NCBI RefSeq assembly: GCF_000400465.1
Contig: NW_008806287.1
Span: 300,001 to 332,000, forward strand
Source of the DNA: Wallemia ichthyophaga EXF-994
Taxonomy: Eukaryota; Fungi; Basidiomycota
Direction of reading: 5' to 3'
DNA: 32,000 bases
Part shown: one piece after another, positions 1 to 32,000 of the stretch
Layout of the letters: the number at the start of each line of letters is the position of its first letter
Position numbering within the stretch: the first letter of the stretch is position 1
Notes under the pieces: model-generated
Told to the model about the DNA's origin: nothing
Seen by the model: the letters and a program-made list of their open reading frames with translations, nothing else
Databases searched by the model: none
Translations under genes and position numbers: made by a program

Positions 1-2
1 CC

Positions 3-3000
3 TTCAGCGAGGTTAACTCTAAGAAGAAAAAGTCAATCGGCGATACACTCGCTAGTTTAGCCACCATGCTTGAGTCTTATAGATACAAGAACTTGTCCAG
101 GAATTCTTCTGCTGCCTCTCCAGGCGACCGGTCGCCTGGAGAGCATCAACGTGAGCACGCACATCCACATGGAAAAAGCATGCATCACTCCATCTTGAAG
201 AAGAAGAGTGGTAATCTCTTCTCGTCGCGTGAGGCGACGACTTCCACTGAATACCGCACGCGCAACCTCTCCCCCGATGAGCGCAACCAACTTATCAAAA
301 CCCTCACTGATCTGCTTGGAGAAGATGCGCACATTGATACACAGGAAACTAACGCATCTCAAGACACACATGCCCCTTGCGAGTGTGCGGAAAGTGACGA
401 AATGATTAAGAAGACCATCTGGGAAATGATCACTGAGAATGAGGAGCAGATAGTCACAACAGAAATGCGCAGCGAGCTGGCACAGGCACAGGAACACGAG
501 CAGATGCAGACACAAACACAGCAGCCACAGTCACTACACCCTCCCACGCCCCACTCCCACCAAACAAATACCATCCACTTTCCATCTATTTCGACCTTCT
601 CCAAATCAGCACCCCAGACGCCTTACCAAGAAGATATGGATACAGACGACGGGCGCAGGGAGAGAGAAACTATGTCGTACTTCCCACACTACTCTAACTC
701 GACCAGCTGCCTACCCGGACTCAGCACTGAAAGCCAGGAGTATTCCGTAGCGAGTGAGTCGTACGCAGATACGCTTAGCCACCCTGGTGAAAGCAGACAG
801 CGTCTCCAGAATGTGCTGCGTACAGTCACCACGCGTCTTACGCAGAAACACGTCGCGCGCAAGATTGAAATAAGCGGCAGGAAGAGAAGCGGGAGTGGGA
901 GTGCTGTTATCAATCGCAAAACATCCACACCGGAAATAAGTATGATGAGAATGACGAGCTCGGATAAAGGCGAGGGTAAGAAGAAAATGACGCTCCCACA
1001 TACCCGCACAAAGTCTATCAGCACACACACACATCCTAATCAATTATTACAGGGAGCGGAGAGTTTGTCGCTAGGTATTACAGACGGTCTCGCGCGGAAT
1101 GGTTTTTCACAGAATGACCAGCCCCAAAATATACCATCGCCTCATACACCTAAACATAATATACCCCCACCCAGTACGCCTACACAGAAAATCCTCGCAC
1201 CCCACACAACATCTCCCCAGAAATCACCAGACGCACCACAAGCACCGCCGTCGTCGCCCGTGTGTGCACACACGCGTGGAAGCACCAATTTGAGCCCATC
1301 TGCTACAAATCTATCAACACTACCACCGTCAGCCATACCGCCGACGCCAACACCACCAAAAGACGCTGTCGAATCGACCTCGGAAGGTGTTTACTGGCCG
1401 CGCGAGCATATTATCAAGAACATCCACCGCTTTATGCGCTACTCCTCGGCAGCGTACGGCAAGTCATTTATGCGTATTCTTGGTATCGGCGGGGATGCGA
1501 CAGCGGACCACACAGACACGTCTGCGCACCAGCAACACATCAACCACCACGCATTTGCATACCACAATAACATACCTATCGACGCAATTCTTCTATCGTC
1601 TTACACTAATCCCTATGATAATTTCAAGAAGGACAGCGGGAAGATCTACCCGCTGGTGCACTACATAGCGATTGACCACAGTGCGCAGTCGATTATCCTC
1701 ACCTGTCGCGGCACGCTAGGGTTCCAGGACATACTAGTTGATCTAACGTGCAACTATGCGCATCTGGACTTAGATGCAGGATCTTATGACAAAGACGGCT
1801 ACTATGCGATACACGAGGGAATGTTAAGCAGTGCTTATCGACTAGCACACTCTCATACGGTGCTCTCTACAATTCGTAGGGCGCTACTCGAGTATCCCCG
1901 CTATGGGTTGGTGCTCTGCGGACACAGTCTAGGCGGTGGAGCTGCAGCTGCGCTAGCTTTGCTATGGGGCACGCGATCGGATGTGTTCGCAACGCAGGCA
2001 CGCAATAGAGGTATGTCATTTAATGTGAAAGCGTCGACCACTTTCGTCACGGGATTTAAATCACTCTTGCCGGAAGGTCGCTCGCTTAGCTGCTACACTT
2101 ACGGCACACCATGCGTATCCACTCCTGACCTCACAGCATATGCGCGAGGTCTTATCATTAGCGTCGTCAATAATAAGGATATTGTCCCCACACTCTCACT
2201 CGGTTTGCTGCACGATATGCGCAAGATGGCTATCATGTTGCATGAGGAAGAGGGCAACATTACGGATGAGATTATTGGCCGCGTGCTCGGGTTCAGAGGA
2301 GAGAACGGCTTACAGAGTGGCGAAAGTAATCGGCGTCGGAGTGATTCAAACGGAATTGAGGGTGCGCGGGGTGGGAGTGGCGATGTAATTGAAACACACC
2401 GCACAGATACAAACAGATACAAACACACTCACCCGACTGACAAAGTAGATGAGATGGCAGAGGACCTAGGTACGCCAGCCGACACACTACGCACGATAAC
2501 ACACCAAGATGCAAAGGTGGGGCACACCTCCAACGCTATCCTTAAACCTGGTTACGTAGATCCAGCGCTAGTTGCAACGACGCCGCAAGCCGACCAGGAG
2601 CTCAGCGACTGGCTCTGGAGTTTGAAGACAACGATCGGAGCTGACATGGATGCGGTGAAGCTGTATCCGCCGGGCGAAGTGAGTTAGATGGAGCGTCTTT
2701 AGCGGATTGTGTAAATCGGCTGACGATGATTGCAGGTGTTTGTCGTAGAGAGGTCCACGTGTCTAGTGACGCTGGAGTGTGGCGGGGGCGAGAACGGTGA
2801 GGAGGAGGGTGAAGGTGAGCTTGGTACGGAACAACACACCCACTCTCACTCTCACGCCTCGCCCCAATATAAACAGGAAGCTCATCGCGTTATTTTGAGA
2901 TACTGCCAGGATGTGGAAAAGAGGTTCAACGAGCCGTTCTTTAGCAAAAGCATGTTCACGGATCATAGCCCCGTCGAGTATGAACGTGCGACGCAGCTCT

Positions 3001-3023
3001 TGTTTGATGGGATAGCGGGGTGA
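3..3023 (+). CDS. Class 3 lipase (DAG-lipase-like) with long disordered N-terminus; 5'-truncated by window edge
   Basis: GHSLGGG nucleophile elbow, RGTLGFQDILVDL and HEGML motifs. The frame is open from base 3 to the ATG at 66, so the true start may be upstream of the window. Intron 2679-2735 (GTGAGT...CTGAC...CAG, phase 0) joins ORF 66..2687 to VFVVER...GIAG*. Confidence 0.88.
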
Positions 3024-3169
3024 TGAAGATGGTGATAGCGATCGCGATGGTAATGATGATAACGTTAGCGATAGTAATGATAGCGATAGTAATAAAACCT
3101 AACAACGATAACAACGATAAACATAACAAAGATAATAATACCAGCAACGACATTAACACTCCAGCATAA
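3021..3169 (+). repeat. Low-complexity GAT/AAC/AGC triplet-rich tract
   Basis: Runs such as gatagcgatagtaatgatagcgatagt and aacaacgataacaacgat directly after the lipase stop. Confidence 0.6.
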
Positions 3170-3454
3170 CTACAGCATTTCTCGAGCACTTCACACACTT
3201 GTAACATTAGGCAATAGCTTATATATCAATCTTTTTATATTGTTTGCGTATTTTCTCAGTTACAAAGAAATAAATCTATGAGAGTAAAAATGAAGTATTA
3301 AAGGTGTAGTGAGTAGTACTATAGAAGAGGGTGGTTGGGGGCAGTAGTATCGAGGTTAAGTAAGGGGAGAAACTGCGCCAAATATAAAGTTAACGATGCC
3401 GAGAGGTGAGAAGGTTGTAAAGGTTGTGAAGAATCGAGACAGCAAACCACCCAC

Positions 3455-5099
3455 TCAAGCTATCGACTCACGCTTATTAAACTTAGCGACAAAGCCGTCT
3501 TTGGGGAAAATAGTGGCAATGACTTCAACATTGTGAGATTGAGGAGTAACAATGTGTTCCCAGTCCATAAGGACGCTGGCAGACCCAATGAGAGCGGTCA
3601 TATGCAAAACGGCGTATTCCTTCCCGAGGCAATGATGAGGACCATGTCCGAAAACGAGATAGTTAGCAGCAGCTTTTTCAGCATCGCTCGGATTACCATT
3701 AGCATCAGGAAGCCATCTTTCTGGCCTAAATGACTCAGGGTCGCCATACACTGCCGGATCATGAAGCGAGGGGTAGATACTAGGAATGAGCATAGTACCT
3801 TTAGGTACAGTGTAATCAGCGTTGATAGGGAAAGGTTTTTTAGTGAGATAAGGCACCATAATAACAGGAGGCTTGATACGAAGAGATTCCTTTATACAAG
3901 CGCGTGTATAAGTCATCTGGTCGATCATATCGAGAGTAGTTGGTGAATCTACATCGCCACCACGGACACGATATTGCTCTTCACGTACCCGACCCAGTAC
4001 CTCCGGATGATCAGCTAGTAATTGAAAGATGTAAACAACACCACTGGTCATGGCATCCTGAGAAGCGAATAGGAATGATAAGACAACCATAGCCATTTCG
4101 TTATCGGAGAATTCGCGCGCGCGTAACACTTTGCTTGAACCATCTGTATGAGCGTTGTTTTTAGCCTCGTGCATCGCCTTCGTCCAGTGGTCAAGCAAAC
4201 ACTCTGGCTCTGCATCATTGCTCATGCGCTCCTTAGATTGAGCGGACGCATGCTCAAACCATTTAACAGCCACTTTGCGTGCTTTTATCGCTTTGTATAC
4301 CTTAGTACCAGGCCAAGCGAAGGGGAAGTTGACCAGCTCGAGCGCGACGGTAATAAGCCAGTATTTGGCACTGATATCGTCTTGCGCATGCTGGGGAATG
4401 TATTCGCCACAAAAGACTTTTAATGAGGTTTCCATGTTGAGATCGCGCATGGACATCATGTAGCTCTTGGGAGTGGCATCACGCGTCCACTTGTCAAAGT
4501 ACTTGCGGTAGATGGACTCTTGAATGGGGAGATAGCTGCTTAGTGCGCGGCGGGTGAATAATACGTTGAGGCCCTTGCGGTAGTCGGAATGCACCTTGCC
4601 GTTGAGGAAGACCCAGTTGTTAGGATCGAGAACCTTTTTGGCACTGGCTACGAGACACGGCTCGGCGTAGGAAGCGCTGCTGAATATTTTGCGACTGTAC
4701 TCGTTCTTGGCAGCTTGGACGATGAAGCTAGAGAGTGTGGATGTTAGACGGGGGGCGATACAATGAACTAGATAAACCAGACTAACATATTGAAAACAGA
4801 GACTGCAGATAAATCACCCAGCTTCCATCCAGACATGTAGTTCTCCAGACTAGGATTTAAACTGTCGGCGAAACGACCAATAATGGGAATAGACCAACTG
4901 GGACCCTGTAAAGGAGGTTAGCGGATATATCAACAAATTAGCACTCAAAACACACGGGCAAATGACCCTTTTTGTACTTGTAAATGGCCTGCTCGAGGAT
5001 GAGCAGCGAGGCAGCAACGGCGAGAATGGCAGTAAGGAGAGGCTGGCTAGTGCGCTCAACGGGTTGAGCGTCGGTATAATAGCTTTGCGTTGAGTTCAT
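3455..5099 (-). CDS. ERG5: Sterol C-22 desaturase, cytochrome P450 CYP61
   Basis: FLFASQDA I-helix, ESLR, PERW and heme motif FGHGPHHCLG. N-terminal anchor LLTAILAVAASLLILEQ. Introns 4906-4955 and 4728-4786 restore GPSWSIPIIG...SVFNIFIV...NWVFLNGKVHSDYRKGLN. Confidence 0.95.
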
Positions 5100-5570
5100 C
5101 CGTCGTTGTTGATGATATCGTTGTCGTTGTCGTTGTTGGTGAGTAAGATCGGATGAAATCAGGCCATTTCGGTTATGATGAAAATGGCGTTGAGAGTGTT
5201 TGTGGGAGTGCGCATGTGTGTGTAGTTTGTGTATGTGTGTGTCTTTATATACTCTGCTCTTACCAATATAACCAGCTAAAATTGTAGTAATGTCTTGGCT
5301 TACATAAAAATAACGCCAAAAATTACGTGAAAATGATGAACATGTGTGTATATTTGAGTGTATTAGGTTTATTCAAAATGAAAATACCTCAATTTGATTA
5401 AGAATTTAATGGTGAAAGTTGGCATATATTTTGATTACATGTGTGCAGGTGTGCATGTGTGCAGTTGTACATGTGAGCATACAAGATAGCTTGAATGTAA
5501 GCATAAGAATAGGAATAAACAGGTATAATAAAACAAATCAACGTATTCGCGAAGATGGGAGAGATGGAGA

Positions 5571-5590
5571 GATGGATGGATGGATGGATG
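5571..5590 (+). repeat. (GATG)5 microsatellite just past the Ras stop
   Basis: gatggatggatggatggatg, preceded by degenerate gatggga/gagatgga units. Confidence 0.8.
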
Positions 5591-5603
5591 TTGTCAGGAA
5601 CTT

Positions 5604-6335
5604 CTAAAGGATAGTACATCTTCGTCTACGTTGATTTCTTCTATAGGGCTGAGCAGGATGTTGATTAGTAGTACCATTGACACTTTGTCTCTGCCGCCTA
5701 ATCTCTCTGACGACGTGAAAGAAAGCTCTTTCAACATTAACGCAAGTTTTAGCAGAAGTTTCAATCATGGAGCATTGTAACTTCTTTGCCATGAGTTGAG
5801 CCTCTGATAGACTAACTTCACGCTCATAAACCTTGTCACACTTATTTCCAACAAGCATCAGTGGTATGTCATCACTCTCCTTAACACGAGTGATAAGATT
5901 ACGGAATTTATCGATTCTATCGAAAGTGGAACGTGAAGCAATTGAGTAGACGAGTAAGAAACCTTCGCCTTCTCTAATCCATTGATCGCGTAGAGCAGTA
6001 TACTCCTCTTGACCGGCTGTATCAAGAACTTCAAGTAAAGCAGGGCTATCATCTAAAACAACTTGCTTTCTGTAGCTGTCTTCGATGGTTGGATCGTAGG
6101 TTTCAACGAAGGAGTTCATGCAGAACTGGAACAAATTTAATTGGTGAATTAGAAAGTGCGCTTACTCACCTGTACAGTCAGCGCAGTTTTACCAACACCA
6201 CCATCACCCAATACACTAAGTTTACTGAGATGTGTTAGTAGTGGGCGGGCTCAAAACACTTCAACTAACTAAGGCGTGGCTTTTGACTGGTGTATTTGTT
6301 AATAGATGTAGATTACATTTAAACATACTAACCAT
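5604..6335 (-). CDS. RAS2: Ras small GTPase, fungal Ras2/RasB type
   Basis: Spliced model [43 protein letters not shown]...DTAGQEE...NKCD...ETSAK...CTIL (CAAX). Introns 6287-6332, 6225-6269 and 6126-6169; first exon is ATG only. Confidence 0.93.
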
Positions 6336-6565
6336 TTTCTGTGTGTTTGTATGTGTTAAGAGAGTAGCATCTTACACACAGAGCAAACCAACTAAAATTT
6401 AAATTTGAAAATAAAAAACACCAATATGATCATATATACTGTATATTTAACAATATGAATTTATAAATCCGTTTAAATTACTCATTTTATATTTATATTT
6501 GAATAACTGAGCTGGCTTTTAGCTCGCGACGCAGCTCCTTTAGCTAAACCAAATTAAGTGTAATT

Positions 6566-7157
<592 letters not shown>

Positions 7158-7275
7158 TCCCCCTCTTTTCTTTTGATTATTTCATCATATCCTGGTATTT
7201 TCGGTGTGTTTTGTGTCTCGTGTATCCCATGTGTTCCGCGTGTACCTCCCTACAAACCCCTCTTGATCCCCAACC

Positions 7276-9617
7276 ATGAAGACCTTTTCAAGAGAACAAG
7301 TTGCAAACGTGAGATAATCGTCAATCACCTGTTTACCCCACTCACACTCCCACACAGCACAATTCCAAAGGAGATTGTTAGCCTGGCTTATAACCGGTAA
7401 TACCCTTTCTCACGCTCTGTATTCAGTGTGGATCGTTATCGACAGCACCGTGTGTCCATCTCTTGCCATCTCCTAATATCTCCAATTCCCTTAGATCTAC
7501 GACGTTTCCAAGTGGGCTGCATCTCACACGCCACCTACTCACCCACTCACTCCCGTACAGATTCATCAACATCCATCCAGGCGGCGCTTCCGTCTTCTTC
7601 GACGACGATATCGCTGGCCAAGACGCTACTGAGCAATTTTTCAACCTCCATCGGTTCGTTCTCTTTGATTGTTATCTCACCCTCACCGTACCCAACCAGC
7701 CTCGATGTCCTCGAAAAACCTCAGTACAAGCGCCTTATCATTGGCCAAATTGAGAATGAGAAACCTGTTATTAAGTTCCCTCAACCAGGTGATCTTTCCG
7801 AGGGTGTGTCATGTGTCTTGGTGTTTCACATTCCATAACTCTTTTTACAGTACCATACGGCGAGCCAAGCTGGCTATCGCAAGCATATCACTCTCCATAC
7901 TACAAGGAGGTGTGTCTGATTTCTACTAATCATATCACTTCACTCACCACCTTAACAGTCCCATAAAGCTCTGCAGAACTGGATGAGAAAGTTCGTAGAC
8001 ACTGTCATCACCCCTGACGCTCTTGCACGCGAAAAGGATGGCAAACGATGCTCTGATGGTGTTGTCGAGAAAATGGCGTGAGTTGGAAATTTTTCACGAA
8101 GTACTCCCTCACTTTTCACCATGCAGTCAATACGAAATCAATGCCATGCGTCTCGGCCCAGGTAAGCATCTTCACGGCCGCACCCTCGCAGAAGGCATCG
8201 TAAAGCCAGAGGAATTTGACTATCTCCATGAACTTGTCATCAACCAGGAACTCGTCCGTCACGGCCAGCGTGGATATGGCGATGGTTTGCTCGCTGGTAT
8301 GGTTATCGGTCTCCCACCTGTCCTCAATTTTGGAAGCGATGAGTTGAAGGCGTGAGTATCAGTTGAGCGGCAATAATCACGCACCCCTCACATATACTCC
8401 AGCCGCATTATCCCTCAGGTTCTCTCCGGCGAAAAGGTAAGACACGCCCCATTATTATATCATGTCTCACATCAACGTGATCAGTTCATCTCACTCGCCA
8501 TCAGTGAGGCTTTCGCAGGCTCTGATGTCGCAAACCTGCGTACGACAGCAGTCAAATCTCAAGATGGCAAACATTGGATCATAAACGGTACCAAGAAGTG
8601 GATCACAAATGGCACCTTCTCCGACTACTTCAGCGTAGGCTGCAAGACGGAGGGAGGTCTAACAATGATCCTCGTAGAGCGCACTGAGGGTGTATCTACG
8701 GAGCAAATTAAGACATCGTACTCTACTACCGCCGGAACAGCGTACATTACATTCGATGGTGAGGGTGGTGTTTTTGAGTGAATAACATAGAGCCCACTAA
8801 AACACTCAATAGATGTCAAAGTCCCTGTCGAAAACACTCTTGGTCCTGAAGACGGTGGGCTGCTCGTTATACTCTCCAATTTCAACCATGAGCGTTTTGT
8901 AATGGCGACTGCGTCGACGCGTTCGATCCGGTTCGTTGTTGAGGAGTGTTTCAAATGGGCCAACCAGCGTAAGGTGTTTGGCAAGACTCTCCTCGGCCAG
9001 CCAGTCATCCGCTACAAATTAGCAGGCATGGTCGCCAAAGCTGAATCCTTGCAAGCTTGGCTTGAGTATGTGGGCTATCAGATGACCAAGGTGGGTGGGG
9101 TTTGTTAATGTTGCTACTTTCGCTCATTAAACACCTCCTTATCGGCGCAGATGACGTACAAGGAGCAGTCGAAGCACCTCGCCGGTCCAATCGCGCTGCT
9201 CAAGATGCAGTGCACAAGGGTCGAGAATAGTGTTGCTGACGATGCTGTACAAGTGGGTTTGTCGGTGTCCGATGACCCAACCGTCTCACTCCCTCGCAGA
9301 TCTTCGGCGGCAGAGCTATCACGCAGACAGGCATGGGACGCAATATTGAGATGTTCAACCGCACCTATAAATTTAACAGTGAGTGTGTACTCTATTAATA
9401 GCACCACACAATTAACAACACCCTTCCAGGCTTACTCGGTGGTTCTGAGGGTGAGAAGGAGTATTTACACACGCGCGATGCTGACGCGAGACAGAAATTT
9501 TGGGTGATCTTGGTATACGCCAGGCTATGAGACAGGTGCGTGTGCAGCAGTATCTTTCATGTCACTCATCTCACATCACTAATATCGCTACAGATGCCAA
9601 AGAGCGCACGTCTCTAG
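7276..9617 (+). CDS. Cytochrome b5 domain-acyl-CoA dehydrogenase fusion, C-terminal PTS1 (ARL)
   Basis: 17-exon model: MKTFSREQVANHNSKGDLWIVIDSTIYDVSKFINIHPGG (b5), then ACAD motifs LAISEAFAGSDVA, NGTKKWITNG, FNHER, QRKVFGK, QIFGGRA, LGGSEEIL. Ends MPKSARL*. All 16 introns are GT-AG. Confidence 0.88.
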
Positions 9618-10053
9618 CACCCCAGCACGCTAAACAATCTTGTATGTATAACTAATGATGATTGATACCTCGAGAAATATGAAGTTTTCAACTTTTGGAT
9701 TGGTAAGACTGTAACTGATATTGAGGAGGAATGAATAGATAGAAATAGAAATAGAAATAAGGGATGATCATGTTACAAGGGAAGAAAATATTTTGCATCC
9801 CCTATAGCAAGACAAATCTGGGTTTTAGATATGTCGCACCCGCTCTGTTTGCACTCGTATGAGGTATTCCAAAAATCAGGAACGCACGTGAATTTTCAGC
9901 GGACAGTGCAGTCTGGAATTCTTCAGACCGAATTGCAGCTTTTTGATCAACCATCGTTTTCGAAGTAAAAGCAGGCTTTTAGCGAAGACATTCATCAAGT
10001 ACCGACAACCTACACACATACAGACAGACACGTATAAACACACTCATTTAGAA

Positions 10054-10944
10054 ATGCTATCAAAACTCGCACTCGCTTCTCTCGCCGCTTACGCTAGCGC
10101 ACACGGTATAGTGTCGCAGGTAATGGTCGGTGGCCAGTGGTACAACGGAGCCAATTACGGCTCAACAAATGACAACTCCCCTGTACGCGGATTCCCTTAC
10201 GACGGAGGGTATGTGCCATACTACAACGTGAACACAGATGACATCGTTTGCGGTGCGAATGGCCACGGTTCTGTACCAGTAACAGCAACTGTCAATGCCG
10301 GCGACGACGTGAAGCTCCGCTGGCACGGTGACCGTGGTCCAACTGGGGACTACTGGGGCCACTACGAGGGTTCTGTAATGGACTACCTGATGCGCTGCGA
10401 CGGTGATTGCAGCAACTTCCAGACAAGCTACGGCAATGCGCGCGTGTACAAGATCTGGGAAGCTGGTCTCGACACATCTCAGCCACGCCCTGACCAAGGT
10501 TTCTGGCCATCTCGTCCTCAAGGTGATGGTTTGTGGGCAATGGATGACATGTCTCGTAACTGGGGATCATGGCACACAGTAACCATCCCAGCCACAACCG
10601 CACCAGGCCAGTACATGCTGCGTCACGAGCTTCTCGCTCTCCAGGCCGCATCGAACCTTGCAGGCACAGCTGAGACTCCAATCGGTGGTCCACAATACTA
10701 CCCTGCTTGTGTCCAGCTCAATGTCGTCAACAATTCCGGCAACGTTGTCTACCCACCTGAAACTCCAGTCAGGGAAATCTACAGCACTGGTGACGCTCAG
10801 GTCAACATTTACACTCCTGCTCCTAACGGTATCGAACATTTCGATATCCCTGGTCCAAATGTTGTCAACACCTCCCCTTACAAGCGCTCCGCTCGTCGTG
10901 CTGATCGCCACGCACGTCGTGAGGCTTTCGGTAAGACTCACTAA
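10054..10944 (+). CDS. Secreted AA9 (GH61) lytic polysaccharide monooxygenase
   Basis: Signal peptide MLSKLALASLAAYASA then His1 (HGIV, codon 10102). Also CG...ATVNAG, IP...APGQYMLRHELLAL and QYYPACVQLNV motifs; intronless. Confidence 0.92.
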   Translation: MLSKLALASLAAYASAHGIVSQVMVGGQWYNGANYGSTNDNSPVRGFPYDGGYVPYYNVNTDDIVCGANGHGSVPVTATVNAGDDVKLRWHGDRGPTGDYWGHYEGSVMDYLMRCDGDCSNFQTSYGNARVYKIWEAGLDTSQPRPDQGFWPSRPQGDGLWAMDDMSRNWGSWHTVTIPATTAPGQYMLRHELLALQAASNLAGTAETPIGGPQYYPACVQLNVVNNSGNVVYPPETPVREIYSTGDAQVNIYTPAPNGIEHFDIPGPNVVNTSPYKRSARRADRHARREAFGKTH

Positions 10945-11217
10945 GCGGTGTGCACAATGTGCATTCACCGGCGCTCTACCAGTAAATATCAGTGGGAACA
11001 TTTATTGGTATACTTATTTATATTTCACTTGATCTTTCTTTGTTCTTCTCTGACGTCTGAACTGGTTTCAGCGTCTTTGTCTTATTGTTTTCTATACATT
11101 CGTTTCGCGTCGGTCACTGTATATGTGCACGAGTGTTAACAACAAAATATCCATGCTTAATATAATGCGAATACAATAATGCGTATATAAAATGCGCCCA
11201 ACACGCATGCTACCATG

Positions 11218-12516
11218 CTACGCGGACAGACGCTCCAACACCTCCTCGATGGCGTCAACAGCGCGTGTAAGGATAATTACCTGGTTTGTCAGCAGCGACT
11301 GCAGCATGACGAGCACACTCTCTCTAACAGTGTCTCTGTTAGCGAGGAGTGTCTTGAGGGTCTGCGACGTGCTCATAGCCTTATTCTCGAGCATGTGAAA
11401 GAGTGCAGCGTGGAGATCGAACTCGATGTCCTGGTTAGTAGAGGGGGAGTCATCGAGAGTTTGCAGGCTGCATGCGCCTTCGTCGCTGATGTTCTCATCA
11501 GCCAGTGAGCGCATCAAGAAGCGCAATCCCACTGGCATGTTCTGCGTAAGTGAGAGGTTGAATGTGCATAGTGAGCCGTCTTCAAGCAATAGATTCCACT
11601 TGCGTAAAAGGTCTTGCTTGCGCTGCGAGAAATCCATACCGGCACCGGCACCTACCTTGAATGGAACTATGTCGTACTCAAGGTTGTCAACAGCGAAGCC
11701 ATAAGCTAGAAGGAGCTCATTGGTTGCTTTGGCCCCGTAGTTGTTGAATACCTCGCTACCCTCTAAGGCACCGTGCGGCAGACTGATGGCTATTTTGGAA
11801 GTGCGTGTATAGATACTATCCTTCCACACCACTGCCGACATGGGCTTGTGGTTGCCTATGTCCCACAGAGGGACGAGCATCGGTGTGCTACTGCCACTCG
11901 TATTATCACTGCTACTCATGCTCGTGTCTGCATTTCTGCTCCCACTCCCGCTTATCAGTTTCGAGGGGAAGGAGCGTGAGGAGAGCATAGTGAGAGAGTG
12001 CTTGAAGACATCGTACGAAAATGACGCTAAACCATTAGATGCCAGCCAATCGGTAACGACGACGTAATCCCTTTGCCATTGCAACTCTCGCTCCCGCGTT
12101 GTGTTGTACAGACTCGTCGGCTGCGTGTACTCGAGCTCGGTGGGTGTCCAGTAGAGAGTCGTCAGCGTGCTTCCTATTGGCTGAAGCATAGCGACGTATG
12201 CGCGGTGCTTCAGTGCTCTTTGCAGCGAGTCGGGTTGGTTGTCGTAGTTGTAGTGCAGCGCTAGGTATACGACTACGAGGATATCCTCTCTTAGTGGCGT
12301 GTAGCTCAAGGCGTGGAACAGCTTCCTGCAGGAATCACGCGTTATGCACACACCCTCTGTCACACTGACTATCTCTGTCTCCTGCGCTATGTCTTTCTTC
12401 GCTATCCAACTGTAGCCAGATTGGGGAGAGTACGCAATGTCCATGTCGTCGTGTAGTTCACAGCCATTCTCCTTGAGCCAAGCTTTGAAGTTGTGGATGG
12501 TGGTAGTACGAGACAT
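11218..12516 (-). CDS. SET-domain protein lysine methyltransferase (SETD3/Rkm/Efm1-like class)
   Basis: FKAWLKENG N-terminus, SSRSFP, PLWDIGNHKP, EVFNNYG.K...LLLAYGF; intronless 432 aa. Confidence 0.88.
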   Translation of the reverse strand: MSRTTTIHNFKAWLKENGCELHDDMDIAYSPQSGYSWIAKKDIAQETEIVSVTEGVCITRDSCRKLFHALSYTPLREDILVVVYLALHYNYDNQPDSLQRALKHRAYVAMLQPIGSTLTTLYWTPTELEYTQPTSLYNTTRERELQWQRDYVVVTDWLASNGLASFSYDVFKHSLTMLSSRSFPSKLISGSGSRNADTSMSSSDNTSGSSTPMLVPLWDIGNHKPMSAVVWKDSIYTRTSKIAISLPHGALEGSEVFNNYGAKATNELLLAYGFAVDNLEYDIVPFKVGAGAGMDFSQRKQDLLRKWNLLLEDGSLCTFNLSLTQNMPVGLRFLMRSLADENISDEGACSLQTLDDSPSTNQDIEFDLHAALFHMLENKAMSTSQTLKTLLANRDTVRESVLVMLQSLLTNQVIILTRAVDAIEEVLERLSA

Positions 12517-12608
12517 ACTCGAAACAAGCCATCGTGGGCGGGAAAGAGCGAAGAAAATGTCTATAGAATGAAGACGTACAAGATTCTAGTGCCTTTGTTT
12601 AACTTGAT

Positions 12609-13979
12609 TCACTTGGGATCCTCCACCCCCTTATACTCAAACACAGTCCTTCTCAACCTCTTGAAAGCTTCCTCGGCATCTTCTATCGACGCCATCGAGT
12701 AGCTCAGCCGTGTGTATGGGGTGACACGCGGAGTTGGGTAGAAGACCACACCTGGGAGGGCAATTACACCGTTGTTGATTGCCCTCTCTTTGATCACTTC
12801 GTTGCTGTCGTCGCAATCCAGTTTAAGCCACAGGAACATTCCGGCAGTTGGGGTCACCCAGCTAGCGATATCGCTCATATGTTTAGCAGCTGCGCCCTCG
12901 AAAGCGTCGCGCTTGACTCTATAGAAGTCTGCAACTCGCGCCACATGGTTGAGCAGTCCGTCTATTCCCCAGTGCGCAAATAATGCCTGTACTATAGCCT
13001 GTGATGTGGAATTTGGTTGAAGATTTGCAGCTGAAGTGTGCAGATCCATCGCTTTAATTATCTCCTGTGGTCCTGTTGCCCAGCCAATTCTGATCCCCGA
13101 TGAAAGAACCTTGCTCATCGAATCGAGTCGCAGAACTCTGCCGCGCTCCCCGCCGAGTTGCTTCTCCAGTGCAAAGTAAGAAGGCACCCTCTCACCGTCG
13201 AAAGTGAGGAAATAGTATGGATCGTCTTCAAGAATAAGGAAATCGTGTTTGCGTGCTAGGTTGAGTATATCTACTTTCCTTTGTTTACCGGCAGAAGCAC
13301 CAGATGGGTTGTTACCAGTGGGGACAGTGTAGACGAGTTTTGGGCGTGGTTTGTCTTGTGGCCAGTTGTCCATGACTTGCGCTAGTTTCTCAGCGGACAT
13401 GCCCTGCTCATCGCACTCAATCTCAACAAACTGAGCACCAGCGATGGTCATTTCTGGGATGGCGCCCGTGTATACAGGTGACTCAATAAGAACGTAGTCA
13501 CCTTGCTCAATTAGTGCAGCACATGCCTTTGTGAAAGCGTCTTGGGAACCGTTTGTGATTGTGATTGCGAAATCATCCTCACCTGCCTCACAACGACGGC
13601 CGTGAACGTGGTTTTGGAGGTCAGAAACGAATTTGTGAAGTCTTGGTAGACCACATGTAGCAGTGTACTGTAATGCCTCCGCGAGATCTGGACCTGCATT
13701 GATTTCAAGTTTCGGGTGGGGAGCTCCCGGGGAAACAGGCTTAAGGGAGACTGTGATGTTTTCAAAGGGGAATGTTTCTGGGCTGAATAGGTAAGAATAT
13801 TGCGTATAAACCACGCATTCAACTCACTTTGGTTTACCAGCCAGCAAAGAAATCATACCAGGCTTATTCTCAAGCGGGAAAAGGGCTCTGATAGCTGATG
13901 GGTGTCTTGATTTAGCTTGGGCAGTGAGCCAATTATCGTAATGCGTTGAATCCAGCTGAGAAGAAGGTTGACAAGTCAT
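12609..13979 (-). CDS. PLP-dependent aromatic amino acid / 2-aminoadipate aminotransferase (Aro8/AADAT-like)
   Basis: SLLAGKPNPETFPF restored across intron 13783-13827; TNGSQDA, NNPSG, EDDPYY, DSMSKVLSSGIRIG (PLP lysine), GMFLW. Confidence 0.92.
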
Positions 13980-14049
13980 TTCTCGTCGTCGATAAGGCTC
14001 TATAAGATTGGGATAGCTTGTAAGTGTAAATTTAAAAATGAAAAATGCA

Positions 14050-14082
14050 TCAAATATCAATCAAATATCAATTAAATATCAA
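14050..14082 (+). repeat. Tandem 11-mer x3 (TCAAATATCAA)
   Basis: tcaaatatcaa tcaaatatcaa ttaaatatcaa, directly after the p23 stop codon. Confidence 0.8.
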
Positions 14083-14698
14083 TCAAGGCTTCTTTTCTTC
14101 ATCTTCTTCTTCGTCTGGCTGCTCACCACCGCCGCCTTGTGCTTGGCCAAGTTGTTGCATCATCTGACACAAAATTAGCTCTATTTAATCAAAATCGCCA
14201 ACACCACTCACAGCTTGGAGATCCATTTGACCACCACCTTCACCACCAGGCATATCCATACCTTCCATAGGGTTTGGCTCTTGTACACTGTCTTCCTGCT
14301 CGTCCTCATCGACGTAGAGTGACCAATCAACGATAACAAAAGGAAGCTTGACTTTCTCCTTCTGCAAGCGTGGCCAGTACTCAGCTCTTGGTGTGGATTT
14401 GAGCAGCGTGAGTGTAATACCCTTACCAGTCCTGTTTACTCTGATTGGCTTGTCGAGTACGCTATCAAACAAGTTTATCTCAAATCCATATTCCTTGCCG
14501 TTTGATGTTGCTTGAAAGCTTATCTTCTCCGGAGTCAAATCGAGCTTTGGTGTGCCTTCAATGTCACTCAAGTTAATAGTGACGAAGAGTAGATTCCTGT
14601 GCAAATTGTTAAGCGTGTAAAACACACAATCCTTTCACTAACTTCTCTGCTTCAGTTTCTGAGCTTCTTTGCGCCCACTTTACTTCTGGATGTTGCAT
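14083..14698 (-). CDS. SBA1: Hsp90 co-chaperone p23 (Sba1/Wos2)
   Basis: MQHPEVKWAQR...EYWPRLQKEKVKLPFVIVDWSLYVDEDEQ, then an M/G-rich and acidic tail. Introns 14597-14642 and 14164-14211. Confidence 0.92.
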
Positions 14699-15045
14699 AA
14701 TGATCGTACAAGTTGAAGAAACTTGAAGAAGCTTTTTGATCGTTTGGCGTATATCCTCGTAAATACTTCGCTTTATATCATTTATTGTGCAATACATATC
14801 ACTCTCCAACCACCCGCTCCTCTTCCTCTATCACTCCGTCTGTTTTGCTAACCACTTGCGTCATCCGCCGTGGCCCAATGCCTTCATTTTCTCGTAATGC
14901 TAAATGTATAAACTTTTAAAAGCCTTATAGGGATTACGCTTTGCCTTAATTACTCCATGATAAAATAAAGGCAAAAAGTCTTAATCAGATTTTGCTATTG
15001 AAGAATTGCGCTTTAGGTGAACAGTATTAACTGTTACAATTAGAA

Positions 15046-15053
15046 TTATATAT
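15046..15053 (+). promoter_or_regulatory. TATA-like element upstream of the permuted tRNA
   Basis: TTATATAT, 32 nt before the first base of the tRNA 3' half. Confidence 0.55.
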
Positions 15054-15085
15054 CAGTTCGAAATAATTCAATGGGAGTAGCTGAT

Positions 15086-15161
15086 ATCGAAAGGTTGCAG
15101 GTTCGAGCCCTGCGTCGGTCACCACGGCCGGCTGGCTCAATGGTAGAGTATTCGACTACGG
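15086..15161 (+). tRNA. Circularly permuted tRNA-Arg(ACG): 3' half (15086-15121), CCAC linker, 5' half (15126-15161)
   Basis: The halves reassemble into a full 72-nt cloverleaf. Acceptor GGCCGGC/GTCGGTC + A73; D-arm GCTC-AATGGTA-GAGT; anticodon stem TTCGA/TCGAA with loop CT-ACG-G|A; variable AGGTT; T-arm GCAGG-TTCGAGC-CCTGC. Confidence 0.9.
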
Positions 15162-15168
15162 CTAAAAC

Positions 15169-15178
15169 TTTTGTTTTT
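15169..15178 (+). terminator. Pol III oligo-T terminator
   Basis: TTTTGTTTTT starting 8 nt after G37 of the tRNA 5' half. Confidence 0.7.
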
Positions 15179-15603
15179 ACTGTCCATTTTACAGCTCTAC
15201 CGGAATTATCTTTACAGACGCGTTATTATGGGCTAATATTTATATATTTTTGAGTTGCGCGTCTTCAACTAAACGCTTCTTTTCTTTTCGTTGATTTCAT
15301 GTATAAATAAGCTCTTACGCGTGCGCAAGTGTAAGCTAGACGCGCAAAAAGTTAAACAGATAGCAACAAAGACTTAGTGCTAAAACGTGGATCTATTTTT
15401 ATATGCATGTTCCTGCTTTGAATTGGTGACATGCACAATTTATGTCGTAGGAGCAGCGAACAATGCGCAATGCGCAACGCGTTAGTGTAGAATAATTAAC
15501 AAAAAACCTTGATACACTATTTTAAAAAGAGATAAATTTTGACTTTGTTTTCATGAACTGATTTCACCACTGTCTTCTTGAATAACATCAACGATAAACC
15601 AAA

Positions 15604-17050
15604 ATGAGTCGCCCAGAAAACGTTGGAATTAAGGGAATAGAGATTTATTTCCCAAAGAGAGTTAGTTGAGGTGGTTCTGGTACTTCTCTCAGCTCACACA
15701 CCGCACAGTGCATCTCAGAAACTGATTTAGAGCAATTTGACGGCGTTTCTGCTGGAAAGTACACTATCGGATTCGGACAGCAATACATGGCTTGCTGCGA
15801 TGACAGAGAAGATATCAACTCTTTCGCCTTGTCCGCCGTCGATGGCCTTCTCAAGAAGTACAACGTCGATCCAAAATCTATTGGCAGATTGGAAGTTGGC
15901 ACTGAAACTGTCATCGATAAATCCAAATCTACAAAGACTGTCTTAATGGACTTGTTCAAGGATTCTGGCAACACTGACATTGAGGGTCAGTCAAACGTTT
16001 GCTTTCTTTACCATTTCTCATTTACCTACAGGTGTTGACACTAAGAATGCTTGTTACGGCGGTACCTCAGCCCTCTTTAACGCTGTCAATTGGGTTGAAT
16101 CTTCTAGCTGGGACGGCAGAGACGCTATCGTCGTAGCCGGTGACATTGCCATTTACGCTGAAGGTTCTGCTAGACCTGTCGGTGGTGCAGGCTGCGTTGC
16201 CATGCTCATTGGTCCAAACGCACCAATCGTTCTTGAGCCTACTCACGGTACATACATGACAAACGCATGGGACTTCTACAAGCCAGACCTCAACTCTGAA
16301 TACCCAGAAGTAGATGGCCCACTCACTATTGACTGCTACTTTGGATCTCTCGACAACTCGTACGACTCGTACCGCGAGAAATACTCCAAGCGCACCCAAA
16401 CCAACAAGCAAGACGTTAAGGGTGACAACTTTGACTTCATGGTCTTCCACTCTCCATACGGCAAACTTGTCCAAAAGGGTCATGCCAGACTCACCTACAA
16501 CGACTTTGTATCCAACCCCTCCCTGCCAAAGTTTGAGGGTATCGATCAAGCTATCGCTTCAGTACCAAAAGCAAAGACGTACTTTGACAAGGCAATCGAA
16601 AAGACATTCATGACTGCCGCTAAGGATGCCTACAGCAAGCAAGTTGAGCCTTCTTCAACTACCTGCAAGCGTCTCGGTAACATGTACACTGGTTCTCTCT
16701 ACGGTGGTCTCGCATCTCTCCTCTCCAACGTCAACTCGGATGACTTGCAAGGAAAGAGAGCGGGTATGTACTCTTACGGATCTGGATGTGCTGCATCCTT
16801 CTTTGCTGTCAAATTCGTCGGATCTACAAAGCAAATTGCTGATGCGGTCGATTTACACAAGCGTCTCGACTCGATGAAGGTTGTTCCTGTGACTGAATAC
16901 GTTTCTTCCCTCAAAACTCGTGAGGAGAATCACAACGCAAAGTCTTATGCTCCTAAAGGTCAAATTGAAAACATATGGGGTGGTGCTTACTACCTCGACA
17001 ACATTGACGAAAAATTCCGTCGTCACTACAAACAAGCTCCACTCGCATAG
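15604..17050 (+). CDS. ERG13: Hydroxymethylglutaryl-CoA synthase
   Basis: MSRPENVGIKGIEIYFP, LEVGTETVIDKSKS, DTKNACYGGT (catalytic Cys), FHSPYGKLVQK, GNMYTGSLY. Introns 15661-15708 and 15986-16031. Confidence 0.97.
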
Positions 17051-17254
17051 ATTGAGTGATCGTGTTTTGTTGAACCGCTGCAATGCCACACCCAATTGAT
17101 AGAAAAACCTTTGTTTAGATAACATTTGTATTAGCAGTATATTCCATTTCTTAGGATTAAAAGGTTGTGTTTGGTTTTTTTGGTTGCTCATACACGCTAC
17201 CTCACCTACAAAAATCACAATACGATCATGCAATACAACATAAATAAGACACTC

Positions 17255-19489
17255 TCACATACTTTCAAACAACAAATTAGCCGCCATTTCCGTATTTTTC
17301 TCACAAGCAAGATAGCATTGCTTGGCTTGTTCAAAGTCAAATCCACCAAATGAACAGAGCTGTGTGATGTTAGTTTTACTCCATTTACTCGCTAACCTTC
17401 ACTCACATTCTCAATTGCCTCTCTGTCTGAAGGTGAGACGTCGACTTCTCTTTGTTCTTGCTCTCTTTGCTCTCTTTCCTGTCTAGCCGTCTGTTCAGAA
17501 GCTGCAAGAACGTCATGAGGAATATCTTCAGCCTCATTTAAACTTTGTGCATTCGCAGCTGTAACGTGTTAAATGGGAATCAACCATATAACTTAACTCC
17601 CACCTTGTGTACTAGCCTGCTCACGAGCAATGGCCATAAGATTCAGCCAGCTGCTGCTCTTCAACAATTTCTCCAAATCTCTTTCATCCCTATTGATACC
17701 AACCTTCAATGCCAATCTAGATTCATCCGCACTGAACATTCCAGATGGCTCCAAGAAAGCAATCAGATGCCAATCATTGAGTATATCACAAAGCGCCTCC
17801 TTCTTTTCATTAGTGACACTTTCAAGGTCAACATCATCCGAATTATGGAAACCCAATCCAGTACTCTCAGAAACAACTGGCAAGAAAGTCGAGATAAGCT
17901 TGCTGACAGACTGATCCTGGAAACCTTGTCTGTTTTCTATTGGAAATACGCTGCTCTTAAACACCGGGTTGGACTGGTTAGGGAAACCGTGTGTGAGATT
18001 AACAAGCAGATATTCCACAGGGAAGCACGGTTTAGCGTTCTTTTTAACATCTATTCCGTACTCATTTTTGTAGCGGTAAAACACATCGGGAATGTACTTT
18101 CCCGGTTTAGACTCTTTCATACGCAGCGTTGATGGCTCGACGGATGGTTCGACGATATCTGCATCGATGAGTGCCATTCCTTGATCAGAGATTTGGAATG
18201 CAGATATATCAATACCGCCATTCTGCGTGCCACTGAGCACGCAAGTGATAAATCTTGAGTTGAATCTACCACTCTTGGATTGTGTTGTTTGTAACTTGTG
18301 TTGATTCTGTAAGTGTCCCGCGAAACACAACTCCAATGAAGATAAAAAGAAACTGTCTTTGTGGCGCTTGAATAGTGGTGACTGAGTGCCCGGTGGTTGG
18401 GAGAGATCGGAGTATATCATACCGAGTACCTCTAATCCAGCATTCTGCGCCAATTCAACGACCCTCTCTTGATCTTCCCATGGTAAGCCGAGAGTCATAC
18501 CGTCGACTTCACCTTCTTGTGGGATCTCATGCACCGCTTCGACGACGGCCTTAATACCCATAGGCACAGCTTCATATGGTGCATATCTACCGAGCAGAAT
18601 ACCAAATCTCTGCAAACCAGAAGCGCGCCAGAAGTTCAGCAATCCTTCAACCAAACCAGGAGAGGAAAATTCGACATGATCGAGCATTCTGTATTCCTGG
18701 ACTTGGAGAGTGATAGCGTTAGGAACCCACTGCTTAAATTTAAAGTCCAATTCTTCTAAAGGTGGTAGCTGCGCGACAGAGGAGGTTGGTGGATTACTAT
18801 CTTTGAGTTTACGAAGGTATGCGTGAAATGATAAGTGCTTTATGTTCTGCTGAGCTTGGTATTCTTTGTCGTAAGGCTGAGGAAAAGTGAGAGTGATAAA
18901 TGGAATACAATCAACGCACCTCGATTGGAAGTGTGTTTAGATTACCTTCCCTCGAAGAAGACGACGTCTGGCGAGGTATCTTACCAGACTGCCTAAACCA
19001 ATGCGCGTCGATTGGATGGTCTTTTACGAGTTGCCACGGTCTAGCGGGAAGGCTAGAAGTAGTACCAGAAGCAGTGCTAGAGGATTGCGCTGGCTCTGGC
19101 ACTTTTGCAGAGGAGGCGAAAAGAAGATCACCGTGCCTAGGAAGAGTGCTAATCAGCTAAATTCCTTGTAAATCCTATCAATCCACGCACTTTATACCCA
19201 AATCGGATAACTTCCTCTTTGAGAGTGACGACAGCTGAGTCTCACCACCCCTAGGCTCATTTGAGAGCGATAGCGTGTGCTTATCGAGTGTAGGTGCACT
19301 CTCTATAATCTACACTTTCCGTCAACGCGAATCCACGCCACCTGCGCTGCTACCCACTCTATCTCCCAGCAATTCGATCGAATCATCTCCACTCAAATCG
19401 AATCTGAATGTTCCTTCAGCTGAGCGTATTCTGACAATCTAAATGACGCCATTAGCGTGTCTATGTGTACTAGCACTCCCACCAACCAT
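17255..19489 (-). CDS. NPL4: Cdc48 cofactor Npl4 with atypical architecture (no zf-Npl4 zinc fingers; C-terminal UBA)
   Basis: UBL MIVRIRSAEGTFRF...LGIKHGDLLF; KHLSFHAYLRK; AITLQ..EYRMLDHVEF; QRFGILLGRY; GMIYSDL; FLSSLE; SRFITCV; FPVEYLLVNLTHGFP; FPIENR. Six GT-AG introns; first exon is ATG only. Confidence 0.93.
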
Positions 19490-19545
19490 TTCAACGTCAA
19501 TGTAAACCCTAAAGAGATACAACATTCATATATTTCTTAAAATTA

Positions 19546-21128
19546 TCACATTATCATACAGTTGACATCTTCTATCCCATTCTCCTCCATGTGCTCCTTC
19601 TGGGCTTCTTTGTCGTTCGCTTTCGCTTTCGCGCGGACTTCCTTTGGAAAATACAGCTCCATGAAACCAACGAGGGCTTGATCGAGATTATCTGAATGAC
19701 TGTCTGAGTAAGTGCTTATCTGACGATCGCCGACTCACTTCTATTCGCTGACATCACTACAGGTGCCCTACACAATGGGCAATCTGACTGGCCGCGCTTT
19801 TGCATCTTGACGAGGCATCTAACGCAGAATATATGAGTGCAGCTACATAATTTGTTAGCTTGTTTCAAACATGAATACACCTAACTCACTTTAACCTAAT
19901 TGGCTTTGTTTGTTTTGTTAGCAGCACCCTACCACAACCAATGCACCCACCTTAAACGCAATCTCTTGGCATATTAAACAATTGTAATCGTCTATAGACG
20001 GGATTATTGGTATCAATGTCTCCGTCAGCCTCGCAAGAAGTACTCTAGGCAAGCTGATAGTGTAGAATGTCCAACCGAAGTTAGAGTTCTTGGAACTAGT
20101 TGCAGACTGCAACGCGCTCCCTTCGACACCAGCGAAAGAGTAGAAAGAATCCGTAGGCAGTGCTGTCATTTTCATGTGTTTCTTGAGTATTTTCCGCGCT
20201 GCTTCAAGATTCGCAGTATAGAACTTTTTAATCTCGAGCAAAGCCATATTCAGTTCCAAGAACTGATCAAGAGCCTGCCGTGATCGCTTTGACTTCATAG
20301 TCCGACTATCACCTAGTCCACGCTTGACGACCTCAGCAGCGAATGCATTCAGACGTATCTCCGCACTCTCTACATCCCTTTCACCCCGACTAGACTCAGT
20401 TATACCTTCATATATTGCAGATTCCACCCAGAGCGTGAAAATCTCCCGCCACGCGTATAAATCATTCGTCTTCTTCTTGTGCAAACCGAATGTCGAATGA
20501 TTTACCGCACTCGGTCCTGTTACACCTGTTATGGCATTACATAGCGTCTCTACCTGCGTGGCGAACTTCTTCTTTTCAACCATTTGCAGCGCCTCGAGCT
20601 TATCGAATGCAGCTGTGAGTGCGCCCAAGAACTTTGCATCCGCGTTGAGGGGTATGTGAATTTCTTTGTTGGATGGATCTGTGCCATCTGTGAATATTTC
20701 TTCCATATTGTCCTGATGCTGCTTATCAAGGTCCTTGTTTGAGGTACTTGACGTACTCGCGGTGACGGCATCTAAACCGGAAGAGCCCTTCTGAAGGTTG
20801 TAGAGACTCAACCACTCCTCCCTGCTATCATTATCATTGAACTGTACAATAAGTCGAGGCTGTGGCTGATTCAATGGCCCGTCAAGGACATATTCGATGT
20901 GGGTATCTTCCGTTTTCCTCAAAAGCAAATCGAGCAACTTCGATTTATTCAATCCGATCATGTTAAGCTCCTCGACGACATCCGTTAGAAGCTTTTTAAG
21001 GTGCTTATACTCGATGCTGTTCTCCTGCCACTCTGTGGGGAAAGTTAGTGCGATGTGGCACGTGAAGTATAACACACACCCTCTGGGAATTCTTCATTTA
21101 GCTGCTCAAATTGTTTCCCGTATTTCAT
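19546..21128 (-). CDS. SPX-RING (C3HC4) E3 ubiquitin ligase, Pqr1/Spx1-like, ending in CAAX
   Basis: MKYGKQF...PEEWQENSIEYKHLKK (SPX). The RING CLIC..KPIRLNCTHIFCVRC...CPLC is assembled through a 14-nt microexon (19890-19903). Ends NCMIM*. Confidence 0.88.
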
Positions 21129-21337
21129 TGCTTGGATGCATACGATTCGCGTTTCACGTTGATATTTTTTGATAGCACTTAAGCAACCCCAGTTACACTA
21201 GCTTTACTCAGTTTGGTATGTGGTACAAGGGCTTGAAATGCTCGAGGAAATTATTCCATTCAGCGCACGTTGCTTAGGTTTGTCTTGGAAATTTTATACT
21301 TGAATTTTTTTGTAAAAATAGCGCGTAAATGCATATT

Positions 21338-23582
21338 CTACAACTCAATCCTATTATACTTGGCATCATGATTGTGCAATTTGCTCTGATTGATCTTTAT
21401 CCTCTTCTCATCCGCCTTAACAAAGACTTCAACCGACCACTCAAACCACACCTTCTTGTTATCAGTAAGACGCCAGAGATGTACATCCACCTCGCTATTC
21501 GTTGGTAGATATACGCCCGTGTTTATTGGAAAATATATTGGGAACCAACTTAACATTTCCTTATCATAACGCTCTGGATGTGTCGATAGCCACACATTCC
21601 CGTACAAATGTGCTTCAAAGTATCCTGCTAATCCATGCAGAACACCAGCATAAGGAATAGTGAATGTCAGATGGGCTGCTCTTGTGTTATGATAGTTTGT
21701 CATCGGATTCCCATTTCGATCCATCACAAACTCATACTTGGATGGGTGCTTATACGACCAACATTGCTGAACTGCCTTACGATTGCTTTCTTTATCCATT
21801 CCGCTGAGTATATTTACAGCCTGGAACATGACCACGTAAGGCATTTCAGCATTCTTAGCATCTCCCATGTGCATCACCTCATTATACAGCTTGGTTGACG
21901 ATAGTGGGGCTATGTATGACGTGTAGTAGGATGGTATTGACACTCCATATGGCTTCAAAAGCCTCATAGCACCATCTAAACATTCGGGAGAGAGTTCATT
22001 ATCACCAAAGCTACCAAGTAGCTCAGAGATGAGTATATCATTCTTCTGCTCGTCTTCCAGTTCTATAATACGCATATCGCCAAAAACCAACTCTACACTC
22101 GCGATTTTGCTCTCATTCCATTCATCCATTCTACCTTGCAATGTTACACAAGCATTTGGGTTTTTCTCTACGGCCATTATGTGTATCCTTCTACCTTCAG
22201 CTGCAGCTTCTACTGCGTTAATTGCTCCTTGCACTAATGGCCCTCGACCAGCACCAACGACTGCTATCCTTGTCAGTGAATTTGGTTCTTTATCGAGCAG
22301 TGCTAGGTATGTTGCTTGTTCGTATTTTTGATACTTGATAGGATCTTTTTCGAATATTTCATATGTCGAGCTATCCAAGTTGTCAAGAAGAGGCTGCAGC
22401 GGTGCTTGTAACCAATCCATATATCCACTTGCAAACTGCTCGACAGAAGTTGCACTGTCGTTTGAAAGCTTCTCCATGTAGCGTAGGTATTGCACATATG
22501 CTTTGCTGCCACCGGACTTGTGAATACCTTCGTAAGTCTCAGTGAGTACAATTGTCGGAAGTGTCTGTTTGTTGGAATGAGTTGAGTTAATAGAAATGAC
22601 AAAGAAAAAAATACCCACTTTGATCTGCTCCTTGATAAACTCCTGACAAGACTTGGAGAGAACAGGATATCCTTTTGCGTTCCCTACAAAGGCATTTGCT
22701 GGTATAATAATCTGCCGAGTTGGTTCACTCGACCATCTCTTGAGTGCACAGGGCGGTGGCAGAGGCTGGCCAAGATCCAACGCCAGGCCAAGCCTAGGCG
22801 AGTAGTCACAGAGTGTACGTATAGCATCCCAGACTTCCCACGTCGATGAAGGATCGCCCTTGAACTCAGATAACGCCGGGGATACGCCGGATTGCTCAAG
22901 TTCAGCAGGATCAGACACAGGTATCATGACAGAAAGCTGCAAATACGACGTGCTATCTAATGCTGCCATAACAGACCGAGCATAGTCTGCGACATGTTTC
23001 CGATTCTTCGGTGCTGGTAATATGAGCGTGTGTATACTAAGATAAGAAGCGTACGCGACTTCCTGCTTCAGAGCCATCTCCGAATCAAACCTGATTCCCT
23101 CATCTGGAGAATCGAGCTCAAGCCAATCTGACGCAAAGGCAATTATCGACTCGCATTCGTCTGTGCGCGTGAGTGATTAGAGTAATGGAATAAGCGTATT
23201 TAACGCACCAAGCTTAGAAACATTTACTTCATTCTTATCGTAAACCCTTGTTAGCCTCCAGACTTCTGCCTCCTTGGCTGTCTGTCGATCTTGTACAACG
23301 TTCTCTGTCGTCAAGGCCAATAAGAGCAGGCAATCAACAAAATCAAAACGCACCAGACTTTCCAGCTATATAGCTCGCCCTAGCTCTGCCCTTATTGACA
23401 TCGTTTTCGTTTGAAACACAGTAGCGCTGCCAACGAGTTTTCCAGGTGGGTTTGGTGAACGGGAGAGTGATTGCGTCGTAATCAAGATCGAATGCATCAT
23501 TCACGTGATCCAAAATTGTCGGATTGCTATCGAGCAAGTCCTGATCGATGTGGTTCGCTATCGGCACACGATTCCCGGTCAT
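21338..23582 (-). CDS. PRMT5: Protein arginine N-methyltransferase 5 (Skb1/Hsl7)
   Basis: DWLELDSPDEGIRFDSE, LQAPLQPLLDNLDSSTYEIFEKDPIKY, VGAGRGPLV, SELLGSFGDNELSPECLDG, SWFPIYFP. Three introns; the start at MTGNRVP is the least certain part. Confidence 0.93.
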
Positions 23583-23661
23583 GGTTACTGTCCAAGGGAA
23601 AAGACAGACGCGTAAATGTGCCAAAGTGTATTCATGCATAAATCACAAGTACTCAAGCATT

Positions 23662-25587
23662 TTACAACTCAAACCCTTCCGTACTCAACTTCTCCTCAAA
23701 TGTCAACACCTCAAACACCAACCTACGCCATATCTTGATAGCAGCCGTCTTTGAGTCTTCAAGCATCACGGGCTCAAGCGTCTCCACAAATTCATCTATA
23801 CCTTGCTTTGATTTGAGCTGATCGCTCACAATTTCCATCATTTCTTCATCAGCTTCTCCGAAATACTCCTGCATCAGTGACTTTGTAATGGGTATGAGTC
23901 TCTTTGAGATAATTGCATCTGTTATAGCATCCCAATTCACATCAAATCTGGATAACGATGTGTAATCTTCTGGGACATCGTTAGCAATTTCTCTCAATCG
24001 CACTCTTCTCGCAGCCTCTCTCTGCTCCGGCGTGAGATCATCTTTGTCTGGAACAATACCGCTGTAGTCGAGTTTGACAAGTTTGCGCTTTTGTATTGTC
24101 TCGCCGTTTTCATCAACCTCCTCATCGTTGAATGCTGTGGTACGTGCTGCTTGCTTGGATGGCTCCGCCGTCTCAGTATATTGGGTGGGCTGAGCGGCTG
24201 CTGACAATCTAATCGGCATACCGTCATCCATCAAAACACCTCTCTTCTTCTGCTCTTTAGTGAAGTTCTCCATATCTCTAGCTTGTTGCTCTAAGAAAAC
24301 TTCAGTGTCTCTCTTAACCTTTTCAGATTCGTTTACTTCCGCCACTTTATCTGCTTCATCTGCGGTCTCTTCTTTCCGTCTAGCTTGTGAGCGTCCATTT
24401 CTCCATTTGCGTCTAAAGCATGTAAGTTAGGTGATGTAAAGAACGGCACACCCACCTGTTCACGTAGAACAGTTCATTCTTTTCAGCTAGTTTATCATCG
24501 TCAACTGCTAGTAGCTTATGTAATGCACTCTCCCTCGCGCTAGTGTCAGAGCTATCATTTGCCCTTTCTCTTGCAAGATCTCGATCATATTCATTTAGTC
24601 TTGCTCTCTCCTTCCCTTCAAACTTGCGTTCACGGTCTCTGAAAGCCAGTTCTCTATCTCTAGACCTCCTGGACAGACGATCTTTTTCTGATTTCTCATC
24701 TTGCTCGGCCATTGACAAGGCTTGCTCTAAGGTCATTGGCAAGTCTTCAGATCTGTCTTGTTGATGGCTAGAAGACGACCTTACGAAGCCGACAGGTTTA
24801 TTGAATGACTGTGGATCATTAACATTGGAGCCACTGATACCGCTTCGACTACCCCACTTTCTCATGTTAGATTTCTGATCGCGTTCTCTTTCTCTCTCAG
24901 CCTGATCTCTCTCCAAACGCTCTTTATCGCGCTGCTCTTTCTCCTGTCTCTGCACCTGCTTAGATTTGACAGCAGGGTTTACCATAGTGCCTGATCTGAA
25001 CATTTCGATCATGTTGAGTGTCTCCTGTCTATGAGCCTCAGGTATCTCCTCTGGAGGTAAATCACGAAGGTGGGCAGGTGTATCGTCTGCTATAGGAACT
25101 GCATTGTTCATATTAGGGCCTCTAGCGTATAGGTTTGGATCTGACATGTGATCCAGTATCTTTGCTATCACTTCCTCTGCTCTGTGCTCCTCCAATTCCT
25201 CATCGTCTGTTTTAAGCAGAGTCTTCTCGTAATCGTCTAGAAATGCTCTCGTTTTCTCGTCTGGCTTCACCAGCAGATTCTTGCGTGGTTGACCGCGTTC
25301 ACCAGCGGGGACTGACACGCCATTAAGCGTTTTGATTGCTCGGAGTACACTATCTGGCTCGGCAAACGTCGCGAATCCAAAAGCCTGTGGTTTGCCTGTT
25401 GGGCCTCTAACACGATTGAGAGTAACGAGATTTCCGGCGGCCTTTGATATTTGATTAGAGGGAATTATAATTGAGGTGGTACTCGATATGGTACACTCAC
25501 ATTCAGTAATCTATCCAGCCACTCATCACTTACGCCTGCACTGATACTACCCACAAATACTGTGAGCTTCTCGCTACCTGGGACCAT
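23662..25587 (-). CDS. RRM + charged region + PWI splicing factor (RBM25/Snu71-like)
   Basis: RRM LTVFVGSISAGVSDEW...PQAFGFATF, an R/E/D-rich middle, and PWI-like C-terminus EYFGEADEEM...LEPVMLEDSKTAAIKIWRRLVFE. Introns 25442-25500 and 24413-24455. Confidence 0.87.
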
Positions 25588-25662
25588 TGTAATGTGCAAA
25601 GAGAGGAAAGTACAAATAATATTAATTAAAAGGTATTTGACAATGAATTACTTTAAATGCAT

Positions 25663-26777
<1,115 letters not shown>

Positions 26778-26810
26778 ATTTTACTTAACACGTCGTCGTT
26801 CTCTTTAAAG

Positions 26811-26835
26811 ACGCGCAGGCGCAGGCAATACGCGT
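26811..26835. promoter_or_regulatory. MCB-like (MBF) elements upstream of PCNA
   Basis: ACGCG at 26811-26815 and ACGCGT at 26830-26835, within 60 nt of the PCNA ATG. MCBs are established G1/S elements of fungal PCNA promoters. Confidence 0.6.
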
Positions 26836-27096
26836 CGTGATCGTAATTTCATCGTAAAAATATTTGTGTGTGTGCCAAATAAATGGACTAAGTGATCGTG
26901 GTTACGAGCGTATGAGCTACCGCCTTGATACATCCCCACATCCTCAAACCATTCATCAAAACAGCTTTGTCTATAAGACTAATATGTTTACAAAGGCATC
27001 ATCTATATCTTCATGTGTAGCAAATAATATCTAAGGAATCCAACCAAAAAACATCAAAAAATTGTCAAAGAGAGAAGACATCCCATCTACCTCCGA

Positions 27097-29041
27097 CTAC
27101 CTCTTATCATCTTCACTGCTATCCGAGTTATTCTCCCTCCTCCCTGCACCTCTATGCCTGAGATTGTTGTTTGCACTCTCCGCCTCCCTGTCACTCAAGC
27201 TTGGTCTCAGCATTTGTTCGTTTCCAGCAACAACAGCAGGATCCAGTGGCTTTGGTTTTTCAAATACCGAAAACTCAGCGCCAGTTATCTTGGAGCGTAT
27301 GTACATGTACAATACCCTAACTCCAAATGCAGCAATTGTCCAGAGAATTGAGCCCACTGGCGCTGCAATAAACGTACCTAAAGCCTCGAAACTGTTGTAC
27401 GATGGATAGAGACCTTCGTTGATAATGAGCAAAGCACCTGCAGATGAAGCATCTCCATTGTAATAAACCAAGCCGAATAAGAATACGGTGAGAATGCCTG
27501 GTGGTGGTGGTGGTGGTGAGCAGAAGCCGAGATTTTGCATAATAACTTACCTCCCAGTCCACCTATTATCACATCAAACCCATTCAGAAAGTATAATCTG
27601 TCCGTAAATCCAAGTAACATTGCCGGCATAATAGCAGCGGACACCAGATCAGCAATGAGATAAAGAATGAGGACATCATTTACTTTGTTGGATGCTACTG
27701 GTCCAATTACAGCTGCATTTCTAAAAAGAACGTCAGATTAATCAGCACTTCTTAGTAAGAACCTACACAATCAAAATCAATCTTGTCCACCAAACGTTAA
27801 TCTTGTTTCTGAATATGTCATTTGAAACTGTTGCAACTAAAGCTGTTTGGAGCGTATCATACGCTGCACATGAGAGAGCAACAGACAAGACCATCATCAA
27901 CCCATTTATCCACGCTGGACAAAACCTGTTGACGAGAAGGAAGAGTACTGTTGAGCTGCTATCTTCGTTTACGTTGTTGGGACCTGGATATACGTTTGAC
28001 CAAGAAGCAATCAAACCAGCTTTAAGTGGTGTTGATTTTGGTGTTAAATGGGTGGTGGGTATTAGAGAAGGTAAATCACTCACAAAATCCAACAAGGAAG
28101 GTCAAGCAAAAGATGAGACAAGCTGCGAGGATACAGCCGATTGTCAAATCTTTCTGAGATTTGGCGGCGTAACAACGCTGCCAGTAGCTGGACAAGAAGT
28201 AGTCTTGGATGTGATGTTAGTAGAGAGTGTGGTGTCTTTGTGATTTTGCACTCACTGTTGAACACAACAGCGACTGGGAGAACTTAAACTTGAATTAACT
28301 TTGATTAGGAGGATAAGCTAACAACCCACTGTACAACAGTTGCCAACCGAGCTGACTATCCTTCAACAGATCTGATCTTTGGTGAATCAAATCGGTGTCA
28401 ATTTCTACATTCACGGCGACTGCAATTGTGCAAACAACAACGAGAATAATGAAGAAAGAAGCCTGAATGGTATCAGTTACGAGGGATACCTTGAAACCAC
28501 CCCAAGCGGTGTACATCATGGTGACCAGCATTTCCACGACGATGGGCATAATCAGCCAAACGTTTTGAGTTTCTGAAGACCATCCAGTGAGTGACTGAAT
28601 GACAGAGTGAATGGAAGTCATTTCAGAGAGCATAAAAACGTATAATGTGATAATAGTGAATGTAGATAAGAAAAGACCAGCTGGAACACCGAATCTAGCC
28701 CTAATGAACTCTGTCAAGATAAAACCCTCCGGACATTTCTTTCGAAGTTGAGAAGCGAGTGGTGGGAAAGTGAGCAGTGGTAGACTGGCAGCCAAAGAGT
28801 ACGTTATCAGTGGCTGTAGACCGTAAGTTGCAATTTCTGGGTAAGTGAGTTGTAGGCCAGCGCCCAAACCTTGAGCAGCAAAGTTGCACATAATAACGCC
28901 GCTATTGGCAGTCTTTGCGGCTGCCAGGAAATCTGTTTTGGTCTTGGTAACGAAGAAGCTGATCACCAAACCGATAATGAGGAAAACACCCAAGGTGACG
29001 TAGATGATAGCCATTGAGGCATCGTCAGAGGGATATGCCAT
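27097..29041 (-). CDS. Sodium:solute symporter family transporter (urea/polyamine Dur3/Dur31-like)
   Basis: Multi-TM protein with CPEGFILTEFIRARFG, YTAWGGFKVSLVTDTIQ and SSYWQRCYAAK; five GT-AG introns including an 18-nt microexon. Substrate not determinable from sequence. Confidence 0.83.
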
Positions 29042-29507
29042 GAGAGGATCTATCTGTTGGTGGTTTCGGAAAAAGGATTAATTCCTCTGGATCGCCACAA
29101 GATGGGAACTAGGAACGGACTTAAGTGGGAGGATATGGGGAATGCGAAGGATATTGAGATATTTGGGAGTTTATAAAAGCTTGTCAATTAAATTTCACTC
29201 TTTTCCAATGTCGTTCCTATCGCAGCGGTAAATAAATGTGCCTGGCCAGGGTGCTATAGGGTGCTTTAGGCGTTAAGGATACAACAATTCGTTTTCTAGG
29301 CCTTAGGAACACTTAACAGCTTTAAATCAATTCAATCGCATTTTCCAAGCCGCAAAAAAACCGAGATAATGGAGCAGCGGAAATGATTAGAAAATACTTT
29401 CGAAATAGCCTCTTAAAGAACATAAAATATCTCAAATGAATTTCCACACGGATTTCACAGCTTTTTAAGCCTCGGATGACTAACCCGATCTTGGTAGCAA
29501 ACCACCA

Positions 29508-30977
<1,470 letters not shown>

Positions 30978-31391
30978 AAGCGATAGATCATACATGACAT
31001 TATTTTTTATTCCACGTATGAAAAAGCCACAATCGATGCTGTCAAGCATTTTGAAACATTAGACATGTCGATAATATTACTTCGGAAAAAGGACCAGCAT
31101 TGGGGTACGGTGTCGAAGTCCGGTCTCTCAGAGACCCATTCTATAGGTTATTTTAGCAAGCATTTAAATATTGTCGATACAATTCGTCTTATTCCTAAAA
31201 TACTTTGAAAAGATGAAGAGTTTTAGTAATCTAGATCATCGCCTATAACTCAAAATACGCTAACCTTGCGCATAAAAGAACATTAGACAACAGTCTTGTA
31301 AAAAGTTCAGCTTTATCTTCCGCCTAAAGCGACCCATTGCATCCGAGATGCCACAAACGGCCCAAAGGGACAAGTAGCAGAACAAATAATT

Positions 31392-31504
31392 CGTCAGCTG
31401 TAGGATTCGAACCTACGCACTACAAGAGTACTTGATAGTATGCTTTGGAAGAACTCCACTTATGAAATTCTAATCAAGCGCCTTAACCACTCGGCCAAAC
31501 TGAC
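31392..31504 (-). tRNA. tRNA-Ser(AGA) with 31-nt intron (31437-31467)
   Basis: Acceptor GTCAGTT/AGCTGAC + G73; D-loop GAGTGGTTAA; anticodon stem CTTGA/TCAAG with loop TT-AGA-A|A; long variable arm; GTAGG-TTCGAAT-CCTAC. Confidence 0.93.
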
Positions 31505-31517
31505 TATGTAAATGTCT

Positions 31518-31802
31518 TGATCTTTGTGAGGTCAAAGTGCACACAAAGAGCAAGGCGCTGAGATTAATAAAAGAATTAAGTCTAAGATGTATCAAAAGAA
31601 AAGGTAGTCGTTTAAATAGTTTAGAATTCTAGGTTTTATTCCCATTGTCTCGTTATCTTCATTGTCCTCGTGCATAATCATGCATTATCTTCATTGTTCG
31701 TTTTATTCTCATTGTTCTCATAGCGACCATGATGTCATGTTACCTGTTCCTGCATCTTGCCCGCTGTATTACCTACGAAGGTAGGGGCACATCCTTATAT
31801 CA
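31518..31802 (-). mobile_element. Putative 3' LTR (285 bp) of a Ty3/gypsy chromovirus
   Basis: Starts TGAT immediately after the polypurine tract and ends ATCA (4-bp terminal inverted repeat). Contains TATTTAAA and AATAAA motifs plus internal ACAATG repeats. The 3' boundary is inferred because the 5' LTR is outside the window. Confidence 0.7.
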
Positions 31803-32000
31803 CTCCCCCCTCCTTGTAACTACGTCCCCGTAGTTGCTAATTTCATGAAGTGCTTCCGCGTCTACCCACGTTGCGTCGCTGATTGGTTGATTTTGCCACT
31901 GAACGAGGTATTGAGTGCCATCTGGTGTGTCCGTGATCGATAATATGTTTTGTACCTGTCCACGTCTGTATAATTGATCGTCGTCCTCTCATTGATACCG
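31800..32000 (-). pseudogene. C-terminal chromodomain of retrotransposon integrase (pol 3' end), interrupted
   Basis: Reads GQVQNILSITDTPDGTQYLVQWQNQPISDATWVDAEAL...VTRRGE* (chromodomain YLVxW...TW signature). An in-frame TGA lies at 31989-31991; truncated by the window edge. Confidence 0.8.
31803..31815 (-). other. Polypurine tract (plus-strand primer site)
   Basis: AAGGAGGGGGGAG directly abutting the TG of the LTR. Confidence 0.8.

Follow-up and report, generated by a model that had tools for sequence, protein, structure and literature searches.

Can a fungal nuclear tRNA gene be laid out with its two halves in reverse order? This question is raised by a locus of Wallemia ichthyophaga, a member of a salt-loving fungal genus, in which the sequence of the 3' half of a tRNA-Arg(ACG) lies upstream of the sequence of its 5' half. 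Permuted tRNA genes have so far counted as a curiosity, known from a few unicellular algae, from nucleomorphs, and from one archaeon. The 34 permuted tRNA genes of a 2014 review belong only to algae, a nucleomorph or Thermofilum, and no Arg(ACG) is found among them (PMC3978253), while a 2026 review confines the eukaryotic cases to unicellular algae (PMC13578239). The original prediction, made from the DNA sequence of the locus, named no fungal case, and the literature check agreed with it: no report of a fungal permuted tRNA gene was found in the openly searchable literature. The locus would therefore be the first permuted tRNA gene of a fungus, or of any opisthokont, and would be distinguished by very short linkers, by CCA in some of them, and by having no conserved TATA element.

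Arrangement of the tRNA-Arg(ACG) Halves

The window, i.e., the whole stretch of 32,000 nucleotides analysed, was read directly between positions 14800 and 15500, and the limits of both halves as originally predicted (15086-15121 and 15126-15161) proved to be exact. The features of the locus are collected in Table 1 together with the positions of the further copies described below.

Table 1. Positions of the features of the permuted tRNA-Arg(ACG) locus in the window, of the intron-containing tRNA-Ser gene, and of the other permuted copies in Wallemia.
Feature	Position	Strand	Sequence or remark
Predicted 5' leader of the permuted precursor	15041-15085	+	equivalent to the 3' part of an intron
TATATAT in the leader	15047-15053 (-39 to -33)	+	
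D-loop/A-box-like stretch in the leader	15068-15079	+	TCAATGGGAGTA
AGCUG in the leader	15079-15083	+	able to pair with C35-G36-G37 plus trailer +1 and +2 (predicted folds)
G(-3), counted from the 3' splice site	15083	+	candidate partner of C32 (anticodon-intron pair) or C35 (six-copy alignment)
3' half of tRNA-Arg(ACG), positions 38-73	15086-15121	+	ATCGAAAGGTTGCAGGTTCGAGCCCTGCGTCGGTCA; anticodon-stem 3' strand, variable loop, T arm, acceptor 3' strand, discriminator A73; read directly, ARAGORN on the swapped order
B box	15100-15110	+	GGTTCGAGCCC; inside the 3' half
Linker (intervening sequence)	15122-15125	+	CCAC, closing the acceptor stem; CCA directly after A73
5' half of tRNA-Arg(ACG), positions 1-37	15126-15161	+	GGCCGGCTGGCTCAATGGTAGAGTATTCGACTACGG; acceptor 5' strand, D arm, anticodon-stem 5' strand, C32 U33 A34 C35 G36 G37
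A box	15133-15143	+	in the D arm of the 5' half
Anticodon ACG	15158-15160	+	in the 5' half
Trailer	starts at 15162	+	CTAAAACTTTTG; directly after the 5' half
TTTTT run, Pol III-type terminator	15174-15178	+	starts 13 nt after G37
tRNA-Ser(AGA) gene	31392-31504	-	31-nt intron at 37/38
W. mellicola, locus 1	L001:9232-9304		linker A
W. hederae, locus 1	L007:9216-9291		linker CCAC
W. ichthyophaga, locus 2	L016:c19804-19729		linker CTAC
W. hederae, locus 2	L019:c12505-12430		linker CCAC
W. mellicola, locus 2	L008 (JGI metagenome contig)		permuted

When the 5' and 3' halves were joined in the conventional order, ARAGORN called a 72-nt tRNA-Arg(acg). Its cloverleaf has an acceptor stem of 7 bp (two of them G-U), a D stem of 4 bp, an anticodon stem of 5 bp, and a T stem of 5 bp, and U8, A14, G18G19, U33, G37, T54T55C56, A58, and the A15:U48 pair are all in place, just as the original prediction had described the stems and the invariant bases of the swapped sequence. 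The break falls at 37/38, and the intron of the tRNA-Ser(AGA) gene indeed occupies the same site. In the native order, ARAGORN called no tRNA at the locus, and the sole match of the Rfam tRNA model in the window at its gathering threshold was tRNA-Ser(AGA), so the expectation that standard finders would miss the gene was correct for these two. Because both tools miss such genes, tRNA inventories of fungi may report by mistake that Arg-ACG is lacking from Wallemia and perhaps from other taxa. As read from the sequence, the region 15086-15161 is thus supported as a circularly permuted (type II, junction 37/38) nuclear tRNA-Arg(ACG) gene of W. ichthyophaga. Two of its features had gone unmentioned in the original prediction, namely the CCA that follows A73 in the linker and the TTTTT run past G37.

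For a permutation-aware scan, 23,030 self-concatenated 110-nt segments covering ~140 kb were searched using ARAGORN with introns allowed. The tRNA calls spanning the junction came from the permuted Arg loci only, with a single exception: a conventional tRNA-Ser that lay whole in the second copy of a segment starting on it. The confinement of the junction-spanning calls to the permuted Arg loci indicates that the permuted pattern is real and not a chance match.

The gene sits in a divergent intergenic region of ~0.9 kb between an aminotransferase gene (-) and the HMG-CoA synthase gene (+), with which it shares the strand and which starts ~440 nt downstream of it (position by offset from contig L003). 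Besides these two proteins, the window encodes an AA9 LPMO, NPL4, an SPX protein, and PRMT5.

Permuted Copies in Three Wallemia Species

The same order of halves was sought in related genomes, and it was found at two loci each in W. hederae and W. mellicola. Altogether, six copies were obtained, representing two syntenic loci in each of W. ichthyophaga, W. hederae, and W. mellicola, and all six are permuted at 37/38. In all three species, locus 1 lies upstream of the HMG-CoA synthase gene and locus 2 downstream of a hydrophobin gene. Every copy gives a 72-nt tRNA-Arg(acg) in ARAGORN once its sequence is un-permuted. The linkers are CCAC in three copies, CTAC in one, and A in two; neither the length of the linker nor its CCA (present in 3/6) is therefore conserved. 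As each Wallemia genome compared carries at least two permuted copies, the locus in the window is not unique.

The copies were drawn from independent NCBI assemblies and one JGI metagenome contig, and the identical arrangement is seen in at least eight independent assemblies. Misassembly, which would have spoken against the original prediction, is excluded by this agreement. The window itself is 99.4-99.9% identical to four W. ichthyophaga assemblies over 11 kb, and its HMG-CoA synthase exon shares 92% identity with the protein of Wallemia mellicola. The metagenome contig L008 proved to belong to W. mellicola; it carries a DAG-kinase ORF 99% identical to a named protein and is 99.5% identical to contig L017.

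A 30-mer of the tRNA 3' end, which would match conventional and permuted genes alike, was searched for in 241 million JGI metagenome records, and this led to contig L008. It was the sole match, and it is permuted.

Several candidates were examined and set aside. Among more distant relatives, neither the HMGS outgroup lineage (L002) nor the tricalbin relatives (L009-L015) could be used, as they show no synteny or their contigs end short of the site, and the W. hederae DAG-kinase contig L018 is not syntenic. A conventionally ordered match to Arg-ACG in L017 turned out to be the W. mellicola tRNA-Arg(TCT), another isoacceptor with a 38-nt intron.

Conservation of the Assembled tRNA

Comparison of the 72 coding bases between species gave 93-100% identity. 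Meanwhile, the 200-nt flanks are 49-57% identical, not distinguishable from the 49-53% of shuffled sequence, and the HMG-CoA synthase proteins of the three species differ by 4-7%. W. ichthyophaga and W. mellicola are the same at all 72 positions at both loci. The four differences of W. hederae copy 1 make up two complete pair exchanges, C3:G70 to A3:U70 and U28:A42 to C28:G42, and each of these pairs bridges the two halves. W. hederae copy 2 has the same two compensatory pairs and, in addition, T16G at a variable position of the D loop. The gene is thus not decayed debris, as the original prediction had held.

In the alignment of the copies in their native order, all 83 pair cells are standard pairs; two pairs have changed in both partners and none in a single partner. 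When the partners were slid by 1-3 columns as a control, pairing fell to 25-45%. The chance that four random sites would make two complete pairs is 2e-4, even before the pairing is required to be kept. As judged from these substitutions, an RNA is selected for pairing between its two halves. Compensatory pairing across the halves is something that a pseudogene, a protein-binding site acting at the DNA level, and an assembly error are all unable to explain. The aligned copies very probably represent a functional family of type II permuted tRNA genes common to Wallemia, with at least two genes in W. ichthyophaga.

Such a conserved fungal family would mean that the ordinary splicing and end-processing machinery of an opisthokont can sustain the permuted architecture, and it would imply independent origins of permuted tRNA genes. 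It would also bring the phenomenon into a kingdom with excellent genetics, where the precursor can be tested directly in yeast.

Sequence Features of the Leader and the Trailer

The sequences of the leader and the trailer are unalignable between species, and G(-3) is the only invariant leader base in the alignment of the six copies (6/6). The eukaryal splicing endonuclease needs an anticodon-intron pair by the bulged 3' splice site. In the tRNA-Ser intron of the window, A(-3) stands opposite U32. The leader positions -5 to -3 of four permuted copies read CUG, CCG, UCG, and CCG and are complementary to C35-G36-G37; the second W. hederae copy also has UCG there, and the predicted fold of the second W. 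ichthyophaga copy gives the same pairing. Segments complementary to the anticodon region, like this part of the leader, are usual in introns. The strict archaeal-type hBHBh' motif is not formed, with two of four pairs possible between positions 32-35 and -6 to -3 in the window copy, and this was counted against a functional permuted gene together with the short leader-trailer helix of W. ichthyophaga. The context of the splice junction nevertheless appears to fit a relaxed eukaryal rule consisting of a pair at -3 and complementarity to the anticodon.

The predicted folds of four of the six copies have the leader paired with the trailer so that the anticodon arm is lengthened. For four precursors folded both ways, the cloverleaf-compatible fold lay at most 0.4 kcal/mol from the MFE. 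The stabilisation by leader-trailer pairing was then compared with that of shuffled flanks, which gave z values of -5.0 and -5.3 in W. mellicola, of -2.8 and -2.4 in W. hederae, and of -2.6 (window copy) and -1.3 in W. ichthyophaga, whose helix is short in both copies. Significant stabilisation, with values between -2.4 and -5.3, was thus obtained for five of the six copies, and the sequences of the helices differ from case to case. In a swap test with four copies, matched leaders and trailers performed better than cross-species swaps in three, and the window copy had the weakest helix.

Each of the six copies has a run of five to seven T that starts 13 to 20 nt after G37, where the background chance is 2-6% per 25 nt, and none of the linkers (CCAC, CTAC, A) contains a T-run. 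These features of the flanks would make sense only for the predicted expression of a permuted precursor.

Promoter Elements

The B box of the gene lies upstream of its A box (Table 1), an order that has been described as unsuitable for TFIIIC (PMC3978253). This raises the mechanistic question of how a gene with inverted A and B boxes is transcribed in an organism expected to use TFIIIC. No conserved TATA-like element was found at a fixed upstream position among the six copies; an upstream TATA was rejected as the promoter, as TATATAT occurs in the window copy alone. The order of the boxes without a conserved TATA was counted against a functional permuted gene.

A stretch of 12-14 nt resembling the D loop and A box occurs in three of the five leaders tested, including both of W. 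ichthyophaga (TCAATGGGAGTA versus TCAATGGTAGAGTA; p=0.004-0.02, with p=0.02 for the window copy), at about the normal distance from the B box. It may be what remains of an upstream 5' half, and it could serve as a surrogate A box. This is a tentative lead, since the stretch is absent from the other two leaders tested, and it was discarded as a universal promoter element because its position is not conserved across the six leaders.

Requirement for tRNA-Arg(ICG) and Conventional Gene Copies

Eukaryotes read the codons CGT, CGC, and CGA with tRNA-Arg(ICG). In eight ORFs of the window, these codons make up 94 of 170 arginine codons (55%). No conventional Arg-ACG gene was found in the ~300 kb of Wallemia DNA examined or in the JGI metagenome scan, and the conventionally ordered tRNAs in the ~300 kb were limited to Ser(AGA), Arg(TCT), and Val(AAC), each of which has an intron at 37/38. 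The metagenome scan is weak evidence in this respect because even the other permuted locus of W. mellicola is missing from that metagenome.

These data bear on an explanation that we regard as possible, though the balance is against it, in which the permuted copies are functional but redundant, most of the tRNA is supplied by conventional tRNA-Arg(ACG) genes, and gene conversion keeps the permuted copies similar to these. The paralogues do homogenise, as is shown by the two compensatory pairs common to both copies of W. hederae, and such concerted evolution means that a conventional copy elsewhere could also take part in it. Multi-copy families are plausible as well, considering that 11.55 kb of tRNA genes have been reported in W. 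ichthyophaga (PMC3849046). However, all six Arg-ACG sequences found are permuted, the lone match in the JGI metagenome included, and conversion from conventional genes cannot explain why the terminator, G(-3), and the leader-trailer helices have been kept.

Putative Maturation Pathway

For the permuted genes read as a source of decoding tRNA, we infer a circular intermediate, the enzymes, the order of the steps, the polymerase, and the promoter by analogy with the algal genes. One transcript would contain the leader, the 3' half, the linker of 1-4 nt, the 5' half, and the trailer; it would most likely be made by RNA polymerase III and end at the T-run. This precursor would fold into a cloverleaf in which the linker closes the acceptor stem and leader-trailer pairing lengthens the anticodon arm. 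The tRNA splicing endonuclease would cut after G37 and before A38, and tRNA ligase would join G37 to A38. Because the halves are already linked through the linker, the ligated product would be a circle of 73-76 nt. RNase P would then open the circle 5' of G1, the linker bases would be trimmed from the 3' end, and CCA would be added, or retained where the linker is CCAC. Finally, deamination of A34 to inosine would allow the tRNA to read CGU, CGC, and CGA. Maturation by the tRNA splicing endonuclease and ligase followed by RNase P is the most likely pathway, judging by the algal permuted tRNAs, for which circularisation has been established experimentally (PMC3978253). Linkers of 1-4 nt would form a tight loop for RNase P and 3'-end processing, which was counted against this pathway.

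The sequence leaves the order of the steps unfixed and is equally compatible with RNase P acting first. No circle would then be formed; RNase P and 3' processing would precede splicing, and two base-paired pieces would be spliced at 37/38, as in split tRNAs. In budding yeast, end maturation and CCA addition come before cytoplasmic splicing, and the alternative matches this usual order of events. The acceptor stem would also be a normal 7-bp RNase P substrate with a 'leader' of 1-4 nt. On the other side, a circle was detected in every permuted system examined experimentally, in red and green algae alike (PMC3978253), and the two-piece complex would need to survive export. We therefore consider a pathway without a circle unlikely.

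Comparison with Known Permuted tRNA Genes and tRNA-Like RNAs

The Wallemia genes resemble the type II genes of prasinophytes (Ostreococcus, Micromonas), the Bigelowiella natans nucleomorph, and Cyanidioschyzon merolae (Soma 2007; Maruyama 2010; PMC3978253). They have in common the 3' half upstream of the 5' half on one strand, the 37/38 junction, a short linker at the acceptor ends, a T-stretch that follows the 5' half and is missing from the linker, predicted leader-trailer pairing next to the junction, and all eukaryotic tRNA consensus features once un-permuted. The Wallemia genes differ in their host, which belongs to the Basidiomycota and thus to the opisthokonts, whereas the other type II hosts are algae or a nucleomorph. 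Their linkers are 1-4 nt long, compared with 5-74 nt in the reported eukaryotic cases, and half of them begin with CCA, while C. merolae encodes no CCA (PMC3978253). They are without a conserved upstream TATA-like element, in contrast to the pattern of C. merolae and the algae, which have such an element within ~50 bp. Finally, the RNAs of the algal genes have been detected, whereas the Wallemia genes are known from DNA.

Very short linkers (1 and 7 nt) adjoining CCA are also present in the tRNA-iMet and tRNA-Tyr genes of Thermofilum pendens (Chan, Cozen & Lowe 2011), but these genes belong to an archaeon, are permuted at 59/60 (type IV), carry additional introns, and use archaeal promoters and an archaeal endonuclease. 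Meanwhile, the ordinary intron-containing tRNAs of these fungi, such as the tRNA-Ser(AGA) of the window and the W. mellicola tRNA-Arg(TCT), share with the permuted genes the 37/38 site, the pairing base at -3 opposite position 32, and a segment complementary to the anticodon region. The difference is that the ordinary intron is closed, while the 'intron' of the permuted gene is open and its two ends are the transcript's 5' leader and 3' trailer.

At a permissive threshold, the Rfam family YrlA (RF02553) matched positions 15064-15181 of the window at 36.6 bits and two other copies at 40.8 and 29.4 bits, the gathering score being 69. YrlA is a bacterial Y-RNA-like mimic described as resembling circularly permuted tRNAs with loop-closed acceptor stems, and that of M. 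smegmatis is cut by RNase P and given CCA (bioRxiv 10.1101/312249). It shares the topology of the Wallemia precursor: an end-to-end stem in the place of the anticodon stem, then the T arm, the loop-closed acceptor stem, and the D arm. It differs in being bacterial and linked to Rsr/Ro60, in having no anticodon loop, and in its conserved Ro-binding helix. In Wallemia, a conserved Ro60/Rsr-binding helix was not found, as the leader and trailer are unalignable with only G(-3) invariant, and neither locus is linked to a Ro60 gene, the neighbours being the aminotransferase and HMG-CoA synthase genes or the hydrophobin gene. Given these scores, well under 69, YrlA membership was rejected. Since YrlA is itself described as permuted-tRNA-like and the scores stay below the threshold, the match independently recognises the topology and not family membership.

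The same match raises the alternative that the locus makes a stable Y-RNA-like tRNA mimic with a closed acceptor stem, which is never turned into a decoding tRNA. The native locus and its flanks match the full length of the YrlA model with E values of ~1e-6 to 1e-4 (in stretches of ~280 nt), and Y RNAs are likewise Pol III transcripts with an end-to-end stem and a U-run. Apart from the scores, the alternative is contradicted by the intact and invariant C32-U33-A34-C35-G36-G37/A38 and discriminator A73, whereas YrlA has no anticodon loop. Moreover, the terminal stem, which is the Ro60 site in Y RNAs, is unconserved in sequence and nearly absent in W. ichthyophaga. A mimic of this kind is very improbable.

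Origin of the Permuted Genes

The two loci resemble each other beyond the gene. The similarity covers 424 nt (76%) in W. hederae, 126 nt (94%, the leader included) in W. ichthyophaga, and 80 nt (97.5%) in W. mellicola. Such paralogous similarity past the gene ends indicates that an already permuted gene was duplicated segmentally before the species split, with gene conversion afterwards.

The intron-like leader fits both published models of the origin of permuted tRNA genes (PMC3978253). In 'model C', an end-matured, CCA-tailed, intron-containing pre-tRNA is ligated at its acceptor ends, reverse-transcribed, and integrated (PMC3978253). The CCA that follows A73 in three of the six linkers is what this model would predict. 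We know of no footprint of 'model C' reported so far, and the linker with its CCA may give the first hint of the way in which permuted tRNA genes arise. By clade, the linker is CCAC or CTAC in the ichthyophaga-hederae clade and A in W. mellicola.

We also considered that the present locus itself is a retro-copy, produced when reverse transcriptase stopped at m1G37 and switched template to the CCA 3' end with one untemplated base. This was dropped in view of the linkers found in W. mellicola (A) and in the second W. ichthyophaga copy (CTAC) and of the strong selection, and retro-copying survives only as a possible story of the origin. The locus could also be viewed as a relic without function, whether a tRNA pseudogene that was rearranged or retro-copied, a TFIIIC site consisting of the B box only, which alone could bind the factor, or an assembly artefact. 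This view is effectively refuted on the sequence evidence: the CCA after A73 in the window copy does resemble the footprint of a reverse-transcribed mature tRNA, but CCA is missing from 3/6 linkers, the same arrangement recurs in at least eight independent assemblies, the gene is conserved amid saturated flanks, and the compensatory changes need an RNA with paired halves.

The boldest version of a functional permuted family is that all Wallemia tRNA-Arg(ACG) genes are permuted, that TFIIIC copes with them, perhaps via the leader relic, and that CCAC is a fossil of an RNA-mediated 'model C' origin. We offer it tentatively and think it rather doubtful as a whole. If it were true, the decoding of over half of the arginine codons in this fungus would hinge on an RNA being cut, circularised, and opened again.

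Finally, the origin of the locus from a tandem pair broken by deletion was rejected. No relic of a 3' half is present in any trailer (p>0.4 for similarity to the 3' half), and the leaders hold at most the short D-loop-like stretch in three of five, in keeping with the original observation that no intact complementary half lies beyond either end of the gene.

A Retroelement-Like Repeat beside tRNA Genes

A repeat of 237 nt, whose copies are 96–98% identical to one another and end in LTR-like termini (TGTCAG...CTGACA), was found next to tRNA genes in the locus 2 contigs of W. mellicola, which break within it. One copy stops 115 nt upstream of a conventional tRNA-Arg(TCT) gene, and another stops 135 nt upstream of A38, the first base of the 3' half, in copy 2 of the permuted tRNA-Arg(ACG) gene. 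Both are oriented away from the adjoining tRNA gene. With two instances only, the repeat resembles a Pol III gene-targeting retroelement. If it does so, the permuted gene would be handled as a Pol III gene.

Features located in the Wallemia DNA
Feature	Location	Strand
tRNA-Ser(AGA), 31-nt intron at 37/38	window 31392-31504	-
tRNA-Arg(TCT), conventional, 38-nt intron	L017:353-462	+
tRNA-Arg(TCT), conventional, second instance, cut by contig end	L019:c20124-20034	
tRNA-Val(AAC), W. hederae, 31-nt intron at 37/38	L019:14339-14442	+
237-nt repeat	L017:1-237	+
237-nt repeat	L017:15359-15594	-
237-nt repeat	L008:20-256	
Retrotran_gag_2 ORF, after the repeat near permuted copy 2	L017:16153-16852	
Arginyl-tRNA synthetase domain (tRNA-synt_1d, DALR_1) and P-type cation ATPase in one gene model, W. 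hederae	L018:4840-10326	

Leaders of the Permuted Copies

In the alignment of the leaders (A4), all permuted copies but one, the window copy, share a semi-conserved A/C-rich block (five of six copies), which lies approximately 45–60 nt 5' of A38. Its variants (ACACAAAC, CAACAACC, and CACATAAGCTCAACAG) resemble TTTCAACAACCC, located at -25 to -14 of the conventional tRNA-Arg(TCT) gene, and the block is possibly a transcription start region.

Conventional tRNA Genes and Their Introns

The D and T arms of tRNA-Arg(TCT) are closely similar to those of tRNA-Arg(ACG). Immediately 5' of the former gene lies an A-box-like string, AGTGGCGCAACGGGC (L017:338-352), which may be a relic of another tRNA. 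In the tRNA-Ser(AGA) intron, A(-3) faces U32, and an internal UUCU is complementary to the anticodon plus A37; no obvious terminator of at least four T residues was seen within 20 nt downstream of this gene. As all three conventional tRNA genes met in Wallemia DNA carry introns, the tRNA genes of this genus appear to be intron-rich, as these cases suggest.

Outgroup Lineage and Gene Order

A Wallemia-like lineage, present in many metagenome assemblies (ENA/Logan; L002, L010-L015), is placed by sequence as an outgroup to the three named Wallemia species, because its HMG-CoA synthase is 85–87% identical to that of each. The approximately 100 kb examined from this lineage, in which the synteny differs, showed no permuted gene.

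The gene order around locus 1 varies by species (W. mellicola contig L001 versus the window and contig L003). NPL4 follows HMG-CoA synthase in W. ichthyophaga and W. hederae, whereas in W. mellicola it is found beyond the aminotransferase; in that species the permuted gene comes after a stretch of approximately 3.1 kb (L001:6096-9231) that contains no called genes and no long ORFs. The fusion model on the DAG-kinase contig of W. hederae is probably two merged genes.

Follow-up and report, generated by a model that had tools for sequence, protein, structure and literature searches.

A small, probably functional family of circularly permuted tRNA-Arg(ACG) genes in Wallemia, with CCA encoded in one clade

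Background

Does the nuclear genome of a fungus carry a tRNA gene whose two halves stand in reversed order, and where does the CCA come from that is written in the DNA between them? The question is raised by positions 15,086 to 15,161 of a stretch of 32,000 nucleotides from the salt-loving fungus Wallemia ichthyophaga EXF-994 (contig NW_008806287.1, positions 300,001 to 332,000), which was analysed as a whole and is called the window below; it is 99.9% identical over 21.4 kb to the W. ichthyophaga assembly GCA_004918015.1, its ORFs are of fungal type, and its HMG-CoA synthase has its nearest match in Wallemia. Permuted nuclear tRNA genes are known from Cyanidioschyzon merolae (Soma et al. 2007), the prasinophytes Ostreococcus and Micromonas, and the nucleomorph of Bigelowiella natans (Maruyama et al. 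2010). Reviews of 2014 and 2026 give permuted tRNAs for algae, the nucleomorph and Thermofilum pendens only, the eukaryotic ones being without an encoded CCA.

A sequence-only reading of the window had taken the locus for a permuted tRNA gene with CCA plus one base as its linker, and had proposed that it descends from a CCA-matured, intron-containing pre-tRNA. Based on the comparison of sequences among Wallemia genomes, we consider it probable (about 0.8) that the genus has a small functional family of permuted tRNA-Arg(ACG) genes, in which the encoded CCA is real, constant in one clade and dispensable, with slippage as its preferred origin.

Organization of the gene

In the encoded order, 15086-15161 reads ATCGAAAGGTTGCAGGTTCGAGCCCTGCGTCGGTCA-CCAC-GGCCGGCTGGCTCAATGGTAGAGTATTCGACTACGG, each half being 36 nt long. 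The features of the locus are the following.

15047..15053, + strand: TATA-like TATATAT, a candidate upstream Pol III promoter by consensus resemblance only, 33-39 nt upstream of A38
15078..15085, + strand: end of the leader (predicted folds)
15086..15121, + strand: 3' half of tRNA-Arg(ACG), positions 38-73, with the anticodon-stem 3' strand, variable loop, T arm, acceptor 3' strand and A73 (sequence reading, and ARAGORN on the rejoined halves)
15100-15110, + strand: B box GGTTCGAGCCC in the T arm
15122..15125, + strand: linker CCAC, with CCA at 15122-15124 and the extra C at 15125 (sequence reading)
15126..15161, + strand: 5' half of tRNA-Arg(ACG), positions 1-37, with the acceptor 5' strand, D arm, anticodon-stem 5' strand, C32, U33, anticodon and G37 (sequence reading, and ARAGORN on the rejoined halves)
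15133-15148, + strand: A box TGGCTCAATGGTAGAG in the D arm
15158-15160, + strand: anticodon ACG
15162..15178, + strand: trailer CUAAAAC, then a Pol III-type terminator TTTTGTTTTT (15169-15178)

The linker had been described as CCA plus one base between the discriminator and the first base of the tRNA, and this is exact to the nucleotide: the acceptor 3' strand GTCGGTC (15114-15120) is followed by A73 at 15121, the CCA and the extra C, and then by G1 at 15126 with GCCGGC after it. When 15126-15161 is joined to 15086-15121, ARAGORN reports a 72-nt tRNA-Arg(acg) with a complete cloverleaf, having stems of 7/4/5/5 bp, a 7-nt anticodon loop CUACGGA and the discriminator A73. T8, G18G19, U33, the T loop GTTCGAG and A73 can also be read directly from the rejoined sequence. 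In the encoded order ARAGORN detects 0 genes, and the Rfam tRNA model applied to the window has as its sole match the tRNA-Ser at 31392-31504, the permuted gene not being called. The only Rfam family that matches the encoded order is YrlA (RF02553), with 36.6 bits and E = 2.5e-6 at a gathering score of 69; low-threshold Rfam matches to idnO and SNORA13 were taken as chance.

As is usual for permuted genes, the 3' half precedes the 5' half on the strand that carries both, only a few bases separate the acceptor ends, and the rejoined halves give a canonical cloverleaf. Judged by its sequence, 15086-15161 is a circularly permuted tRNA-Arg(ACG) gene with the junction at 37/38. The sequence-only reading was right to call it genuine, as shown by the rejoined cloverleaf and the compensated stems reported below; the break is exactly at the canonical intron site 37/38.

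Copies in other genomes and evidence for function

The copies retrieved from Wallemia genomes and metagenome contigs belong to two loci, designated A and B.

Locus A, W. ichthyophaga and four further strains (L003-L006): body identical, linker CCAC
Locus A, W. hederae (L007, 9216-9291): two compensated pairs differ, linker CCAC
Locus A, W. mellicola (L001, 9232-9304): body identical to W. ichthyophaga, linker A
Locus A, W. mellicola-type ENA metagenome contig (L008, 8783-8855): body identical to W. ichthyophaga, linker A
Locus B, W. mellicola-type metagenome contig (L013, 384-456): body and linker identical to W. mellicola
Locus B, W. hederae (L021, 5947-6022): hederae-specific pairs, linker CCAC

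Locus A adjoins the gene of HMG-CoA synthase (HMGCS), lying in a spacer of ~900 bp between this gene and an aminotransferase/CS-domain gene. Locus B lies near tricalbin, the order in W. hederae being hydrophobin, mitochondrial carrier, Rab5-like GTPase and tricalbin. The flanks and neighbours of L013 are wholly unlike those of locus A, and L013 is syntenic with L021; its assignment to W. mellicola was made through one protein cluster (tricalbin, 90% identity) together with the synteny. The two W. hederae contigs, L007 and L021, come from one assembly (GCA_004918325.1). There are at least two loci per genome, locus B having been retrieved from W. hederae and from the W. mellicola-type contig, and since locus B is syntenic in both clades of the genus, it should be older than the split of the clades.

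For W. ichthyophaga, locus B was sought via the W. hederae Rab5 cluster, and the shared exon cluster led to the outgroup only. In three species, short-read contigs (k = 31) begin within the 5' half, at T8, G9 or G10, as would be expected of a repeated 31-mer; those beginning at G9 and G10 may point to a further, third locus within the W. sebi complex. When a 26-mer of the 5' half was used in a single scan of metagenomes, one locus came back, the permuted L013, and no canonical copy. Other permuted tRNAs were searched for in all loci compared, with a regular expression for a B box followed by an A box and with a covariance model (R1); only the Arg loci matched, and R1 found nothing further across 260 kb.

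Both W. hederae loci have the same species-specific pairs, the linker CCAC and a near-identical 3' flank of ~75 nt, and both W. mellicola-type loci have the ancestral stems and the linker A. The pairs, linker and 3' flank common to the two W. hederae loci indicate, as far as sequence can tell, that the paralogous loci are homogenised by gene conversion, linker included.

W. ichthyophaga and W. mellicola do not differ at any of the 72 body positions, yet their HMGCS coding DNA, like that of the other Wallemia species compared, is only 82-86% identical (~18% nucleotide divergence), and the flanks are unalignable among species. Within W. ichthyophaga, the gene is the same in five genomes, CCAC included. 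The W. hederae body differs at four stem positions only, which make up two compensatory pairs: in the anticodon stem, U-A at 28:42 is replaced by C-G, and in the acceptor stem, C-G at 3:70 by A-U. These stems are the two helices that bridge both halves, and the changes are confined to them. On the whole, 21 of 21 stem pairs are formed in all species, against 26-45% paired in a shifted pairing register, and the conserved body stands against adjacent flanks that are essentially random between species. CGU, CGC and CGA make up 54% of the Arg codons in the ORFs of the window, so that tRNA-Arg(ICG) would be needed in quantity. To judge from these comparisons, the permuted tRNA-Arg(ACG) gene looks functional.

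Two other identities of the locus have to be weighed here. It could be a pseudogene or some other dead product of rearrangement, such as two tRNA fragments that met by chance, as might be thought of a locus which the tRNA finders do not call; however, the body shows perfect conservation between random flanks, both double substitutions are compensatory, two loci are syntenic across the two clades, and the terminators and leader motifs (see below) are conserved, which leaves this explanation with hardly any probability. It could also be a stable tRNA-like non-coding RNA used unprocessed, similar to Y RNA or YrlA, with a tRNA-like module on a terminal stem. Actually, the gene shares with YrlA a terminal stem that bears tRNA-like elements in permuted order, first the T arm, then a closed acceptor-like stem and then the D arm; this order explains the sub-threshold match, YrlA being the only Rfam family that matches the encoded order, and leader-trailer stems such as this identity needs do exist. 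Yet the score reaches only about half of the family threshold, and the YrlA RNAs are bacterial, bind Ro and have no anticodon arm to rejoin. The terminal stem sequences in Wallemia are not conserved at all, whereas the halves of the anticodon loop (CUACGG and A) are strictly conserved, the anticodon stem is conserved and compensated, and the cloverleaf is complete, all of which would be pointless for a Ro-binding RNA. We therefore hold an unprocessed RNA of this kind to be very improbable, and go on with the permuted tRNA gene.

Transcription signals and predicted processing

Elements resembling the TATA-like motif of the window, of the form ATA(T/C)A, occur 33-62 nt upstream of A38 at loci A and B of both W. 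hederae and W. mellicola, and a run of 4-8 T begins within ~20 nt after G37 at every locus in every species. By sequence resemblance, these loci have the upstream TATA-like element and downstream T-stretch that replace the A-box-then-B-box promoter in permuted genes.

In the predicted fold of the W. ichthyophaga gene, the leader UAGCUG (15078-15083) forms 6 bp with C35-G37 and the first three trailer bases (CGG+CUA), and AU (15084-15085) together with A38 makes a 3-nt bulge at the 3' splice site. In 5 of 5 independent leaders the G at -3 (G15083 in the window) is invariant and -5 and -4 are both pyrimidines; the bases from -5 to -3 are complementary to C35-G36-G37, and -1 and -2 are variable. 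The G at -3 is also a candidate partner of C32, in the manner of the classical anticodon-intron pair. The UAGCUG duplex, with the anticodon included, is a short pairing that 12 of 1000 shuffles match or beat. Elsewhere the leader-trailer helices have 11-13 bp and are built from unrelated sequences, and the number of leader shuffles reaching the duplex energy is 5/1000 for W. mellicola locus A, 1/1000 for L013 and 21/1000 for W. hederae locus A. The helices are significant at three of the four loci tested; at W. mellicola locus A, a transcript directed by the TATA-like motif would be expected to begin downstream of the best leader helix.

A strict 3-4-3 bulge-helix-bulge (BHB) is absent from the predicted folds, in which the 5' cut site falls within or at the edge of a helix. 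The strict BHB register, pairing 32-35 with leader -3 to -6, was tried by eye and rejected, with 2/4 pairs in W. ichthyophaga and 1/4 in W. mellicola locus A. In terms of the predicted folds, leader and trailer are like an ordinary eukaryotic intron with its loop cut open. The ordinary fungal tRNA-Ser(AGA) and tRNA-Val(AAC) likewise have the splice site 37/38, a T-rich terminator and, at -3, a purine that could pair with base 32 (in the tRNA-Ser(AGA) of the window, the intron has A at -3 opposite U32). Unlike the permuted gene, however, ordinary intron-containing tRNA genes have the normal exon order, the A box upstream of the B box, no CCA, and a closed 31-nt intron loop instead of open ends.

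For algal permuted tRNAs a circular intermediate that is opened by RNase P has been described (Soma 2014 review), and because that pathway is demonstrated there, we infer a corresponding one for Wallemia. Pol III would start downstream of the TATA-like element and stop at the T-run, giving a transcript of leader, 3' half, CCAC, 5' half and trailer. The body would fold as a cloverleaf, with the A73-CCAC loop closing the acceptor stem, and leader and trailer would behave as an opened intron, pairing mutually as well as with the anticodon. The tRNA splicing endonuclease (Sen) would then cut after G37 and before A38, and tRNA ligase would join G37 to A38 into a 76-nt circle, which RNase P would cut before G1. 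Finally, the 3' tail CCAC might lose its last C, leaving a ready CCA, or might be trimmed to A73 and have CCA added again. RNase P cleavage before G1 and trimming of one nucleotide had already been put forward as a way to a finished CCA end, and as a reading of the sequence this is coherent.

Variation of the linker among species

The linker CCAC is found in W. ichthyophaga (5 genomes) and at loci A and B of W. hederae, while a single A stands between A73 and G1 in W. mellicola (L001), in L008 and at locus B of L013. In an HMGCS tree rooted with a relative of ~32% GC, whose HMGCS protein is 83-87% identical, the genus consists of two clades, and the basal split separates CCAC from A. Clade I includes W. 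ichthyophaga, a further species (L012) whose contig is truncated, and W. hederae, with CCAC read in W. ichthyophaga and W. hederae; clade II is the W. mellicola / W. sebi complex, with the single A. The retention of CCA in orthologous linkers, on which the sequence-only reading had staked its proposal, does not hold in this comparison: the orthologues and paralogues of the W. mellicola clade have the single A.

In the outgroup of ~32% GC, no permuted tRNA was detected upstream of HMGCS (L002), near tricalbin (L017-L020) or near Rab5/Mito_carr (L022-L031); the outgroup contig with the aminotransferase, being only 1.5 kb long, was left out of the synteny comparison as too short. With two clades and no outgroup copy found, an ancestral CCAC is equally parsimonious. 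CCA is absent from two canonical intron-containing genes, the tRNA-Ser(AGA) of the window and a tRNA-Val(AAC) of W. hederae, and the a priori chance that a random 4-nt linker begins with CCA is ~1/64 if a uniform base composition is supposed.

CCAC is unchanged from W. ichthyophaga to W. hederae. Because the neighbouring bases, -1 and -2 of the leader and the trailer from +2, differ between the two species, the sequences suggest that CCAC is constrained in clade I. At the same time CCA is dispensable, since clade II manages with A73-A-G1. In the predicted folds, CCAC gives a closing loop of 5 nt (A73-CCAC), with which the full 7-bp acceptor stem can form, and the linker A gives a loop of 2 nt, for which G1-C72 must open. 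As one linker permits the full stem and the other opens its last pair, linker length likely matters, and according to these folds it may itself be selected.

Origin of the encoded CCA

C72-A73 and CCAC together form a perfect tandem triplet, (CAC)2, at 15120-15125. A single tandem duplication of the triplet would turn a 1-nt linker C (GTCACGG) into GTCACCACGG, a deletion in the opposite direction is just as easy, and the linker A of clade II is one further substitution from the linker C. Slippage at (CAC)2 thus accounts for the whole 4-nt linker, the extra C included, without an RNA intermediate. We prefer the reading that a minimal junction came first, that CCAC and C/A were interconverted by a CAC slippage indel and spread by gene conversion, and that the CCA would be no relic of a CCA-tailed RNA. 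The evidence for slippage consists of parsimony and the tandem-triplet pattern only, and we put the chance that the CCA arose by such a secondary, single CAC indel a little below even. It should be added that both linker states have a processed-type 3' end (A73 or A73-CCA) and exactly one base before G1. So tight a junction would favour some origin by joining of RNA ends over a tandem DNA duplication, because a tandem duplication with its terminator would not leave the two ends so close.

The other main explanation builds on the sequence-only reading. In it, the gene comes from an intron-containing pre-tRNA with matured ends and a CCA tail, the two ends having been linked either by circularisation or through template switching of the reverse transcriptase (RT), and this RNA was then reverse-transcribed and integrated with the break in the intron; the CCA would be a fossil of this RNA, lost in the W. 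mellicola clade. A part of it agrees with our data, since the break is exactly at 37/38, the end of the leader is intron-like (G at -3 and an anticodon complement), and CCA plus C is constant in one clade, directly after the discriminator, whereas the canonical tRNA genes of the same genomes encode none. The junction in both clades is also far shorter than the 5-85 nt of the algal genes, which would be hard to obtain from a terminator-bearing tandem duplication; RT-based models have been proposed for permuted tRNAs in the literature; and the loss of a CAC by slippage is as easy as its gain. Against these points, CCA is lacking at both loci of the sister clade, so that CCA in the DNA, as expected of an RT-derived copy, is present in clade I and missing in clade II; the (CAC)2 slippage is sufficient to produce it; and the extra C has no explanation unless it was non-templated. 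Fungal tRNA ligase joins 2',3'-cyclic-phosphate to 5'-OH ends, not a CCA-3'OH to a 5'-phosphate, and no enzyme is known for circularisation of the latter kind. A retrocopy would moreover have had to gain a promoter as well as a pairing leader and trailer; target-site duplications or an A-rich tail beside the gene were not noticed, but would hardly have survived in flanks that differ so much among species and loci. It also belongs to the background that tRNase Z is blocked by CCA and that CCACCA can be added to tRNAs.

A retroelement near the gene had been cited in favour of the RNA origin, and this part of the proposal is not supported by the window. RT, integrase and gag domains are missing in every ORF of at least 150 aa and in the smaller ORFs tested outside the NCBI-annotated part, in the NCBI gene models covering 5604-27051, and in the annotated genes of L003-L006. 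The ORFs tested are ordinary cellular genes or have no domain match; they include an AA9 lytic polysaccharide monooxygenase, a P450, HMG-CoA synthase, NPL4, an SPX-RING protein, PRMT5 and PCNA, and a lipase ORF gave no match in an exact look-up. The genome paper of W. ichthyophaga gives 1.67% repeats, composed of tandem repeats and DNA transposons, and does not contain the word-stem 'retrotranspos', which again speaks against the RNA fossil. Taken together, we regard an ancestral RNA relic as a doubtful origin for the CCA. Somewhat more doubtful still is that the CCA arose by chance or as a neutral by-product and plays no part in origin or processing; any short linker would then serve, and CCAC would have been kept only through gene conversion and the short time since divergence. 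The sister clade manages with the 1-nt linker A, gene conversion between the loci is evident, and the a priori chance of ~1/64 would be raised by the fact that a CAC duplication creates CCA automatically; but CCAC is unchanged between species in which -1/-2 and the trailer from +2 vary, and its 5-nt loop allows the full acceptor stem, while the 1-nt linker opens G1-C72. Slippage from a minimal junction is thus the reading that we retain.

Discussion

We now compare the Wallemia gene with the permuted tRNA genes known so far. As in the algal type II genes, the 3' half lies upstream on one strand and the junction is at the intron site 37/38; a TATA-like element upstream, a T-run downstream, leader-trailer pairing and the expected route through a circular intermediate are common to both. 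The differences are as follows. The Wallemia host is a fungus, and so an opisthokont; its intervening sequence has 1 or 4 nt, compared with 5-85 nt in algae; CCA is encoded in one Wallemia clade, while the described eukaryotic permuted genes encode none; the junction is of the ordinary eukaryotic intron type (G at -3 with C32, helix of anticodon and leader) without a strict BHB; and several loci of one isoacceptor evolve in concert.

An encoded CCA inside a permuted gene is otherwise found in the tRNA-iMet and tRNA-Tyr genes of T. pendens (Chan, Cozen and Lowe 2011). The intervening sequence after their CCA is 7 nt and 1 nt respectively, so that the Tyr gene has CCA plus one base, as in W. ichthyophaga. 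However, T. pendens is an archaeon, and many archaeal tRNA genes encode CCA anyway; its halves meet at 59/60 within the T loop, where there is a strict BHB, and not at 37/38 as in the basidiomycete; each of its permuted genes also carries a canonical intron; and there is no sequence relationship to the Wallemia gene. Our literature search, which covered fungi, basidiomycetes, opisthokonts and Wallemia, turned up neither a permuted tRNA gene for any of these groups nor a eukaryotic permuted tRNA gene that encodes CCA. We therefore rate as new the fungal host, the minimal linker, the CCA encoded in one clade, the non-BHB junction and the concerted evolution of several loci.

A more far-reaching view can be formulated, although we think it improbable: Wallemia would decode its major arginine codons, CGU, CGC and CGA, only via permuted genes, in a family founded by RNA-mediated joining of processed ends, where CCA(C) of the W. 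ichthyophaga/W. hederae clade would be the preserved RNA 3' end, the extra C a non-templated base or one from a second round of the CCA enzyme, and the CCA would serve directly as mature 3' end once RNase P had cut and one base had been removed. If this were true, the reverse-transcription model of the origin of permuted tRNAs would have its first molecular fossil in this gene, and a eukaryotic nuclear tRNA matured without a CCA-adding step would be known for the first time.

For the biology of the genus, the main reading has its own consequences. Standard tRNA annotation misses the permuted tRNA-Arg(ACG) gene in these genomes. The two natural linker states at orthologous loci, CCA plus one base and a single base, are a handle on the origin of the gene, whether by joining of RNA ends or by DNA duplication, and their contrast bears on the work of RNase P and the 3'-end enzymes at a closed acceptor loop as well as on the use of an encoded CCA in a eukaryote. 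A conserved multi-locus family in a culturable basidiomycete would extend permuted tRNAs to the opisthokonts, and would mean that permuted genes can be served by the ordinary, BHB-independent splicing machinery for fungal tRNAs.

Paralogous permuted loci in Wallemia and their outgroup

Within a single assembly of W. hederae (GCA_004918325.1), the permuted tRNA-Arg(ACG) gene is found at two loci:

L021, 5947-6022: permuted tRNA-Arg(ACG), second copy, near tricalbin (locus B)
L007, 9216-9291: permuted tRNA-Arg(ACG), beside HMG-CoA synthase (HMGCS; locus A)

The two share the species-specific compensatory pairs and the CCAC linker, and a T-rich 3' flank of ~75 nt is almost identical between them, while the immediate trailers are unlike. 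Taken together, these shared pairs, linker and flank indicate gene conversion between the paralogues. Locus B carries in addition a D-loop change, T16 to G. Four Logan short-read contigs (k = 31; L009, L012, L014 and L015) from three Wallemia species have their position 1 within the tRNA 5' half, at T8, G9 or G10, as would be expected if the 31-mer C7-G37 occurred more than once per genome; the starts at G9 and G10 suggest an additional locus, whose trailer would likewise start with C or CT.

The closest outgroup of Wallemia by HMGCS (83-87% protein identity) is a fungus of ~32% GC, which is common in several ENA metagenome assemblies. The permuted tRNA is not found in this relative at three syntenic places, upstream of HMGCS, near tricalbin and near Rab5/Mito_carr (contigs L002, L017-L020 and L022-L031).

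Surroundings of the permuted gene

The gene order near the permuted locus in W. ichthyophaga and W. hederae is not alike that in W. mellicola (window 1-32000 compared with the W. mellicola and W. mellicola-type contigs L001 and L008), NPL4, lipase, P450 and the AA9 block being rearranged; despite this, the aminotransferase-tRNA-HMGCS adjacency is retained in L001 and L008. Between the tRNA terminator and the HMGCS start there are a perfect 10-nt inverted repeat, TTGCGCGTCT / AGACGCGCAA (window 15255-15264 / 15338-15347, with 73 nt between the arms), and repeated ACGCGT(TA) boxes (15218-15223 and 15477-15482), which may be HMGCS promoter elements. Elsewhere in the window, three long ORFs have no Pfam match:

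11218-12516, (-): 432-aa ORF
23662-24345, (-): 227-aa ORF
24413-25318, (-): 301-aa ORF

In every W. ichthyophaga strain the first of these has a gene annotation, and it seems to be conserved in W. hederae too.

Linker and acceptor stem

A canonical gene in the same window served as control for the permuted gene:

31392-31504, (-): tRNA-Ser(AGA), with a 31-nt intron at 37/38

Its intron has A at -3, facing U32, and CCA is not encoded, AAT standing directly after G73. G1-G2 opens the acceptor stem of the permuted tRNA-Arg(ACG) (window 15126-15132 with 15114-15120), in which two of the pairs, 2:71 and 6:67, are G-U. tRNAs with a G1-G2 start and G-U pairs in the acceptor stem are substrates of the CCA-adding enzyme for CCACCA addition, and the linker CCAC equals the initial four bases of this tag. 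Speculatively, the linker of the permuted gene might be linked to CCACCA addition by the CCA-adding enzyme.

Follow-up and report, generated by a model that had tools for sequence, protein, structure and literature searches.

The window analysed here, a 32,000-nucleotide stretch of the Wallemia ichthyophaga EXF-994 genome, carries a gene for Npl4, an adaptor of Cdc48-Ufd1, in which the ligands of both zinc fingers are missing. The two zinc fingers of Npl4 have been described as resting its tower on the D1 ring of Cdc48, and the locus raises the question of whether an Npl4 can lose its zinc sites and still function, and if so what stands in their place. The complete coding region (17255..19489; this and all other features given below lie on the minus strand) comprises seven exons and encodes 649 amino acids according to manual splicing and translation. 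Judged from the sequence, it is likely that this is the functional, and probably the only, Npl4 ortholog of a Wallemia species of the W. ichthyophaga/hederae group (Wallemiomycetes), from which all three ancestral basidiomycete zinc modules have been eliminated and which still works as a Cdc48-Ufd1 adaptor.

Zinc modules of the Wallemia protein

The protein matches the Pfam families UN_NPL4, zf-NPL4, NPL4 and UBA. Its UBX-like domain, the module that binds the Cdc48 N domain, occupies residues 1-74 (19118..19489, spanning introns 1-3), scores 34.4 bits with the UN_NPL4 profile (cut-off 21.9) and is modelled by AF2 with a pLDDT of 94-98. The zf-NPL4-homologous region (residues 105-227; 18616..19027) retains the scaffold with zero Cys/His ligands, and its PF05020 score of 105.9 bits (cut-off 25) compares with 213-223 bits, roughly twice as much, for the canonical proteins of Ustilago maydis and the Microbotryomycetes. 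The MPN-like and C-terminal domains (CTD; residues 230-557; 17626..18609), which form the ubiquitin-binding and unfolding 'tower', score 340.8 bits with PF05021. The AF2 model has an overall pLDDT of 86 and matches the yeast and Chaetomium Npl4 structures 6cdd, 6jwh and 8dar with target-normalised TM scores of 0.83-0.85 (Foldseek), and the Npl4 fold is thus predicted to be otherwise canonical.

The ligands were followed in an alignment of 121 sequences, 118 of which are the closest non-Wallemia basidiomycete homologs; 45 columns are invariant across all 121, the window protein included. All eight ligands are present in each of the 118 homologs (CHCC or CCCC in ZF1, CHCC in ZF2), whereas the window protein has none of them. 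The ZF1 relic, GKIPRQTSSSSREGNLNTLPIE|PYD (residues 119-143; 18868..18985, split by intron 4), is defined by these alignments; of the four ligands of the pattern C-x-H/C ... C-x2-C, present in 118/118 homologs, it retains none, the C-x-H-G knuckle now reading S-R-E-G and five residues including the third ligand ('GMCDY' in U. maydis) being deleted. The equivalent of ZF2 (C ... H ... C-x2-C, four of four ligands in 118/118 homologs and none here) is a deletion junction, LDFKFK|QWVPNAITLQ (LDFKFKQWVPNAITLQ; residues 183-198; 18703..18750), which lies inside exon 5 and is uninterrupted by an intron. Here, 17 residues with three ligands are gone ('KPCPSASHLSWPAGICT') and the fourth Cys has become Trp190. 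These 5- and 17-residue gaps are the only two core deletions relative to more than 70% of the homologs, and HMMER alignments to the Chaetomium (6chs/6cdd) and yeast (6oa9) proteins likewise place gaps exactly at both zinc knuckles.

The third zinc module of basidiomycete Npl4 is a C-terminal NZF, which is found in 116 of the 118 homologs by the criterion of a C-terminal CxxC-x(8-12)-CxxC with a T-F motif and is absent from the tail of the window protein; in U. maydis Npl4 it scores weakly with PF00641 (20.8 bits, under the cut-off of 27). In the window protein an acidic, charged linker (residues 558-608; 17428..17625, containing intron 5 at 17603-17559) instead leads into a predicted UBA domain resembling Rad23 UBA2 (residues 609-645; 17270..17427, containing intron 6 at 17406-17360). 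The tail alone passes the PF00627 cut-off (25.7 versus 22.4 bits), while in the context of the full-length protein the score is marginal at 21.2 bits. Its top PDB match is yeast Rad23 UBA2 (2qsf, E=9e-8), in which 'VDVSPSDREAIENLCSFGGFDFEQAKQCYLACEKNTEMAANLLFE' aligns to 'VDYTPEDDQAISRLCELGFERDLVIQVYFACDKNEEAAANILFS', and AF2 predicts three helices at residues 607-648; the homolog search returned no candidate sharing three 5-mers with this tail. Although the domain is sequence-like to Rad23 UBA2, it is fused to Npl4 here, whereas in yeast it is part of a UBL-UBA shuttle factor. The UBA occupies the NZF position of other basidiomycete Npl4 proteins, and the NZF has been replaced by a zinc-free domain.

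These results bear out what an earlier note had read from the sequence, namely that ZF1 and ZF2 have lost every Cys/His ligand and that ZF2 is cleanly deleted; the yeast Npl4 strings it quoted are also those of the 6oa9_G alignment. The premise of the zinc-independent Cdc48-Ufd1-Npl4 mechanism that the note further proposed, an intact gene for an Npl4 protein lacking the ZF1 and ZF2 ligands, stands; genes for Cdc48 and Ufd1 lie outside the window. The loss of the NZF extends the claim to three modules, and the NZF-to-UBA exchange makes 'zinc-free Npl4' a stronger description than the one originally given.

Proposed docking on Cdc48 and possible causes of the loss

The Npl4 proteins of Saccharomyces cerevisiae (6oa9/6jwh) and Chaetomium thermophilum (6chs/6cdd) share the UBX-like domain, zf-NPL4 scaffold, MPN-like domain and CTD with the window protein (HMMER, E=1e-113 to 1e-103). 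They differ in that the window ZF1 is ligand-free and 4-5 residues shorter and that ZF2 is a gap at the same place; yeast Npl4 moreover has no C-terminal ubiquitin-binding module, whereas the window protein carries the UBA. The NZF-type proteins of basidiomycetes and metazoans (U. maydis P0007; human NPLOC4, 7wwp) have the same domain order and likewise a further ubiquitin-binding module behind the CTD, which in the window protein is a predicted zinc-free three-helix UBA rather than a RanBP2-type NZF, and ZF1 and ZF2 are missing. A published precedent for ZnF-independent docking is plant NPL4: Arabidopsis AtNPL4 (9m3z), described in 2025, works with CDC48 although the whole ZnF domain is absent, and it has an altered UFD1-binding surface and a contact through F105 of the UBXL-MPN linker (PMC12902296). 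The Wallemia protein, in contrast, is fungal-type throughout and retains a 123-residue zf-NPL4 scaffold (106 bits), and its model matches Arabidopsis NPL4 (9m3z_G) only weakly (TMq 0.36, 16% identity). The plant and Wallemia finger losses are independent.

The earlier note left room for the loss being widespread or already described, which is so in part. Besides the plant case, zf-NPL4 domains without ligands occur in the tunicate Styela clava (XP_039256624), in the cryptophytes Baffinella frigidus (KAJ1495322) and Chroomonas CCMP1168 and in some other eukaryotes, and ZF2-less zf-NPL4 proteins occur in Sanchytrium tribonematis and Oscarella pearsei. In all of these the scaffold is kept and one or both fingers lack their Cys/His residues, but the lineages are unrelated and the replacement sequences different. 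Finger loss is thus not unique to Wallemia, while the literature yielded no description of a ligand-free, otherwise canonical fungal Npl4, nor of the Styela, cryptophyte, Sanchytrium and Oscarella cases.

ZF1 and ZF2 contact the D1 ring as well as the N domain by backbone hydrogen bonds and are associated with Cu2+ sensitivity (PMC7785736; reviewed in PMC9941556); in human p97 the fingers touch D1 mostly through backbone hydrogen bonds to a beta-strand (PMC7785736). Since this contact is made by backbone hydrogen bonds, zinc is in principle not needed for it. It is proposed that ZF1 decayed in place, leaving a loop (SREGNLNTLPIEPYD) that is shorter and ligand-free yet highly conserved, that ZF2 was excised by an in-frame deletion of 17 residues in which the last Cys became Trp, and that the C-terminal ubiquitin-binding NZF gave way to a Rad23-type UBA. 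The protein would retain its function as the ubiquitin adaptor of Cdc48-Ufd1, docking through the UBX-like domain on a Cdc48 N domain and through the SHP motif of Ufd1, with the conserved ZF1-derived loop perhaps providing a third contact. Polyubiquitin would be held by the MPN groove and the CTD as in yeast, and the UBA, for which ubiquitin binding is predicted, may take over the recruitment role of the NZF. With ZF2 gone, the resting or 'seesaw' arrangement on two fingers that has been described for the yeast and human complexes could not be reproduced as such.

Why the zinc sites were lost may have a neutral explanation, which is a serious candidate even if it falls a little short of being probable. 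Contacts between the fingers and D1 would have become dispensable, for example because binding through the UBXL domain and Ufd1-SHP suffices or because Cdc48 changed first, and the zinc sites would then have eroded in a small, fast-evolving genome, the UBA being an unrelated gain. This explanation concerns only why the sites disappeared, and not what the protein now is. Plants cope without ZnF domains by means of the linker contact (PMC12902296), losses are scattered independently among other eukaryotes, and the SPX-RING protein encoded by the neighbouring gene keeps its Cys/His residues, which means that zinc sites are not avoided genome-wide. However, that a single protein has lost three out of three zinc modules and carries a zinc-free analogue in place of one looks directional, and the strong constraint on the present ZF1 relic shows that it is not a decaying spacer. 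That the loss of the three sites was instead adaptive, and that the Wallemia Cdc48-Ufd1-Npl4 complex has a different docking geometry with one zinc-free ZF1-derived contact or none and no two-finger resting or seesaw state, seems unlikely. If true, the unfoldase would be intrinsically insensitive to agents whose target in canonical Npl4 is the zinc fingers (Cu2+, CuET/disulfiram metabolites, thiol oxidants) or to a shortage of zinc at low water activity, and it would represent a natural minimal design that reveals the Npl4-D1 contacts an opisthokont-type complex truly needs.

A constrained and otherwise canonical fungal Npl4 without zinc sites amounts to a natural experiment on which opisthokont-type contacts are dispensable. 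The Wallemia protein offers a ready zinc-free scaffold for biochemical comparison of metal content, resistance to Cu2+ and CuET, and unfolding kinetics, and the NZF-to-UBA exchange would be a natural demonstration that ubiquitin-binding modules are interchangeable at that position. At the present stage the finding is evolutionary and descriptive; the Wallemia sequences are already public, and ZnF-less NPL4 is already known in plants.

Orthology, selection and copy number in Wallemia

A ZF-less, UBA-tailed Npl4 is found in four Wallemia lineages, namely the window, L001, W. hederae and the AT-rich lineage L002, whose protein, P0002, is 65% identical to the window protein (BLASTP). The nearest named protein is that of W. 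hederae (P0121; TIA87032.1; 85.5% identical), which was annotated independently and has the same architecture. The 'SREGNLNTLPIEPYDKEY' of the ZF1 relic is unchanged in W. hederae and L002, in the latter despite the 65% overall identity, and differs in L001 by one substitution, N to D. The ZF2 junction is likewise found in P0001/L001 (DYKYKQWVPTAITLQ), W. hederae and P0002/L002 (NYTFKQWVPAAITLQ). Relative to L001, at a dS of about 1, dN/dS is 0.073 over the whole gene, 0.041 in the ZF region, 0.055 in the MPN and CTD, 0.06 in the ZF1 relic, 0.05 at the ZF2 junction and 0.008 in the UBA, and every part including the ZF relics is under strong purifying selection. Because dN/dS values lie at 0.04-0.07 and the W. 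hederae model is the same, the gene is neither a pseudogene nor a mis-model.

Genus-wide microsynteny (PRMT5, SPX-RING, Npl4, HMG-CoA synthase) is conserved. The neighbouring SPX-RING gene retains its RING Cys/His residues. Neighbours shared with the NPL4 loci of Naganishia or Ustilago were not found, and synteny is uninformative at that depth.

A reading in which this gene would be a sub-functionalised, diverged paralog, with the standard function left to a canonical zinc-finger Npl4 at another locus, is improbable. In its favour, the divergence of the window protein from other basidiomycete Npl4 proteins exceeds that among those proteins by about 5 percentage points, and the ligand-free Npl4-like proteins of Styela or Oscarella could themselves be paralogs, such that proteins of this kind may exist. 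In its core, the window protein shares 46-51% identity with the other basidiomycete subphyla, compared with 50-58% among these, which suggests only a mild acceleration of the sort expected of an ortholog on a deep branch. The truncated Pfam count table of W. ichthyophaga (2013 supplement, sorted by count) lists neither PF05021 nor PF05020 among the families with at least two proteins; it would thus allow the species no more than a single protein of the NPL4 family, and a canonical paralog becomes less probable. Among the 120 best matches there is no canonical Npl4 named as Wallemia, and the range from 65% down to 48% identity is empty. Purifying selection acts with uniform strength, on the UBXL, MPN and CTD as well, and the gene keeps its neighbours within the genus.

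Sequences intermediate between Wallemia and canonical basidiomycetes were not found in the representative search, nor was an intermediate lineage among five JGI metagenome loci, of which L003, L004 and L006 have both fingers, L007 begins at the last ZF2 Cys and L005 lies outside the finger region.

Relic loops, introns and gene model

In theory, Asp, Glu, Ser or distant Cys/His residues could serve the ZF-derived region as non-canonical metal ligands, a reading that is very improbable. The relic does contain Glu, Asp and Ser, and Cys and His residues are present elsewhere in the protein, but neither Cys nor His is found in residues 119-143 (the ZF1 relic, GKIPRQ...PYD) or 183-198 (the ZF2 junction), and the ZF2 loop is physically absent. 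Both stretches are modelled by AF2 as coil, the ZF1 relic mostly so and with a pLDDT of 73-76.

The ZF1 relic is interrupted by intron 4 (18877..18919), a 43-nt intron with the sequence GTGCGT...CAG, and the frame is restored only by splicing: read through in the frame of exon 4 it begins GTG CGT TGA, with a stop as the third codon. L001 (48 nt) and L002 have an intron at the corresponding position, but the sequences are unrelated, and identity to L001 is 55-72% in introns versus 82% in the coding sequence. With a position shared by the relatives, a sequence that is not conserved and a stop on read-through, intron 4 is genuine. One of its frames reads C-V-D-C, but this frame has no possible junction with exon 4, and L001 lacks the motif in its homologous intron. 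Alternative splicing at ZF1 (donor GTAATC; introns of 26 or 69 nt) breaks the frame and was ruled out. An assembly or frameshift error, a pseudogene, or finger exons hidden or removed by a wrong gene model, to which the interruption of the ZF1 relic and the C-V-D-C frame could have pointed, is refuted for practical purposes by the ZF2 deletion within an uninterrupted exon, the identical state in four independently sequenced lineages, the low dN/dS and the nature of the intron itself.

The seven exons lie at 19489-19487, 19438-19358, 19309-19191, 19136-18920, 18876-17604, 17558-17407 and 17359-17255, the last including the stop. Introns 1-6 (48, 48, 54, 43, 45 and 47 nt) all have GT..AG borders, their splice sites having been deduced from reading frames, homology and one database annotation, and the exon structure is the same in L001. 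Spliced in this way, the gene yields exactly the peptides of the earlier note, which was also right that the small intron near ZF1 hides no Cys/His exon; the end of the open reading frame was misplaced, as the apparent stop at 17593 falls inside intron 5 and is followed by two further exons encoding the linker and the UBA. A 567-residue model ending at that stop was rejected, given that the downstream frame matches the tail of P0002. A homologous linker is present in L001, W. hederae and L002, and in L002 it is continuous with the core open reading frame. Intron 3 lengths of 34 or 42 nt were also discarded, as it is the 54-nt version that aligns 'GIKHGDLLF' with the homologs.

Loss of the zinc ligands from Npl4

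Npl4, the ubiquitin adaptor of the Cdc48/p97 unfoldase, is encoded on the minus strand (19489 to 17255), where six-frame translation and splice-site inspection delimit a gene of seven exons and 649 amino acids. Its introns measure 43-54 nt each and follow GT..AG throughout. A 48-nt intron apparently lies directly behind the start codon (window 19487-19489; 9406-9408 in L001, the locus of a relative) as ATG|GT...AG|ATT GTC, and its removal yields the N-terminus MIVRIRS, which matches homologs; the W. hederae database model has a different N-terminus, MPNHAAQIVRIRS. Pfam assigns residues 1-74 to UN_NPL4, 105-227 to zf-NPL4 (105.9 bits), 230-557 to NPL4 (340.8 bits) and 609-645 to UBA. Chaetomium and yeast Npl4 are the nearest solved structures (E=1e-113 to 1e-103), and the AlphaFold2 model (mean pLDDT 86, from the 121-sequence alignment) resembles them with a TM of ~0.84, normalised to target.

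When the protein is aligned with its 120 best database homologs, all eight ligands of the two zf-NPL4 zinc fingers, ZF1 (CHCC or CCCC) and ZF2 (CHCC), are retained in each of the 118 non-Wallemia sequences, whereas the window Npl4 retains none. The ZF1 counterpart, GKIPRQTSSSSREGNLNTLPIE|PYD (18985-18868, minus), is split by a 43-nt intron (18919-18877) and still contains recognisable relics, with C-R-H-G changed to S-R-E-G and C-M-P-L-E-P-Y-D to T-L-P-I-E-P-Y-D. The ZF2 counterpart, LDFKFK|QWVPNAITLQ (18750-18703, minus), is contained in a single exon and has Trp190 in place of the final ZF2 Cys. When set against over 70% of the homologs, the core carries only two deletions, 5 residues in ZF1 and 17 covering ZF2. 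The earlier note had claimed the loss of both fingers, and its two peptides prove exact; the clean removal of ZF2 that it described corresponds to the 17 residues missing inside one exon, and the comparison with basidiomycete Npl4s that it proposed finds the ligands complete in 118/118 proteins. It was also right that the small ZF1 intron conceals no Cys/His exon. Such an exon is ruled out by the intron length and by a stop at the third codon on read-through, and in relatives the intron is conserved in position and not in sequence. The CxxC-like R-C-V-D-C-I-P in one frame of this intron (18877-18919, minus) is a chance product of the GTGCGT donor. Its C-V-D-C does not continue the frame of exon 4 and is missing from the homologous L001 intron.

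A UBA tail in place of the NZF

The stop of the long ORF at 17593 sits within an intron and is not the end of Npl4. Past this point two more exons encode a charged linker and the C-terminal domain LCSFGGFDFEQAKQCYLACEKNTEMAANLLFESM. The tail region (17255-17625, minus) thus contains two further introns, and its last part is a UBA of the Rad23 UBA2 type. In L002, the locus of a second relative, core and linker lie in one uninterrupted ORF, which identifies the tail as part of the Npl4 gene. Taken on its own, the tail scores 25.7 bits against Pfam UBA, over the cut-off, its best solved-structure match is yeast Rad23 UBA2 (E=9e-8), and three helices are predicted in the AlphaFold2 model. A C-terminal NZF-like zinc finger, CPHCTFxN...CxxCGLPL, is found in 116 of the 118 basidiomycete homologs (P0003-P0120 of alignment A1), the other two being apparently truncated or mis-modelled entries; the NZF has been described as specific to metazoan Npl4 (2023 review, PMC9941556). 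As the UBA stands where these homologs have the NZF, and the ZF1 and ZF2 ligands are missing, none of the three zinc modules is left and the ubiquitin-binding one, the NZF, has given way to a zinc-free analogue, which extends the original observation on the fingers. Judged by its sequence, the window Npl4 is zinc-ligand-free, constrained, otherwise canonical and UBA-tailed.

Distribution in Wallemia, constraint and orthology

The GC content of the window (45%), its tiny introns and its gene density are all in keeping with Wallemia, and its layout is compact and fungal. Clustered with the best match at 90% identity is W. hederae TIA87032.1 / A0A4T0FFE8 ('Nuclear protein localization protein 4'), whose annotated sequence is likewise ZF-less in this region and carries the UBA tail. 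Pairwise Npl4 identities of 85-88% among the window, L001 (a Logan assembly) and W. hederae indicate that these are three separate species within the W. ichthyophaga/hederae group. L001 is syntenic with the window (PRMT5, SPX-RING, Npl4, HMG-CoA synthase), the common order being SSF, PCNA, PRMT5, SPX, Npl4, HMG-CoA synthase. These neighbours are the SSF transporter (28295-29041, minus), PCNA (25809-26558, minus), PRMT5 (21338-23077, minus) and HMG-CoA synthase (15980-17050, plus); the window further encodes a Lipase_3 (66-2687, plus), a P450 (3455-4594, minus), a Ras-family GTPase (5604-6134, minus), an AA9 LPMO (9943-10944, plus) and an aminotransferase (12609-13814, minus), and the ORFs 11218-12516, 23662-24345 and 24413-25318 have no Pfam match. 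A fourth, AT-rich lineage (P0002 from L002; ENA and Logan assemblies), with an Npl4 65% identical by BLASTP and 62% in the MAFFT alignment, possesses all features of the zinc-free protein including an identical 'SREGNLNTLPIEPYDKEY'.

Between the window and L001, dN/dS (Nei-Gojobori) is 0.073 for the whole gene (dS ~1.0, dN 0.074), 0.041 for the zf-NPL4 region, 0.06 for the ZF1 relic, 0.05 for the ZF2 junction, 0.055 for MPN + CTD and 0.008 for the UBA, and identity is 55-72% in the introns and 82% in the CDS. All 45 alignment columns that are invariant across the 121 sequences are retained. Core identity is 46-51% between the window and other basidiomycete subphyla versus 50-58% among those subphyla, which points to a mildly accelerated deep ortholog and not to a runaway paralog. 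That a canonical zinc-finger paralog exists elsewhere in the genome is unlikely on indirect evidence: none from Wallemia is among the matches listed in the database homolog search, and PF05021 and PF05020 are both missing from the part of the count-sorted Pfam table of W. ichthyophaga (PMC3849046 supplement) that covers every family with at least two proteins, so that by this part of the table at most one NPL4-family protein is annotated. The same table lists a single protein for UFD1 and a single one for CDC48_N.

Possible function and parallels in other eukaryotes

In the yeast and human complexes both Npl4 fingers sit on the D1 ring and contact the N domains; their alternation in human p97, a 'seesaw', is required for unfolding, and Cu2+ from a disulfiram metabolite inactivates them (PMC7785736; review PMC9941556). 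The Wallemia Npl4 would still be part of the Cdc48-Ufd1-Npl4 unfoldase, docking via its UBX-like domain and Ufd1, and the conserved loop derived from ZF1 may keep a backbone-mediated D1 contact. As the ZF2 contacts would be missing, the two-finger geometry would necessarily differ, and chain recruitment, the role of the NZF, may have been taken over by the UBA. The zinc sites could have been lost by neutral erosion once their contacts became dispensable, or under selection for robustness to metal or oxidant. Zinc is not generally avoided in this genome, since the gene adjoining Npl4 (19716-21075, minus) encodes an SPX-domain protein that ends in a RING finger with intact Cys/His ligands.

No paper among those searched combines Npl4, zinc finger and Wallemia, and the published precedent for a ZnF-less NPL4 comes from plants (PMC12902296), where the whole ZnF domain is missing and the UFD1 interface is altered, whereas Wallemia keeps the fungal-type scaffold. 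A HMMER search with the window ZF region, run exhaustively over 1.84 billion representatives, gave 461 matches, from which no frequency of loss is derivable because the query biased the search towards ZF-less sequences. Among the best 150 of these 461, both fingers are ligand-free in Styela clava (XP_039256624) and two relatives and in the cryptophytes Baffinella and Chroomonas, ZF2 only is lacking in Sanchytrium tribonematis and Oscarella pearsei, and several metagenomic proteins have also lost ligands (the proteins with losses elsewhere being P0202, P0205, P0278, P0191, P0261, P0181, P0211, P0174 and P0215). Loss of the ligands is thus rare yet recurrent, and independent elsewhere. Of the reading in the earlier note, a zinc-free Npl4 is supported, and a zinc-independent mechanism in this lineage would be a possible consequence; the loss is not unique among eukaryotes, as plants, Styela and cryptophytes demonstrate. 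For work on p97/Cdc48 the Wallemia protein amounts to a clean natural experiment, so far at the level of sequence. In the same search, 17 separate stretches of the 4261-residue P0163, probably a repetitive or low-complexity protein, match residues 50-109 of the query (24% identity, E=3e-27).

What the first reader, a model, noticed from the sequence alone, without database searches (positions are those of the whole stretch)
17255..17436. Npl4 fused to a Rad23-type UBA domain
Seen: two extra spliced exons (introns 17559-17603, 17360-17406) extend Npl4 with a linker and SPSDREAIENLCSFGGFDFEQAKQCYLACEKNTEMAANLLFESM*. Known: this resembles the Rad23/HHR23 second UBA (EAIERL...GF...QAYFACEKNE.LAANFL). 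Metazoan Npl4 has an NZF ubiquitin-binding finger at this position and yeast Npl4 has none. Inference: a zinc-free ubiquitin-binding module was recruited, paralleling loss of the zf-Npl4 fingers, giving a fully zinc-free Npl4.
Basis: partly seen in the sequence, partly recalled or inferred. Interest (0 to 1): 0.7.

Follow-up and report, generated by a model that had tools for sequence, protein, structure and literature searches.

The report
Npl4 with UBA replacing its zinc finger
In the salt-loving fungus Wallemia, the Cdc48/p97 cofactor Npl4 has swapped its usual C-terminal ubiquitin-binding zinc finger for a Rad23-type UBA domain and has also lost the ligands of its two internal zinc fingers, which gives a natural test of what those fingers are needed for.

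Summary
The window is Wallemia ichthyophaga. On the minus strand lies a 7-exon NPL4 gene of 649 aa. Its last two exons, behind the introns 17603-17559 and 17406-17360, add a charged linker and a C-terminal UBA.

The tail passes Pfam UBA on its own (26.4 bits, cutoff 22.4). Its best PDB matches are the second UBA of Rad23 (yeast Rad23, E 7.8e-8), and it is predicted to fold as a three-helix bundle.

The tail is conserved in W. hederae and in a more distant Wallemia lineage: 13 synonymous and 0 non-synonymous changes against L002, and 18 and 3 against L001. It is the best conserved part of the protein.

Of 117 other basidiomycete Npl4s, 115 end in an NZF zinc finger and none has a UBA, so this is a replacement. 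All eight Cys/His ligand positions of the two zf-NPL4 fingers are also substituted or deleted.

An exhaustive scan of 1.84 billion representatives found no other Npl4+UBA. Zinc-finger-less Npl4 has precedents in plants and Leishmania.

Still untested: transcripts, ubiquitin binding, zinc content, and descent from Wallemia's own Rad23. Verdict: a new variant of a known kind, of moderate interest.

The parts
17255..19489 (-). Whole NPL4 gene of Wallemia ichthyophaga. It has 7 exons (19489-19487, 19438-19358, 19309-19191, 19136-18920, 18876-17604, 17558-17407, 17359-17255) and encodes 649 aa. A deposited model uses an in-frame ATG at 19524 instead, which adds 12 aa.
   Evidence: Model built. It is identical to the Npl4 part of the deposited models P0121, P0123 and P0124. 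Pfam finds UN_NPL4, zf-NPL4, NPL4 and UBA. PDB Npl4 chains match at E 3.7e-113.
17559..17603 (-). Penultimate intron, 45 nt, phase 1. It holds the unspliced stop at 17595-17593. It is an old intron that separates the Npl4 core from the exon carrying the ubiquitin-binding module.
   Evidence: A phase-1 intron sits at the homologous position in Obba rivulosa (L005) and Naganishia albida (L006). The intron is absent in the Wallemia lineage of L001, where the linker is read straight through.
17440..17556 (-). Tail linker, residues 566-604. It contains the DIPxDV motif (17526-17506) shared with NZF-bearing orthologues, then a charged REQREQEQRE stretch.
   Evidence: Against L002 it has the same length (152 nt exon) and 13 synonymous and 8 non-synonymous codon changes.
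17407..17445 (-). First part of the UBA (VDVSPSDREAIEN): the N-cap and most of helix 1, at the end of exon 6.
   Evidence: The Pfam UBA match starts at residue 609. The segment aligns with the VxVTPxExxAIxRL segment of Rad23 UBA2.
17360..17406 (-). Last intron, 47 nt, phase 0, with a canonical CTAAC branch site. It splits helix 1 of the UBA.
   Evidence: An intron sits at the same position in L002 (46 nt) and L001 (56 nt), only 55-72% identical and with indels.
17255..17359 (-). Last exon: the rest of the UBA (LCSFGGFDFEQAKQCYLACEKNTEMAANLLFESM) and the TGA stop at 17257-17255.
   Evidence: Against L002 it shows 13 synonymous and 0 non-synonymous changes, and against L001 18 and 3. The tail-only AlphaFold model is a three-helix bundle with pLDDT 86.2. 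The top Foldseek hit is Rad23 UBA2, 2qsf_X.
18874..18970 (-). Remnant of zf-NPL4 finger 1 (QTSSSSREGNLNTLPIEP). The C-x-H...C-x2-C ligands are replaced or deleted. An intron (18919-18877) lies inside this span.
   Evidence: Column analysis against 116 basidiomycete Npl4s. The replacement sequence SSSREGNLNTLPIEPYDKEY is conserved in three Wallemia lineages.
18721..18741 (-). Site of the finger-2 deletion (KFKQWVP). About 17 alignment columns that carry C...H...C-x2-C in all 117 other orthologues are missing.
   Evidence: The same deletion is present in P0002, P0003, P0141 and L001.

Best explanation
The last two exons of the Wallemia NPL4 gene are translated. They give the Cdc48/p97 cofactor Npl4 a flexible charged linker and a C-terminal UBA domain of the Rad23 second-UBA type. 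In the ancestor of the genus, this UBA took the place of the NZF zinc finger that other basidiomycete and metazoan Npl4 proteins carry on the same 3' exon.

By analogy with the NZF, the UBA most likely serves as the tethered, higher-affinity ubiquitin-chain receptor of the Ufd1-Npl4 adaptor. In human NPL4 the NZF is the highest-affinity ubiquitin site but is dispensable for unfolding itself. The UBA would hold K48-linked chains near the Npl4 tower and groove, so that Cdc48 can start unfolding.

The same protein has also lost the metal ligands of both internal zf-NPL4 fingers, so it probably binds no zinc at all. It must then sit on Cdc48 through its retained UBX-like domain, through Ufd1, and through a remodelled but strongly conserved former finger region.

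What is shown here: the gene structure, the domain identity, the replacement, the ligand loss and purifying selection. What is inferred: translation of the tail, ubiquitin binding, absence of zinc, and the mode of docking.
For: Gene model and splice sites.

UBA identity: Pfam 26.4 bits for the tail alone and 24.6-29.9 bits in the other Wallemia lineages. PDB phmmer E 7.8e-8 to yeast Rad23 UBA2, then hHR23A/B UBA2. The tail prefers UBA2 over UBA1 in 48 of 53 Rad23-type proteins. The positions that are invariant across the aligned UBA2s, which include the loop-1 Gly and helix-3 N48 and L50, are shared by the Wallemia tail. The tail-only model is a three-helix bundle with pLDDT 86.2, and its best fold match is Rad23 UBA2 at TM 0.74 and rmsd 1.6 A.

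The tail is coding and functional. The UBA exon shows 13 synonymous and 0 non-synonymous changes against L002, and 18 and 3 against L001, while the introns are 55-72% identical with indels. L001 lacks the penultimate intron, so there the linker is part of the main ORF. The UBA is the most conserved region of the protein, 93% and 84% identical against 87% and 63% for the MPN/CTD core. All deposited W. ichthyophaga models examined carry an identical tail, while a few differ at core positions 173, 479, 481 or 482.

Replacement of the NZF: 115 of 117 other basidiomycete Npl4s have an NZF and none has a UBA2 signature. The DIPxDV linker motif is retained. A phase-1 intron in front of the module exon is shared with Obba and Naganishia.

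Zinc ligand loss. The zf-NPL4 score is halved, 106 bits against 214.

Role of the NZF and of ZF1/ZF2: PMC9377798 and PMC7785736.
Against: No transcript evidence was available. The deposited models come from ab initio prediction with GeneMark-ES (PMC3849046), so they are not independent proof of splicing. Intron retention is common in this fungus, so a UBA-less isoform that ends at 17593 may coexist.

Within the whole W. ichthyophaga protein the UBA scores 21.2 bits, just below the Pfam cutoff of 22.4.

The tail has a one-residue insertion in loop 1 (SFGGF against LGF) next to the conserved Gly-Phe. From general knowledge, that loop belongs to the usual ubiquitin-contact surface of UBA domains, so the insertion could change binding.

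Foldseek E-values are weak (best 1.4e-2) because the domain is tiny. The tail model was also built on an alignment of Rad23 UBA2s, so it leans towards that fold.

Ubiquitin binding, zinc content and Cdc48 docking were not measured. A second, canonical Npl4 paralogue in Wallemia was not formally excluded.
Confidence: 0.7

Rival explanations
1. The UBA tail is made, but its main job is not to capture substrate chains. One option is that it protects Npl4 in cis from being unfolded or degraded, as is reported for the C-terminal UBA of Rad23 (this is from my own knowledge of the Rad23 literature and was not checked here). Another is that it folds back on a ubiquitin-like surface, such as Npl4's own UBX-like domain or a partner's UBL/UBX, and so regulates assembly on Cdc48.
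For: The domain is of the Rad23 UBA2 type in particular, not a generic UBA. UBA-UBL complexes appear among the fold matches, for example Dsk2 UBA-UBL, 2bwe. Npl4 keeps a confidently modelled N-terminal UBX-like domain. Conservation is very high even relative to the core, which would fit a specific partner interface.
Against: The UBA sits exactly where other Npl4s have a ubiquitin-binding NZF, behind the same linker motif. Like-for-like replacement of function is therefore the simplest reading. No evidence for an intramolecular contact was obtained, and the full-length model is unreliable in the tail.
Confidence: 0.15
2. The tail is not part of the mature protein. Transcripts stop or stay unspliced, so Npl4 ends at ...STQGGS (17593), and the UBA-like exon is a relic or belongs to another transcript.
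For: An in-frame stop lies 9 nt into the penultimate intron. All public models are ab initio predictions, and intron retention is the main form of alternative splicing in this species. ORF-style gene calls on Logan and ENA contigs end there or inside the last intron (P0002, P0003, P0128).
Against: There are 13 synonymous and 0 non-synonymous changes in the UBA exon between two species, and 18 and 3 against a lineage only 61% identical overall. GT..AG and the branch site are conserved, while the intron bodies diverge and change length. In L001 the penultimate intron is missing, so the linker and the first UBA helix are already in the main ORF. The UBA is split by the last intron, so it cannot be a separate gene. 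It is the most conserved segment of the protein.
Confidence: 0.04
3. The NZF-to-UBA swap and the loss of the two internal fingers are unrelated events that happen to share a lineage. In that case no 'zinc-free' design or selective cause links them.
For: Npl4 fingers have been lost independently in plants and Leishmania without any gain of a UBA. Ascomycete Npl4 lacks the NZF but keeps ZF1 and ZF2. So the two features vary independently across eukaryotes.
Against: In all Wallemia lineages sampled the three zinc sites are gone together, and both remodelled regions are under strong constraint. No intermediate lineage was available to order the events.
Confidence: 0.55

Closest known systems
Npl4/NPLOC4 of Basidiomycota and Metazoa (UBXL, zf-NPL4 with ZF1 and ZF2, MPN, CTD, C-terminal NZF)
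   Same: It is the orthologue, 42-48% identical to other basidiomycete Npl4s. It has the same UBX-like domain, MPN/CTD core and DIPxDV linker, and the same phase-1 intron in front of the exon for the C-terminal ubiquitin-binding module.
   Different: The C-terminal NZF is replaced by a UBA. All eight Cys/His ligand positions of ZF1 and ZF2 are substituted or deleted.
Second (C-terminal) UBA domain of Rad23/hHR23A/B
   Same: It is the best match by sequence and by fold, 46-59% identical. The tail shares the V-x-V-(T/S)-P-x-(E/D)-x-x-A-I lead-in, the ACEKN..AAN(L/F)L signature and the position at the very C-terminus.
   Different: It is attached to Npl4, not to a UBL-UBA1-XPCB scaffold. It has one extra residue in loop 1 (FGGF). 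Whether it descends from Wallemia's own RAD23 gene was not tested.
Saccharomyces and Chaetomium Npl4 (structures 6oa9, 6chs, 6cdd)
   Same: They share the same core at E 1e-102 to 4e-113 and have no NZF.
   Different: They keep both zinc fingers, which anchor Npl4 on the D1 ring of Cdc48 (PMC7785736), and they have no C-terminal ubiquitin-binding module.
Zinc-finger-less NPL4 of plants (Arabidopsis, Marchantia) and Leishmania
   Same: These are Npl4 orthologues that lack the ZnF motifs and are proposed to contact CDC48 or VCP in other ways (PMC12902296; PMC7403338).
   Different: These are independent losses in distant lineages. Neither paper describes a UBA on Npl4. Leishmania also lacks the UBX-like domain, which Wallemia keeps.
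UBA-UBX cofactors of p97 (FAF1, UBXN7, p47/Shp1)
   Same: They use the same working principle: a UBA that binds ubiquitin chains is tethered to a module that docks on p97/Cdc48. They are reported to help Ufd1-Npl4 engage substrates (PMC9377798 and PMC9633789).
   Different: In those proteins the UBA sits on a separate cofactor. In Wallemia it is built into Npl4 itself.

Membership tests
UBA domain (Pfam PF00627) | Profile score at or above the curated cutoff of 22.4 bits | tested here: met
   The tail alone scores 26.4 bits. The L001 and W. hederae tails score 29.0 and 29.9 bits, and the whole W. hederae protein scores 24.6 bits. Caveat: the whole W. ichthyophaga protein scores 21.2 bits, just below the cutoff.
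UBA domain (Pfam PF00627) | Compact three-helix bundle of about 40 residues | tested here: met
   The AlphaFold2 tail model has helices at 12-25, 29-38 and 43-53 and a mean pLDDT of 86.2. Nearly all of the top 50 Foldseek PDB matches are UBA domains. This is a prediction only, and its input alignment consisted of Rad23 UBA2s.
UBA domain (Pfam PF00627) | Conserved loop-1 Gly-Phe/Tyr and helix-3 hydrophobic positions (the usual ubiquitin-contact surface, from general knowledge) | tested here: met
   G26 (followed by F27), Y36, N48 and L50 align with the invariant columns of 18 Rad23 UBA2s. There is one extra residue in the loop (FGGF).
UBA domain (Pfam PF00627) | Binds ubiquitin or ubiquitin chains | not testable with these tools
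   This needs a pull-down, ITC or NMR with recombinant protein.
Rad23-type second UBA (UBA2) | Closer to the C-terminal than to the internal UBA of Rad23 proteins | tested here: met
   The C-terminal UBA scores higher in 48 of 53 Rad23-type proteins, by 21.8 bits on average. All significant PDB sequence hits are Rad23 UBA2.
Rad23-type second UBA (UBA2) | Descent from the organism's own RAD23 gene (nearest neighbour in a tree, shared intron position) | not tested
   The native Wallemia Rad23 could not be retrieved.
Npl4 (PF11543 UN_NPL4, PF05020 zf-NPL4, PF05021 NPL4) | N-terminal UBX-like domain and MPN/CTD core | tested here: met
   UN_NPL4 scores E 3.1e-8 and NPL4 scores E 1e-101. PDB Npl4 chains match at E up to 3.7e-113. 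The core is modelled mostly at pLDDT 80-95.
Npl4 (PF11543 UN_NPL4, PF05020 zf-NPL4, PF05021 NPL4) | Two zinc fingers in the zf-NPL4 region, each with four conserved Cys/His positions | tested here: not met
   The region still matches the profile at E 2.6e-30, but all eight conserved Cys/His positions are substituted or deleted. This feature is not universal in the family, since plants and Leishmania lack it.
Npl4 (PF11543 UN_NPL4, PF05020 zf-NPL4, PF05021 NPL4) | C-terminal NZF, the basidiomycete and metazoan form | tested here: not met
   There is no CxxC...CxxC in the tail, whereas 115 of 117 other basidiomycete orthologues have it.
Npl4 (PF11543 UN_NPL4, PF05020 zf-NPL4, PF05021 NPL4) | Forms the Ufd1-Npl4 heterodimer and binds Cdc48 | not testable with these tools
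   This needs co-purification or reconstitution. Wallemia Ufd1 and Cdc48 were not examined.

The most novel reading that the evidence does not exclude
Wallemia has rebuilt the Cdc48-Ufd1-Npl4 adaptor to work without any zinc. Under this reading, loss of the ZF1 and ZF2 anchors and the swap of NZF for a UBA are linked adaptations, for example to metal stress or low water activity in hypersaline and xeric habitats. Such a complex would dock on Cdc48 in a new way, and it would be naturally insensitive to copper or dithiocarbamate agents, which are reported to inactivate human NPL4 through its zinc fingers.
Probability: 0.15. Interest if true: 0.75.

Novelty: new variant of a known kind. Interest (0 to 1): 0.55.

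Why it matters
In yeast and human complexes, the zinc fingers of Npl4 anchor it on the D1 ring of Cdc48/p97. Published work describes them as needed for unfolding and as the point where copper released from a disulfiram metabolite acts (PMC7785736). The NZF is the highest-affinity ubiquitin site of human NPL4 (PMC9377798).

A fungal Npl4 that has lost all three zinc sites is therefore useful. It stays under strong purifying selection and carries a non-homologous ubiquitin-binding domain in place of the NZF. That makes it a natural experiment on which functions truly need the fingers, and on whether a UBA can stand in for an NZF. It also offers a possible zinc-independent scaffold for biochemical comparison.

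The case is a clean example of one ubiquitin-binding module displacing another on a conserved 3' exon. It also shows that the common statement that fungal Npl4 lacks an NZF holds for the ascomycete models only. Nearly all basidiomycete orthologues sampled here have one.

Tried and rejected
1. Searching the big protein index with the 48-aa tail alone returned nothing, because the word index needs three shared 5-mers. That cost one search. I used the exhaustive HMMER scan instead.

2. P0148 ends in ...AANLLFDSM* like the Npl4 tail, so I suspected it was Wallemia's own Rad23. Its relatives are unnamed protist or stramenopile-type Rad23s, so I rejected that idea.

3. The full-length AlphaFold model is uninformative for the tail. 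It gives long helices at pLDDT 34-80, because the alignment rows there are misaligned NZF sequences. I used a tail-only job instead.

4. The locus of the closest non-Wallemia orthologue, P0004, has no introns, so it says nothing about ancestral intron positions. I used Obba and Naganishia instead.

5. Literature searches for Wallemia with Npl4, and for an Npl4 bearing a UBA, found nothing.

6. Technical slips: mafft --auto timed out, and my first L001 gene model was off by one base. Both were corrected.

7. I considered that the UBA exon might be a separate small gene. I rejected this because the last intron splits helix 1, and in L001 the linker is continuous with the Npl4 ORF.
Full report
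**What is at the site**

The window is a fungal chromosome segment with short GT..AG introns and 45.7% G+C. A 649-aa protein assembled from seven minus-strand exons (19489-19487, 19438-19358, 19309-19191, 19136-18920, 18876-17604, 17558-17407, 17359-17255) is 100% identical over its full length to deposited Wallemia ichthyophaga proteins. It is identical to the Npl4 part of the models P0121, P0123 and P0124.

Pfam finds four domains: UN_NPL4 (1-74), zf-NPL4 (105-227, E 2.6e-30), NPL4 (230-557, E 1e-101) and UBA (609-645). PDB Npl4 chains from Chaetomium, yeast and human match at E 3.7e-113 to 6e-59.

**Is the tail a UBA, and of which kind?**

On its own, the last 59 aa scores 26.4 bits against Pfam UBA, where the cutoff is 22.4. 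Within the whole protein it scores 21.2 bits, just under the cutoff. The tails of two other Wallemia lineages score 29.0 and 29.9 bits, and the whole W. hederae protein scores 24.6 bits.

A phmmer search of PDB returns only second UBA domains of Rad23 proteins at significant E-values: yeast Rad23 at 7.8e-8, then hHR23A and hHR23B. The alignment extends into the VxV(T/S)PxExxAI lead-in that precedes helix 1.

An exhaustive HMMER scan of 1.84 billion representative proteins used the last 144 aa as query and gave 110 hits at E up to 1e-3. The top hit is a synthetic four-fold hHR23A-UBA2 construct. Nine of the remaining hits carry an Npl4 core, and almost all the others match through a UBA at or near their C-terminus. 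Among Rad23-type proteins with two detectable UBAs, the tail scores higher against the C-terminal one in 48 of 53, by 21.8 bits on average.

The positions that are invariant across the aligned UBA2s, which include the loop-1 Gly and helix-3 N48 and L50, are shared by the Wallemia tail. The tail has one extra residue in the loop.

A tail-only AlphaFold2 model is a three-helix bundle with mean pLDDT 86.2. Its best Foldseek match in PDB is yeast Rad23 UBA2 (2qsf_X, TM 0.74, rmsd 1.6 A, 49% identity), and nearly all top matches are UBA domains. Foldseek E-values are weak for so small a domain, and the model was built on Rad23 UBA2 rows, so I count this as supporting evidence only.

**Is the tail really coding?**

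I had no transcript data. The deposited models come from ab initio prediction (PMC3849046), so they are not independent evidence. The comparative evidence is strong.

- In L002, a syntenic PRMT5-SPX-Npl4-HMGCS contig about 89% identical in the protein, the UBA exon differs at 13 codons, all synonymous.
- In L001, a Wallemia lineage only 61% identical overall, the exon shows 18 synonymous and 3 non-synonymous differences.
- The two introns are only 55-72% identical and change length: 45 against 48 nt for the penultimate intron, and 47, 46 and 56 nt for the last one.
- L001 has no penultimate intron at all, so its linker and the first UBA helix are already in the main ORF.
- Region by region, the UBA is the best conserved part of the protein. 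It is 93% identical to W. hederae and 84% to L001, against 87% and 63% for the MPN/CTD core.
- All deposited W. ichthyophaga models examined have an identical tail, while a few differ at core positions 173, 479, 481 or 482.

**What did the UBA replace?**

Of the 117 non-Wallemia proteins among the 120 best hits (nearly all from basidiomycetes), 115 end in an NZF (CPHCTFEN...DCEVCGLPL). The other two are a truncated model and an aberrant model. None has a Rad23-UBA2 signature.

The Wallemia linker keeps the DIPxDV motif that precedes the NZF in those orthologues. The penultimate Wallemia intron has phase-1 counterparts at the homologous position in Obba rivulosa and Naganishia albida, and there the last exon encodes the linker plus the NZF.

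So the ubiquitin-binding module has long sat on its own 3' exon, and in the Wallemia ancestor its NZF part was exchanged for a UBA. The starting point was an NZF-bearing Npl4, not a yeast-like bare one.

In the exhaustive scan, the nine hits that contain an Npl4 core matched only the Npl4 part of the query and never the UBA. I therefore found no second Npl4+UBA fusion. One caveat applies: clustering at 50% identity can hide such proteins behind a representative that lacks the domain.

**The zinc fingers**

In an alignment with 116 other basidiomycete Npl4s, finger 1 has the conserved positions C, H, C and C (100, 84, 100 and 100% conserved). In Wallemia these are R130, G132 and two gaps. Finger 2 has C, H, C and C, all 100% conserved, and these lie in a deletion of about 17 columns.

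The finger-2 motif is found in all 117 other orthologues and not here. The protein has only seven cysteines, none in the former finger region. The same state is seen in W. hederae and in L001. The replacement sequence (SSSREGNLNTLPIEPYDKEY ... FKQWVP) is highly conserved across them, at 89% and 77% regional identity. The zf-NPL4 profile score is halved relative to Obba, 106 bits against 214.

With the NZF gone as well, no recognisable zinc site remains. That the protein is metal-free is an inference from sequence.

**How it most likely works**

Published work says that ZF1 and ZF2 bind the D1 ring and N domains of p97/Cdc48 and are important for unfolding (PMC7785736). It also says that the NZF is the highest-affinity ubiquitin site of human NPL4 but is dispensable for the unfolding step itself (PMC9377798).

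The simplest reading is like-for-like replacement. The UBA, on a flexible charged linker, captures ubiquitin chains and raises their local concentration at the Npl4 tower and groove. Rad23 UBA2 is known as a K48-chain binder (my own knowledge, not checked here).

Docking on Cdc48 would then rely on the retained UBX-like domain, on Ufd1, and on the remodelled but constrained former finger region. There are precedents for finger-less NPL4 in plants (PMC12902296) and in Leishmania (PMC7403338).

The rivals are:

1. The UBA acts mainly as a protective or regulatory element rather than as a chain receptor.
2. The tail is not expressed. This is now unlikely.
3. The UBA swap and the finger losses are unrelated events.

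**Novelty**

The protein is in public databases under automatic names, often wrongly fused to the upstream gene. I found no paper that mentions Wallemia together with Npl4, and none that describes a UBA on Npl4.

It is a new variant of a known kind. The cofactor, the domain type and the loss of fingers are each known. The combination is not, and neither is the NZF-to-UBA displacement in a fungus.

**Limits**

I have no RNA evidence, no binding or metal data and no native Rad23 for comparison. A canonical paralogue in Wallemia has not been formally excluded. None appeared among the 120 best hits, and the genome is small, at 4884 predicted genes.

Noticed in passing
window 19546-19438 (between the SPX/RING gene ending at 19546 and Npl4 exon 2): Most deposited W. 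ichthyophaga models (1106-1125 aa, including the reference XP_009269154.1) fuse the upstream SPX-RING gene to Npl4 by splicing around the stop codon (...GIEDVN|WFTLTLKWL|IVRIRS). In one strain's annotation the two genes are separate (464 aa and 661 aa). The fusion looks like an ab initio annotation artefact.
   Followed up: partly
window 19524-19487: By homology the Npl4 start is the ATG at 19489-19487 (compare MLIRFRS in yeast). That makes exon 1 a bare start codon followed at once by a 48-nt intron. An in-frame ATG at 19524 would add MLYLFRVYIDVE, and model P0124 uses it. Which start is used is unknown.
   Followed up: partly
L001 3300-3500 compared with window 17559-17603: The penultimate Npl4 intron is present in W. 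ichthyophaga, in the W. hederae-like L002, and in Obba and Naganishia. It is absent in the AT-rich Wallemia lineage of L001, which points to an intron loss within the genus.
   Followed up: partly
window 17344-17333 (SFGG of SFGGF, residues 618-622): All Wallemia Npl4 UBAs have one extra residue in loop 1 (FGGF where Rad23 UBA2 has LGF), next to the conserved Gly-Phe. From general knowledge that loop is part of the usual ubiquitin-contact surface. The effect on binding or linkage preference is unknown.
   Followed up: no
window 15787-23077 and L002 1-7211: The gene order PRMT5, SPX/RING protein, Npl4, then HMG-CoA synthase (convergent, with only about 205 bp between the two stop codons) is conserved between the window and the W. 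hederae-like contig L002.
   Followed up: partly
one search hit list (P0004-P0120): [quoted passage not shown] That holds for the ascomycete models only. Of the 117 non-Wallemia, mostly basidiomycete, Npl4 proteins sampled, 115 carry a C-terminal NZF.
   Followed up: yes
hit P0142: The best hit in the metagenome-derived representative library is a His-tagged synthetic protein made of four tandem hHR23A UBA2 copies, a ubiquitin-trap type construct. Laboratory constructs are evidently present in that collection.
   Followed up: no
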